Shown: positions 1-64,000 of the stretch, piece after piece | Layout of the letters: every line of letters starts with the position of its first letter | Position numbering within the stretch: the stretch's first letter is position 1 | NCBI RefSeq assembly: GCF_026571515.1 | Contig: NW_026860787.1 | Location: 1-64,000 of the forward strand | From: Ruditapes philippinarum | Lineage: Eukaryota | DNA length: 64,000 nucleotides | Direction of reading: 5' to 3' | Program-made: the position numbers and the translations under genes | The notes under the pieces: model-generated | Databases searched by the model: none | Seen by the model: only the letters and a program-made list of their open reading frames with translations | Told to the model about the DNA's origin: nothing

Positions 1-1850
1 GTATTGATTTTAATGGAAAAAAATTCATGGGAGAGTAGTATAAATTCCTGTTAGATGATCAAATTTTAAAGTTGTTTGGGATAACAATGAAAGAATTTTT
101 TAGATTATCAAGGGTTTTTGCACATTTAAAAGTTTAAGGGATTTTGCTTTTTGTATATATAAGGATAATATCTACTGAAAGATAAACTGTATGTTAGTGT
201 TGGGATTTTTAATTTCCGTTTCTAAGGGCGGAAAAGAAATTTCCCGGGGGGAAAAATTCTTTTGTTTAACAGACGGGGATGAAACGAATGACCTGATTTC
301 CCCGATAAATTTAATATGAATTATAAATTTTAAAAATTTTTGAAAACCAAAAGTCTAGGGGAAATATATGTTTAAATTTTTATTTTAAAATTTCTTGGGG
401 GGGAAAAAAAAAATGTTTTTAAAATTTAAAATTATGGAAAATTTAAATTGTTTTACACAGACATGTGTTTCCAATGTTGATCATCCTATTTGGAACGTGA
501 TGTTCAGATTTCAGAAAGTTATATCTGGTTTTTCTCAAATTTTATAATTTTTTGTGTGAAAACAGATAAATTTTTCAAAAATAAAACTAAAATTCACGTG
601 TTTAATTTTTTTTTTTAAATTTCATTTTTAGGTGTGTTTTAAAAATTTAAAATGGGGTGGAGTGCAGGTGCTGTTTTAAATTTAGTGTTCACATTTTCAT
701 GAATTACATTTCTTTTTAGTTTTAAAAACACTTGGGAATTTTTTTTTTTTTATAAGTTTTTGGGAATAGGGTCCCTTAAAACTGGGGAAAAAATGTAGGG
801 CTTTTTTTATTTCAAAAAATTGGTTATTTAATAACAAACGGGGTAAAAACCTAAGGCCTTGGGGGGGGATTAAAAAATTTAAACCTGGGGGGTTAAAAAT
901 GTTTTTAATAACTTTTTTCCCCGCCAAAATTTACCCAAATTTGAAAAAAAAGTCAATTTGGGAAAAAAATTTTTGGTCTATATCTGAAAGTAATTTTGAA
1001 TTCAAAATTTTTTACTTTTTTTTAGTTATTTAGTTATACTTAAAAAAAAAAACAAGTTAAATTTAAATACAGATATATTTTGAAATCAATTTTCAAAACT
1101 CTGTTTAAAATTTTGAAATTCACCAAGGGGAAAAATTTCAAATAAAAGATGAGCATGCCCTTTTTGGGGGTGGGAAACCAAAATTAAAAGTAGTTTTTGC
1201 CCCTTGAACTTTTGTTTTAAACGCGCTTTAGCTTTTACCTAGGTTGGCCTATTTCTTTTATGTTTCAAGAAGTAATTTTAGGGGGAAACAATTTTTGTTA
1301 TAATTTAACCCGGGGGAAGGAAAACAAGAACTTTATTTTTGAATTTAATTTAATAATTAGTATTTTAAATGAAAAGGAAATTGGGTTTTTTGAAGGAATC
1401 ATTTACTGAAGGTTTTTAAAACAAAAAAGGGCTTTTTAGGGGAATTTTAAAAAAAATTATTTTAAAACCCTCCAATTTTTCCCCATTGAACATAGAAAAA
1501 AAAGGAAATGTGGTTAAATTAAAGCAAAAAACAGATGTTTTACAGTTTTACGTTCCTATAATTTTGGGGGCATGGGTAAATTTTTTATATTTACGGAGAA
1601 CCAAAAAATGGGCGGGGCCTGAAAATAAAAACCCAAAACAAATCAATGCGGGGGAAAATTTGGGTTTATTCAAAAACGGCAATTTATTTTTTTTTATTTC
1701 GTGTTAGAATGAAATTAAAAAATTCCAAAAAAGTGGTTTTTATCTCTTGGGTAACATATTGTTTGTCGTTTGGGTGCGCATTTATTTTTATCACTCGGGC
1801 TTTCGCCTCCGATTAAAATTCCCCGCAAACCGGGCTCCAAAAAGTGATGT
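1..1850. other. Low-quality, homopolymer-inflated sequence (probable unpolished contig end)
   Basis: Many long G/C/A/T runs unlike the rest of the window; ORFs here are K/F/N/G-rich junk; the left arm of a palindromic repeat at ~1700-1895 is garbled while its right arm is clean. Confidence 0.7.
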
Positions 1851-1958
1851 TATTGAGCGATAAAATCACTGTTTGGGATATATTATTTCTTAATTATTTC
1901 CAACTTACTATAGTCAGTTTATTAAAAGTTACGTTGATGACAAATTACTTTATTCCAG

Positions 1959-1979
1959 CGGAATCGTACATTATCGGAG
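1959..1979 (+). CDS. EEF2K: Candidate 21-nt microexon of eEF2K (RNRTLSE)
   Basis: ttactttattccag|CGGAATCGTACATTATCGGAG|gtatta; phase 0-0, compatible with the phase-0 exon at 9770; encodes an RxRxxS motif. No transcript evidence. Confidence 0.4.
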
Positions 1980-2404
1980 GTATTATATTAGCCGCTTCTA
2001 ACCCAGGTTACTGAGTGCTTTACCCTCAACATAACTTGCAATTTCTTGTTGCTTTACAATGATTTATTGTATTTCTTATACTAATTCCTTGTTAATGTAT
2101 ATTGTTTGAGCATTTGAATATACATTTGAGAAAGTACAGATTTATAGAGGTATAATTTGGTAGTGATACAGTTTTGGCTCTAATTTCTATTTTCTTTGCC
2201 TTACTTGTGATCAAATATGGCCGCTAAGTTAATAGTTTAATGGAGAGAAAAATCTGCGCTATTCTAAATGAATCTCTTCAAAAATATTAATACATTGCTT
2301 AAAAGTAAACTTTAAGAGAGCTACAGAAAACAGATACATGTATTTGTATATATCATAGATTATATTCTTGTTTATGATAGGAAAAGATCAAGTAGTTTGT
2401 TAGA

Positions 2405-3000
2405 TTTTTAGCTTACCCAAGCTCAAAGTGCTCAGTGGTGAGCTTATATGGTGGCATGATGCCCATTACTTATTTTTATTTGAAAACTCCTTTATACAGT
2501 GAGTATTTTCTCCCAAAAAACTGGTCAAGTTGAACTTAACTTTACAGCAATGATCCTTTGATGGTATTCTATAAAGTTTTATGAATGGTTATGAGTGATG
2601 CATAAAAAAAAAATGAAAATGAAATCCAGAAAATAATTCTAGTCAGATTCTACACCCATTGATTACTAATAGAAATTTTATAATATATTAATTACGTAAC
2701 TGGGGTCATAAGTGATCCCACCTTGATGTCTGTTATTTAAGCAAGACTTACAAGTTAAACATATTGATGCATTCCTGTGCAAGAGCTCTTATATTTGGCT
2801 AGGAAGTTTCTAGTTGGCCGATACAAAAGATGTAAAAATAAAATCCCTTGGTTCAGAATGCCCATAGGGCCACCTGTTTGATGTATAGTAAAAACTGCTT
2901 GATTGAGCTTTGAGATATGGCGTGTTACATTGTGTAGTAGACCTTTGCGAAATCTATATAACTTTATGCACCAAGCTGCATGTTAAGTTTGTGAAATAGC
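2405..3000 (+). mobile_element. Degenerate HINE/DINE-like repeat remnant
   Basis: Starts with ttttagcttacc...aagtgctcagtggtgagcttat, resembling the HINE-type termini elsewhere in the window; boundaries approximate. Confidence 0.4.
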
Positions 3001-4091
3001 AAGTTAGCCTGAGAATTTTGCCAACATTGTTACCAGCTACAATATGGTCATATCATTTGCTCAAGCTGATAGATATTATATATACAAATTCCATTTTTTC
3101 CAATGATGAAAACAAACCACCTTATACAGTCACTATACAGAGATAAAAGGAATGCTTTATTATTCTTTTTATAAGCAGCCCCCTTTACCATACCATGGCA
3201 ACAAGTATAGTTGTCAGGTAGTTCCCCTGATATGTATCTGTACAACTGAAGATATGTTATTTTACATATTGCAGATACTTTTATATAAGTCAGTATTCAC
3301 TTTAGATGATCAAAATGAGGAAGACACCTATTTTAATGTGCTATGAGATATATCTTAAGTTCCCATCTATTTAGCTTAGCTGGACATAATAACATGGATT
3401 AAATGGGCTCTGATATGGCAGCAGTTTTATTTCTGTAATTTGGTAAAACAGTGAATTTTCACTAGAATTGTGAATCCCATGCTGAAAATTGTGAAGGACT
3501 GTTGATTATAAATGGGCTTGTTCTTCATTTCCACTTACAATGTATATAAGGATTTTTCTAGTCTCAAAATTGTGAAGGACCATTGTTGATTGTGAATGGA
3601 CCTGTTATTTGGTATCAGTTACCATGATGTAAAAAAAATCACTAATTTTAACATTTTTCATAATCAAAGAACTTAGATGCTTTATATAAACAGTTATAAG
3701 AAACTTTGTTTAAATAAATAAAGTAGAACATATTTATAATTGCTTAATTAGATTATATATCATTGTATTTCATTAGTTTAAATGATATATACACCTGTAT
3801 ATTGATTATTTCACATTTAGACACTCTGACTATTGTAGTAGAAATTTCTTCTTGTAAAGGTGGTCAACCTGATCAGATCAACTTTTAAATGTCTCCAGAC
3901 TTAAGTAACTTTTATGTTTTAAATCTCAGGTGTTGAATGAAACTGCTATTTTGATAATTAATTTTTTTAAAAATTGCATCATCAAAATGAATTTGTAATT
4001 TCCTCCTACATATTACCTCCTTGCACAATCAAGATAAATAACAAACATTTAAAGGGAGACACAGGCAAAATTTTCATTTCTTAGTTTTGAT

Positions 4092-4143
4092 TTTTTAGCT
4101 CGACTATACGAAGTATATGGAGAGCTGTCCTACTCGCCCCGGC

Positions 4144-4174
<31 letters not shown>

Positions 4175-5297
4175 TCCAGATTTTAGATTAAAGTTTTGGT
4201 GCAGTAAAATATTTTTCACTATAACTTTGTCATTTCTTAAGGTATCAACTTCAAACTTCAAATATATGTTCCTTATCATCAACCACATCTTATGTGACAA
4301 GGTTCATAACTCTAGCACCAATATTTTCAGATTTATCTCCCCTTGAACTTAGAATTTTCATTAAAAAATACTATTTTTTACTGTTACTTCTTTATTTCTT
4401 AAGGGATCAACCTCATACTTCAAATATATGTACCTTATCATCATCCCCATCTTATGTGACAAGGTTCATAACTCTAGCACCAATATTTTCAGATTTATCT
4501 CCCCTTGAACTTAGAATTTTCCTTAAAAAATACTTTTTTTTACTGTTTCTTCTTTATTTCTTAAGGGATCAACCTCATACTTCAAATATATGTACCTTAT
4601 CATCATCCCCATCTTATGCGACAAGGTTCATAACTTTAACACCAATATTTTCAGATTTATCTCCCCTTGAACTTAGAATTTTCTTTAAAAAATATTATTT
4701 TTTACTGGAACTTATTTTTTTCTAAAGGGATCACTTTCATACTTCAAATAAATGTACCTTATCATCATCCATATCTTATGTGACAAGGTTCATAACTCTA
4801 GCACCAATATTGCAAGAATTATCTCCCCATCAACTTAGATTTTTTTTAATAGAAAAATGTTATTTTTTACTATAACTTTTTTAGTTTTAAAGGTATCTAC
4901 CCCAAACTTCAAATACTTATTCCTTATAATCAATTATATTTTATGTGACAATGTTCATAACTCTTGAAGTAATTTTAACAGATTTATCTCTCTTTGAACT
5001 TAGGATTTTCTTTAAGAAATATTATAACTTTGTTACTTTTTAAGGTATCTACTTCAAACTTCAAATATATACTTCTTATCATTACATACATGTTGTGTGA
5101 CAAGGTTCATAACTCTAGCGTGACTATTTCTAGAATTATTTCCCTTGATCTTGGAATTTATTTTAACAAATGTTATTTTTTTACTATAGTTTTATGCATA
5201 ATTATACTAATTGATTTTTCTTTCATAGTTTTGTCCTCCTTACTGCGTCCAGTATTTTATTAGTCGAGCTTGGCTGTCTCCTGTGACAGCTCTTGTT
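4092..5297 (+). mobile_element. Helentron-associated non-autonomous element (HINE/DINE-1-like) with ~6 x 162-bp internal tandem repeats
   Basis: Subterminal inverted repeat agctcgacta (4097) / tagtcgagct (5261); (GGCGTC)n microsatellite near the 5' end; 3' hairpin gctgtc-tcctgt-gacagc then tcttgtt; repeat anchors at 4294, 4456, 4618, 4780 (162-bp period). Confidence 0.8.
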
Positions 5298-5586
5298 TCA
5301 TTCCTAATTCTGTAAATGCCATCAAAATGAATATATTAGACAGTCAAAGGAACAAAACTTTTCTCCATATAAAGAGTAAAATGGTGGTTTCCTAACCTGA
5401 CCCGCGTGGGTCAGGTTAGAGCGCTAGGATTTTACAATAGTTGTCACAGTGAAATCTGGAAACGTTAAAGTACATGTCAAATGAATGATTTTGACTTGTT
5501 TCAATCATACAATATCCACAGTATATGTTAAAGTAACTTCAAGGATTTGTTCAAGTCACCTGAGTTGTTTTAAAACTATTCGGTGA

Positions 5587-8231
5587 TTATGCCCCCTTTT
5601 GAAAAAAAGGGGGTATATTGCTTTGCACTTGTCGGTCCGTCGGTCCGTCGGTCCGTCGGTCCGTAGACCAAATGGTTTCCGATTGATAACTAAAGAACCC
5701 TTAGGCCTAGGAACTTCAAACTTGGTATGGTGATTGGTCATGACAAGTAGATGACCCCTATTGATTTTGGGGTCAAGGGGTCAAAGGTCAAGGTCACATT
5801 GACCTTGTAAGCAAAAACGGTTTCCGATCAATAACTAAAGAACCTTAAGGCCTAGGAACTTCAAACTTGGTATGGTGATTTGTCATGATCAGTAGATGAC
5901 CCCTATTGATTTTTGGGTCAAGGGGTCAAAGGTCAAGGTCACATTGACCTTGTAAGCAAAAACGGTTTCCGATCAATAACTAAAGAACCTTAAGGCCTAG
6001 GAACTTCAAACTTGGTATGGTGATTTGTCATGATCAGTAGATGACCCCTATTGATTTTGGGTCAAGGGGTCAAAGGTCAAGGTCACATTGACCTTGTAAG
6101 CAAAAACGGTTTCCGATCAATAACTAAAGAACCTTAAGGCCTAGGAACTTCAAACTTGGTATGGTGATTTGTCATGATCAGTAGATGACCCCTATTGATT
6201 TTGGGGTCAAGGGGTCAAAGGTCAAGGTCACATTGACCTTGGAAGCAAAAACGGTTTCCGATCAATAACTAAAGAACCTTAAGGCCTAGGAACTTCAAAC
6301 TTGGTATGGTGATTTGTCATGATCAGTAGATGACCCCTATTGATTTTGGGGTCAAGGGGTCAAAGGTCAAGGTCACATTGACCTTGTAAGCAAAAACGGT
6401 TTCCGATCAATAACTAAAGAACCTTAAGGCCTAGGAACTTCAAACTTGGTATGGTGATTTGTCATGATCAGTAGATGACCCCTATTGATTTTGGGGTCAA
6501 GGGTCAAAGGTCAAGGTCACATTGATCTTGGAAGCAAAAACGGTTTCCGATCAATAACTAAAGAACCCTTAGGCCTAGGAACTTCAAACTTGGTATGGTG
6601 ATTGGTCATGATCAGTTGATGACCCCTAACGATTTTGGGGTCAAGGGGTCAAAGGTCAAGGTCACATTGACCTCTTGGGTAAAAACGGTTTCCGATCAAT
6701 AACAAAAGAACCCTTAGGCCTAGGAACTTCAAACTTGGTATGGTGATTGGTTATGACCAGCAGATGACCCCTATTGATTTTGGGGTTAAGTGGTCAAAGG
6801 TCAAGGTCACATTGACCTTGTAGGTAAAAACAGTTTCCGATCAATAACGAAAGAACCCTTAGGCCTAGGGACTTCAAACTTGATATGGTGATTGGTCATG
6901 ATCAGTAGATGACCCCTATTGATTTTGGAGTTAAGGGGTTAAAGGTCAAGGTCACATTGACCTTGTACGTAAAAATGGTTTCCGATCAATAACGAAAGAA
7001 CCCTTAGGCCTAGGGACTACAAACTTGATATGGTGATTGGTCATGATCAGTAGATGACCCCTATTGATTTTGGGGTCAAGGGGTCAAAGGTCAAGGTCAC
7101 ATTGACCTCTTAGGTAAAAACAGTTTCGGATCAATAACTAAAGAACCCTTAGGCCTAGGAACTTCAAACTTGGTATGGTGATTGGTCATGATCAGTAGAT
7201 GACCCCTATTGATTTTGGGGTCAAGGGGTCAAAGGTCAAGGTCACATTGACCTCTTAGGTAAAAGCAGTTTCCGATCAATAACTAAAGAACCCTTAGGCC
7301 TAGGAACTTCAAACTTGGTATGGTGATTGGTCATGACCAGCAGATGACCCCTACTGATTTTGGGGTTAAGGGGTCAAAGGGAAAGGTCACATTGACCTTG
7401 TAGGTAAAAATGCTTTCCGATCAATAACTTAAGAACCCTTAGGCCTAGGAACTTCAAACTTGGTATGGTGATTGGTCATGACCAGCAGATGACCTATTGT
7501 TTTTAGGGTCAAGGGGTCAAAGGTCATGTAACATTGACTTTGTAGGTTAAAACGGTTTCTGATCAATTAACTAAAAACGCTTAGGCCTAGGAACTTCAAA
7601 CTTTGTATGATGATTGGTGGTGACCAGCAGATGACCCCTATTGAGTTTTGGGTCAAGGGTCAAAGTCAAGGTCACATCGACCTTGTAAGTAAAAACGGTT
7701 TCTGATCAATAACTTAAGAACGCTTAGGCCTAGGAACTTCAAACTTGGTATGGTGATTTTTCATGACCAGCAGATTACCCCTTTCGATTTTGGGATCAAG
7801 GGGTCAAAGGTCAAGGTCCCATTGACCTTGTAAGTAAAAACGGTTTCTGATCAATAACTAAAGAACACTTGGGCCTAGGAACTTCAAACTTGGCATAATG
7901 ATTGGTCATGATCAGCAGATGACCCCTATTGATTTTGGGGTCAAAGGTCAAGGTCACATTGACCTTGTATGTTAAAACGGTTTCGGATCAATAATAAAAC
8001 AACCCTTAGGCCTAGGAACTTCAAACTTGGCATGGTGATTAGTCATGACCAGCAGATGACCCCTATTGAGTTTTGGGTCAAGGGGTCAAAGGTCAAGGTC
8101 ATGACCAGTAGATACTTGATAACCCTTATTAATTGTTTGATCACTGGGTCAGAAGTCATGCATAATTACCTTATCACATGAATAATTGGCTGCTGATAGG
8201 GGGCATACATGTTTTACAAACATATCTTGTT
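5587..8231 (+). mobile_element. HINE/DINE-like element with ~17 x 145-bp satellite array
   Basis: 5' atgccccc and 3' ggggcata inverted motif; (GTCGGTCC)n microsatellite at ~5631-5664; 3' hairpin atgttttacaaacat then cttgtt; ctaggaacttcaaacttgg recurs at 5707, 5852, 5997, 6141 etc. Confidence 0.85.
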
Positions 8232-8516
8232 CTATTGGTGTCTAAATTTTGTTCAACATATATAGATATATTTATGTTTCAAATCCAAAATATAAAGAAT
8301 TTAAAGAGAAATTCATGCTGAAACTTTTAGAAATGTCATTTTAGCGCGAGTTGAGTGCAAAATATCATTTTAATATTCTTGTCATTATTTTGCCTGAATA
8401 TCCCTTTAAATCTGTTAAAAAATGATGGTTGATATTTGCCTTAAAGTATGCCTGTGCAATTCAAAATTTCGTTTAAACTGTTGTTATTGACCGAAATTCC
8501 GTGTGAGCTATAAGTA

Positions 8517-9657
8517 CTGTAAAACACTTATTATTCGCGAGAAATTTATTTTCGCTAATATTCGCGAGTTTTCTGTGACGCGAATTCATATTTCTCGCGA
8601 ATAATTCACTTTGTCTTTACACTTGTCCGAAAATGAATACTATCCAAAAATGCGTACACATGGATATATAATTATGTTCGGGAAAGTATCAAAACCAGTT
8701 CTAGTTACACCATGTAGCTATTTAAGTGTTTCAGAATAACTGTTTTGGTATTTGGAACAAATGCTTAAGCACCTGCGAGTTCTTTGTAACATTTCTATTT
8801 GTTGTATCCTATTGTATTAAACTACAGTTTAAGCCAGAGGGTAAACATAATTGTTTACTACAGGGTAGGCAAATTACAGTACCGTTTAATTGATTTTCGT
8901 CTGCTTGCCTTTGAATGGCCAATCAGTGAAACTTTAACACTCTGCATTACTAATAACAATGCTAGAGGTACAGAGTATAATAAAATAAAACAATTTATCA
9001 CACACCCGTGCCGATTTTGCGACTCCGTAAATATGGTATTGCACGGCCGTGCATATATTTTGACGTGACGTCATTAGCGTTATACAAACATAGTGTAAAG
9101 ACGCGCTGAATGTTAGCGTTATACAAAGGCGCGTCAATGAAAATGACTCTTATTTCACTTTAAACGGTCTTTATTTTGGGTATGTGATAAATAGAATATC
9201 AAATTCGTGTAAGTTCATTACTTAATTTATTGCACTCGTTGAATAAAATAATATTATGCTCGCCAGAGGCTCGCATAATATAATTTTATTCAACTCGTGC
9301 AATAAATTCAGTATTGAACTTACACTCATTCAATATCCTCTATAAATGACAAACACAGTGAACACATTTCATATAATTATCAAACTTCATTGACATATTT
9401 TTAGACAGACGGTTTCACTTAATAAGAAAATTAGCAAGCTATCAGAAAATTCGATACGGATATATTTGCATTCGTCGCACGATAAAAGATGCAATGTTAG
9501 TGAACGGACAGGGCAGCAAAATATCCAAATGACATCGGGTTTCCAGTTTCACATTTTTCGGGAAGTCGCGAATTCATGTTGACGCGAAATAATTATTTTG
9601 GACATTTTGCCTCAAATTCGCGAAATAAGGTTCTCGCGAAAAATAAGTGTTTTACAG
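8517..9657. mobile_element. Tc1/mariner-type MITE (TA target duplication)
   Basis: TIR ctgtaaaacacttatt(a/t)ttcgcgagaa / ttctcgcgaaaaataagtgttttacag flanked by TA on both sides. Confidence 0.8.
9185..9343. mobile_element. Palindromic hairpin MITE nested in the Tc1-type MITE
   Basis: ~70-bp inverted arms (...aatttattgcactcgttgaataaaat... / ...attttattcaactcgtgcaataaatt...) around a short loop; similar architecture at ~1700-1895 and 41170-41543. Confidence 0.65.
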
Positions 9658-9769
9658 TATATAATTAAACTATTCACTGCCTCATACTTTAATACAAAGG
9701 TGGAGGATAAGATATATTTGAAACAGCTAGAGGCCATATATGTTAAATATATTGATGTTATATTTTCAG

Positions 9770-11695
9770 GAAGAAGATATCCGCAACTTCCAGTTACAAA
9801 TGCAGCAGATGCATAGACCTTCCTGTGTCGCTCTAGAAAAAGATCTCAGAAAAATGAATTTCAATGTCAAATTTAATGATTCAGCTCTTGGCAAAGTAAG
9901 TTTATTTTCTACTTTATGAAGCAGGCAGCTTTTCATTTAGAGAAAAGTATGCCTTAGTTATTAAACTAATAAACTAATGCTTTTGATTGAATGAATCATA
10001 AAAAATAGTTCTCAAATAAACCATTTAACCTGCTGAATTTCTTAAATGGACTCATCCAACTTTAATTTTTCGAACTGTCAATTATCAATTTTAGGGATGT
10101 TAAGGTTAAAATTTAAAGTTTGTCAGCTAACTGTATAGGGCAATGTCAGGCTGCATGGATGAATAGGCTGGCAAGGCTCTATACTGGTGGCGAAGGCTAA
10201 TACTTTTGATTCCAGCACTGTTTTTGTGTGCAAGAACTGGTATATTTAATCTATCAATTAAATGATAAAATATACAGAGATAAATTGTGTAAAACTAGGT
10301 ACACCATGAGCTAGCCAAGTATCATGAGATAGGTCGGTTCTGTGATAAGAAAGAAGAGGATATAGATTGGGAGTCGGCACTCTTCCACGAAGTACATGCA
10401 GCAGAGCTAGGAGAGCTGGAAGCCATATTGACATTAGCTAAACTCTATCTTGGCATGGAACATGATGTCCTCATGAATTGTCAAGTACATGGGGTATGTT
10501 TTACTTGACAATACCTTCAAATATCTGTGAAAGATATTTCAATGTTAACATTTAAACATAAAAAACATCATGAGTCTTTAAATATGCATTAAACTTTTGC
10601 AATATGTTAATTAATCATATAAATTTTCAAAAACAAAAGATGTCTCTTTTGTCTGAAAATAAGATACATATGGTGTGGTGCATGCAATTTGTTCAAAGTA
10701 TATCTGTATGAATTATTTCATATTATTTAAATGATTTTTAGGGTGTATTGAAGTAATTTCTATGTTTTGTTAAACAAATTTGGTTATTTTGTTTTCTGAT
10801 GTAAGGACAAATTTGTTATATTGTTATTTGAATTTTTTGTCTGTGCTATATTACAGGATCCAGAAGAGAATCTTGATATAGGTATAGACTACATGGTGCA
10901 AGCAGCAGATGCCGGAGATAGAGGGGCTATGATCTATGTTGCTAAGGCATTTGAGACAGGAGATGGACTTGGCAAAAAGAGGTATTCTTTCACATTAATG
11001 TATGATCTTTTTACAATAATCTATTGTATCTAATTACAATAATTGATTATTAATGAGTTTCTACCAGTCCTGCACTTAAATATGGTTAACAAAATGCATG
11101 GTTGAATGATAGCTTTTGAACAATGATAGTGTGACTCCTGGATGAGGAAAACTGCAGACTTTAGGTCATTGTTTATATATGATGTTAGACAGTACAGGTG
11201 TAATATTTATATGTTTAGAGAGCAGTCATGGGAAGATGCTATATACTGGTATGACGAGGCGTTAAACTCTGTCAACGAGCAGGATGAAGGCGGAGAGTAT
11301 GACAGTACTATGTATGATCCTCCCTATACCCTGATGGCCAGTATGGCGGACATGTATATGAAAGGAGGACATGGCCTTGAAAAAATGCCAGAGAGAGCAG
11401 GTATGTTTAATATAATAGTTCAGTGTGAAGGTATGCTAGAAATATTATTGTAGTTTTTAAACATTTACATATCTAAAACCAATTGAATATATCAGTTTCT
11501 TGTTGGGTTTATAACATGATATATCATGAGATGATATTTGTGCTCTATGTTTGAAAAATTATTCAACTATATATTACAGCGGAGTTGTATAATCAGGCAG
11601 CAGAAGGTGCTATGGCAGCTATGAAGGGGAGATTGGCCAACAAGTATTATGCCTTGGCCGAGGAGGCTGCTGCTGAGATAGAAGAGGAGGAGTAA
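9770..11695 (+). CDS. EEF2K: Eukaryotic elongation factor 2 kinase, C-terminal SEL1-like region (5' exons outside or not resolved)
   Basis: GT/AG exons 9770-9895, 10299-10493, 10857-10981, 11219-11400, 11580-11695 join in frame: HRPSCVALE..LGKVHHELAKYHEIGRFC..AAELGELEAI..AADAGDRGAMI..DEGGEYD..AMKGRLANKYY..EEEE*, matching the known eEF2K C-terminus. Confidence 0.95.
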
Positions 11696-13766
11696 TTGTA
11701 CCTCTAGATCTGATAACCTACACCTACAATATGTGACATACAGCAGTAGTGATAACCTATACTACAACTACACAATCTGACATACAGCTGTAGACACGGA
11801 CAGTAGTGATATTATACAAACTTTGATCAACATTGTATTAGAGACAAATTGTGGACTAGCCTTTGGGATTTAAATTTTTCTTGTGATTCTATGTCTTGAC
11901 CTGTTTTAAAAGTTTGGGAGATTTTTCCTTAGTTTAATTAATTGGGTCTGTTAGGCAACAGAAACAATATGTTGAATATGTTGAAACAATTTGTATGCTG
12001 GATAAGACTTGTGTTGTAAAGGTATAGTAGATTTTTCAATATAGGATTATTTGAAGGTGTTTATTTATTGAGCATTTTGAATTCCTTTGTTGTAGTTTGC
12101 TATTTCAGAGAGAATTGAGCTTATATTCTATGGTGTTTTGTACAAGCTGTTGATATACATACATACAGGGATTCATAAGAGAACACACTGTTTGTACCTC
12201 TCCAAAATTGTTATGTGATCAAACATTATGACCATTACTAAAACCTTCCATATCTAAAACTTATTCTATCTGCTGATACTTGCTGTTGAAGATAAAGGCA
12301 CTAACATGTTGTTGTTGTTGTAAGGTGACATATATTAAGCTTTGCCCTTTTCACAATTATCTGAGAAGATGTGGACTAACATGTTATACTTTGTTAGGGT
12401 AACCTTTCTATATAGATAGGTCATTTGATGATTCAGAGCTAAAAATAGCTCGATATAAATTTCTGAATTATTCAGATTTGTTCAATATAAAATTGTGATT
12501 CAATTTATTATGTGATAGGGCATTTACAGTATTTTTGTACTTCTGTAGTTTATAGAATACTCGCAAGGGTCTTTCTGTATGTATAATTGTTTAAATGTGA
12601 ATGAAATTTTGTAAAGATTATTTCATAAATACATACTTTCATGTTTTTTTTTTATGTTTTGATAGTTTTGATTTAATAGTTCCTAAATGTTGTGGTGCAG
12701 TTCATTACGTATATATGGTGCATAGATTTTGGGTTAATAATTGTCAGGAATTGATCGTTTGTTTTGTAACTTTTAAAGCTTTAAATTTGTTAATCAGTAA
12801 AGTCAATAAGCTAACTTTTCTAGTCAGTGAAACATAGAGACAATACTTTCTTAGATTTATGAGAATATTTACATTTATTGGTATGTTTTAATACTGAAAA
12901 TCTTATGATAGTACATGCATTAGGTCAAATACTAAACTTAAAATCATAGAGATGTATTTGAATTTTTGCTTTTTTAAAGATAATGATGAATTACATTTTA
13001 AGTAATTTTCATATATCTAAAGTTATTGTTATGAAAGTTTGATTAACTATTTTGGGGATTTTGCACCTATAATAGAGAAAAACATGTCATAAAACTGAAG
13101 TAACAATTTTAAAAAATAAGGGGAAATATATCACTTACTTGTACATATTTCTTGTTTTTTCATTTTCATTTATTCATGTAACCTTTTTTTGTCATTAGGT
13201 ATCATTTCTTATGTTAAATGTTGTTGATGAGTTTGTGTTAATGAAGAATGGGTCTTAAAATTAACGATTTTGTCAGGGATTTTGTGATATTTTTATACGA
13301 GTATGAATGAAATTTAGGATAGTATTTTGTATACATGTTATAAATGTGTAGTATACACATGTGTCAACTCAATCATTACATCTGTTCGGGTTTTTTGGTG
13401 TCCTTTTATTAGTTTAATTATGTAAGTGAGACCTTTTCTTTTGTCATATAAATGTTAATTTTCATAAATGATCTCTAATTGTCACCATTTTATCATAATT
13501 GTTCATACTATAAGTATGGTGAGCAGCACTTCAATGTCATGTTTTGAAAAATCCTATGTAACTTATTAAAGAATGTTTAAAAAAAATGTTTTTTTAATCC
13601 AGAGTATCAGTATTTCGCTAGTCAGTAGCTGATCTTAATTGTTTCAGTAGACAACATGAAAATTGACACCATAAAAAAGTATTTCCAGGTTTGTCAAAAT
13701 CTGTCTTAAATACAGTAAATAATGTATGTGATATTCTTGTATAATTGATTAAAACTGCAGATATAT

Positions 13767-14001
13767 GAGCCGTGTCACGACAAAACCAACATAATGGGTT
13801 TGCGACCAGCATGGATCCAGACCAGCCTGCGCATCCACGCAGTCTGATCAGGATCCATGCTGTTCGCTATCAGTTTCTCTACTTGTAATAGAGTTGGTAA
13901 GCGAACAGCATAGATCCTGATCAGACTGCGCGGATGCGCAGGCTGGTCTGGATCCATGCTGGTCGCAAACCCATTATGTTGGTTTTGTCATGGCGCGGCT
14001 C
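13767..14001. mobile_element. 235-bp palindromic MITE, Sola-like (GAG...CTC ends, TSD ATAT)
   Basis: Long TIRs; near-identical 235-bp copies at 27130, 47870, 50699. Confidence 0.85.
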
Positions 14002-17000
14002 ATATGTGTACAGTTGACACATGACAGGAAGATCCTTGCCTGACTAAAATGGTAATAGATTATGTTCCAATGATCAACATTGCCACTGAACATCCAGTTG
14101 GCGTGAGATGTAAATGTCTGAAACTATGTTGATGTCTTGGTGCCATATTAATAAAATGCTGATATATGTAGATTGCGCCAAGTCCTTGATGTACATGGTA
14201 ATTTATTATCAATAACATTTTGATGTTCATAGTGCTTCATTGGTGATGTATATATTACTTTCATACTATTTAACATGGCTATTATCATATCATTTAAAGG
14301 CACATTATGCCTCAGAATTTTTTAAAAATTCTTTAGAAATGTCAAACATCTGTTTAATTATGTTTAAATAATGAATTAAGTGCCTGTTAAATGTTTTACA
14401 ACTGAAAAAAGCGCTGAGCATGAGTTATGTATCTTAAAGGTAGCAAAATGTAAACAAAATGGTATTTTGTTTGAAAGGCAAAATATTATAAAAACCAATT
14501 GCCAACAGAACTAAATATGCAAAAGATAGTTCATGTATATAGCAAATGAATATGTTTTTGGAAACTGTAACAAGATCCCAAACATTTTTGAGAAATAAAA
14601 ATGCTTGCATTTCTGAGTCATACTGGACCTTTAATATTTTTGTAGTGATTTTAAAGGGAGAGTTATAATATGTGCTTGTGTGCATTAATACATTGGAAAT
14701 AAATGTTAAGTGAATCATGATGATGATTGTGGTGGTGATGATGATGACCAGTAAATAACCAGTTCTGTCTGTAGTCATGACAAAACTATACTTTTCCTAC
14801 TAAATATATGGTATGATAAATATTAAACAAAATCATGTAATAAAGAAGCCATATGAAATGGGTGATATATATCAGAAATGATATCTTTGGTGCAAACAGT
14901 GTGTATTAAATACATTCTACACTAATCAAATTTAGTATGCCAATATATATTTTAATTTACGTGATTTGATTTCATACTGCTTATGTTTAACATTTAGTAT
15001 TACCTAACCTATAATCTTTATCAACATTAATGTCCCGTATTACAAAACCACCCTTTAGATAAATATTGTTCAGTTATCTTTGAAAATAGTTACGTATTGC
15101 TTATTGTTTGCTGAATAGTTGTGAAATTGTGGGACACTTTGGAAAGGTCTTTGGTGACTTAGACATTTAATTTGTTCTCTGAGACAAATTTTGGTTTTCA
15201 GCAATTTGATTTCTATGTATTTAGGAAAAAAAATGCAATTTTTTATCATGTTTTATAACTAATAATACTCTAAATGTATTCCCTGTGAATTATGTGTTTC
15301 CCTAGTATATAAGTATACTGCTGTATATATTGCATTTGATTTATGTTGATACCTCTAGATTGTACAGTGAAATGTTGGTGCCAATATTAGGGTTGCTAAG
15401 CATGGCTAACTAAAATGTCAGAGTGATTTCCGAAAGAAAGAAAAACAACACCAAGTATCCATCACTATGAGAATGGCAACATTCTTGTTTTAAAGTCACT
15501 TTGTTCTGACTTACATTTTACAATATTTGAATGCTGAACTAGAATTTTTATCTCATATTTATTATGCAACTTTTATTTTGTCAGCTGTTATAAAAGTCCT
15601 CTTGTATTATTTTACAATAGCACCTTATGCAAGGATTTTATTTAGTAACTTTGCTGCTGACATGTTTATAGCAAACCATGGTTATATATTATATTGCCAG
15701 TATATATAGCAAACCATGGTTATATATTATATTGCCAGTATATATTTGGAAAGCTTCTGTATCATTCCATATTTGGGTTATATTGCTCAGCTTACATTAG
15801 GTAGCATGTTTTGTTTGTCATATACCAAGTACTGGCCAGAATTTTCTTGTATTGGGAATTAATTTTTGTTAAAAATAATTAGTTTGCTTATATTGTGCAA
15901 GTATTTGACCCTGTGAAAACCATGATGTATACAGGTTAACACCGGTATCTAGTTGTAAACATTATATACTTGATTTTAACAACAAGGTTAATTTTTGATT
16001 TAAGTTATTCATTATGTTTAAGTGAAAATTCAGAAAAATAATGAAAATTAAAATGTTCATGCTTTATTTGTGTGTATACATTTACACATCGTCTAAAAAT
16101 GCAACCCATGAAAAAATGATTTTGAAAAATGAACATGTGACTGGAGATTTATACTGTACAATAGCTTTGTAAATATGCATTTGTACTTTTTCATTACTAA
16201 ATGTTGGGTTTTTGTTTTATCAAACTTTTTACATCATTTGAAATATTGTCCATGTCAAGTTTTACATTGTTAATCACTTTGGTGATTTTAATTTGCTTTT
16301 GAGGTTAGAATCCTAGCTACATATATATAAATATTGGTGTTTTACATTTGTATTGTCAATACTTTAATCAAGTATTTATGGACATTTGTATAACATTATA
16401 GTTGTCTCTAAAGTTTATATAGACTTCAAGACGCTGTTTTTACATAACCATCAAAGATGTCAGTTTCCATATGTTAATGTAAGACATGTTTCTCAGTAAT
16501 CTGTTCTGGTTATACTATTGGTATACATGGTGAGGTGTGATACATCTCTTTAAACCTGTAATATAACAGTAATTGCCTAGAGGATTTACTACACTGGTGT
16601 ATCTGTAAGGTTATATACCTTGTTACAGGGATTCTATATAACCAATAGCAATAGAGAATTGGATCATTACTTGACATAGATGTGTTTTATCATATTATGA
16701 ATGGTACTTCACATGTTCAGAGAAATAGAGGAAGTTGTGTGAAGTTGGGGATTTAAAGCATGAACTGTAATTACATGTGGGTGTTATATGTCCTTATGTT
16801 CCAAATGAAAACTGACATGTTTATTTGGTTATAAGTGAAATGGTAGACTGAAGTCTAGATTTTGAATCTACTTATCCCCTAGATGGTTCAGTAGAATCTT
16901 GGAATATGCATAATTTTGTTATCTTGTCATTTTGGACTTCTTGAATAAAGATTTTGTCTGAATACAGAAAATGTGTTTCTTGTTAATGTTTTCCTATTTT

Positions 17001-17897
17001 TATATTCGATGCAGATTATGAAGTAGATATACTAGATATGATAGAAGATGGAATTCAGGTCTTACCAATTACATGTATCTGTAAATATAGCATTCCTTAC
17101 TGGACTGTTATGTCTAAAGCTGGACAAAACATTGTTTGGATATCACTTTTGTCAAGGCAATATGCCATTAAACTTTAGTTTAACACATTGCCAAGGCAAT
17201 ATTCCATTATACTTTAGTTTAACATATGCAGACTATTTTGACGCATGCCTATTAATGTTCAAACTTTACCTCTTAATTCAAAATTGTCGTCGCCAGTTAT
17301 GTGGTGTAAGACTTAAAATGGTCGTATGTAAAAATGGAAGGGGCACAACTGTAATGACTTTCTCAGACAAAATCTAATGTTTAATGTGTACATTTACTTT
17401 ATATTTGTCATGTAGCATAAATGTTATCCTCTACACAATATATGAAACCGATTATCGGGTCCTTAGTTTGGTCCTGGAAATAATATTAATGCACATTTGT
17501 AATGTCGCTATTTATTAGATAATCGTGACGTTTTTATAAACTAACTATACATGGCTTATGTCAAAATTTATGAAGTTATTTGATTTTTTCTCCAATTAAG
17601 AAAGTTTGGAACTTTATGGCCGTTTATAAACGGTTATTTGCAATGCAACTCTGAACTAACCGCTTTGGTGATACATACAAACAAACGTTTAAGTGTAGCA
17701 TGTCCTAGCGGACCTCTACATACGTTATTTAAATCATGCCCTTTGGATAATTTTTGTCATGACCTCTATATATCAAAACCCCTAGAATTTGGATAGTTGG
17801 TGTGCAAAATAATGTGATCCTTTACATCATGCTTCTCCTTGTGTATTACAACTATTATCAGATATTACACTCACAAGATGGCCAACTGATCAGTAAA

Positions 17898-20800
17898 TCA
17901 CTTTTTTTCTCTACACTTCAGATTCTTAAACTTCATCTGTAAGTCTTGAATGGTCTCATTAACTTGGTCTAGCTTTTGCTGATTGTTTAGTAGTGTACAC
18001 TCTTTAGCAAGTCTATTACATTCTTTATCTATTTTGTACAAAGTTTCTTTATAATTTTCAAGTTGTCCAGTAAGGTCGTATATTCGAGACATACATTGTA
18101 AACATTCGGTTACAATGGAGTTGTGTGGAAGTGCCTTTATAACTTCATCTTTTAATCCTATTGCTTCTTTTGTAAGTTTTAATGCAGAGGCAAATTTACA
18201 CCTCTTTTCTAGGACTTCCGCCAAATTAACCAATCTTTTCATGTAAATATAACTGGTCTGTTCTACTTGCCTGGTTATTTCCACAGTTTTGCCATACGCC
18301 TCAGATGCTTCCTTAAATTTTCCTTCCCTTGCATATATTTTACCTCTAGTATTATACAGAAGAGAAAATCCATCAAGCATGTTCATTTTCTGATTTTGCA
18401 GAATAGCAAAGGCTTCATCAACAAGCTTATGAGCTTCCTTGAACATACCCATATCTTTGTAACCATTGGCGACATTGCTTAATGAATATACAACAGATAT
18501 AGGCGCAGCTTTTGATTTTCTCTTTACTTCAAGACCTTGCTTGAAGAACTCCAGTCCTGTTTTCGAGTCGCCCCGTTGGTCATAAAGCAATCCCATCCGG
18601 TTTAAAGCATTACCTACATTAGGGTGAATTTTCCCCTGGAGCGCTTCGCTTCGTCGCAAGCAAGTTGAGTGGTATTTTTCACCAAGATCAAAGTTACCTA
18701 AAATATAGAAGTTCCCAAATTGAAAAATGAATTGTAAGGAAATAAAGACGTTCAATAAAAGCGGTTCAAGTATTATGCAAAATAATTTAAATAGTAAAGA
18801 AATTATATCGTACATTTTGTTAGTAAATGAGAACAAAGATATTTCATGTACATGACCATCATATATGATACAGTACATTGGTCATGAATTATCCATGCAT
18901 CAATAAGAAAAAAGTACAGGCTAAATGTATTCATAATAGCTTCAACTTGTATACATCTGACATGGTTGGTGAGGTGAATAATTGCATTGGATAATATTGA
19001 TTCTGAAGAAACATAAGCCAGTTATTACCAAGAACTACGTGCACAACCCCTAAGTAACTAAGAGATTGTAATGTCAATGGTTCAAAGTCCTTTCCAGCAG
19101 TTGACGATATACCCAACGACTTTTTATACAGCCTGCAATACAAAAATGACGCTTGTTTAGATTGAGCTTTCTGTCAAGTTACATTTGTATGTCAAAATTT
19201 CCTTACATTATAATATTAAAACTTAAATTCCGTAAATCTTCAGAAGAAGAAGACTTGCATATTATTTTTATAAGACTATTAATTAGAGTAATTACCTTAT
19301 GGCTTCCATGCAATCGCCTTGTTTGAATAAATTCCATCCCATTTTCTGATAGAGGGTGGCTAGTTGGATACGGTCTCCTTTATCTTCGATGATATCTAAC
19401 GCCGATTTGTACTTCATTATACCGGTGTGAAGGTCGCCCTAGAAAAAATACTTTTTTTCATTACACAACATTTCATGACACAACAATTTATAAAATTCTC
19501 AATGAACATAAGTAGAACATAGAGCAAGATGTTATTATTAATATAAAAACTCAACCTTTGTGTAAGTTTCCATGGTTCCAACAGCTATCAATACGACAGC
19601 CTTGTCAACGTCCTTTCCATATCTATCCGCTAATCTTAGGCAGCCATTGTAAAATTGCTCACTTTCACCTGATGAATATTGTAAACACAATCAATCAATC
19701 AATCAATTAATCAATCAATAAATCAATCAAAACAAGCAAATAACTTATTAGTATTGTAAACACAAATAGTATGTATAATAGTCATCTATACAATCTGATC
19801 ATAAAACCATTCTTTCTTCGTGCAGTCCAATGCATGCATGCAACAAATTCTCCAAGTGACATGTTAGTGAAATTTAATTTGTGTGATCAACAACAATAAA
19901 GATGTTTAAAATTACTTGGCATAAATATTTCGATGAGCTCAGTACAAGATGACGCCATTTCGATAAAGAATGGGTATGTAGACGTTTCTTGCATGATATT
20001 GTTGACTTCATATAGAAGTTTCCGTAAGTTGGGTTGTTCATCAACAAATGTTGACAGTGCTCGTGTATATTCATCTGTAGGCATTTTCTTGGCGATATCT
20101 TTCATAACTTTAGTGAACACTTTACAATATCTCATCCTTATAGCTAAAAATAAAAGAAATAATAACTAATGGATATCATCTTGTTGACTATGTAGTTCAA
20201 ACATTGATAGCTACACTTTATTAATGTACACTGTATTTCAAATATTTCAAAACCGTTGGTAATATATTTGGTCGTTACAAATTTGTCAAAACTGCCTAAT
20301 TGTACTTAAATAAAATTTATAAACAATTTCACGGTAATTATGTTTTGATCTTTACTGCTTTTCAGTATGATATACACTTATATATTCTATCTGTATAGCC
20401 TTTCTTACGCTTCAAAGTCACCACATCCATTTTTCATGATTTTGTGCACGGAAAGAGTCACAGCTAAGATGATCGAACTTGTATGGATGCAGACGAAACA
20501 AAAGAGATATGTTTGAATGAAAAACGGGCATATTTTTTATAAAATACCATAATATTTTATTAAATGTCATAAAGCATAAGCATAAAGTTTCCCAAAACAT
20601 ATCTGGGTGGTGCAACCGCCACAAAGGGGTTAGCCCCTAAAAGGGGACATCTATATTTATAGCTTTAATAAATAGTTTAATGTAATTTTGCTAGAATAAG
20701 ATTAGAGAACTTATACCTGGCAAATCTTTGATAACAAAGTTTGCATTGATCACCTCTCGAAGTATTCCCTGAATGTTGAAACGCTGGGATGACGTGTCAT

Positions 20801-22498
20801 AGTTGATCACGTGTCTGACCAGTATTGGCTTTAATCCTTGTTGCTTTGCTATTGCTACACTTCCAAAATCTGGGAAAAATGAAGATACAAAGTTATTTGT
20901 AAGGTCAATACGGCTATATTAGAAAATTGAAATATAATATATGTGCATTGTTTTCATGTAGTGCACTGTAAAATAATAAAGTGTGTATGCGCAAAACAAA
21001 ATGAGCACAACAAACGGAATAAAAAGTTAAAAGTTTCAAAGTCTGATGGAGTAAGGTCGATTTTACCTGTCTTTGATAATTAAGCTACCAGCAATTTGAA
21101 CTGATCACCATTAGATTTTATCTTAAAACTGGTACCTATACAATAAATTGACAATTAATTTACATAGCAATAATTATTTTACTATGACGGTGAGCCAATC
21201 GCTAGATACCACTCAGTCATACCTAAAAGTCCACTGGCTTCCTCTGCATTAAACGACCCAGGGATATAGTTAAGACTGGACAAGTACTGCTGATATACAG
21301 TCGATAAACGCTGAATAAAGTTTCTGTAAACATCAGCTGAAATATATATAGATCTATACTTCCACTATATAAACAACAATTTAACAAAAATTATCATAGG
21401 GTACATACTACTGAACAAGATAAAGAGAAATGTCAAGATTAGTCGAAATCTTCAAGCTTAAACTCTGTGCAAAATTTGTGAAATTGATACGTCCTATTTT
21501 GAAAGAAAAAATATTGCTATTTTAGCGATTTCAATACCAAAATAAAATCAGAGATTAGAAAGTTTGAACATATTTATATGCTCGCATTTCTTGTGTCTGG
21601 TGACTTAGGCCTTTTTATATGCTGCAAAACTAAAATAAAATCTATTCTTTTATTGGTATATCTATATCGACAAATTATTGTTTGTTTGTTTGTTTTGTTT
21701 GTCTGTGATAAGAACAACAAAAACAAGAGTCATACCTACTCTATCTTCAACCGGATAGTGTTCCTTGCTGAGGGTTTCGAGTCTGCTGAGCAACAAAAGG
21801 TCAACCATTTGTTCTGGAGATATCAAATTAATTTTCAGCTCTGCACCAATCATTAATATCAACAGAGGAAGTCCTTCACTAAGGTCTATTATAACATCTT
21901 CACATGTACCAAGGTCAATATCAGGGGCAATAGTATGTAACATAAGTCTAGATTCCGTGTACCTCATTGGTTTTAATTCATGTAAGCAATAAACCTTGCT
22001 AAGTTGACTAAACTGAATTCTTGTAGTAGAAGTTACAAAGATCTTCACTCGAGGGCATTGTTTGGCTACAGCAACAATCAATGACAAAAGATTGTCCTTA
22101 AATGAACTTTCAATGGTATCCTCAGCGTTGTCAAAGAAAACAGCTAATTGTCTGTCATTTGAATTCTTTTTGAGCTCGTCCGTTACATGTTTCATCCATC
22201 TTATTGATGATACAGTTTGAATCTCAGGTTCTGTATTAAGTGAAGCACATAGGACAGAATAAAGAGAACGGACATCGTTCACCGTGTCTAGATGAACAGG
22301 TAACACATCAATATGTTTCCGTCTGATAAACTCTCTCACGAATCTTGATTTGCCTACTGCACGTAAACCAAATGTTCCAAATATCCTACACGAAGACCAC
22401 TTCTCATTTAACACAGCGAAATCGTGATCCCGACCTATAAACATATACTCTGGACTTGATTCCGAATCTATAGAAGTTTCCATCGCTGTTGTATTCAT
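17898..22498 (-). CDS. NB-ARC/STAND P-loop NTPase with C-terminal TPR repeats (NLR-like), 805 aa, intact copy 1
   Basis: 8 GT/AG exons: 21736-22498, 21223-21336, 20717-20869, 19916-20143, 19556-19668, 19296-19438, 19029-19132, 17898-18697 = 2418 nt, no internal stop. Motifs FIGR, Walker A GLRAVGKS, Walker B AVFFDNAE, IFVTS, EGLPL, winged-helix-like RFNIQGILRE, then TPRs such as HPNVGNALNRMGLLYDQRGD and VVYSLSNVANGYKDMGMFKEA. Confidence 0.88.
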
Positions 22499-22624
22499 TT
22501 TCTTATTTTTTTTTATAGATTTGTTGTATTTGAAAAATCTACATCTGTTTTATATTACACGTTACATATTTCCCCATCTAACCACTTAAAATATCATTTT
22601 CTACATGATTTTTCTTCACTATTT

Positions 22625-22645
22625 AAAATTACTTCCGGGTGCGTT
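22625..22645 (-). promoter_or_regulatory. ETS-like CCGGAAGT site upstream of the STAND-TPR gene
   Basis: acttccgg ~130 nt upstream of the ATG; conserved in copy 2 at ~39362. Confidence 0.35.
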
Positions 22646-25600
22646 GTTAAGGCTCGCATTTATGTATTTTGTGTATAAACTTATACACGCCAGCCGGATC
22701 CACATCGCTGGTTACTTCATTGTTTTGCTTTAAAAAATAAAGTCCACTGTATTTTTACAAATACATGTAAATGCTAAAAATCCGTGCAATATAAGTTGTT
22801 TCACTAGGATAATTACAGACTGCCGCGGCGGTCGAGTCAACTATTACGATGTAAACACGTTATCAAATAGTACAGTAGCCAAGCAGCCTTAAAAGCATGA
22901 AAAGCGTACCAACTGTCGTCGTAACGCATTCCGCAAGGATGTAGTATCGTTAAAATCCAACGTTCTGTGATTGCAAAATCATGTTCCAGCATAAATCCTA
23001 TCCCCTAATAGTGTTTTATTGCCCACACTAACATTTAGCCAGCTCAATATACCTGTTGCTGTTAGCCAGATTTAGCATATCTCATCGTAACAGATTTAAT
23101 TTTTATCAAAAATATATCTAAGATCACATCATGTATCTCACACCTGCCAAGAATATTAATTATTTTGTGGTTTTGTTGTTATGCCTGATACTAAATGATA
23201 TCAACATAATTATTATTGTATTACATACCTTCCATTATAGACCAATTCACTTTAAGGCTTTACTCCTGGTCAGAACGTTAGAATTGTTTTTTATTTTCCT
23301 GTATTGTCCTAAATAACTGGTCGTATGATAAAGTTATGATGGGAAATGTCCAGTTCTGATCTATTTGAAGCAATGCTAATGCAAGCAAACAGTAGAAGAA
23401 AAAACAGACACACAATATGTAAAAACTGATCTTCATGCACATTTATAAGTTACAGTTGGATACGCTTACGGGCCGGATCCAGAAATATTTGGCTTGGGGG
23501 CTTTTGTTTGAAAGTCGAAATTAACCCCTCCCCCATTATATGCCCCCCCCCCCCATGAAAAAAATGAAATCTTCATGTTATATGGTGGCTTCTGGTGCAT
23601 TTTAGGTGCACATTTTGAAATAGAAGATTTCTTGGATAACACTATGATTTTAAAAGAATTTTCCAAACAATTTAACAAATATCCCTACCACAACACTTAA
23701 CATCATAATGAACAAAGGTGAAGTAGTTCCTAGTTAGAACGTCAGGACGTTGAAGGTCCATTATGTCCAAGAAATGCTTTTATTTGATTATTCAAAAGCT
23801 ATTTACATGTATGTTATAGTTAACTAAAAGATACTTATTGGCCAATAAACGTTTTTCGCTCTGTTGTTTTTTGCAATTAGTAGTTATAGTGTTAAAGTAT
23901 TTTGTATGGAAGTCAAAATACTACTAAGTTTACATTTTTCTACTGTTATGGGACATAATTTCACATTTAGAGCTACTTTTTCAGGTGATAAGCATCTTAC
24001 ATGCTCTAAAAAACATTTACTCATTTTAAGATGTTATAAAGTTCATGTTTGCCCTTTCTTAAGAAGTTAAGAGGTAATACTTTATTTAATTCAGATGATT
24101 ATTTTGATATCATTTGATGGTGTTAAGTCTACACTTTTTTTTCTTATTTTTGAAATATTGTCCATGTCAAGTTTTACATTGTTAATCGCTTTGGTGATTT
24201 TAATTTGCTTTTGAGGTTAGAATCCTAGCTACATATATATAAATATTGGTGTTTTACATTTGTATTGTCAATACTTTAATCAAGTATTTATGGACATTTG
24301 TATAACATTATAGTTGTCTCTAAAGTTTATATAGACTTCAAGTTGCTGTTTTTACATAACCATTAAAGATGTCAGTTTCCATATGTTAATGTAAGACACG
24401 TTTCTCAGTAATCTGCTCTGGTTATACTATTGGTATACATGGTGAGGTGTGATACATCTCTTTAAACCTGTAATATAACAGTAATTGCCTAGAGGATTTA
24501 CTACACTGGTGTATCTGTAAGGTTATATAACTTGTTACAGGGATTCTATATAACCAATAGCAATAGAGAATTGGATCATTACTTGACATAGATGTGTTTT
24601 ATCATATTATGAATGGTACTTCACATGTTCAGAGAAATAGAGGAAGTTGTGTGAAGTTGGGGATTTAAAGCATAAGGACTGTAATTACATGTGGGTGTTA
24701 TATGTCCTTATGTTCAAAATGAAAACTGACATGTTTATTTGGTTATAAGTGGAATGGTAGACTGAAGTCTAGATTTTGAATCTACTTATCCCCTAGATGG
24801 TTCAGTAGAATCTTGGAATATGCATGATTTTGTTATCTTGTCATTTTGGACTTCTTGAATAAAGATTTTGTCTGAATACAGAAAATGCGTTTCTTGTTAA
24901 TGTTTTCCTATTTTCATATTCGATGCAGATTATGAAGTAGATATGATTGAAGATGGAATTCAGGTCTTACCAATTACATGTATCTGTAAATAAAGCATTC
25001 CTTACTGGACTGTTATGTCTAAAGCTGGACAAAACATTATTTGGATATCACTTTTGTCAAGGCAATATGCCATTTAACTTTAGTTTAACACATTGCCAAG
25101 GCAATATTCCATTATACTTTAGTTTAACATATGCAGACTATTTTGACGCATGCCTATTAATGTTCAAACTTTACCTCTAAATTCAAAATTGTCGTCGCCA
25201 GTTATGTGGTGTAAGACTTAAAATGGTCGTATGTAAAAATGGAAGGGGCACAACTGTAATGACTTTCTCAGACAAAATCTAATGTTTAATGTGTACATTT
25301 ACTTTATGTCTTGTTTAAATCAACGTGGTATAGAGTATATATTTGGCCTGTAACATAACTGTGATCCTCTACAACATGATATGAAACCGATTATCGGGTC
25401 CTTGGTTTGGTCCTGGAAATAATATTAATGCACATTTGTAATGTCGCTATTTTATAAACTAGAACTATACATGGCTTATGTCAAACTTTATGAAGTTATT
25501 TGATTTTTTCTCCAATTAAGAAAGTTTGGAACTTTATGGCCGTTTATAAACGGTTATTTGCAATACAACTCTCAACTAACCGCTTTGGTGATACATACAA

Positions 25601-27129
25601 ACAAACGTTTATATTGGCATGTAGCATGTGCTAGCGGACCTCTACAAACGTTATTTAAATCATATCCTGTGGATAATGTTTGTCACTCTGACCTCTATAT
25701 ATCAAAACCCCTAAAATTTGGATAGTTGGTGTGCAAAATAATGTGATCCTTTACATCGTGCTTCTTGTGTATTACAGCTATTATCAGATATTATTACGCT
25801 CACATGATTGCCAACTGATCAGTAAATCACTTTTTTTCTCTACACTTTCAGATTCTTAAACTTCATCTGTAAGTCTTGAATGGTCTCATTAACTTGGTCT
25901 AGCTTTTGCTGATTGTTTAGTAGTGTACACTCTTTAGCAAGTCTATTACATTCTTTATCTATTTTGTACAAAGTTTCTTTATAATTGTCATGTTGTCCAG
26001 TAAGGTCGTATATTCGAGACATACATTGTAAACATTCGGTTACAATGGAGTTGTGTGGAAGTGCCTTTATAACTTTATCTTTTAATCCTATTGCTTCTTT
26101 TGTAAGTTTTAATGCAGAGGCAAATTTACACCTCTTTTCTAGGACTTCCGCCAAATTAACCAATCTTTTCATGTAAATATAACTGGTCTGTTCTACCTGC
26201 CTGGTTATTTCCACAGTTTTGCCATACGCCTCAGATGCTTCCTTAAATTTTCCTTCCCTTGCATATATTTTACCTCTAGTATTATACAGAAGAGAAAATC
26301 CATCAAGCATGTTCATTTTCTGATTTTGCAGAATAGCAAAGGCTTCATCAACAAGCTTATGAGCTTCCTTGAACATACCCATATCTTTGTAACCATTGGC
26401 GACATTGCTTAATGAATATACAACAGATATAGGCGCAGCTTTTGATTTTCTCTTTACTTCAAGACCTTGCTTGAAGAACTCCAGTCCTGTTTTCGAGTCG
26501 CCCCGTTGGTCATAAAGCAATCCCATCCGGTTTAAAGCATTACCTACATTAGGGTGAATTTTCCCCTGGAGCGCTTCGCTTCGTCGCAAGCAAGTTGAGT
26601 GGTATTTTTCACCAAGATCAAAGTTACCTAAAATATAGAAGTTCCTAAATTGAAGAATGAATTGTAAGGAAATAAAGACGTTCAATAAAAGCGGTTCAAG
26701 TATTATGCAAAATAATTTAAATAGTAAAGAAATTATATCGTACATTTTGTTAATAAATGAGAACAAAGATATTTCATGTACATGATCATCATATGTACAG
26801 TACATTGGTCATGAATTATCCATACATCAATAAGAAAAAAGTACAGACTAAATGTATTCATATAATAGCTTCAACTTGTATACATCTGACATGGTTGGTG
26901 AGGTGAATTGTTGCATTGGATAATATTGATTCTGAAGAAACATAAGCCAGTTATTACCAAGAACTACGTGCACAACCCCTAAGTAACTAACAGATTGTAA
27001 TGTCAATGGTTCAAAGTCCTTTCCAGCAGTTGACGATATACCCAACGACTTTTTATACAGCCTGCAATGACAAAAATGACGCTTGCTTAGATTGAGCACC
27101 TTAATTACGCTTTCTGTCAAGATACATTT

Positions 27130-27364
27130 GAGCCGCGCCATGACAAAACCAACATAATGGGTTTGCGACCAGCATGGATCCAGACCAGCCTGCGCATCCG
27201 CGCAGTCTGATCAGGATCCATGCTGTTCGCTTACAGACCCTATAACAAGTAAAGAAACTGATAGCGAACAGCATGGATCCTGATCAGACTGCGCGGATGG
27301 GCAGGCTGGTCTGGATCCATGCTGGTCGCAAACCCATTATGTTGGTTTTGTCGTGACGCGGCTC
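27130..27364. mobile_element. 235-bp Sola-like MITE (TSD ATTT)
   Basis: Flanked by attt on both sides; the paralogous empty site in copy 1 (~19180, ttacatttgtatg) has a single ATTT. Confidence 0.9.
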
Positions 27365-27539
27365 ATTTGTATGTCAAAATTTCATTACATTTTAATATTA
27401 TAACTTACATTCCGTAAATCTTCAGAAGAAGAAGACACGCATATTATTTTTATAAGACTATTAATTAGAGTAATTACCTTATGGCTTCCATACAATCGCC
27501 TTGTTTGAATAAATTATATCCCATTTTCTGATAGAGGGT

Positions 27540-29841
27540 GTCTGTCCCATTAAAAATGGAAATGAACTTTTGCCTGGTATGAATTAACAAAACGACGTTG
27601 AATAAAAAATAAAACTTTTTTGTAAACTAAAAAAAAGTCACCCTCGAGACTTTTTAGGATTTTACTCTAAAGTTTCTCCTTTTCTTGTGAAAGCAAATTT
27701 TGATTTCTCTATGGTAAATCTCTGTTGTTTATTTTTCGTAGCCATTGCCGAAGTACTCTTCATTTGAAGATGAACGGGAGAAAGCACGTGTCATGTTTCT
27801 AAAATATACATGATGTTCTCGGGGTCGTTTCATGATTATTTTACAAAGCTGGACCTACAAGATGTAACAGTTTAGTTGCAATGCATGATGGAAAACTTTA
27901 AAAAATGAAAAATAAGCAACAAGAACACTGAGTCACATGGAATAGATCTAGAAATTGCACTTACTTTTAAGCTGAATAGAATCCCTATGAACTTTATAAA
28001 AGTCACGACAAATTCGCATTCTGAAGATTCTTTCATTGCCAGTTTCTGTCAAGTTCCGTACTGTAGATCAAAAATCCTGAATGACTTGACTCCTACACTT
28101 TTGATGATCCAGATTTTTTAAACTGATAATCCTTTTCATTATTAAAACATTGTTCAATTTGTGGAGTTATCTGGGTTAGCAAATGAAATATGTAAATGAA
28201 ACACATCATAATTAAGCATGTTCCAAATCCATAATTCAAGAACGGCCCATCAATTTTAGTTGTCAACATCACAATGCTTATGGATTCCTGACGAAAAAAA
28301 CTTTATTACGTCAACAACAATTTACGAAATATATGACGTAACAAAAATACCTCGCGCTTCCAGTTATGGATGATTCCAGTTGCGGCATTGACAAGAGTTT
28401 TTAAACTATTTTATATATTTCTCAGAATAAATTTGCCTACATATTATCTCGTTGTTCAAGACTTCTGTAAATCCTACTCTTTAAGCTACAAAATATACAA
28501 TACGCGGTATTTTTCCTCCCGCGAAAATTATGCTAGCTCTACAGTATTGTTTTTTCACTGAATATTTCAAATTTTAGTAAAGCTAAAATTATTGAGAACG
28601 TCACTCGGTGTTTCTCTTTGACTCGATCTACCCTTCATAGCAAAATAATTATATGTAACACTTTGAGTCTACAAAAAACAACAACAAAAAAACACTTACT
28701 GTCGCTCATTGAACACTCCAATTCAAATTTACTCTTAATAATATCAAACCACTGCTAGTATTTCTGGACATTTTGTTGAATTGTGAGACGGAAAGTTAAA
28801 ACTGTATTTACGAGCTAAAAGTGTATAGGCCTACGTTTGATTGCTTAAACTAAAAAGCATGATATTATATTCTTATAATTTACATTTTCCTCGAACGCGA
28901 GTCTGTGTTCTCTCGTTAGCGAGGGAGTTAGTTAAAGTAGACACTGTGGTAACAAGCAAACCAATGCTGAACGTGTAATGAATCAGTTTTCCTTTCTTTA
29001 TATTTCTTGTCAGATTTGCATGATAATGTAGTATTTGTTGGCGATTTCTTGTGAAAGTTAAAACCTATACGAAAAGTTTTAGCGCACAAACATCGCACCC
29101 GAAATAAGAAGGGTAACATATTTTTGTATCCCATCGAACCTGGTCAATTTATTTAATTTTGAATAGACGTGATACACACTTATGGACATAATTCAGACAA
29201 CTACAGAATTATGTAAATTAAACATAAATAAGCGTATTCTAGCTAGTATTCCCGCTCCCCTAAGACGCGTTGCGGTATTCAAGATACGCGTTTAATTGAA
29301 AAGCTATCTAATCAAATCACTGCACTGTTCTTTTTATCTTAAAGAATATAAAATACGACAGTATATCATGGTAATTTATTAACCTTTGTGTGTTAGAATT
29401 TATAAAGCTTACTGATATTTTCACTTGTTTTGATTATTTTGATTATTTTAAATAATGGTTTGCTAGTACAATTGCCTTTTTGACACCAACTCTGTTGTCA
29501 TTTTTCATTTTAATGATAACATTTAGCTATTGATCAGTAAGTAAATAAGAATAATATTTTTTTTTATAATTACCGAGTACATTTCACGCTAATTGTGAGA
29601 CGAACCCTAAATGACGTCTATATGGGCGCCGCCATTTTGAAATGAACGTCACGTCAGGTTTCAACGTAAGTCTACGGGAAAAAATATAATTTTAACATTT
29701 TGACTATATTACTGACTTTATGAAAAAAATGAAAAACATGCCTAGAGATATTGGCGTCAGGGTTAACATGACATTAATTTAAATGATTTTACTATTATAT
29801 TAAATAAAAAATGGAATGTTCAAATTTGATGGGACAGACTA
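27540..29841. mobile_element. Non-autonomous DNA transposon (Academ-like ends) inserted in exon 6 of copy 2
   Basis: TIR gtctgtcccat (27540) / atgggacagac(ta) (29829-29841); absent from copy 1 exon 6; no transposase ORF. Superfamily assignment tentative. Confidence 0.75.
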
Positions 29842-30435
29842 TAGTTGCATACGTTCTCCTTTATCTTCAATGATATCTAACGCCGATTTGTACTTCATTA
29901 TACCGGTGTGAAGGTCGCCCTAGAAAAAAGACATTTTTTCATTACACAACATTTCATGACACAACAATTTATAAAATTCTCAATGAACATAAGTAAAACA
30001 TAAAGCAAAATGTTATTAATAATATAAAAATTATTTGAGGTAAATTTTTCACCAACCTTTGTGTAAGTTTCCATGGTTCCAACAGCTATCAATACGGCAG
30101 CCTTGTCAACGTCCTTTCCATATCTATCCGCTAATCTTAGGCAGCCATTGTAAAATTGTTCACTTTCACCTGATGAATATTGTAAACACAATCAATCAAT
30201 CAATCATCAATCAATCAATCAAAACAAGCAAATAACCAAGAAATCGTCAACACAGCCATGGTATATCTATAAATAATTAAATATGGCGGACAGTGTATGT
30301 GCGTTTGTGATCAGTTAAAAATATTTGGATATTACGCTTTTAAGAAGTATAAGATTCTGCTGAAATGTGTAATTCTATGACAGTATATTTCTCGTAAACA
30401 ATATATAGTGTTTTGGACATATTTTACGCAAGAAC

Positions 30436-32142
30436 ATGGATTTAATTACGAATTTTCAAGTGCCCGTGAGAAACCAATTTGAAATTTTAGGTGAGCGGGA
30501 AATGGAGGTAACATCAATTTTGAACTCTGATACAAGTTGTATATCACGCCAAGAATTCGAAAATTCATCCATTGATAAGAAATTGACAGTTATTTTCGAT
30601 GAATTGAAATTCATAAGGAACGAGCAGGTTAGTTGTAGCACTAGTATGCTAACATTCCAGAAATCGTTGTCACAGGTGAACGATAAACTAGGTCATGTTA
30701 TGAATGTAACAAATAATCAGACATCCCTTTTACGAACAATCGCTTACAAATCAATAGACTTGGAAGCTAGATCACGTAGAAACAATTTAATTTTTCGTGG
30801 TTTCACCGAAAACAGAAATGAGAACTGCTATAGAATATTAGTTGACTTCCTAGAGAGAAGCTTGGACGTGCGTGAAAGTGATATTTATATTACTAGAGCA
30901 CATAGATTAGGCAGTAGAGTCCAAGGGAAAAATTTTAGCAAAAGACCTATCATAGCTAACTTTCGTGATTATGGAAATGTGGAGCTGATTATGAGTAGGG
31001 TCAGTAAATTGAAATATGCTCAGACAGGAATTTCAATAGATTATGACTTTCCGAAAGAAATTCAGGAAGCAAGGTCAAGGCTTTGGCCCAAATTTAAACA
31101 TTATAGAGCTTCAAACCCGAGGTCCAAAGTTGTCATCGTTTATCCGGCAAAACTGATAATGGACGGTCACTTAATTCATGGTGAATTACCGGATTGGAAC
31201 CACTACCTGAGAAGAGATCGATTACAGGATATAGAATATATTGGCGCTCAAAATGATCACAGTAACCAACATCAGATGTCTGAACCCATTCGACAAAGTA
31301 AAGTCAGCACTGACAAGCCGGTTCAGGATAATCCGACACACACTCCTATACATATGCAGCATTCCAATCCGCAATTTGAAAACGTCACGCCACAGAATAT
31401 GGCAGAGGCTCCAGTACCAAAATCACATGTGCACAAAGACACAAATCAATTTGTACAGCAAGATACTGAGTTGAGGCACTATGAATCCCATCAGCAGCCT
31501 CACACATTAAATAACACAGAAATATACGGTGTAAATACAGAACACAAATCGTATACGAACACAAATACTGGGGACCGTGCGAGTTCGAGCTTTACATTAT
31601 CTCAAGAGAACAGCAACGGACATTTTGTCTCAGATCCAACACATACCAGCGAATCATGCCTCATTAATACTTTTTCAAATGAGAATGACACATTCACTAG
31701 TACATCCCTGTCTGATACAGCAAATTTAATATCGAGTGCAATTGTTGTTAATAATGAAACTCAATATTTAAATAAAATACTCACCTCTGTTTTATCACAA
31801 GATAATTCAGTCCCAACTGACAAACACCAAAAGACAAATAATCCAAGCAATTTGAGTAACGATACACAATTTGTAAACACTTCCTTGAATTCAGTACACA
31901 AAAATGGCTCGACACATACAGAAAAACAATCAGGAGTATCTCATGTTTCTCGTGCAAACAACCGTAGTATGCGTAGATCAGTGTCAGCAAGTCCATATAG
32001 AGGAGTATCTAATAATAGAAGTAAAAAACCACCAATGCTAATAATAGACAGGTGGAAAACCCATTGTCAGCTGAGCAAGGTCATGTGTCTAAAAATATAT
32101 AGGATGAACTGGAGGAGGTGCGCTTGCGCTGTGTACTTTTAA
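30436..32142 (+). CDS. LINE ORF1 protein (coiled coil + RRM-like, L1 ORF1p-type)
   Basis: DLEARSRRNNLIFRG...RAHRLG...RPIIANF...ISIDYDFPKEIQEARSRL...YPAKLIMDG motifs, then a low-complexity S/T/N tail. Confidence 0.85.
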   Translation: MDLITNFQVPVRNQFEILGEREMEVTSILNSDTSCISRQEFENSSIDKKLTVIFDELKFIRNEQVSCSTSMLTFQKSLSQVNDKLGHVMNVTNNQTSLLRTIAYKSIDLEARSRRNNLIFRGFTENRNENCYRILVDFLERSLDVRESDIYITRAHRLGSRVQGKNFSKRPIIANFRDYGNVELIMSRVSKLKYAQTGISIDYDFPKEIQEARSRLWPKFKHYRASNPRSKVVIVYPAKLIMDGHLIHGELPDWNHYLRRDRLQDIEYIGAQNDHSNQHQMSEPIRQSKVSTDKPVQDNPTHTPIHMQHSNPQFENVTPQNMAEAPVPKSHVHKDTNQFVQQDTELRHYESHQQPHTLNNTEIYGVNTEHKSYTNTNTGDRASSSFTLSQENSNGHFVSDPTHTSESCLINTFSNENDTFTSTSLSDTANLISSAIVVNNETQYLNKILTSVLSQDNSVPTDKHQKTNNPSNLSNDTQFVNTSLNSVHKNGSTHTEKQSGVSHVSRANNRSMRRSVSASPYRGVSNNRSKKPPMLIIDRWKTHCQLSKVMCLKIYRMNWRRCACAVYF

Positions 32143-35100
32143 ACGTGCAAGGTCTAGTTACAAAAAGAATAAATAAATTAAAATCAGAGTTATTAATAAA
32201 TATCTTTAAAGAAAATGACATTATTATGTTTACAGAAACTTGGACAAATGAATTTTCAGATATTTATATGGAAGGGTTTGAGCATTACGTTTTTAAACAG
32301 AACTCTGACTAAGAGTACATGTAAACGCAATTCCGGGGGTGTTATCATTTATGTAAAAGACTATCTTGTATCCGAAAACACGTTGTTATTTACAAGTCAA
32401 GATGATATTATATGGATCAAAATTTCTGCTGAAAAAACTCTGTATTGAAAAAGATCTTTTGGTCGGGTTATGTTATGTTTTGCCCGACGACAGCAGCCGA
32501 CAATCGGTAGTTGAAAACTGTATTTTTGATCGATTATTAGATTCCGTAGTATACGGAGAAAATAACTGTGAAAATGATTGCTATTTGGCCTTATTTGGTG
32601 ATTTTAACTCGCGAACATCTACCCTTCCCGACTACGTGTCACATGACATATGCGATCACATGACTATGCTACCAGAAGATTATATAGTGGATACAGAAAT
32701 GCCGCGGTCGTCTCAAGATCAAGGTCATGTTAATAATAATGGACGGCTATTATTAGATTTTTGCCGACAGACTGGTTTAAGAATTTTAAATGGTCGAATA
32801 GATGAAGATTTAAATTTAGGCAAATATACATTTGTTAATCATCGGGGTTGCAGTTTGATAGATTATGTATTATGCAGGAAAGACATGTTTACGTTAATTG
32901 ACAGTTTCAAAGTTGATGATCCAAATATTTTATCGGATCACTGTATTTTATCATGTTGCTTTAAATTTAATAGAATTTGTACATTACAGAATGTTAAAAT
33001 ACACAATCAAGTACAAAATTTTGTTGAATCAAAATACATATGGAAAAATAGTTTGAAAATGGAATTTATTGACAGTTTGAGTGATAATGAAGTATCACAA
33101 AGTATTGATTTGTTGTCAAATGAAATTTCAAATTGCTGTACATATGATAGTATTGATAATTGTCTTACTAATTTTGAAAATATATTAGATAAAGTAGCAT
33201 CACCTATTTTAAAAAAGAAATTAAAACCACAGTCGGACGAGATTGTTTATAATTGTGAGAATGATAGTCCATGGTTTAATGAAGAGTGTTATGAAAAGAG
33301 AAATAAATTTTTACATACTCTTAATGAATATAGATTATTTCATTCGGATGAAAATAGAGAAAATATGGTAACTGCTAGAAAAGAATATAAATCATGTTTG
33401 AGAAAAAACAGATACAATTATGATAAGGAGAAAACATGTAAGCTTTTAGATAGCAGATTTAAAAATGCACGTCTTTATTGGTCTATGTTGAAAGAGTCTG
33501 CAGGTATAAAAAGATCAAATATACAATTATCGTCTTTTGAGAGTTATTTTAAAGCTGTTAATAATCCAAATGATGTATTTTTTAATCCTGACGAAGATAT
33601 TTTATATTTTAATGAAAGATATTGTGATAATGAGTTTAAAATTATGTTCGAAGAATTAAATACCATCATTTCAATAGATGAAATTTATTTAGGAATAAAA
33701 CAACTTAAAAATAATAAATCGGGTGGTCCGGATCTTATTTTAAACGAATTTTTTATTGCTGGTAAAGAAATACTTGCTCCCGTGTTATCTATTTTATTCA
33801 ATAAAATTTTTGAATTAGGATATTTTCCAGAAAAATGGTCTCAAGGTTATATTATTCCTTTGCATAAAAAGGGCAGTATTAATAATGTAGATAATTATAG
33901 AGGTGTTACATTACTTAGTTGTTTGGGTAAACTCTTTACTCGTATTTTAAATAACAGGCTAAAATGTTGGGCGGAAAAATATAATGTGTATGTCGAAGCC
34001 CAAGCTGGATTTCGTTCTAATATGAGTACTACTGATAATGTTTTTGTTTTGAGTGGGTTAATAAATCATGTATTAAATCAAGGTAAAAAACTGTATACAT
34101 TGTTTGTAGATTTTAGCAAAGCTTTTGATTATGTTACAAGAGATAACTTATGGTATAAAATGATAAAATTAGGAATCAGGGGTAGAATTTTAGATATTAT
34201 TATGTCTATGTATAAGTCTGTTAAGTCAAGAGTTAAATATTTAAATGAGTTAAGTGATGAATTCACATGTACATTAGGCGTTAGACAGGGAGAATGTTTA
34301 TCTCCTTTTTTATTTTCATTATTTATAAATGATATAGAAGACATTTTTCTGCAAAATGGAGAAAATGGTATTGATGTTAATATGGTTTAAGATATTTTTA
34401 TTGTTATATGCTGATGACATTGTTATATTTGCAAATTCAGCTGAAGAATTACAAAAGTGTATGAATCTACTAAATGATTATTGTAAAACTTGGAAGATGA
34501 AAGTTAATGTTTCAAAAAACTAAAGTAATGATTTTCAAAAAGGGCGGTAATTTACCAAGAAATTTAGAGTTCTATTTCGATGGTGAGCAAGTAGAAATTG
34601 TAAATAAATTTTCGTATTTAGGTATAGTGTTTACATGTGGTGGATCACTTTCAACAGCACAAGATACATTAGCAGGTCAAGCACAAAAAGCGATATTTAG
34701 ATTAAATAGATATTTGTATAAATTCACTTTTATATCTCCTAAACATAAATTGGATTTATTTGACAAACTTGTTACCCCTATTTTAAATTACTGCAGCGAA
34801 GTATGTGGTTTTACTAATAATGTGGCAATTGAAAGAATTCACCTTCAGTTTTGTAAAAGAATCTTAGCGGTAAAGAAAACAACACAAAATGATTTTTGTA
34901 TACGGGGAATTAGGTAGAACAAGCTTAAAATGTACACATTTTTTAAATATTATCAAATTTTGGATAAAAATTATTCATTCACATGAAAACAAATATGTTC
35001 ATAGAGTTTATCATATGTTAAAAAATGATTATGAGAATTTTCCAAATAGATTAAACTGGTGTTCATCATTAAAAGAATTACTATGTACTCTTGGTTTCTT

Positions 35101-35614
35101 TGATGCTTGGCTACAGCAAAGTGTTGGCAACATTGATTTATTTTTGTATTTTGTAAAACAAAGAATAAATGATCAATTTATACAAAACTGGTATAGTAGA
35201 ATTAATGAATCAAGCAGAGCCTTATTTTATAGAAACATAGCTTGTTTTCAATTTCAGCCTTATTTAGAATTTTTCAATGTTAACAAATTTTGTCAATCAA
35301 TGACCAGATTAAGAGTATCATCTCATAGATTAAATATAGAAGCAGGAAGGTGGACAAGGCCAATCAGAACACCAGTTAATGAAAGAAAATGTAGTGTTTG
35401 TAATTCCCTGGAAGATGAGTATCATTTTATCATGGAATGTCCCTTATTTATTAATCTAAGAAAACAATATATTAATAAAAAGTTCTGGAAACGCCCAAAT
35501 ATGATAAAGTTTATTGAATTGTTAAAATCTGAAGACAAAAAAGTTGTACAGAAATTAGGGTTATTTATTCACAAGGCTTTCATACTCAGAAATGAATATT
35601 TTTTCAGTAACTAA
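32103..35614 (+). CDS. LINE ORF2: AP endonuclease + reverse transcriptase + C-terminal Cys/His motif (5 apparent +1 frameshifts)
   Basis: LLNVQGL, FTETW, GDFNSRT, SLIDY, SDH (APE); NYRGVTLLS, QAGFR, FVDFSKAFD, GVRQGECLSP, LLYADD at ~34401 (RT); CSVCNSLEDEYHFIMEC. Confidence 0.9.
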
Positions 35615-37428
35615 TAAAGAAAATGAATTTAATATGCACATGGTAGAATATAAGTAATGTTTGTAAAAATTATTCATGTAAGATTATTTACCTTTGTCTT
35701 ATAACCTTTGTTTTCGCATTTTTCTAAAGGTTAGAAGATGTTTATTGGTAACATTATTTTTCAACCTGTATTATGAAAGGATATATATCATTACCTTGCA
35801 TTTCATTTTCGTGTAAGGTAGGGTAGAGAAAATAATGATGTATATATATAACAGAGCAATATGTTAAGATGTAAAATGATTTATACGTGCAGCCATTATA
35901 TGTATATAATTACATTTCTTTTATATGTATCTAAATTAAATACAAGTTTATATATGTTACCTCCTCCCATATAGATTCTTTTTGGGAATGTATGGGTGTC
36001 ATATTGCTTTTTGTTAAATTCATGCACTGTTCGTTGTATGTAGATATTTGTGCTATGTTTATCCTCATGGGCTTTTTAGCCTAATGGAATATTGAATAAA
36101 ACTTTGAAAACTAACTTATTACTTATTAGTATTCTCAGCATAGTATGTATAATAGTCATCTACTGTATACAATCTGATCAAAAAACCATTCTTTCTTCGT
36201 GCAGTCCAATGCATGCATGCAACAAATTATCCAAGTGACATGTTTGTGAAATTCAATTTGTGTAATTAACAATAATAAAGATGTTTAAAATTACTTGGCA
36301 TAAATATTTCGATGAGCTCAGTACAAGATGACGCCATTTCGATAAAGAATGGGTATGTAGATGTTTCTTGTTTGATATTGTTGACTTCGTATAGAAGTTT
36401 CCGTAAGTTTGCTTGTTCATCAACAAATATTGACCGTGCTCGTGTATATTCATCTGTAGGCATTTTCTTGGCGATATCTTTCATAACTTTAGTGAACACT
36501 TTACAATATCTCATCCTTATAGCTTAAAATAAAAGAAATAATAACTAATGGATATCATCTTGTTGACTATGTAGTTCAAACATTGATAGCTAGAGTTTAT
36601 TAATGTACACTGTAACTGCGTTGACTGTATAATTCATTGACAACAAATATTTCAAAACCGTTGGTAATATATTAAATTCGTCGTTATAAGTTTGTCAAAA
36701 CCAGTTAATTTGACATAAACCATTTCACTGTAATTATATTTTGATCTTGTATGATATACACTTATATTACTGCTGTACTTATTTTTCTAACTGTATAGCC
36801 TTTCTTACGCTTCAAAGTCACCACATCTATTTTTATGATTTTGTACATGGAAAGAGTCACAGCAAGCAGTAACTTGCATGGATACAGGGTATACAAAAGA
36901 GATATGTTTGAATGGAAAAAGGGCATTTTTGTAAAATGCCATAAAATTGTATTAAATGTCATAAAGCATAAGCAAAACATATCTGGGTGGTACAACCGTC
37001 ACAAAGGAGTTAGCCCCTAAAAGGGGATATCTATTTATAGCTATGATAAATAGTTTAATGTTATTTTGCTAAAATAAGATAAGAAGAGAACTTTTACCTG
37101 GCAAATCTTTGATAACAAAGTTTGCATTGATCACCTCTCGAAGTATTCCCTGAATGTTGAAACGCTGGGATGACGTGTCATAGTTAATCACGTTTCTGAT
37201 AAGTATTTGCTTTAATCCTTGTTGCTTTGCTATTGCTACACTTCCAAAATCTGAATAAAAACGAAGATACTAAGTGAATTCAGTAAGTAAGGTCAATACT
37301 GCTATATTAGACAATTTAAACAATACATATGTATATCGTTTTCAGATTATTGCTGTAGTGCACTGTAAAAAAGTGTGTATGCACAAAATACATGTAAAAT
37401 GAACACAACAAACGGAATAAAAAGTTAA

Positions 37429-37784
37429 AGGGACTCCACTGAGGTTTAAAAGCCTAAAAACATAACATTAGAATTTCTTACATGAATGAACTGGGGCACT
37501 TTAAACAGAAATATATGCAAAGATAGTTAAGAAAAATACTTTAAAATTAATTGAAATTCGTAGTTTTATGCTTTTCTTAGCCTAATTTGATTGAAAAGCG
37601 TTTAAACGCTTTCATTTTGGGTCATTGTTTTACAATTTGAATAATTATTCTGGAAAAACGAAGAACGCGAATGATCTGAAAGTTTGCACAAAGATTTGTG
37701 GTCTAAACCTACATCAAATGGTACATTTATCTGGAAAAAAATATTTTCAGTCCCATCATGTCAAAAAACCTCAGTGGAGTCCCT
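37429..37784. mobile_element. 356-bp TTAA-target MITE (Kolobok-like)
   Basis: ttaa|agggactccactgaggtt...aacctcagtggagtccct|ttaa; copy 1 has the empty site aaaagttaaaagttt at ~21021. Confidence 0.85.
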
Positions 37785-39729
37785 TTAAAAGTTTGATGGA
37801 GTAAGGTCATTATACATGTTTGTGATAATTAAGCTACCAGCTATTTGAACTGATCAGCATTAGATTTCACTTTGTTTTTTTTTTGTTTTTTTAATCTTAA
37901 AACTGGTGCCTATACAATAAATTGACAATTGATTTACATAGCAATAATTATTATACTGTAACGGTGAGCCAATCGCTAGAGAACACTCAGTCATACCTAA
38001 AAGTCCACTGACTTCTTCTGCATTAAACGACCCAGGTATATAGTTAAGACTGGACAAGTACTGCTGATATACAGTCGATAAACGCTGAATAAAGCTTCTG
38101 TAAACATCAGCTGAAATATATATACTTCCACTATATAGACAACAATTTAACAAAGATTATCATAGTGTTCATTTCACTATATAAGATAAAGAGAAATGTC
38201 AATATTAGGCGAACTCTTCAAGCTTAAACTCTGTGCAAAATATATACGTCCTGTTTTGAATGATAAAATATTGCTATTTTAGCGATTTCAATACCAAAAT
38301 AAAATCAGAGATTACAAAGTTTGAACATATTTATATGCTCGCATTTCTTGTGTCTGGTGACTTAGGCCTTTTTATATCGCTGCAAAACTAAAATAAAATA
38401 TCTGCAATTTATTTATTTTTGTTTGTTTGTTTTGTTATAAGAACAACAAAAACAAGAGTCATACCTACTCTATCTTCAACCGGGTAGTGTTCCTTGCTGA
38501 GGGTTTCGAGTCTGCTGAGCAACAAAAGGTCAACCATTTGTTCTGGAGATATCAAATTAATTTTCAGCTCTGCACCAATCATTAATATCAACAAAGGAAG
38601 TCCTTCACTAAGGTCTATTATAACATCTTCACATGTACCAAGGTCAATATCAGGGGCAATATTATGTAACATAATTCTAGATTCCGTGTACCTCATTGGT
38701 TTTAATTCATGCAAGCAATAAACCTTGCTAAGTTGACTAAACTGAATTCTTGTAGTAGAAGTTACAAAGATCTTCACTCGTGGGCATTGTTTGGCTACAG
38801 CAACAATCAATGACAAAAGATTGTCCTTAAATGAACTTTCAATGGTATCCTCCGCGTTGTCAAAGAAAACGGCCAATTGTCTGTCATTTGAATTCTTTTT
38901 GAGCTCGTCCGTTACATGTTTCATCCATCTTATTGATGATACAGTTTGAATCTCAGGTTCTGTATTAAGTGAAGCACATAGGACAGAATAAAGAGAACGG
39001 GCATCGTTCACCGTGTCTAGATGAACGGGTAACACATCAATATGTTTCCGTCTGATAAACTCTCTCACGAATCTTGATTTGCCTACTGCACGTAAACCAA
39101 ATATTCCAAATATCCTACACGAAGACCACTTCTCATTTAACACAGCGAAATCGTTATCCCGACCTATAAACATATACTCTGGACTTGATTCCGAATCTGT
39201 AGAAGTTTCCATCCCTGTTGTATTCATTTTCTTATTATTTTTTTTTTAGATTTATTGTACTTGAACAATCTACATCTGTTTTATATTACACGTTACAAAT
39301 TTCGCTATCCAACCACTTAAAACATAATTTTCTACATTATTTTTCTTCACTATTTAGAATTACTTCCGGGTGCGTTGTTAAGGCTCGCATTTATGTATTT
39401 TGTGTTTAAACTTAGTTACGTACTTGCTATACGCCAGCCGGATCCGCATCGCTTACTTTATTGTTTTGCTTTAAAAGAATAAAGTCCACTGTATTTTATA
39501 GACGAACGTTACAAATAAATGTAAATGCTAAAATTCCATACAATATAAGTTGTTTTGTTTTTTTTGCTTGGTCAATTAGGATAATTAAAGACTGTCGCGG
39601 CGGTCAGACAACTATTACGATTTAAACACGTTATCAAATAGTGCAATTTAAGTTATCTCTAGCCAATCAGTCGCAAAGCATGAAAATCGTACCAACTGCC
39701 GCCGTAACGCATTCCTAGGGTGGCACAAA

Positions 39730-41072
39730 TAGGTGGCACAAAGGTGACATGTGTGTGATTTTATTTACCTCGTGCGCACGAGATACTATATCGCGGCCAC
39801 CAGTTACTAAGTCGTGGCCACGAGAAAGCTAAGTCGTAGGAATTAGATACTATGTCGTGGCCACGAGTTACTAAGTCGTGGCCACGAGATAATTAAGTCG
39901 CGTGAACGAGATACTATGTCGTGGCCACGAGTTACTAAGTTGTGGCCACGAGTTACTAAGTCGTGGCCACGAGATAAATAACCAATCAGATTACACCATT
40001 ATATGAATTTTCCTATTTAACTAGACATGTGCTATAGTGCAAGAACGCCCCTACTTCGCTTGCATTTAAAAGTGCAATTTATACAAGTTATTGATTGGTC
40101 AATAATATTACATTTAGCGTCATTGAGACCCTGATATTTGACCCAATGACCTCGAAATTATTAGGTCTACTGATCAGGTGCAATGATCTAGGTGATATAA
40201 ACCATGACTTATTCCTTCTAAATTATTAATCAGACAAGGATTTTACATGAAGTGTCATGGTAACCTTGACCTCAAACATCCTTATAGGCTATCTTCTGTC
40301 CATGGGCAATGTCCCTACCAAATAAAATAAACCAAGACTTATTCCTTCTCATGTTATCGTATAAACAAGATTAACAGGCCGTAGTACGTACAAACTGACC
40401 AATTCGATCACAAAATTGTCCCCACAAAGGGCTTTAGTCAAAATGTATGTCTGATGGGCCTTGGAAGGTGACTTTCTAATATGATCCTCAAGACATGTTC
40501 AAGTGAATATCTTCAGTATTTTAAAAGATAAATGTTGCATGTAAAACTTAACACAGAATTTTTTTAAGTTAAAGAAATTCATAATATATATAGTGTAATC
40601 TGATTAGTTAATTATCTCGTGCGCACGGCTTAGTTATCTTGTTCCCACGACTTACTAACTCGTGGCCACGACATAGTATCTCGTGCCCACGACTTAATAA
40701 TCTGGTGGCCACGACTAAGTAACTCGTGGCCTCTACATAGTATCTTGTGGTCACGACTAAGTATCTCATTCCCTCGACTTAACTGTCTCGTGGCCACGAC
40801 TTAGAAACCCGTGGCCACGACATAGTATCTCGTGGCCACGACATAGTATCTCGTGCCCACGACATAGTATCTCGTGCCCACGACTTAGCTATCTCGTGGC
40901 CACGACATAGTATCTAGTTCCCATGACTTAGCTATCTCGTGGCCACGACATAGTATCTCGTGCCCACGACTTAGCTATCTCGTGGCCACGACTTAGTGAC
41001 TCGTGGCCACAACATAGTATCTCGTGTGCAGGAGATAAATAAAAACGCACATGTCACCTTTGTGCCACCGTA
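39730..41072. mobile_element. Foldback-type element with TIRs built from ~21-bp tandem subrepeats and a degenerate HINE-like core
   Basis: ggtggcacaaaggtgacatgtg / cacatgtcacctttgtgccacc termini; inverted arrays of tcgtggccacga... at ~39770-39975 and ~40615-41030. Confidence 0.75.
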
Positions 41073-41169
41073 AATTTCCCTACCACAACACTAACATCAT
41101 AATGAACAAAGGCGAAGTAGTTCCTAGTTTGAACGTCGGGACGTTGAAGGTGCATTATGTCCCAGAAAT

Positions 41170-41543
41170 GGAGGATATTTAAGTTTTTTTCTATCAAACA
41201 GGATTTATATTCATCGAGTGGTATGAAAATAAATATTTTTTATGAGTGGCCATAGCCACGAGTGAAATATCATAATTTTCATACCACAAGATGAAAATAA
41301 ATCCTGTATTTATAGAAAAAACTTGAATTTTCTGTTTATTATATACATTACAATTTGAAAAACTTTCCATAAATTTTGTGTACTGGCAGAATTTAGAAGA
41401 AAGTAGTCCGGTAAGACACCAGTGAAAATACTGAAAATGTTTCACTGCAGTGAAAATAATTTTTTACAGTGAAAATATGGAAAATGAAAAAACACATTTT
41501 ATTTAATCAATATTTCTCAATATTTCATTTTCAAGTATATAAT
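41170..41543. mobile_element. Hairpin-containing MITE insertion specific to copy 2
   Basis: Copy 1 reads ccaagaaatgcttttatttg uninterrupted; here ~375 bp with an internal palindrome lies between aaat repeats. Confidence 0.7.
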
Positions 41544-42944
41544 AAATGCTTTTATTTGATCATTTAAAAGCTATTTACATGTATTTTTGTGTCCTGTTAT
41601 AGTTACGGTAACTAAAAGATACTTATTGGCCAATAAACGTTTGAAATTAGAACAGTTATAGTGTTAAAGAATTTTGTATGGAAGTCAAAATACTACCAAG
41701 TTTACATTTTGCTACTGCAATGGGACATGATTTCACATTTAGTGCTACTTTTTCAGGTGATTAGCATCTAAAATGCTCTAAAAACCATTTATTCATTTTT
41801 TAGATGTTATAAAACTCAGAATGATTCCGAGGAATAATGCGTCTTTGTCTTTAATGAGTAATTAATTATACATAATGTTTGGTCTATAGTACAAAAATAT
41901 TTGAAAAAGAATACCTTAACTTGCTGTGTTACACAGAATTAGAGATTTCCAGGTTAAATTTAAATGGAAATCCTGTAACGGTTTGTAATCAAATGACTAG
42001 AGCTACACTTAACTTCATGTTTAATGACTGTTTTAGAATTCTAGCCTGTTTATCTCTAAAAAAGCTTTGAGGTATCTATTTAAATTTTACAGTTGTTAAA
42101 TTTCTTCAAGAATTGTGAGTCATTTTTGCATCTTTAACTACAGTGAAGGAACAGGATGACATAAAAATCAATAAATTTTGTTGATTTGGCTTTTACATCT
42201 GTGTTACTGACCTTTTTTTCCTTACATTATGTCTACATTTTTAAGTTGTTCATACTGAACGGGAGGTATAGAACAATCCCAAAACAAACGTATTTTTTTA
42301 ATATTTAATAAAAACAGAAGTCCAATATGATTTTCAGCTACAAAAGGTGAAACATGATTAAACATGTAACAATGTACAAAACTTTCATTTACAAAATGAT
42401 TAACAGATGGTTATTGTTGATACATGATAACTTGTGGTAAATATATTATTTAGAACACAGTCATTTGTGGTTACAATTTTTGAAAGTTGTATATTGTTTA
42501 TAGTACAAATTATAGTTCAAGATATTTATTAATGGTCACATTCAACACAAACGTGCTCCTTTTTTTCTGAGATGCCAACTGATTCAACAATGGAAGGCTT
42601 GTAACAGTACAAGTAAAAAAACAGGAATTTCATTGAAATTACTACAAATTAGTAACTTTGTTTGGCAATCAATTTTCAAAAAAAAAGAAGAAATTTTAAG
42701 GAACAAAATGAAATATACAGATTTATAAGACAAATCATAGTAATTTGTCATTAAAATGTAAATGTCGTAATGTTTGTTTGATGTATATTATACACATTTG
42801 TTCACTATTATACACTGGAATGATACAAAATAAATATAAATTCTTGATGAAAACAGTGTCCATATAATATCAATTGTTAAGTGTTACACATGTAAGAAAA
42901 AATGTATAATTGTTTGCTGAAAGACTTCTGGTAGTTCCTGACAT

Positions 42945-45900
42945 CTAGGCAATTTTAAGGCCAGCCATTGACTTCTCAAGACTCTAAAATAATAAAATAC
43001 AGCAATGACTACTTGATTCAAAGGTGATACAAAGGAGGAAAATATATAATCTAAAATAGAAAGATATATAATCTAAAATAGAAAGACAATTACATAGTTT
43101 GAGTGTGTTTATTCAATTTCATTTATAGTCCATTTCCTTGTTTCAGGCAGTGTATGAATCCCATGATCAGTTTTAAAGCCATTTCTATCTTTTATAATAT
43201 CACAAGATGATTTTAATGTTAAAACAGATCAACTCTTTAATGAACACCCATGACATCTGGTTACACAAACTAATTTCTTTATTACAATAAGACAAATACA
43301 TAACATAATAAACATAAATACATAAGCACAAGAATTCCTTTTTCTACTTTTTTGCATAGGGTTTTATGTCACAACAACACAGAAGAGGCAACTTTCTACC
43401 TATACTGGTGGAGGAAGACCTTTAGTGCCCTCCAATGTATTATTTCTGGAACAAACTAGTACACCAACATTTCCGAAGCTAGCTTGATGGCTTCCTTACA
43501 TGAAAGAATCCTGGTTAAATTCAAACCCACAGCGTTGAAAGGCAAGTGATTTGAAGACACACCTCTTCTGCTACTCGGACATTTTGATATATACTTATAT
43601 ATAACATCTTTCTGTCAGTTTAGCAGAACATTTTAAAACTTCTGTACTAAGCCTATCAGCCTGGTAGGCTATTTTCAGGAATTGAGATTATAAATAATTA
43701 TCATAAATTACCTTCAGGTCCCAGATAATGAGTTGTCCATCAGCTCCAGATGTTGTTATCTTACTGGCATCACTTTTAGATCCAGCATGAATGGACACTT
43801 GCCTAATAAAACAATGAAATCAAACAAGGATAATTTACAAGGATGGAGATTGTCAAATAAAACAATGAAAATCAAACATGGACGATTTGCACGAATGGAC
43901 ACTTGCCAAATTAAACTATGAAAACAAAAAATAAGTGATTTACATAGATGTGCACTTGCATGATAAACCAATGAAAATAAAACATGGACAACTTAGATGA
44001 TTTTATTCATATTTTTCTGTCTTAATTTCAGGTTTTACATATTCTAGCTCTCAATATGTTTACAAAATTTCATCATTAATCAACAAGTCTGTCTTGAAGC
44101 ATTCCAAAGTGAGATTGCTAACTTTGCTACTGTTTATGGTAGAATAGTTTTAAATGTTATTAGATTGCCATGCAAATTTTGCTACTGTTTATGGTAGAAT
44201 AATGTTATTAGATTGCCAACTTTGCTACTGTTTATGGTAGAATAAGGTTATTAATGTTATTAGATTGCCAACTTTACTACTGTTTATGGTAGAATAAGGT
44301 TATTAATGTTATTTGATTGCCAACTTTGCAACTGTTTATGGTAGAATAATGTTATTAATGTTATTAGATTGCCTTGCCAATTTTGCTTCTGTTTATGGTA
44401 GAATATGTTTATTAATGTTATTAGATTGCCAATTTTGCTACTGTTTATGGAAGAATAATGTTATTAATGTTATTAGATTGCCAACTTTGCTACTGTTTAT
44501 GGTAGAATAAGGTTATTAATGTTATTAGATTGCCAACTTTGCTACTGTTTATGGTAGAATAAGGTTATTAATGTTATTAGATTGCCAACTTTGCTACTGT
44601 TTATGGTAGAATAAGGTTATTAATGTTATTAGATTGCCAATTTTGCTACTGTTTATGGTAGAATAAGGTTTTTAATGTTATTAGATAGCCAACTTTGCTA
44701 CTGTTTATGGTAGAATAAGGTTATTAATGTTATTAGATTGCCAACTTTGCTACTGTTTATTGTTGAATAATGGTATTAATGTTATTAGATTGCCAACATT
44801 GCTACTGTTTATTGTTGAATAATGTTATTATTGTTATTAGATTTCCAACTTCTCTACAGTTTGTAGTAGAATCAGGTTATTGAACTTTCAAAGTATGAAA
44901 ATAGAGCAACCAACAGTGCAGACTAAGATCACATCATGTAGATGTGCATGTAGGCGTGTTTTAACACATGTAGGCGTGGTTTAAAATAATTTGCAAGTAT
45001 ATCATTATCACTGGAAGCAATATTTTACAGTAATGTCAAATATCTTACGTGATGGTATTCTGATGTAGAGTCTTTAGTGCTGTGTCAGTTGCTTGACCAG
45101 ATGCTCCCTTCTTGTCCAAACTCTTAAAACGACTCATGGCACTACAAATTAACAAACATTCATATTACTTGTATAAAAAGCAACATTACATGACTTCTCT
45201 TCATTTTTCAATTTTTATGAAATATTCACTGCCTATTTAAAACTTATTTATCATTTACTGTATAGTGGATATTTCAGCATGTTGAAAAATTAGCAGATGT
45301 AAAATTTCACACATTACATTAATGACAGGATGGTTGATTTTTACGCTGGAGGATATTTAAGCGATTTTCGTGAATTGGCATCGCTAACTTAACCACTTAT
45401 ACAGTATCTATAGAGTGAAAAGCAGTCTTTAGAAATTTACTATAATTTAAATGGAAAATGAAATGAGTGACATTATCTATGATTTCATATAGTTTAAACA
45501 TAAATGCAATATCTATAGAGAAAATAAGGTAAATATTGCTACATATATTTGAGTTATTTTGGCTTACGTGACTTTAGTTTCCCCGCCAGCACTTGGGACA
45601 TCAAGGTCATGTACAAACTTAATATCTCCAGATTGATGGGTGAATAATTTGGGACAGCAGTCATATCCCTGATAACAGTAACAGATACCATAATATAACA
45701 CTTTATACAACTTCAATATATTATAGTGAATAAACTATATACATAATTAACTAATTATTTCAACCTCCTCTTAATGCTAACTTAAATCTCCTTAACATAA
45801 AGTAATTAAGAACTTTATTATTCAGTTTTGGCTTAAAATGAAATTTCATATTCATTCATTTAATTTCACATCAAAGGCAACTTTATAATACACAAAAAAT

Positions 45901-48900
45901 TCCTTAACTGATAAAAAATGTTTGTTTTTTTCTCCACTTTAAAATGCATAAATGATAAAATCATTTATGAGTAAATCATTTTCTCATTATACACAAAAAT
46001 AACTTACAACAACAACAATACTGTTCTCAGTGACCCATGTGATCTCATCAAAGGGTAGAAATGAGCCCTTGATCAAAGACAACCTGAAGACCAAATTGTT
46101 TTATTAAAATGAAATTGGTGAAAAGAATAATCATTTTAATATAAGTTCCAGTATAATTTCTTTAATAGAAACAATGCCATTTTTTTTTGCCTTTAACTGA
46201 GTTATATATACACATGACTTAAAGTTATGCCTCTGCCAGGATCTTACCATACTTAGTATTTCTTACCTTTCTAGCTAACAATCAAAACTTGGGTTGACTG
46301 GACATGAATTTTATAATTTACTTAATTTTTACAGATTTCTTTTACTACCAAGTTAAAAGTGTAAAATAGAATATTATACATACTGTTGTCCATTGGCAGC
46401 ATCTACTATCCCAATGCTGGAATCATGCCCCACCCAGGCAAGTTTCTCCCCTGATGCCGAGAATGATACCGAGTGAACCCAGCCACCTTAATATATCAAC
46501 ATTACATAATTATGTTAATATTTCAATGAAATGTATCAACTATATTTATGTTTGTTGGCATCTATATAATACTTTTAAAATTTGTACTAACAAAATTTTT
46601 AATTGTATATTGTGAAAAATTCAGTTTTTGTTTAAATGTCTCTGCTTTTTGTTTTTGACTTTAAATGAAACATTATGGCTTGAAACTCGAAACACAACCA
46701 TCCAAAAATTAAATTTTCCGCCTCGTTTTAAATTTATCCAAAATAGCAAGACACATCAAATTGTAATAATAAAAAAAATACCACTTTTAAAAAGTCTTTT
46801 TCATAATTCATTAATCAATATACAAATTAATATGCAAATAAAATGACCCTATTCACTTGTTTCTAGTTATAATTTGCGTACATGTATTGTTATTATTACC
46901 TCACTTGTTTCTAGTTATAATTTGTATACATGTATTGTTATTATTACCTCACTTGTATCTAGTTATAATTTGTATACATGTATTGCTATTATTACCTCAC
47001 TTGTTTCTAGTTATAATTTGAATACATGTATTGTTATTATTACCTCACATGTTTCTAGTTATAATTTGTATACATGTATTGTTATTATGACCTCACTTGT
47101 TTCTAGTAATAATTTGCATACATGTATTGTTATTATTACCTCACATGTTTCTAGTTATAATTTGCATACATGTATTGTTATTATTACCTCACTTGTTTCT
47201 AGTTATAATTTGTATACATGTATTGTTATTATTACCTCACTTGTTTCTAGTTATAATTTGTATACATGTATTGTTATTATTACCTCACTTGTTTCTAGTT
47301 ATAATTTGTATACATGTATTGTTATTATTACCTCACTTGTTTCTAGTTATAATTTGCATACATGTATTGTTATTATTACCTCCAGTAGTGGAGAACTCAG
47401 CCATGAGGTTACCAAAGGTCATCTTATTTCCCCAGTTAGTAGAAGATGGTTTAGGCTCTACTTCTTTAACATATCCGGAGAAAACTCTGTTAAAAGTGGA
47501 GAAAATATATCATTACCATAAAGTGATATTCTAGCTAAGAGCTAGCTGGTTTGATTGTATTGTTCTAGAGACACATTAATTGCCATTATTTAATCATGAC
47601 AATCTAATCAATTGCTTAGACACATACACATACTCCACATACTACTACTGTAGTTACTCTATTTTTGAAACAGCACACTTTCTGCAATTATGTTATATTT
47701 ACTCAATGATGAAATATGGTAGCCAGGAATTAAATAACACAAGATATATGTTTATTTTGTGACCATTGCTTGTTAGTATACAAAACAGAATGCTATGCCT
47801 TCTCAAACCAAGTAAACTGTTATTACACAACCTTTAAAAATATTGTACTTAAAGTTGATGAAAACAAATGAGCTGTGTCACAACAAAACCAACATAGTGC
47901 GTTTGCGACCAGCATGGATCCAGACCAGCCTGCACATCCACGCAGTCTGATCAGGATCCATGCTGTTCGCTATCAGTTTCTCTACTTGTTATAGGGTTTG
48001 TAAGCGAACAGCATGGATCCTGATCAGACTGCCCGGATGCGCAGGCTGGTCTGGATCCATGCTGGTCGCAAACGCACTATGTTGGATTTGTCATGACGCA
48101 GCTCAAATAATTGTTACAATGCAATGAAGTATACGGAATAAAATGTTAAAACGAATTTGCAGCATGTAAAAATAAACAATGTTGACAACAAGAGGGCCAT
48201 GATGGCCCTGAGATCGCTCACCTGTATATAGGCCAGGGCCAATTTAACCCAAGGGCTTTTATTTGCACAAACTTGGTAGACACCCATAAGAAGATGTTTC
48301 ATGCTAAACATCTATGCTCTAGCTCATTGGGCTTTTTAAAAGAAGATTTTTTTAAAGTTTTTACTATACACATATAGTTAAAAACAATGACACCCCTGGG
48401 GCTGGACCAGTTTTGACCCCAGGGCTTTTATTTGAACAAACTTTGTAGACACTTACTAGAAGATGTTTCATGCTTAATATCTAAACTCTAGCTATTTGGG
48501 TTTTTTCAAAGAAGATTTTAAGTTTTTGCTATACACATATAAAGAAAATCAATGACCCCCGGGGCGGGGCCAATTTTGACCCCAGGTCTTTTATTTGAAC
48601 AAACTTTGTAGACACTCACTAAAAGATGTTTCATGCTTAATATCTTAACTCTAGCTATTTGGGTTTTTTCAAAGAAGATTTTTTAAGTTTTTGCTATACA
48701 CATATAAGGAAAATCAATGACCCCCGGGGCGGTGCCAATTTTGACCCCAGGGCTTTTATTTGAACAAACTTGGTAGACACCTATTAGAACATGTTTCATG
48801 CTAAATATCTTAGCTCTAACTCTTTTGGTTCTTTAAAAGAAGATTTTTTAAGTTTTTACTATATGCATATAGGGAAAATCAATGACCCCCTGGGGCGGGG

Positions 48901-51900
48901 CCAATTTTGACCCCAGGGCTTTTATTTGAACAAACTTGGTAGACACCTATTAGAACATGTTTGATGCTCAATATCTTAGCCATAGCTCTTTGAGTTCTTT
49001 AAAAGAAGATTTTTTAAGTTTTTACTATATGCATAAAGGGAAAATCAATGACCCCCCGGGGCGGGGCCAATTTTGACCCCAGGGCTTTTATTTGAACAAA
49101 CTTGGTAGACACTTATTAGAACATGTTTCATGCTAAATATCTTAGCTCTAACTCTTTTGGTTCTTTAAAAGAAGATTTTTTAAGTTTTTACTATATGCAT
49201 ATAGGGAAAATCAATGACCCCCTGGGGCGGGGCCAATTTTGACCCCAGGGCTTTTATTTGAACAAACTTGGTAGACACCTATTAGAACATGTTTGATGCT
49301 CAATATCTTAGCCATAGCTCTTTGAGTTCTTTAAAAGAAGATTTTTTAAGTTTTTACTATATGCATATAGGGAAAATCAATGACCCCCCAGGGCAGGGCC
49401 AATTTTGACCCCAGGGCTTTTATTTGAACAAACTTGGTAGACACTCACTAGAAGATGTTACATGCCAAATATCTAAGCTCTAGCTCTTATGGTTTTTTAA
49501 AAGAAGATATTTAAAGTTTTTTCTTTCGGTTGCCATGGCAACCAGAGTTCTACATGGAATTAAATTCTTTGAACAATTTTTAAAGGTGACCACCAAAGGA
49601 ACATTCCTGTGAAGTTTGGATGAAATTGGCTTAGTGGTTTATGAGGAGATGTCATTTAAAGTAAAAGTTTACGGACGGACGGACGACGGACCAAAAGCGA
49701 TCACAAAAGCTCACCCTGTCACTTTGTGACAGGTGAGCTAATAAAAATACTTGTCATCATAGATTATACAGATCATACAGAAAACATATTTTAAAAGTCT
49801 AGTATATTAAATAATGGTACCTGGCCTTGAAATCTGTGGAACCAGCAGCAAGAAGAATATTGTTTGGATGCCAATCAACACTGAAATATATAAACAGATA
49901 AATATAAGATAAATTATTCTAATGCAATAAATACATTACCAGGGTTCATCCACAAGCTTTACTATTACCAAGAGAAGCATGTTTTACATTCAAAACATCA
50001 CAATGAAACTAAATTCCCTAACTTAAAGGGTTATTTCATTGTCCAGGATCATCAGTAAAAGTAATCCTAAATTTTCACCACCATCGGCCATTTATTAATA
50101 TTTGTTGACATTTCTGTATACATTTTCCCTCTTTACCCAAGTTTCCGGCTGTCCTTGTTTTACCTGTTTGGTTGATATAATTATTGAAATTATAATTGAA
50201 GCTAGACATTTGGTACAATTTCACTAAGATGTTCTACATTGATGACAATATGACAGAGAACTGCTGGCCTCTAACAATGCATACAGTAGTCATTGAAGAT
50301 TGTTTAAGTATACAAGTGTTCAACTAACAAACCTCGTAATGGTTGATCTGATAGGCTTCTTTATATGTTTGCTGACCCACCAGTTGTTCTCCTGCTCAAA
50401 ATAACAGACTGAGATAACCCTAGCACCACTTCCTACTGCAAACTTGTTCTCTGCAAATTAACAGTATAGTGCCAAATCAAATCATTGATGAATGCTATTT
50501 ATAACCTGGTCTTAGTGGAAAGGGAAATAACATGTGGGAAAAATAAATCTAATAAGAAATTTTCTCTAATGAAAGGAAGATCAATATTGTATATGAAAAC
50601 AAACACAAACAGTGTTTTAACTATATCAAAATTGATTAGAGTCGCAAAACTTGGTTTACTCAGCTTGCTGGTAATGTTTCATATACATTTATATAAATGA
50701 GCCGCGCCATGACAAAACCAACGTAATGCGTTTGCGCCCAGCATGGATCCAGACCAGCCTGCGCATCCGCGCAGTCTGATCAGGATCCATGCTGTTCGCT
50801 GTCAGTTTCTCCACTTGTGATAGAGATGGTAAGCGAACAGCATGGATCCTGATCAGACTGCGCCGATGTGCAGGCTGGTCTGGATCCATGCTGGTCGCAA
50901 ACCCACTATGTTGGTTTTGTCGTGACGCGGCTCAAATAATATCTATCCAGTGAACATCTGATATGGTGTCTGAGATGTTTAAGTACAATGTAAATGTAAA
51001 TTTTAGGTCAGTTAAGGACAGGGACATTATTCTGTTGAAATGCAATAAAGTTTTGGCATGGTCAACATAATGATATACCTTTACACCAATTTCTGTTTCA
51101 AATTGATACCTTTCCTGGTTTCAGAGACATTCAAATAAACATAGACCTCTAAAATGGGGTAATACTACATCTTTGTAAACAAAGTAATGAAAAGTTATGA
51201 AATTTGACCTACTAAGCAATCTTGCGACCCTTCATATACATGTCAAGTTAACCCTTAAAAAGCTGGAACCGAAAGCATTAAGCTTTTGCCACCAGTATAG
51301 AGCCAGGCCAGTCTGCACATCCGTGCAGTCTGACCAGGCTCTATACTGTTGGCTGAAAAACTTAAAATATTCAAATTGATATCCCTAAAATTGATAATGA
51401 ACAGTCCAAAAATGGAAGTGGGCCAAGCCCATTTAAAATATTCACCATGTTAAGGGTTAATATCTGATATGCTTAAAAAGATATCGAAGAAAAACAATCT
51501 GAAAGGGAAAGAGATGAAGGGATTCCTTTATGCCCCGCCTCCCACCCACTCCACCCAAATAAGAATATAAATGATTTTTACAGCGAGCTAAAATTTTAAT
51601 TTTTGAATGTACTCACGATACTTTGCCCATCCTTTTTATATTTGTAAAAGGTCAAAGATATTTTGAATGCTGATATGCCAATAAATCTGAAACACTTAAC
51701 ATTTGAACCAAGTTCAAATTGGTGTAACAATGATCATTACCTTCAGGTGACCAGCGGACGCAAGTAGCTGCCCTGTTGATTCTCAAAATGACAAGATTAG
51801 GTTTCCATTCATCCCCTTCCTGTGTCCACACATATGCATTTCTGTCCTGATTTAACAAATCATAAAACATTAATATTATCTGTATTACTTAAATTCAATT

Positions 51901-53451
51901 ATCTGAAAACCAGCTGGATTTTTGTAACTTCCTCACATAAAATAGCTATCCGTTTAAAACAAGAGCTGTTGGTAGGACAAAGTGCTGAACTATTCTCAGA
52001 GCTTGATACTAAAACAAAAGCATGAATAATTTAGAATTTACTAAGTTAAAAAGGGCCATAGTCCTGTCAAAATCAATGCTAAGAGTTTTGGGCCTTTGAC
52101 AGAGACCTCATATTATGCTCTCAAGTAAGAGTGTATTTCCTTCAGTAGTAATGGAGATACCAACTTGCACACAAGAATTAACCATGGGTGAGTACTATAG
52201 CTCATCCTATTCCTTGAAAAGTGAATTGAAAATTGTAAACATTTCTCTACAAAATATGAGTGAAACACTGATTTGAGCCATGTTTGAAAAAAATCCTTCA
52301 AAGAGTACTTGATTTATAAAGCAGACATAAAATTTCGGTGACTTTTGACCTTTAAGTTTAACCGTAAGCCAGTACATGGGTTTAGTACATCAATTTGTTG
52401 AGACTGACAATTTGACATTTGAGCCAAGTTAAAAGGGTAAATGATTTAAACAGCAGAAATTTGACCTTCAAGAGTGACCTTGACCTTCAGCCGTCACAGT
52501 GACAATTTGGGATCTGAACATTGCCTTGTTGACCCAAGTCTGAAGAAAATCCATCAGCAGGTATAGGATTTATAGATGATTCTAGTCTGACATTTGGCTT
52601 TCAAGATTGACTTTGACCTTGACCAGGTACATGGGAAGCATAGGTTCTGCAGGTTGCCTTGTTGAGGTGGACATGTGATAACGGCAGCCTGAGTTTTGCA
52701 TAAACCTATTATTAAAGTTAACATTTGAGCCAGGTTTGAAAAAAAATTCTTCAAGGGTTATAGGATTTATAAAGCAGACATGATAGATATTAATATGTTT
52801 ATATAATACATACTGCGCCACAAGTGACAAGTCTATTAGACTTAGCTGCCCAGTCAATACTAGTCACTCTCTGACCATGCTCAGTCAACTCACTCTTCTG
52901 TACCCATTTATTGGCCTGTTTCTTATATACCATCACATCATTGTTGTTGTGTGACATTGCCAAACCTGTAAACATGTTTTACTACCTAACATATCCTACA
53001 TATACATAATACTATATCAGATTTGTTTTAAAAACAAAGATAATTGTAATACTTTTTTTGTTTTTATGACAGTAATGTACATGTAAGTTATTTCAAATGG
53101 TATCTTTGCTTTTACTAGAAAGATAACTATCATGTTTACTTTTAGAATGCAGCAGAAGTCCAAATTTGTCCCTGCCACCAGTATCACAGCAGGCTGTATT
53201 GCTCTATTAATCTGATATTTACATTCATTTAACCTTAAATGGTCAGTTCAAAGTTGAAGCAGGGCAACACTTCATAAAGTAAGATGGTTAAAATGTTTTT
53301 TTTAAACATCTACAAGCAACAATCTGGAGGTGTAAATTAAACTGTTGACAATAGATGGTACTAGATAGTCTGTATAATGTTTACCTGTCCTATCTCCACT
53401 GAAGGCATGGCATGTAATTGGATCTACACCAAAACTATGTTTCTCAGTCAT
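42945..53451 (-). CDS. ARPC1A: Actin-related protein 2/3 complex subunit 1 (p41-Arc, WD40), 370 aa
   Basis: 12 GT/AG coding exons: 53385-53451, 52814-52965, 51741-51846, 50333-50450, 49821-49880, 47380-47486, 46384-46486, 46008-46083, 45568-45668, 45049-45141, 43712-43802, 42945-42983 = 1113 nt. [72 protein letters not shown]. Equally orthologous to ARPC1B. Confidence 0.96.
43791..44000. repeat. ~4 x 52-53-bp degenerate tandem repeat overlapping the ARPC1 exon 11 acceptor
   Basis: Units start ~43791, 43842, 43895, 43948 (atggacacttgc...aaacaatgaaa). Confidence 0.7.
44113..44885. repeat. 52-bp minisatellite, ~14 copies, ARPC1 intron
   Basis: Unit gattgccaactttgctactgtttatggtagaataaggttattaatgttatta. 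Confidence 0.95.
46853..47381. repeat. 48-bp minisatellite, ~11 copies, starting at the ARPC1 exon 6 donor
   Basis: Unit tacatgtattgttattattacctcacttgtttctagttataatttgta. Confidence 0.95.
47870..48104. mobile_element. 235-bp Sola-like MITE (TSD AAAT)
   Basis: Same family as 13767; aaat on both flanks. Confidence 0.85.
48187..49742 (-). mobile_element. HINE/DINE-like element with ~8 x 166-bp tandem repeats
   Basis: aacaagagggccatgatggccct hairpin end, gctcacc/ggtgagc inverted motifs, (GGAC)n microsatellite; tcaatgacccc at 48549, 48714, 48879, 49045, 49211, 49377. Confidence 0.85.
50699..50933. mobile_element. 235-bp Sola-like MITE (TSD AAAT)
   Basis: Same family as 13767; aaat on both flanks. 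Confidence 0.85.
51252..51456. mobile_element. piggyBac-type MITE (TTAA TSD)
   Basis: ttaa|cccttaa...ttaaggg|ttaa; related degenerate copies at ~10026-10220 and ~60620-60790. Confidence 0.7.
51957..52790 (-). mobile_element. Degenerate HINE-like remnant
   Basis: aaacaagagctgt end and repeated tgaccttgacc motifs; boundaries approximate. Confidence 0.5.
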
Positions 53452-54169
53452 ATCTTTTTCTTATCACCTGAAAATATGTATAACATTACAGTCAATACAT
53501 TCAGTCAGTACAAACAGGCCCCTACAAAATCAAAAATTATTTTTACTAACAGGAAGTTTTATTAACCATAATTCCTAATGCTATTTTTCTTAAAGTAATA
53601 TTAACTTTAAAACAGAAATATCTTTTCCATTTTGTCTATAAAAAATATGACTGAATATATGTATATCTTGCTGGGTTTAGAAATGGAAATTAGGTACCAG
53701 TACACTTTTGAAAATACAAGGAACATTTTTTGTAAATCAATGCCTTTTTATGCTTTTAAGATAGTGGAGGGGGATTGTGACATATATCTTTTGGATGAGA
53801 CTTTTAATCAAGGTCCCTTCAGGAATTGGAGCATATTTCAGTCTATCTGTATCTTGCATGTTCCTTCCAAAATATAAAATGACTTATACGGGAAAGTCAA
53901 AGACTTTGATTGCTGTTTATACCGACTTTGACATGTATGTATATTTAGCCTAATTAATTCGGCTTGAACGGTTTTACACACTTTACAAAAAAAATTTCAT
54001 ACTGTCAAACCATTGAAAAATGACATTGCCCCGGACGTCCAAAATTACATATACATATATGAAAACATAAAAAATTAATTAATAAATGGTAATAAATCAT
54101 TCAAATGAAAAAACATTAATTCAAATGTAGATCATGTCAAATACATTTCCTTAATGTCACTCTGAAAAC

Positions 54170-54312
54170 TTTAAGGTGGTGGGGTTTTGTCAACTCTATA
54201 AAACTGGAGGTGTGGGGTTTTGTCCACTCTGTAAAATTTAGGTGTGGGGTTTTGTCCACTCTATAAAGTTTTGAGGTGTGGGGTTTTGACTGGTGGGGTT
54301 TTGTCCTACATT
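54170..54312. repeat. Short ~32-bp tandem repeat (ggtgtggggttttgtcc...), probable DNA-element end
   Basis: 5 copies of tggggttttg. Confidence 0.6.
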
Positions 54313-54568
54313 CGGTAATAGGACATATTTCACACAAGTAATAGGCGGAAAGTCCGAGCGGGGCCAAAGGCCCCGCGAGGGCTGTAGCGCTCTTAGATAA
54401 CATGCATGTACAAGAAATCCTTAGTTAACTGGGCGCCGCCATTTTGAAATCCTTTTGAGCTAAATATTGATATCACAGCGCTTTTAATGAGCGTCTACAT
54501 AATTCTGACTATTGCTAGCAGACGCATGCTCAAAAACACTTCCAGTGAAAGAATGATTTACAAAATCC

Positions 54569-55640
54569 ATGATTTACAAAGGTCCATGTGGTGCTGGAGC
54601 CTGCATTCTTCTTCCAAACACAGAAGTTATAGAACTGAAACAACCAGTATCAAAATTATCATCAATTTTAGTAGGAGAACTGGTTGCCATTAAAATAACA
54701 CTTCAAGCCCTACTTACTGAGATTGGAAGATTTGAAATAAATAAGATAAAAATACTTAGTGATAGTCAGTCCGCTGTTGGAATTATTGATCTTGGCTGGG
54801 AAAATAAGACACACAAATTCCTGTCAACAGAGATACTCCAGTTGAGGAAAGAGCTTGAATTAGCAGATGTTACTGTCAATTTTGATTGGACTCCTGGTCA
54901 TGCTGGCATAAAAGGGAATGACATTGCTGACGGACTTGCAAAAGAAGCAGCAAAAGAAGCTGAGGAAATGGAAACAGAAGATTCACTCCTTGTAACAAGT
55001 CAAAGTGACATTCGCCACTCAGCTAGAGAATCAGTCCGCATTAAATGGCAGAGAAGATGGGAAATTGTTGAAACTGGCAGGCATCTCTATGGACTCAAGC
55101 CTCAAGTCCAGCCCAAAAAAATTAACTTCCATGGCTTGAGCAACCAAAGACAGTTACTTCAACTACAAAGTGGATATTGCCTCAATGATTATCTGAACAA
55201 GATTGGGGCCAAAAACACAAGTCTATGTAATTGTGGAGAAGTTGAGACAGTAACACATTTTATAGAGGACTGTACCCTGTATGAGGCATCAAGAGAAAAC
55301 CTGAAGAAAGAAATATTCCTAAAGACAGGAATAAGTGTATTTACAAAAGAACTATTGCTTTCAGACATACAAGAAGACCAATTCAAAGACCATAGGCAAG
55401 AGTTGTCAAATATTGCAAATGAATTTGTCAAATTATCCAAAAGATTTTAATTTTTTTTTTTTTCATCCAAAAGATTTTTTTCCCCTTTCAGTTTACATTC
55501 TATTTCATAATCATTATATTGAATTATTGTAACCCTACTTGAGAGTTTTTTACCGTAATCGGAAATACCAGAGTTTAGCTGTACATACCGGAGTGACAAC
55601 ACGGCCATTATCAAGGCTTTGAACGAAACGAAACGAAATC
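54569..55640 (+). mobile_element. 5'-truncated RNase H-bearing LINE (I/Nimb-group-like) in ARPC1 intron 1
   Basis: ORF 54569-55450 with GELVAI, ILSDSQSA, WTPGHAGIKGNDIADGLAKEAA and CNCGEVETVTHFIEDC; 3' tail (gaaac)n at ~55621-55638; lacks the first catalytic Asp motif (truncated). Confidence 0.85.
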
Positions 55641-56262
55641 AGAAAATAAACACTCATTTCATTCACAAGAACTATAGTAACGATGATAAATGTAAAAAGT
55701 TATTTTTAAATCCTTCTTGATAAATAAGCACATTAAAAATAACGTGAAAACAACATATGTGATTAGAGATTAACAGAAAATGGCAGACGGGATTTTCCAA
55801 ACGCCGACGCATGCACAGTGGTCCCTCTTCCGATAATGGGTTGAACACCATCAATTTATTCGTTCCTGTTTACGGTACAAAATACCTGCATTAACTTATT
55901 AACGAATTGCATGATAGATCTGGTTAACATGTACACTAAACATGTTATGCTTAAATCAGAAATCATAAGAGCTTTCCGCGCCATAGGTAGCACCTAATTT
56001 CATATTATTTATAGGTCAAGACCAACACCAAATGGAACATATAATAAAACATACAAAAATTATTTCTAGTTCCGTAATGTAAAAAAAAAATCACAGTGGA
56101 TTCCTTTTAGCATGGATCTTAATTAGCAAATATCTTGCAAGCAAGTACTGAAGTAGGAGTTTCAGGAAGTAAAGCAAGTCGGGAAGTTATAAATTTCTTA
56201 TTTTTTTAAATTATATGTTTCATTGTTTGCAACATTCAGGAATGGTAATAAAAAAAACTTAC

Positions 56263-57475
56263 AACACGTTATTTTCAATAATTTCGATAATAATTCGCGG
56301 ACTCTGGTCAGTCTACACGAATTACCGAATTACACAAATACAGGAACCAAAAAACGAACCCGGAAATGAAAATACTCCCGACCTGTAATGCACTTCTGAT
56401 TATTAAATTATTTACTTATTTTTTATTAAGTTAAATTTAGTCACAAAATGTTTATAAAGGTAAGAAACATGACAAAAATTCACGATATATTTTGGAAGAG
56501 GAAATTAAAATTAAAGATATAAAATGTGTGCATCAATAATTTGGTTCCTGACTTTACATTTAAGATCTTGGCGTTTAATGAAACGAGAACCAATCTGTAA
56601 AGGTCAAACTCGTGAACAATCGCAACTTTTCGGCCCTTTCCGTAAGTCCAATATACAGTTGAGCAATCGCAACTACTCGGCCCTTTCCGAGGTGGGGGGA
56701 AAATCCCGGGATCCGGGACGCCCGGGATCCGGGATCGTATTAGATATATAGGGAAAACTCATAAACTATATTTGTGTTTATTTTTGTCGTAATGAGAGGC
56801 GATTAAATGTTAACTATTTATTTCTTTAATTGTATGTAATGAACAGTAAATGAATTTTACTTAAGATTTAAATATATTTCGAGTTATTTATTAACACACT
56901 TAAAATGCGGAAATCACATTACTTGTATAATTACAGTATAGTATACTTGGAAATATCAAAGTTTTTGTTAATACAATATTTGGCTTAATTTTATGTTCAT
57001 GTATTTAAATATTATTTTTAGAAAAGATCAGAAGATATACTTAACATAATTGATAACAAAAAAAAACTTTTGACGTGTATGACAGGTGGTCAATTCCCGG
57101 GATCTCTGTACTGTTTAATAGATCCCGGCTTTTCTGAAAGCAAATTGGTAATGGTCAATTTCCCGGGATATATATATCTTATATACGATCCCGGCTTTTC
57201 TTAATTGGCATGCTTATTTTACCTAAAATGCGTGTAAAATACTATATAAAAATGCAGATAATCGATATATAATTTATCGTCGACACCGAGAACTGGTGGT
57301 CAATTCCCGGGATTACTATATGTTTAATACGATCCCGGATCCCGGCTTTTCTGTAGGCGATCCCGGGATTTTCCCCCCACCCCTTTCGGACAGTCTTCGG
57401 ATAAGGACTTATTAGATAATAGCCGAGGAAGTTCCGAATGATTTTATGCACAACTGGGTTCACCACAACAACAAA
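56263..57475. promoter_or_regulatory. Probable bidirectional promoter between ARPC1 (candidate non-coding exon 1 ending at 56263, - strand) and CNPY
   Basis: Minus-strand GTAAG donor at 56258-56262; the ARPC1 ATG exon has an acceptor 16 nt upstream so a 5'UTR exon is required; CpG-richer sequence, ccggaaat site at ~56360, duplicated caatcgcaact..tcggccctttccg motif at ~56617 and ~56664. Confidence 0.55.
56691..57381. mobile_element. 691-bp Mutator/MULE-type MITE
   Basis: TIR ggtggggggaaaatcccgggatc / gatcccgggattttccccccacc; 9-bp TSD cctttccga (56682) / cctttcgga (57382). Confidence 0.85.
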
Positions 57476-60400
57476 ATGAGGACGAAATCTCTTGTAATTT
57501 TAACTTGTTTATTGAGTTTTGTTGTTTATTGCTGTGCAGAAGAAGAAGATAAAGGACCCGTTATACCACCATCGAAATGCGAAGGTATGACAATTTTTTT
57601 TATTTTTTATTTTCTTGAAAATATGACAAATTATCTTCCTGTTTCAATTTTTCTACTTTCAGTTTAGGTTAGTTTCAACGTTTCAAGTGTGTATTTAATT
57701 AACTAAGTTAAAATATGTTATTACACAATTTCTACCTTATATAAGTGTTGGAATGACATTATTTTCTTATTTGAAACAGGGCCGATATTGGATAATTTGA
57801 ATTAAACATGTGTCAATTATCTAGGGGATTTTTCAATTTTCTATGTGGAATTTTCTGATTGGCTGAAAGCTTATCTATGCTAAACGCCTTTCATATACGA
57901 CGTTGATTGCTTTATACAATGTAACATTATAATGAACGTGCCAGTAGTAACTATTATATCTGATGAATCAGAATATTTAGTTTTAGTGCGGTCAAATAAC
58001 TTATAACAGTTAAATTATATATATATGTCAATGGTCATGTTGAATTATTATGACATGAAGTATTAAGATGTTAGATAACATTTATTTATAAATTGATAAA
58101 TAATCAATATAAATTTTCAAAATTTTCTTGAAAATTAACATGAATTACAGGCAATTGCACATTTTTGAACAAACGAAGGAAATTACATAATCTGTATCAT
58201 TAGAGAAAATATACATTCTGTACCCTGGCACTCAAAATAAGAGATGTATAGCGCAACAGCAAAAAATAATTATGATAAGGATTAAATAAAATGCTAATAC
58301 TAAAAAAAATTTCATTATCAATAAGTTATATTTAATTAATTAACTGCTGATTTACTGGAGGAAATTTTGTTGTTTGCGTTTTTAAATTTTTTATATCCTT
58401 GATATGTTTCTTTTTTTATGAAAAGCTAATAGGTTTAATAACAAAACCTTTTTGACCTGTACCTTATTATCACAGGTCACAAGTTTTTGTTTGAAAACTA
58501 TAGTTACTTAAAGTAAGGCCATCTTTAAAAAAATGTTTGTTTGCAGTAACCCTACCCAGAATTTTTAAGGTGGGTAGGTAGGTCGATTTTTTTTTTTTAT
58601 TGAACTGTACTCCCAAGTAAACATGGAATTTCAAAATGCTGGACAATATATGCTTTGATAATCTGGTAACAATTAATAAATTGATAACTGAATTCTAAAT
58701 TTAATAAGACCTACATTTTATTTCTTCTATTAACCTTTAAAAGAACGAAAACAAAGCACAAGGCATAATTTTCTGATTCAAAAAAAATAATTTTTTATTC
58801 AGACCATGAAAAAAATTTTTGAGTAGGGGCAAATTTTGTGAGTCGGTCGCGTTACTGTAAACAAACATTTTTTTAAGGATGGCCTAATCAAAGTGTTTCA
58901 ATTACTGAACTTTTCAGATTTCTTTATATTTTTTTTTAGCTTGTCTATTTAGAGGTTTAAGTTGAATTTATGATCACACATGTAAATATTGAAATTTAGG
59001 ATAGTAACAGACATGAAAATTTGCCAATACACATGTACCTTAAATATACACCACATATTCATTCATATATATTTGTTTTAGTTTGCAAGTATCTAGCTAC
59101 AGAGCTTAAGGACAGACTTGAAGAAACCGGGAAGACAAAAGAAGTTCTCGAAATTGGACATGGACTTGATTCTAAAAAGAAAAAGAAAATTAAATACAAC
59201 ACAGCGTAAGGATTTAATTTGATAGAAGAGAGTCATGAAATAATATTGTATTATATTTTTTATTTGCTGTAATATATTGTTATTATATTCTAAAAGTGTA
59301 TGTAAAATATGTACTTAAAATTTAATAAAAATTATATGGTAGTAATAAACTGTAGATTCTTAACTTAGAAAAAATGCAATCATTATGAGGGAAATTATGA
59401 TATATTCATTATTCACATTGATACATACTAAGTACTGTGAAAAATTGCTAAGGGAAAAATAATTTAAACATATACATGCACATCCAATTCTTTTGTTTGA
59501 GCTATAGAAAAGCCTACAAAAATATTACAATTTCCAAAGGGATAAACATGGATTATTTGTTGTATTTCAGAGAATTAAGATTGATTGAGGCATTACAAGA
59601 TCCTCATATATGTGATAAAATTCTTCAGTACAATGTCCACAAAGAAAGGGAAGGCAGTTTGAGGTTTGCCAAGGGACAGAGTGAAACTTTCCAAACATTG
59701 CATAATCTTGTGTAAGTAAAAGTGTGTACTAAGAATATTTCTGTAAAAATGTTAGATTTTAAGCACACACATCCAAAATATGTTAATAGATAGAAGGACA
59801 TGCATTATTTTATCAAATATGTAAACAATTAAGAAAAAGGAAATGCTCATGTAAAGCACATGTATTAGTAAGTATTAGTAAGTAGTCAAGTGAATACATC
59901 ATGTTTAACAACTTATCTTGAATGATGAGTTAATGTTTGAGAGATAGAGTTGTTTTAAACATTATGTATAAAGTTGAGGGTTCAAAACATCAGTGAATGA
60001 ACTGTTATAACTTCACCAGGTTTAAAATGACAGTGTTATAATGTTCCCACACAGTCATTACTCAGTGAACTTATAGAAATAAACAAAGTGGTAACTGTGT
60101 TTAAACTTACCTCATTTGTTGGTTTCAATGAAAATAATAAAAGCAGAGAACTTGAAAGTCTATTATACTGCTCAATCTATTAAGTATTTAATGAAAGTTC
60201 TCTATCTACAATGTACTAGTTCTTTTTGTTTATAGTAATAAAGGGGTTGATGTTCAAATGGACATCCCATACGAACTTTGGAACTCTACTCCAGCAGAAG
60301 TTACACAAATGCATAAAGAAGTAAATTTCAGTTGTTAAGTGTTTATTGTGTACCAGTAGAGGTCACTCATTTATCAAAAAGCAGATGTTTATCTTTGGGC

Positions 60401-62916
60401 ATTTGGTCTATTATCATCACCAATTTTTGACTGTTTTGAAGATTGAGTGATACTCACTGTAACTGTTGTGTTTATATATGTTACATTTCAAATATCTCTT
60501 TAAATGTTACCTCTACTGACTTTGTATAGTAACATGATTTTATCTCACCTGAGCACATGGTGCTTAAGGATGAGTTATTAGGATCAGTCACTTGTCAGTC
60601 ACTAGACTATGTCAGAATGTCTTAATCCTTATCTGTGCAGTTTGACCAGGCTCTATACGGTTGGTAGTTACCTATACTGTTGGTAGCTGACCTTGTATTT
60701 TGATATTGAAAAAGCTTAAACATAACATAGACTTTTCCAAATTCTAATTAGGGCAAATTTATTTCACATATTTAGCAAGATAAGGATAAATGATATCCTA
60801 GACAAGTTTTAAACTGTGACATTTAACCAAATACAAGGTCACCATTTCAAATCAAAGAAAAGTTGTAACAACAAACAAAATTAGGTTTCTGATCAAGCCA
60901 TAATAGTGTCTATCTAAATGATTTCTAGTATAAGTTTGAATATGGATTATCTGCAGTGAAAAAAAGCAATGTCATCAGCTCAGATAACAAGAAAACATTG
61001 TAAATACTTATGGTTAGAGTTTTGATTGGACCTTCATCAAATACATCTGTCATTTTGGGGAAGACAGGGTCTTTCAAATAGACAGGCCCTGGTTAAAGAA
61101 CTGGGTCACCAGATGAAATCAACCAAAACCTTGTAACAATTTAAGGTACATTTTTGTACCACTAAATCAGGTAAAATATGAGATGTTTACAGTCTAAAAC
61201 TTGGTTGATGGTATGGAATGAAAAAAGATGAAAGTTTTTAGCTCCACTATTCAAAGAATAGGGAGAGCTATTGTACTCACACAGGCGTCACCATCATAAT
61301 TTTGTTGAGTTCAAGTTGATATCTCCAAAAACACTGCAGGGTATCAGTTGAAACTTTACACACTTATTTAAGAGCATAATAGGCGGTCACTCTCCAAGGC
61401 CCATAACTCTAACATGTATTTTGGCAGAATTATGGCTCTTTTTTGAATGAAGGCAGTTATTCTCCTCTCAGGTGAGCAATGAAAGGACCAGCATAGCCCT
61501 CTTATTTTAATTTTCATTGCATGCTTAATTTTTTTTTCTCTCATTCTTATATCTATTGTCATTATTAGTTTTCACTACATGCACATTATATTAAAAGTAT
61601 TTAAGGACTAATTTATTTCTTCAGCACAACTCATGGTTTTGCATCTGTTACTTTTATTTTCCACAGGTGAACATCGCGTGGCCATGACTTATACTATACC
61701 CCCGTTCCCCCTCTACAACCTTATTTTCCACAGGTGAACGTCGTGTGGCCATGACTTATACTATACCCCCTGTTCCTCCTCTACAACCCAAAACCCTTAA
61801 ACATCATCCAAACATCAGAAGTATTGACAAAAATAAATTTTATGGGAAAAAAAAATTATTTTTGTCAATACTTATGATGTTTGGATGATGTTTAAGGGTT
61901 TTTGGTTGTAGAGGGTGAACGGGGTATAGTGTAAGTCATGGCTACGCGACCTTCACCTGTGTTATTTTCCACATTAGAAAACAAATGATTTAATATATGA
62001 AAGTTTGATTTTTCATTTGAGATCTGGTGAAGAAATTGAAATGGAAGAAATAACTGAAGTAAAAAACTAGTAATTGCAAAAAGGATAAAAAACTTCTAAT
62101 AATTTCAAAATTTAAATAATAATTTAAACAAATTTTTTAAAATTTTTTTCTTTAAATAAGTATGTGAAATATTCTTTTTCTAATGAAGGTACTGTAAAAC
62201 ACATGCTTTCTCAAAGCTCTCATTGTTAGACGGTCAGTTCAGATTATTTTTTTTGTCAATCTTTTGATATTGTGTCTATGTTGTAGTGTACTTGATTGTT
62301 TATAGTAACAAAGGAGTGAAAGTTGTGATGGATGTTCCATATGAACTTTGGAATGCAACATCTGCTGAGGTGGCTCAATTACAGAGAGAAGTAAATGCAG
62401 TATTTTATCTCACCCTCCACACATCCTATATCACTGCTTTGTTTAAGATGACTGGTCATTTTTGCTCATATATGGGGAGGTTTTAATTTTCTTCTCTATG
62501 TCATATCCAAGCATATACCAATATGTCAAAACTAAGGGGAAGGATTGTTTTCATGCCAGTTCCTTTAGTCCAACAGACATAACTTCAACTGACAGTGGTT
62601 TATATGAACTTACATCACTATCAAGCTAAAATAAGTATGTTTAAAATCAAGGCAGTGAAGTCAAGGTTGAACACAGGGGTTGTATACCTAGTACTTACCT
62701 TATTTAGAAGACACATTTATTAATACCCAACTATTTGGTGATGCTGTTTATACCATTAGAACATTAAAACCTCTCCATGTCTATATTATGTTGTACCTGT
62801 GTGTATGTGTTTTGTAAATTCTATATTTAAGGGATAAAGGGGTGAAGGTTGATCTAGGTATTCCCTATGAATTATGGGATACTCCGTCTGCTGAAGTGAC
62901 ACAGCTACAAAGAGAA
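57476..62916 (+). CDS. CNPY3: Protein canopy homolog 3/4 (saposin-like ER co-chaperone), 5' part; 3' exons beyond the window
   Basis: Exons 57476-57584 (signal peptide..PSKCE), 59082-59205 ([18 protein letters not shown]), 59571-59711 ([33 protein letters not shown]), then one of three exon-4 copies. Co-orthologous to CNPY3 and CNPY4. Confidence 0.92.
60236..60320 (+). CDS. CNPY3: Canopy alternative exon 4a ([28 protein letters not shown])
   Basis: tttgtttatag| 85 nt |gtaaat, phase 2-0, open frame. Confidence 0.85.
61729..61961. mobile_element. 233-bp palindromic hAT-type MITE (8-bp TSD ttattttc) with a partial tandem copy of its left end at 61654-61720
   Basis: cacaggtgaa...ttcacctgtg, ~110-bp near-perfect arms, TSD at 61721-61728 and 61962-61969. 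Confidence 0.8.
62306..62390 (+). CDS. CNPY3: Canopy alternative exon 4b ([28 protein letters not shown])
   Basis: gattgtttatag| 85 nt |gtaaat, phase 2-0, open frame. Confidence 0.88.
62832..62916 (+). CDS. CNPY4: Canopy alternative exon 4c ([28 protein letters not shown])
   Basis: ctatatttaag| 85 nt |gtaagg, phase 2-0, open frame. Confidence 0.88.
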
Positions 62917-64000
62917 GTAAGGCATTTAAGGTGATTCCTTAGTCATAGATTAGTTATTTTATCTTGTAATTGATTTCTTTATCTATATTTAAAGCTCAAA
63001 AGTCATATTTTTTCCTTTTGTTTAAAAAGCAAGCAGATGGTAAGCTGTTATTTTTGTTCATCTGAGTCGGATGTATTTATTTTGTACCAGTAAGTTAATT
63101 TCTTGAGAATTGTTCTTTTATCTCTCTGTCTGCTAAACCTCAAATAATGTTAAGTCTCATTTGAAAATATGGAAAGCTATCATTGTCATCTAGGTGTTTG
63201 GGTCTTCACTTTCATGTCACACTTTGGTTAAGTTTTTTGTCACTGTCTTTTCCTTTAAGTGGTATAAAAATTGCCTTGAAACTGGGAACATTTTTTGCAA
63301 CTATTGTCCTGACTTGCAGGCAAAAGAATTTTATCATTTTTTGTCATGGGCTTTGATAAAATTATGTCCATTTTTCACTTACAAACACTTTTTGAACATT
63401 TTTCCATACAGATTTCATAATTTCGAACTCAGAGACCTAAAAATTTGATACATTACAGCTAGGTTCTTCTCCTTACTAACAAACTAGTTTGTTTATTTCT
63501 GATTGTATTGACACTTATTTCTGAGGCTCCACAATTAGGGTATCAAAATTACCTAAATTGTCTACACTACAGTACCATGTGTCCGGACAGTTATGTACAT
63601 GGCGTGATTTAATTCAGATAACTTGTGTGTTTTCATTTTTGAATTTTAACATGGTATACAATATTTCAGCAACAAATGCTGAACTTTTGGAAATTCTATT
63701 GTTTACTCTGCAAATGATTGAAGCTGGTATATGAGGTCAGGCATTGCTTTCTTGACGCCCAAACGTCAACATTGAAATACTTATTAAAATATTACCATTT
63801 ACGGAGGTTGAAATAAATTCATTTACTAAATTATAGAATAAACATGCATTTATTGTTGATAAAAAAGTGACTGACAACCACTGAACAAAGAACATAGTAA
63901 ATTAAGCATTTTCGGGGCCGTCCGAGTTTGGTGGTTGTCCGGTTTTGGTGGTCCCCAACCAGTAGCATTAATATTTTTGTTTTCATTCTACCTGTTTTTT

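Follow-up and report, generated by a model that had tools for sequence, protein, structure and literature searches.

The first 64,000 nt of contig NW_026860787.1 of Ruditapes philippinarum (RefSeq assembly GCF_026571515.1), hereafter the window, carry a Canopy gene in which one short exon occurs three times within a single intron. The locus raises the question whether these copies are alternatives of which each mRNA receives one, and what such a choice would alter in the encoded protein. Our reading, to which we assign a probability of about 0.75, is that the locus represents a tandem, mutually exclusive exon cluster in the sole CNPY3/4-type Canopy gene of the clam.

The Canopy gene and its three copies of exon 4

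All exons lie on the forward strand. Exon 1 (57476..57584) contains the start codon, the signal peptide and the first Cys of the CxxC motif; the start annotated in RefSeq for XP_060551951.1 is located 10 codons upstream of this modelled start. Exon 2 (59082..59205, borders read from AG/GT) matches positions 5-46 of the Pfam profile DUF3456 with an E value of 1e-7. Exon 3 (59571..59711) covers profile positions 49-84; its last two bases belong to a Val codon and provide the phase-2 donor common to all copies of exon 4. Exon 5, at contig positions 64974-65091, covers profile positions 114-146, and a weak match to positions 86-111 was obtained for the third copy of exon 4 (4c), so that the order of the family profile (Pfam DUF3456, PF11938) is colinear along exons 2, 3, 4c and 5. 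Exons 2, 3 and 5 each pass the Pfam cut-off alone, in agreement with a genome-wide profile scan.

The joined exon model corresponds, from the computed reading frames, to the last 239 residues of XP_060551951.1, identified by genome search as the only CNPY3/4-type Canopy protein of the species; the profile scan placed a second, separate Canopy gene on another contig (C5129). Homology searches used single exons or database proteins as queries, the joined exons serving solely to compute frames and for comparison with the RefSeq protein. The best named protein matches were all annotated as canopy 3 or canopy 4, which assigns the gene to CNPY3/4 rather than to CNPY1/2. The assignment to this group proposed in the earlier note is thus borne out by profile matches, named homologues and the RefSeq protein. 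The protein has a hydrophobic N-terminus and the C-terminal tetrapeptide HTEL for retention in the ER, and its cysteines C45, C48, C102, C164, C192 and C204 show little or no variation among 60 homologues. A search of the PDB by sequence gave no match; the closest fold was that of human pERp1 (CNPY5), a weak match.

Exon 4 is present as 4a (60236..60320), 4b (62306..62390) and 4c (62832..62916). As the earlier note had described, each copy is exactly 85 nt long, flanked by AG upstream and GT downstream, and stop-free only from its second base, i.e. entered in phase 2 and left in phase 0, and the pattern KGVxVxxxxPYELWxxxxAEVxQxxxE fits all three. Copy 4a is of the N-type (V-D-V-Q-M-D, N-S-T-P), 4b is of the N-type and CNPY3-like (V-V-M-D, N-A-T sequon), and 4c is of the D-type and CNPY4-like (V-D-L-G, D-T-P-S). 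Between copies the identity amounts to 65-71% at the nucleotide level and to 16-19 of 28 amino acids. The copies are spaced by 1985 nt (4a-4b) and 441 nt (4b-4c) inside one intron; the flanking intron sequence is largely unalignable, with about 8-10 nt still aligning on each side of the exons. Further copies had been suspected past the end of the window, but tblastn over contig bases 1-84000 yielded exactly three. The only copy included in the RefSeq model for R. philippinarum is 4c.

Reading frame, age and basis of the proposed exclusivity

When the exons are joined in silico, any single copy results in a protein of 239 aa, whereas zero, two or three copies shift the frame and lead to a premature stop located 204-387 nt before the last exon junction, as had been expected from the length of 85 nt. 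In the proposed mechanism, exon 3 would be spliced to one of the three copies, and that copy in turn to exon 5. Each choice would yield an ER protein with signal peptide, six cysteines and HTEL tail. Messengers that skip exon 4 or contain several copies would encode a truncated protein and would probably be subject to nonsense-mediated decay.

The copies are old and evolved under purifying selection, a claim of the earlier note that the substitution patterns uphold. Synonymous sites between the copies are saturated (pS 0.70-0.91 vs pN 0.17-0.24), and each pair differs at 13-18 third codon positions vs 2 second positions. The resulting dN/dS, computed between pairs of copies rather than along single branches such as that of 4a, is approximately 0.1 or less. 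In simulations of random substitution at the observed divergence, only 1-4 of 100,000 trials left the frame open while preserving both the five residues invariant in the family and the amino-acid identity seen between the copies (p ~1e-5).

Several bases for exclusivity were considered. With introns of 1985 and 441 nt, steric hindrance is unlikely, and so is an incompatibility of U2 and U12 sites, as every splice site is GT-AG and the donors are U2-like. In the Dscam and 14-3-3-xi clusters, a docking site pairs with intronic selector sequences. The clam locus resembles these clusters in placing several variant exons between two constitutive exons, of which one would be used per mRNA, but no convincing docking/selector pairing was detected in the clam introns, a comparison within one species. 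The only long complementary intron pair, of 44 nt (84%; positions 3208-3251 and 4645-4688 of the contig piece 59400-65300), has one arm in a dispersed repeat, of which 15 or more copies exist, and is not taken as evidence.

The locus shares further features with known mutually exclusive exon clusters, which have been reviewed for tandem-duplicated homologous exons of human genes (PMC9741552) and studied for their fate after gene duplication (PMC4494069). These include copies of equal length and phase with their own splice sites, old age under purifying selection, isoforms that differ in one homologous segment, and a length that is no multiple of 3. It differs from them in the presence of three copies in a Canopy gene, in variants that mirror two vertebrate paralogues, and in a use that is documented by RefSeq models in relatives only. 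The earlier note knew of no description of this cassette. This holds for the papers searched, including the Manila clam genome paper with its supplements, in which alternative Canopy exons were not mentioned; the 4b/4c alternative is nevertheless implicit in automatic RefSeq isoforms of Dreissena and Mercenaria.

Conservation in bivalves, RNA reads and alternative explanations

Isoforms X1 and X2 of Dreissena polymorpha and isoforms X1 and X2 of Mercenaria mercenaria, all automatic RefSeq (Gnomon) models, differ within each pair only in the exon-4 segment (residues 125-149 in Dreissena, 134-155 in Mercenaria) and are otherwise identical. Copy 4b has its orthologues in Dreissena isoform X1 and Mercenaria isoform X2, and the peptide of 4c is identical to those of Mya and Mactra. 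From these isoform pairs, the 4b/4c alternative is apparently conserved in heterodont bivalves, and the pair would date back at least to the divergence of venerid clams from Dreissena. In Mercenaria, a genuine paralogue of the gene is found on the chromosome that carries it.

Among sequencing runs recorded as RNA, none was found to contain the stretch. Four raw RNA-seq runs of the species from 2026 were sampled (4-12% of each) and mapped to contig positions 59400-65300. Between 95 and 756 reads mapped per run, nearly all of them on repeats. Most reads on this stretch were due to a dispersed repeat of about 580 bp (63385..63965, no strand assigned), located downstream of 4c in the intron that precedes exon 5, and the reads break at the ends of this repeat; it has at least 40 genome copies at ~90% identity and plays no part in the mechanism. 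In these sparse runs the depth over exons was 0-4 and no exon junction passed the threshold for listing.

In another explanation, 4b and 4c form a two-variant switch, as in Dreissena and Mercenaria, and 4a is a younger or degenerating addition that seldom or never enters an mRNA. Of the three copies 4a evolves fastest, with a terminal branch of 0.72 in the exon-4 tree compared to 0.09 for 4b and 0.04 for 4c. Two nearly invariant residues are changed (K to D and S to P), a 4a-type exon was absent from the bivalve proteins in databases, and the bin over 4a had little read depth overall. The reading frame of 4a is nonetheless open, its two splice sites and all five residues invariant in the family are preserved, neither other copy has as good a polypyrimidine tract, and its bin received some reads in two runs (X21 and X22). 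Synonymous divergence between 4a and 4b is saturated at a pN of 0.17, a combination with a p of ~2e-5 under random drift. Its V-D-V-x-M-D form is also functional elsewhere, as it recurs in the only such exon annotated in the nemertean Lineus. A switch restricted to 4b and 4c is possible, and we hold it only tentatively. A further loss, in which R. philippinarum uses 4c alone after a recent silencing of 4a and 4b while the cassette still works in other bivalves, would fit the RefSeq annotation of the clam with its single 4c isoform and the 3' part of 4b, which remained uncovered in the four RNA runs. The whole gene, however, is barely covered by the small fraction of reads sampled, 4a and 4b are intact despite saturating synonymous divergence, and the 89% protein identity between 4b and its Dreissena counterpart points to continued constraint on the Ruditapes lineage. 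Such a silencing is improbable.

Haplotigs occur in bivalve assemblies, and the copies might represent collapsed or misjoined haplotypes or paralogues instead of exons of one gene. No support for an assembly artefact was found at this locus. The copies, which differ by 29-35%, share one intron on a contig of 235,682 b assembled from long reads. All other parts of the gene occur once in the genome, and the isoform pairs of Dreissena and Mercenaria imply the same arrangement. We consider an artefact practically negligible and retain the mutually exclusive cluster as the preferred reading.

The variable segment and its vertebrate counterparts

CNPY3 and CNPY4 are ER-luminal saposin-like proteins, and GRP94/gp96 needs Canopy 3 to fold most Toll-like receptors. 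To our knowledge, what sets CNPY3 apart from CNPY4 is poorly understood. CNPY3 (PRAT4A) acts as gp96 co-chaperone for Toll-like receptors, and the mutation M145K in mouse CNPY3 abolishes gp96 binding (PMC2982182). CNPY3 and CNPY4 are antagonistic with respect to the surface expression of TLR1 (PMC6566547). In an AF2 model of the clam protein (mean pLDDT 81), exon 4 spans a loop, residues 137-154, followed by the initial turns of the helix toward the fourth cysteine, at a pLDDT of 85-94. The Met of the motif V-V-M-D is residue 145 in a mammalian CNPY3 sequence (P0063), and the Met of 4a and 4b aligns with it; this position probably corresponds to M145 of mouse CNPY3, the numbering being that of the mammalian sequence and not of the mouse entry. 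The sequon was present in 12 of 12 N-type rows of the alignment and in 0 of 37 D-type rows. Proline after a sequon is known to hamper glycosylation, and the sequon of 4a is followed by Pro. As the segment contains both the sequon and the position aligned with M145, it is a candidate specificity determinant.

The choice of exon would make the protein surface either CNPY4-like or CNPY3-like, which may affect glycosylation as well as how the protein works with gp96 and the clients of gp96. Each variant might further suit particular Toll-like receptors, tissues or states of infection, as the earlier note had proposed. One gene could swap a 28-residue loop-and-helix segment between the two forms in three bivalves, as read for the two relatives from RefSeq isoforms. 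Receptor repertoires of bivalves are very large, and the locus is a candidate post-transcriptional control point of bivalve immunity upstream of them.

The clam protein shares with vertebrate CNPY3 (PRAT4A) and CNPY4 (PRAT4B) the family, the domain order, the six cysteines and a KDEL-like tail. Copy 4b resembles CNPY3 in V-V-M-D, W-N-x-T-S and A-E-V-A, copy 4a resembles it more loosely, and 4c resembles CNPY4 in V-E/D-L-G and W-D-x-P-S, the latter being the common invertebrate type. The end of the exon follows lineage rather than type, with L-Q-R-E in 4b and 4c and L-K-K-Q in CNPY3 and CNPY4. Outside vertebrates, the N type (x-M-D, W-N-x-T) was found in protein databases only in heterodont bivalves and nemerteans, and a nemertean-like Logan transcript contig (P0195) contained one N-type copy. 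A region-limited protein search with P0195 gave two candidates, of which that from Lineus was informative. The exon-4 tree separates the N from the D type with a support of 100/99; CNPY3 clusters together with copies 4a and 4b and with the exons of nemerteans, and CNPY4 with 4c and all other invertebrates. In AU tests on the 28 columns available, p values were 0.064 for a single clade of all heterodont variants, 0.059 for a clade of CNPY3 and CNPY4, and 0.105 for a clade of all lophotrochozoan exons, and with so few columns the tree cannot distinguish convergence from descent.

The exon unit differs between the clam alternative exons and vertebrate CNPY3 in its 5' boundary and in phase. An N-type alignment scan of metagenome contigs gave three loci, one unrelated and two vertebrate CNPY3; from the two latter fragments, taken to derive from a non-human mammal and a bird-like host, the CNPY3 exon boundaries were read. 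Both exons start after F-A-K, 38 nt further upstream than the clam exon, and share only the 3' boundary with it; the mammalian exon is 123 nt long in phase 0-0, compared to 85 nt in phase 2-0 in the clam. That the pair of N-type and D-type is ancestral to bilaterians, is retained by heterodont clams in the form of alternative exons and was resolved by vertebrates, following genome duplication, into separate genes for CNPY3 (N type, glycosylated, gp96-binding) and CNPY4 (D type) appears unlikely. If it were true, splicing of one clam gene would accomplish what vertebrates divide between two partly antagonistic genes, and the clam would provide a natural system for the role of a single segment in separating CNPY3 from CNPY4. 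For the evolution of splicing, the locus is a candidate for either a separation of splice isoforms into genes or a striking convergence.

All insect sequences compared have the D-type exon, and we know of no alternative exon in canopy b (CNPYb) of Drosophila or other insects. Drosophila CNPYb, as cited in PMC6566547, is a gp93 co-chaperone and in this respect resembles the clam gene as an invertebrate member of the CNPY3/4 type tied to a GRP94 homologue and to Toll-family receptors.

The gene and its three copies of exon 4

The R. philippinarum assembly comprises 1.41 Gb in 15,874 contigs, and the window corresponds to bases 1-64000 of a contig of 235,682 bases; the long-read genome of the Manila clam has been described (PMC9803972). 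In our exon model, exons 1 (57476-57584), 2 (59082-59205) and 3 (59571-59711) are followed by one of the alternative copies 4a, 4b or 4c and, past the window end, by exons 5 (contig 64974-65091), 6 (contig 66329-66430) and 7 (from contig 67496). Joining these exons with 4c by a local script yields a sequence that agrees throughout with the C-terminal 239 residues of XP_060551951.1, annotated in RefSeq as 'protein canopy 4-like [Ruditapes philippinarum]', in which the peptides encoded by exons 1-3, 4c and 5-7 are all present. Exons 2, 3, 4c and 5 match the Pfam domain DUF3456 colinearly. The RefSeq start ATG lies ten codons (57446-57475) upstream of a methionine directly before the signal peptide, and initiation seems more natural at this methionine (57476). 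The locus is the only one of the CNPY3/4 type in the R. philippinarum genome. A second Canopy gene (clam contig C5129:220440-222235) has a middle exon that covers DUF3456 positions 42-112 and is not interrupted by the intron of the present gene, and a single weak DUF3456 match with an internal stop is located at C6101:24882-25019.

The threefold occurrence of exon 4 is real. All three copies described in the earlier note, 4a (60236-60320), 4b (62306-62390) and 4c (62832-62916), were found in the sequence; they are 85 nt long and flanked by AG on the 5' side and GT on the 3' side. In each copy, the frame starting at the second base is the sole open one. Of 28 residues, 16-19 are identical between the peptides, which all fit the pattern that the note had recognized. 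Pairs of copies differ at 13-18 third positions versus two second positions, and alignable flanking sequence is confined to about 10 bases per side. The suggestion that further copies could lie beyond the window did not hold: a sensitive tblastn search of the window and 20 kb of downstream contig yielded exactly three.

Synonymous differences between the copies are saturated (proportion 0.70-0.91), and the proportion of non-synonymous differences is 0.17-0.24. When the observed number of substitutions was placed at random in the exon copies, the reading frame, five family-invariant residues and the observed amino acid identity were retained together in 1-4 of 100,000 trials. The saturation and the rarity of this outcome show that the copies separated long ago and did so while coding. 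Exon 4a is the outlier, with an end branch of 0.72 in the exon-4 tree compared to 0.09 for 4b and 0.04 for 4c, and with differences at two nearly invariant residues.

Reading frames and predicted mutual exclusivity

As alternative splicing units, mutually exclusive tandem exons are well known; our literature search retrieved no mention of them in a Canopy gene. The proposal that only one copy can be used per mRNA agrees with the computed reading frames, as single inclusion alone keeps the frame and any one copy yields a reading frame of 239 aa. Skipping of all copies leads to a stop in exon 5, and with any pair or all three copies the frame ends in the second one. In all these cases the stop precedes the last exon junction by 204-387 nt, and mRNAs with skipped, double or triple exon 4 should, according to established knowledge of nonsense-mediated decay, be subject to this pathway.

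Among the mechanisms that could enforce exclusion, steric hindrance is unlikely with introns of 1985 and 441 nt between the copies, and U2/U12 incompatibility is unlikely with every site being GT-AG with U2-like donors. The sole candidate for docking/selector pairing, a 44-nt pair with 84% complementarity, has one arm in a dispersed repeat and was not counted as evidence. In a database protein of a related lophotrochozoan (P0003, 240 aa), the exon-3 peptide is followed directly by the frame-shifted reading of exon 5, as expected for the product of a model or transcript without exon 4.

Two exon types and their relation to CNPY3 and CNPY4

An alignment of 49 exon-4 peptides from molluscs, annelids, a brachiopod, nemerteans, arthropods, a rotifer, a nematomorph, amphioxus, Ciona and vertebrates split into two groups with 100/99 support. 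The D type (consensus V-E/D-L-G-I-P ... W-D-x-P-S ... V-T) is represented by 4c and by all other invertebrate sequences apart from those of heterodont bivalves and nemerteans; it was also present in the listed members of a 67-member oyster cluster and of Mytilus and amphioxus clusters. The N type (x-M-D-I/V-P ... W-N-x-T) is found in 4a and 4b, in alternative isoforms of Dreissena and Mercenaria, in a Mercenaria paralogue, in the nemertean Lineus longissimus (XP_064643921.1) and in a Logan transcript grouping with nemerteans. Vertebrate CNPY4 has the D-type form of clam 4c, whereas vertebrate CNPY3 has the N-type form of 4a and 4b. An N-x-S/T sequon occurs in all N-type exons and in no D-type exon. 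In 4a, the sequon is directly followed by proline, a residue that reduces glycosylation at this position. The clam exon types thus mirror two vertebrate paralogues, and a putative third variant, 4a, adds to the interest of the locus.

The N-type exons of clams and CNPY3 have about six states in common against the D type, which favours their common descent. Convergence is nonetheless conceivable, since the sequon takes two coupled changes and the remaining type changes are single-base steps. In line with it, the final residues of the exon track lineage and not type, being L-Q-R-E in both clam variants and L-K-K-Q in both vertebrate genes, and the synonymous differences between 4b and 4c within the L-Q-R-E part argue against recent gene conversion. 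AU tests did not reject lineage-specific clades (p 0.06-0.10, 28 columns), and the N type was not encountered in the many invertebrates for which one form alone is annotated. Exon structure is different as well, as shown by two CNPY3 genomic fragments from metagenomes, L008:451-573 (taken for DNA of a non-human mammalian host) and L009:2497-3320 (taken for DNA of a bird-like host). In both fragments an intron follows F-A-K and the exon begins after it; the homologous exon of the mammalian fragment L008 has 123 nt in phase 0-0, and the 3' boundary alone is common with the clam. Separation of alternative exons into paralogues is known for other genes (PMC4494069); for the N/D pair, it appears rather unlikely that both types arose in a bilaterian ancestor and later separated into CNPY3 and CNPY4.

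Predicted function, use of the copies and neighbouring repeats

No structure of Canopy 3 or 4 was found in the PDB. An AlphaFold2 model (mean pLDDT 81; 85-94 in the exon 4 region) assigns to exon 4 a loop spanning residues 137-154 and the first part of a helix (155-170) leading to the fourth cysteine. In a mammalian CNPY3 with native N-terminus (P0063), residue 145 is the methionine of V-V-M-D, with just one other methionine nearby, at position 126. Hence, with numbering from this protein and not from the mouse entry, the type-defining methionine of N-type exons is very probably the residue 145 tested by Liu et al., whose M145K exchange abolishes gp96 binding (PMC2982182). CNPY3 and CNPY4 were reported to be antagonistic for TLR1 surface expression (PMC6566547). 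On the best-supported interpretation, the choice of exon copy switches a putative surface segment tied to gp96 binding and glycosylation. A match of the variants to individual receptors, tissues or infections is a hypothesis of the note.

Alternative use of 4b and 4c is already implicit in the RefSeq models of two relatives, and this indirect evidence of use is stronger than that from RNA reads of the clam itself. The modelled isoforms X1 (XP_052262121.1) and X2 (XP_052262122.1) of Dreissena polymorpha, both of 236 aa, differ at 125-149 only, and isoforms X1 and X2 of Mercenaria mercenaria, both of 243 aa, at 134-155 only. In each pair, one isoform has a 4b-type segment and is named 'canopy homolog 3-like' by NCBI, and the other has a 4c-type segment and is named 'canopy 4-like'. 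A 4a-type exon was absent from the bivalve proteins found in databases. The same Mercenaria chromosome carries a further CNPY3/4-type gene (P0262, XP_045214894.2), which shows 91% identity to isoform X2 and for which an N-type exon alone is annotated; it may be a young paralogue fixed on one variant. The Ruditapes genome contains no such second locus.

Four raw RNA-seq runs of R. philippinarum placed on the locus gave reads almost exclusively on repeats. Depth over the exons was 0-4 (0 in the second half of 4b), and at this depth no exon-exon joints reached the listing threshold. Some reads fell in the bin with 4c and fewer in that with 4a; they could represent unspliced RNA, because coverage of the intron before exon 3 was similar to that of exon 3 in run X22.

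Most RNA reads at the locus derive from copies of a dispersed repeat of about 580 bp (63385-63965, between 4c and exon 5), breaking at the repeat ends; at least 40 genome copies have 88-92% identity. Just past the end of the window, a tandem array of 8.4 copies of a 34-nt unit with 80% matches (contig 64714-64999; L006:5315-5600) extends straight into the exon-5 acceptor and covers the initial 26 nt of exon 5. Its earlier units look as if copied from the intron/exon-5 junction, but carry TTTTCAAT where the real junction has TTTCAG. The intron between 4a and 4b contains a MITE-like element (61654-61961; L006:2255-2562) with a 67-nt direct duplication and 83-nt inverted arms, 88% complementary and 9 nt apart. 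About 2 kb upstream of the gene, an open frame of 297 codons (54557-55447) contains the RNase H-like motif H-x-G-I-x-G-N-x-x-A-D and probably represents part of a retroelement.

Follow-up and report, generated by a model that had tools for sequence, protein, structure and literature searches.

The Manila clam Ruditapes philippinarum has a single CNPY3/4-type canopy gene, and between exons 3 and 5 of this gene we find three homologous exons (4a, 4b and 4c), exactly one of which would have to be spliced in. Each of them specifies its own version of the same loop, and the version in exon 4b is very close to that of vertebrate CNPY3. Taking all observations together, we lean toward a view in which a single gene with a one-of-three exon cluster provides differing loops and in which the likeness between the clam and CNPY3 most likely arose by parallel evolution.

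The gene is located on contig C9274, and the window, i.e. the whole stretch of DNA that was analysed, comprises 64,000 nucleotides (Table 1). Its product is named 'protein canopy 4-like' in RefSeq (P0173). Each exon was searched singly; P0173, which is identical to the 4c form, stood for the spliced product, and joined exons were used only for frame checks, while exon 3 served as the query in the search of representative sequences. With a cut-off of 21.1 bits, the PF11938 profile matched at 59081-59203 (32.2 bits), 59572-59766 (25.6 bits) and 64950-65093 (37.9 bits), and exon 4c taken alone scored 15.3 bits over profile positions 86-111. The N-terminus of P0173 is hydrophobic and was judged by inspection to be a signal peptide; the protein ends in HTEL, a KDEL-like ER retrieval motif. 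The N-terminal CxxC and the conserved cysteine pattern of the canopy family are present as well: in a 28-sequence alignment C40, C94, C156, C184 and C196 never vary and C37 hardly does, and P0173 has them. In other words, the gene encodes an ER-luminal saposin-like (DUF3456) protein.

Table 1. Positions of the exons and of an intronic repeat of the clam canopy gene in the window (a slash marks the exon end)
Feature	Positions	Strand	Evidence or remarks
Coding part of exon 1 (with start codon, signal peptide and the first CxxC cysteine)	57446..57584	+	tblastn of P0173, 100% over residues 1-46; donor g/gtatga
Exon 2, constitutive, 124 nt	59082..59205	+	PF11938 positions 4-47, 32.2 bits; splice sites; identity to P0173
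Exon 3, constitutive, 141 nt, final 'gt' = start of split Val codon	59571..59711	+	Profile, splice sites, P0173 match
Exon 4a, 85 nt, CNPY3-related variant (Q-M-D, N-S-T-P), Pro after sequon	60236..60320	+	Within 3-like clade; 4b-like flanks
MITE-like inverted repeat, transposon insertion in 4a-4b intron, non-coding	61654..61961	.	83-nt arms, 88% complementary, plus tandem 50-nt direct repeat
Exon 4b, 85 nt, full CNPY3-type signature (V-V-M-D, N-A-T-S, E-V-A), N-glycosylation sequon	62306..62390	+	Splice sites, identity counts
Exon 4c, 85 nt, common bilaterian type (V-D-L-G, D-T-P-S, E-V-T), without sequon	62832..62916	+	Copy in RefSeq model P0173

The cluster shows the structural properties by which mutually exclusive tandem exons are recognized, namely equal length, equal phase, homologous sequence, canonical splice sites and a reading frame that is retained upon single inclusion. 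In all three copies the sites are AG/GT, one 5' base completes the Val codon begun in exon 3 and the 3' end is in phase 0. As 85 is not divisible by three, a transcript with no copy or with more than one runs into a stop at once: in the frame check, inclusion of 0, 2 or 3 copies resulted in a stop codon within a few codons of the junction, and a single copy kept the frame. Transcripts with zero or multiple copies would presumably be removed by nonsense-mediated decay. The copies share 55-68% protein identity, and a six-frame search of the 1.4-Gb assembly with 4b returned exactly three matches (E 1.7e-11, 4e-6, 3.7e-5), which are these three copies. Synonymous differences among them are saturated (pS 0.70-0.91) compared to a pN of 0.17-0.24. 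Exon 4b is flanked by the acceptor ttgtttatag and the donor gtaaat, the flanks of 4a are the same as those of 4b, and 4c has tatatttaag and gtaagg. The preliminary description had pointed to this splice context shared by 4a and 4b, and we confirm it; its suggestion that 4a is a later duplicate of 4b does not hold, because synonymous sites between the two are saturated (pS 0.91 at a pN of 0.17) and 4a is thus not a recent copy. We also considered inverted repeats in the introns as elements of docking/selector RNA pairing and dropped them; the repeats are AT-rich or transposon-derived. RNA reads at 95-99% likeness pile up on repeats like the MITE-like element of Table 1.

Exon 4b has all six signature states of vertebrate CNPY3, the N-x-T sequon included, and has 20 of the 22 residues that form the CNPY3 core. 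Its identity to vertebrate CNPY3 averages 20.4/28; to its neighbour 4c it is 19/28, to other invertebrate exons 12-16/28 and to the 3-like exons of Mercenaria and Dreissena 24-25/28. In the exon tree, 4b and 4a belong to a single clade with all CNPY3 exons (87/87), and every 3-like exon keeps N-x-T, with x varying (A, E or H). The CNPY3 likeness of 4b proposed in the preliminary description is upheld by the signature, the identity counts and the clade, as well as by the '3-like' naming of the counterparts in Mercenaria and Dreissena. The motifs reported there (N-A-T-S in 4b, D-T-P-S without a sequon in 4c, N-S-T-P in 4a) were found again with matching coordinates and translations, and the human motifs that it cited proved sound: the CNPY3 string occurs unchanged in database CNPY3 proteins of birds and mammals, and the CNPY4 string occurs in P0108. 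Contigs L066 and L067, which have the mammalian CNPY3 string and are possibly human, were left out of the comparisons together with human proteins.

For exon 4c a similar kinship with CNPY4 had been claimed. Its identity to CNPY4 is 19.2/28, to arthropods and gastropods 20.6/28 and to Lingula 22/28, and in the exon tree it falls with lophotrochozoan exons, not with CNPY4. The tree and the identity counts argue against 4c as specifically CNPY4-like, its state being that of nearly all bilaterians; the 4-like state, [ED]LG with D-x-P, occurs in about 220 of the 270 classified sequences. By these counts 4c is of the common bilaterian type, equally near to CNPY4 and to insects, snails and Lingula. 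The exon is identical in Mya and Mactra, and Dreissena X2 differs by one residue (27/28). The last five exon residues track lineage, not type: in both exon types they are Q/H-R in lophotrochozoans and K-K-Q in vertebrates. Of the two groupings foretold for an exon-4 tree, that of 4b with CNPY3 was thus recovered and that of 4c with CNPY4 was not. In the separate tree of the constitutive part, the clam gene is found with other imparidentian bivalves (100/98) and CNPY3 with arthropods (96/92), and the AU test leaves CNPY3 and CNPY4 as one group unrejected (p 0.21). In this tree the constitutive part of the clam gene lacks the grouping with CNPY3 alone, apart from CNPY4 and other invertebrate genes, that a CNPY3 orthologue would show. 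A PDB sequence search with 4b gave no match, a scan of genome contigs revealed no relative, and when the Mercenaria 3-like segment was used in a region-limited protein search, the matches listed were filled by vertebrate CNPY3 clusters, with no further invertebrate carrier among them.

CNPY3 is a client-specific co-chaperone for GRP94 in the folding of Toll-like receptors, and to our knowledge the difference between CNPY3 and CNPY4 is poorly understood. The alternative exon is predicted to encode the long loop that connects two helices, together with the opening turns of the second of them, approximately residues 138-165 of human CNPY3. In the AF2 model of Mercenaria P0188 the loop spans residues 129-146 and the helix 147-162, with pLDDT of 80-93 for the block; the helix limits of human CNPY3 are E128-K139 and A157-E172 (PMC13694807). 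The stretch contains Met145, the mutation of which in mouse CNPY3 (M145K) abolishes gp96/GRP94 binding (PMC2982182), and Asn153 of the only sequon in the stretch. The assignment of M145 rests on human and bat numbering, the two internal Met residues of the domain being at 126 and 145 in Myotis P0444, the only full-length mammalian orthologue whose N-terminus is standard. A glycosite of CNPY3 has been quantified (PMC9869281), and glycosidase treatment changes the mobility of CNPY3 (PMC13694807). The 4c isoform would have the ancestral, unglycosylated loop, the 4b isoform would have V-M-D in place of D-L-G plus an N-x-T sequon, and the 4a isoform would have a third loop with Pro after the sequon. 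An N-x-T sequon followed by Pro is usually poorly glycosylated. Given these differences between the loops, the isoforms most likely differ in glycosylation and in the engagement of GRP94 or its clients.

Alternative forms of the same gene are annotated in two other bivalves. The 3-like isoform is X2 in Mercenaria (P0188) and X1 in Dreissena (P0184), the 4c-type isoform is X1 (P0167) and X2 (P0333), respectively, and RefSeq calls them 'canopy 3-like' and 'canopy 4-like'; within each species the proteins are identical outside the alternative segment. The 3-like/4-like pair is common to Ruditapes, Mercenaria and Dreissena and is therefore old within imparidentian bivalves. Elsewhere, exons 3 and 5 enclose a single exon 4 in many annelid-like (clitellate-like) contigs and in the tunicate-like contigs L076 and L077, and the imparidentian-like contig L039 also has one exon 4. 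Oyster and mussel protein clusters, derived from hundreds of RNA contigs, contain one exon type only. In fish CNPY3-like, fish CNPY4-like and tunicate-like contigs there is one longer exon: its start lies 13 codons farther upstream, and no intron interrupts it at the position of the cassette 5' end. Within their clusters, amphioxus proteins are 4-like in 7/7 cases and Ciona proteins in 3/3, and no second copy was detected among the arthropod proteins and contigs examined. The exon pair that the preliminary description would have placed in such outgroups was not encountered: in the proteins and contigs seen from amphioxus, arthropods and tunicates, there is one type or one exon. For most phyla, absence of a second copy refers to annotated proteins, and alternative exons lying in tandem are frequently overlooked by gene prediction. 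One further tandem pair came to light, in the annelid-like contig L068, where the order is opposite to that in the clam and V-V-M-D is present without the sequon, i.e. as half of the signature. Parts of the signature turn up repeatedly in other lineages (E-V-D in L073; K-L-D, V-L-D and D-S-T-S..A elsewhere), and 3-like or near-3-like exons outside bivalves are found in the annelid Dimorphilus (P0256) and in P0195, which stands beside a nemertean in the constitutive tree.

How, then, did a clam exon come to resemble CNPY3? Most likely, the likeness reflects parallel evolution of a loop switching between two preferred states. We consider the origin to be parallel because the 4-like state is near-universal, because the chordate exon is devoid of the upstream intron of the cassette, and because exon 4 is single elsewhere. 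The one exon type of oyster and mussel, the lineage-specific tails, the recurrence of partial signatures and the opposite order of the copies in L068 argue in the same direction. Nonetheless, the exon tree favours a single origin of the 3-like exons, which would count against parallel origin, and convergence would demand rather many identical changes of state: six in clams and vertebrates, five in Dimorphilus and four in P0195.

Descent from an ancestral exon pair whose members vertebrates distributed over CNPY3 and CNPY4 is less likely and ranks below parallel evolution. A mutually exclusive 3-like/4-like pair might have been present in the bilaterian or at least the pre-vertebrate gene, with CNPY3 keeping the 3-like exon, CNPY4 the 4-like exon and clams holding both; we regard this as rather doubtful. 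We have similar reservations about the fuller version, in which the one gene of the bilaterian ancestor would have made a glycosylated CNPY3-type, GRP94-binding isoform and a CNPY4-type isoform, vertebrates would have turned these into two genes, and venerid and dreissenid clams would keep both. Such a history is consistent with the agreement of 4b with CNPY3 in the core and at all six signature positions, with the single clade of all 3-like exons, with 3-like or near-3-like exons in three spiralian groups (imparidentian bivalves, Dimorphilus and, on the nemertean side, P0195) and with the CNPY3 type being already present in lamprey (P0257, P0258). It also needs fewer changes if signature positions alone are counted, and separation of splice isoforms is a documented process (PMC4494069). 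However, since the chordate exon lacks an intron at the cassette 5' end, an ancestral pair requires that the same intron was lost three times, in the fish CNPY3-like, fish CNPY4-like and tunicate-like genes. The single exon 4 of the tunicate-like contig, the uniformly 4-like amphioxus proteins, the arthropod proteins and contigs seen, all with no second copy, the tails that track lineage in both exon types, the reverse order in L068 and the position of 4c outside the CNPY4 group speak against it too. The AU test rejects neither history: it leaves standing the vertebrate exons as one clan (p 0.18) and, at a cost of 16.6 log-likelihood units, the imparidentian exons as one clan (p-AU 0.097). The proposal of the preliminary description that the CNPY3/CNPY4 split predates the gene duplication thus faces four obstacles, namely the chordate exon, the single exons 4, the lineage tails and L068.

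The pair might instead have arisen once, early in Spiralia (molluscs, annelids, nemerteans), and been lost many times, the vertebrate CNPY3 loop being independent and later than the duplication. The 3-like states of bivalves, Dimorphilus and the nemertean-like P0195, all with lophotrochozoan-type tails, would fit this scenario, as would the tandem pair in L068, and chordate exon structure opposes inheritance on the vertebrate side only. Yet the copy order differs between L068 and the clam, the second copy in L068 is missing the sequon half of the signature, the clitellate-like contigs and L039 contain just one exon, and the proteins of oyster and mussel are of one type, so that we think it unlikely and place it next in order.

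The remaining question is whether all three copies are used. Over the exon region, four RNA runs gave a depth of 0-3 with no junction reads and left 4b almost uncovered, the reads being mostly transposon-like and only 4-12% of each run having been read. RefSeq annotates the 4c form alone for R. philippinarum; the 4a-type exon is absent from database proteins, and no orthologue or transcript of 4a was seen. These observations would agree with 4a, 4b or both being unused relic exons in a gene that makes only the annotated 4c protein, but this is very improbable, as all three copies keep an open frame, canonical splice sites and exact length, pN is low despite saturated synonymous divergence, 4b is 86-89% identical to exons used by RefSeq isoforms in two other clam families, and the RNA evidence comes from that small part of each run.

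The clam gene narrows the difference between the CNPY3 and CNPY4 types to 28 residues, which lie in a loop with the residue required for gp96 binding and a likely glycosylation site. Such a natural loop swap in an otherwise identical protein offers a clean test of the CNPY3-type loop. If the likeness is parallel, as we prefer, six identical changes were reached independently, pointing to two discrete functional loop states; if the pair is ancestral, it represents a deep case of isoforms becoming paralogues.

Compared to known systems, the clam protein resembles vertebrate CNPY3 (PRAT4A; gp96/GRP94 co-chaperone for Toll-like receptors) in its PF11938 domain and ER-luminal layout and, in the 4b loop, in the shared core positions, the M145-equivalent Met and the N-x-T sequon. 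It differs from CNPY3 in that the rest of the protein groups with lophotrochozoan genes, the exon boundaries are different and the exon tail is of the lophotrochozoan type. With vertebrate CNPY4 (PRAT4B), 4c shares V-[DE]-L-G, D-x-P-S and E-V-T, states that almost every bilaterian canopy 3/4 gene has. Mercenaria mercenaria (P0167/P0188) and Dreissena polymorpha (P0333/P0184) have the same gene with direct counterparts of 4b and 4c; they are annotated with two forms and, as known from proteins, no 4a-type, whereas only 4c is annotated in R. philippinarum. For canopy genes, our literature search turned up no account of alternative exons. Tandem duplicated mutually exclusive exons and the separation of splice isoforms after duplication have been described (PMC4494069, PMC9741552, PMC4417111). 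In documented isoform separation the pair is present in outgroups of the duplication, whereas here the tunicate-like contigs and the amphioxus and Ciona proteins have one type and chordate exon boundaries differ. As in the documented tandem-exon systems, the clam copies are homologous, of equal length and equal phase and subject to a one-copy frame rule, and one variant resembles one vertebrate paralogue.

The window spans bases 1-64000 of Manila clam contig C9274. When the R. philippinarum RefSeq protein annotated as canopy 4-like (P0173, 249 aa, 4c form) is aligned to the locus, exons 1 and 3 are 100% identical and the other exons near-identical; several exons also exceed the Pfam cut-off for the canopy family (PF11938, DUF3456). 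Exon 4 is present in three homologous copies (4a, 4b and 4c), each of 85 nt with AG directly 5' and GT directly 3'. A Val codon opened in exon 3 is closed by the first base of any copy, and all three end in phase 0. Direct reading of exons and splice sites thus confirmed the coordinates, phases and translations of the preliminary description. A six-frame query with 4b against the whole 1.4 Gb assembly containing contig C9274 found only these three places. Splicing in zero, two or three copies introduces stop codons within a few codons of the junction, and therefore protein is possible from single inclusion only. Pairwise comparison of the copies gives saturation at synonymous sites (pS 0.70-0.91) but little non-synonymous change (pN 0.17-0.24), and therefore purifying selection has long preserved 4a, 4b and 4c alike. 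Copy 4a had been proposed to be a later duplicate of 4b. The two do have a common splice-site context, but the saturated synonymous divergence rules out recent copying.

Exons of the clam canopy gene and the tandem exon 4 copies of an annelid-like contig
Feature	Position	Strand	Basis
Exon 1, coding part	57446-57584	+	P0173 alignment
Exon 2	59082-59205	+	
Exon 3	59571-59711	+	
Exon 4a	60236-60320	+	
Exon 4b	62306-62390	+	
Exon 4c	62832-62916	+	
Exon 5	contig 64974-65091, past window end	+	
Two further exons	about 66.3 kb and 67.5 kb of contig, past window end	+	
L068 exon 4 copies	3492-3575 and 4064-4144		

The genome has other DUF3456 sequences. A second gene lies at C5129:220440-222235 (L002, L003, L005), its middle exon covering profile positions 42-112 unbroken, and an isolated exon-5-like fragment containing an in-frame TGA at C6101:24882-25019 (L007). 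In a relative, the P0003 gene model (240 aa) joins exon 3 directly to a frameshifted exon 5, as if the predictor had skipped every exon 4 copy.

Four RNA runs bearing the same species label were aligned from exon 3 to exon 5, with 4-12% of each run read. Within this fraction, depth was about 0.5-3 on exon 3, 4a, 4c and exon 5 and about 0 on 4b, and no splice joint between exons 3 and 5 reached the reporting threshold. Most aligned reads were transposon-like, and repeats in the cluster introns attract RNA reads of 95-99% likeness. The 4a-4b intron contains a MITE-like element (61654-61961) with 83-nt arms, 88% complementary, and a tandem 50-nt repeat. Between 4b and 4c, a 44-nt stretch (62607-62650) is 84% complementary to contig positions 64044-64087 in the 4c-exon 5 intron; this could be a pairing that controls splicing or the remnant of a repeat. 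A minisatellite of eight or so units of about 34 nt immediately precedes exon 5, just past the window end (contig 64706-64958; L008:8706-8958). Its units resemble the exon 5 acceptor region and first codons, one translated unit matching the first ten residues of exon 5 at 70%.

To address the relationship of the copies to vertebrate CNPY3 and CNPY4, we gathered relatives by an exhaustive search with exon 3, because single exons are too short for word-based search to find full-length relatives, and then by word searches with full-length matches. CNPY3-named vertebrate proteins, from lamprey to birds and mammals, carry a common 18-residue string, and CNPY4 proteins follow V-[DE]-L-G-[ILM]-P-x-E-[LM]-W-D-E-P-S-x-E-V-[TS]. 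The motifs previously given for the two human proteins are thus borne out, one CNPY4 representative (P0108) reproducing the string given for human CNPY4 exactly. The 3-like (V-V-M-D, N-x-T-S, E-V-A) and 4-like (V-D-L-G, D-x-P-S, E-V-T) types differ at six positions, each reachable by a single-base change. At all six, 4b has the CNPY3 state and 4c the CNPY4 state. For 4b the proposed CNPY3 likeness holds: its identity is 20.4/28 to vertebrate CNPY3, 19/28 to 4c and 12-16/28 to 4-like exons outside imparidentian bivalves. For 4c a specific likeness to CNPY4 does not. About 220 of the roughly 270 classified sequences have [ED]-L-G and D-x-P; carriers of the CNPY4 state include insects, chelicerates, gastropods, oysters, scallops, chiton, Lingula, a nemertean, annelids, amphioxus and Ciona. 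Copy 4c averages 19.2/28 identity with CNPY4, against 20.6/28 with arthropods and gastropods and 22/28 with Lingula. It is of the ancestral type, and the 3-like state alone calls for explanation.

The 3-like exon is not confined to this clam. In Mercenaria, 'canopy homolog 3-like isoform X2' (P0188) has it and 'canopy 4-like isoform X1' (P0167) is its sister; in Dreissena the corresponding proteins are 'canopy homolog 3-like isoform X1' (P0184) and 'canopy 4-like isoform X2' (P0333). The two proteins of each pair differ in the exon 4 segment only, and therefore the 3-like/4-like pair is conserved over Venerida and Myida. Exons close to the 3-like type are also found in the annelid Dimorphilus (P0256; V-V-Y-D, N-E-T-S) and in P0195, a protein derived from a transcript (D-M-D, N-E-T-S), which adjoins a nemertean in the constitutive-exon tree. 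Every 3-like exon retains N-x-T, with differing x. A Pro right after the sequon Ser/Thr, the arrangement in 4a, reduces glycosylation. Mercenaria mercenaria also has a second canopy 3/4 gene (P0262), on the same chromosome as P0167/P0188 and with only a 3-like exon annotated; this may mirror, on a small scale, the fixation of a single isoform in one paralogue.

In the exon 4 tree (28 columns, 73 rows), the clam copies do not cluster to the exclusion of vertebrate sequences. Copies 4a and 4b fall into one clade (87/87, not starred) with the 3-like exons of Mercenaria and Dreissena, P0195, Dimorphilus and every CNPY3 exon, as expected for 4b, but 4c lies among imparidentian 4-like exons and CNPY4 among arthropod and tunicate exons. 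The tree loses 16.6 log-likelihood units when all imparidentian copies are constrained to group (p-AU 0.097) and 12.2 when the CNPY3 and CNPY4 exons of vertebrates are (p-AU 0.18), so that the AU test rejects neither history. The constitutive-exon tree (133 columns, 59 rows) places the clam gene with other imparidentians (100/98), CNPY4 with amphioxus (93/95) and CNPY3 with arthropods (96/92). The paralogues are not sisters in this tree, although the AU test does not reject their usual sister relation (p 0.21).

It is tempting to speculate, as was done earlier, that an ancestral exon pair persisted until the vertebrate duplication and was then divided between CNPY3 and CNPY4. The full signature match of 4b and the single clade of 3-like exons agree with this. 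However, exon structure is harder to reconcile with it. Scanning metagenome contigs with a 28-protein alignment gave 80 loci, host DNA in many cases; the possibly human L066 and L067 were excluded. The 85-nt cassette with clam phases recurs in insect-like, annelid-like and bivalve-like contigs. In fish CNPY3-like (L036), fish CNPY4-like (L078) and tunicate-like (L076, L077) loci the intron at its 5' border is absent, and one longer exon begins 13 codons upstream, immediately following A-K, and shares the cassette's 3' end. An ancestral pair would thus require separate intron losses in CNPY3, CNPY4 and tunicates. It would also have to accommodate the single 4-like exon between exons 3 and 5 in tunicate-like contigs, many clitellate-like contigs and one imparidentian-like contig (L039), and the one exon 4 type in each of the oyster and mussel protein clusters, drawn from hundreds of RNA contigs. 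The sole other tandem pair found, in annelid-like L068, has its 4-like copy first, opposite to the clam order, and its second copy combines V-V-M-D with D-E-P-S. Partial 3-like states recur across lineages, namely E-V-D (L073), K-L-D and V-L-D forms, and D-S-T-S..A in Mytilus. Finally, exon tails track lineage whatever the type (Q-L-Q-R-E in both clam exons, K-K-Q in both vertebrate paralogues). Because of this structure, distribution and tail evidence taken jointly, we favour a loop that would have switched repeatedly between two preferred states, the ancestral pair being less favoured. Exon duplication has occurred more than once in the canopy gene. Exon 2 is tandemly duplicated in two annelid-like metagenome contigs (L068:920-1033 and 1822-1941; L046:2525-2647 and 3096-3221), and such tandem events seem to recur.

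AlphaFold2 modelling of the 3-like isoform of Mercenaria places the exon as a long loop (129-146) and the start of the next helix (147-162); block pLDDT is 80-93. Human CNPY3 helices span E128-K139 and A157-E172 (PMC13694807), and therefore the exon corresponds to about human residues 138-165; in these coordinates M145 is the signature Met and N153 the Asn of the sequon. In mouse CNPY3, M145K causes loss of function and of gp96 binding (PMC2982182). That the signature Met matches mouse M145 is suggested by human numbering and by one mammalian orthologue with a standard N-terminus, whose only internal domain Mets are 126 and 145. Human CNPY3 carries a quantified glycosite (PMC9869281), and glycosidase shifts its mobility (PMC13694807). 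If the clam exons behave similarly, the clam would produce three versions of one co-chaperone, splicing selecting among them. We infer that the 4a, 4b and 4c isoforms would differ in glycosylation and in how the GRP94-contacting loop binds, and that the computed frame rule, presumably with nonsense-mediated decay of misframed mRNA, would hold mRNA to one copy.

Our literature search found no paper on canopy genes with alternative exons, or on a tie between such exons and the CNPY3/CNPY4 difference. The isoform pairs themselves are already known from RefSeq annotation of two clams, Mercenaria and Dreissena, and both tandem mutually exclusive exons and isoforms turned paralogues are established ideas (PMC4494069, PMC9741552, PMC4417111).
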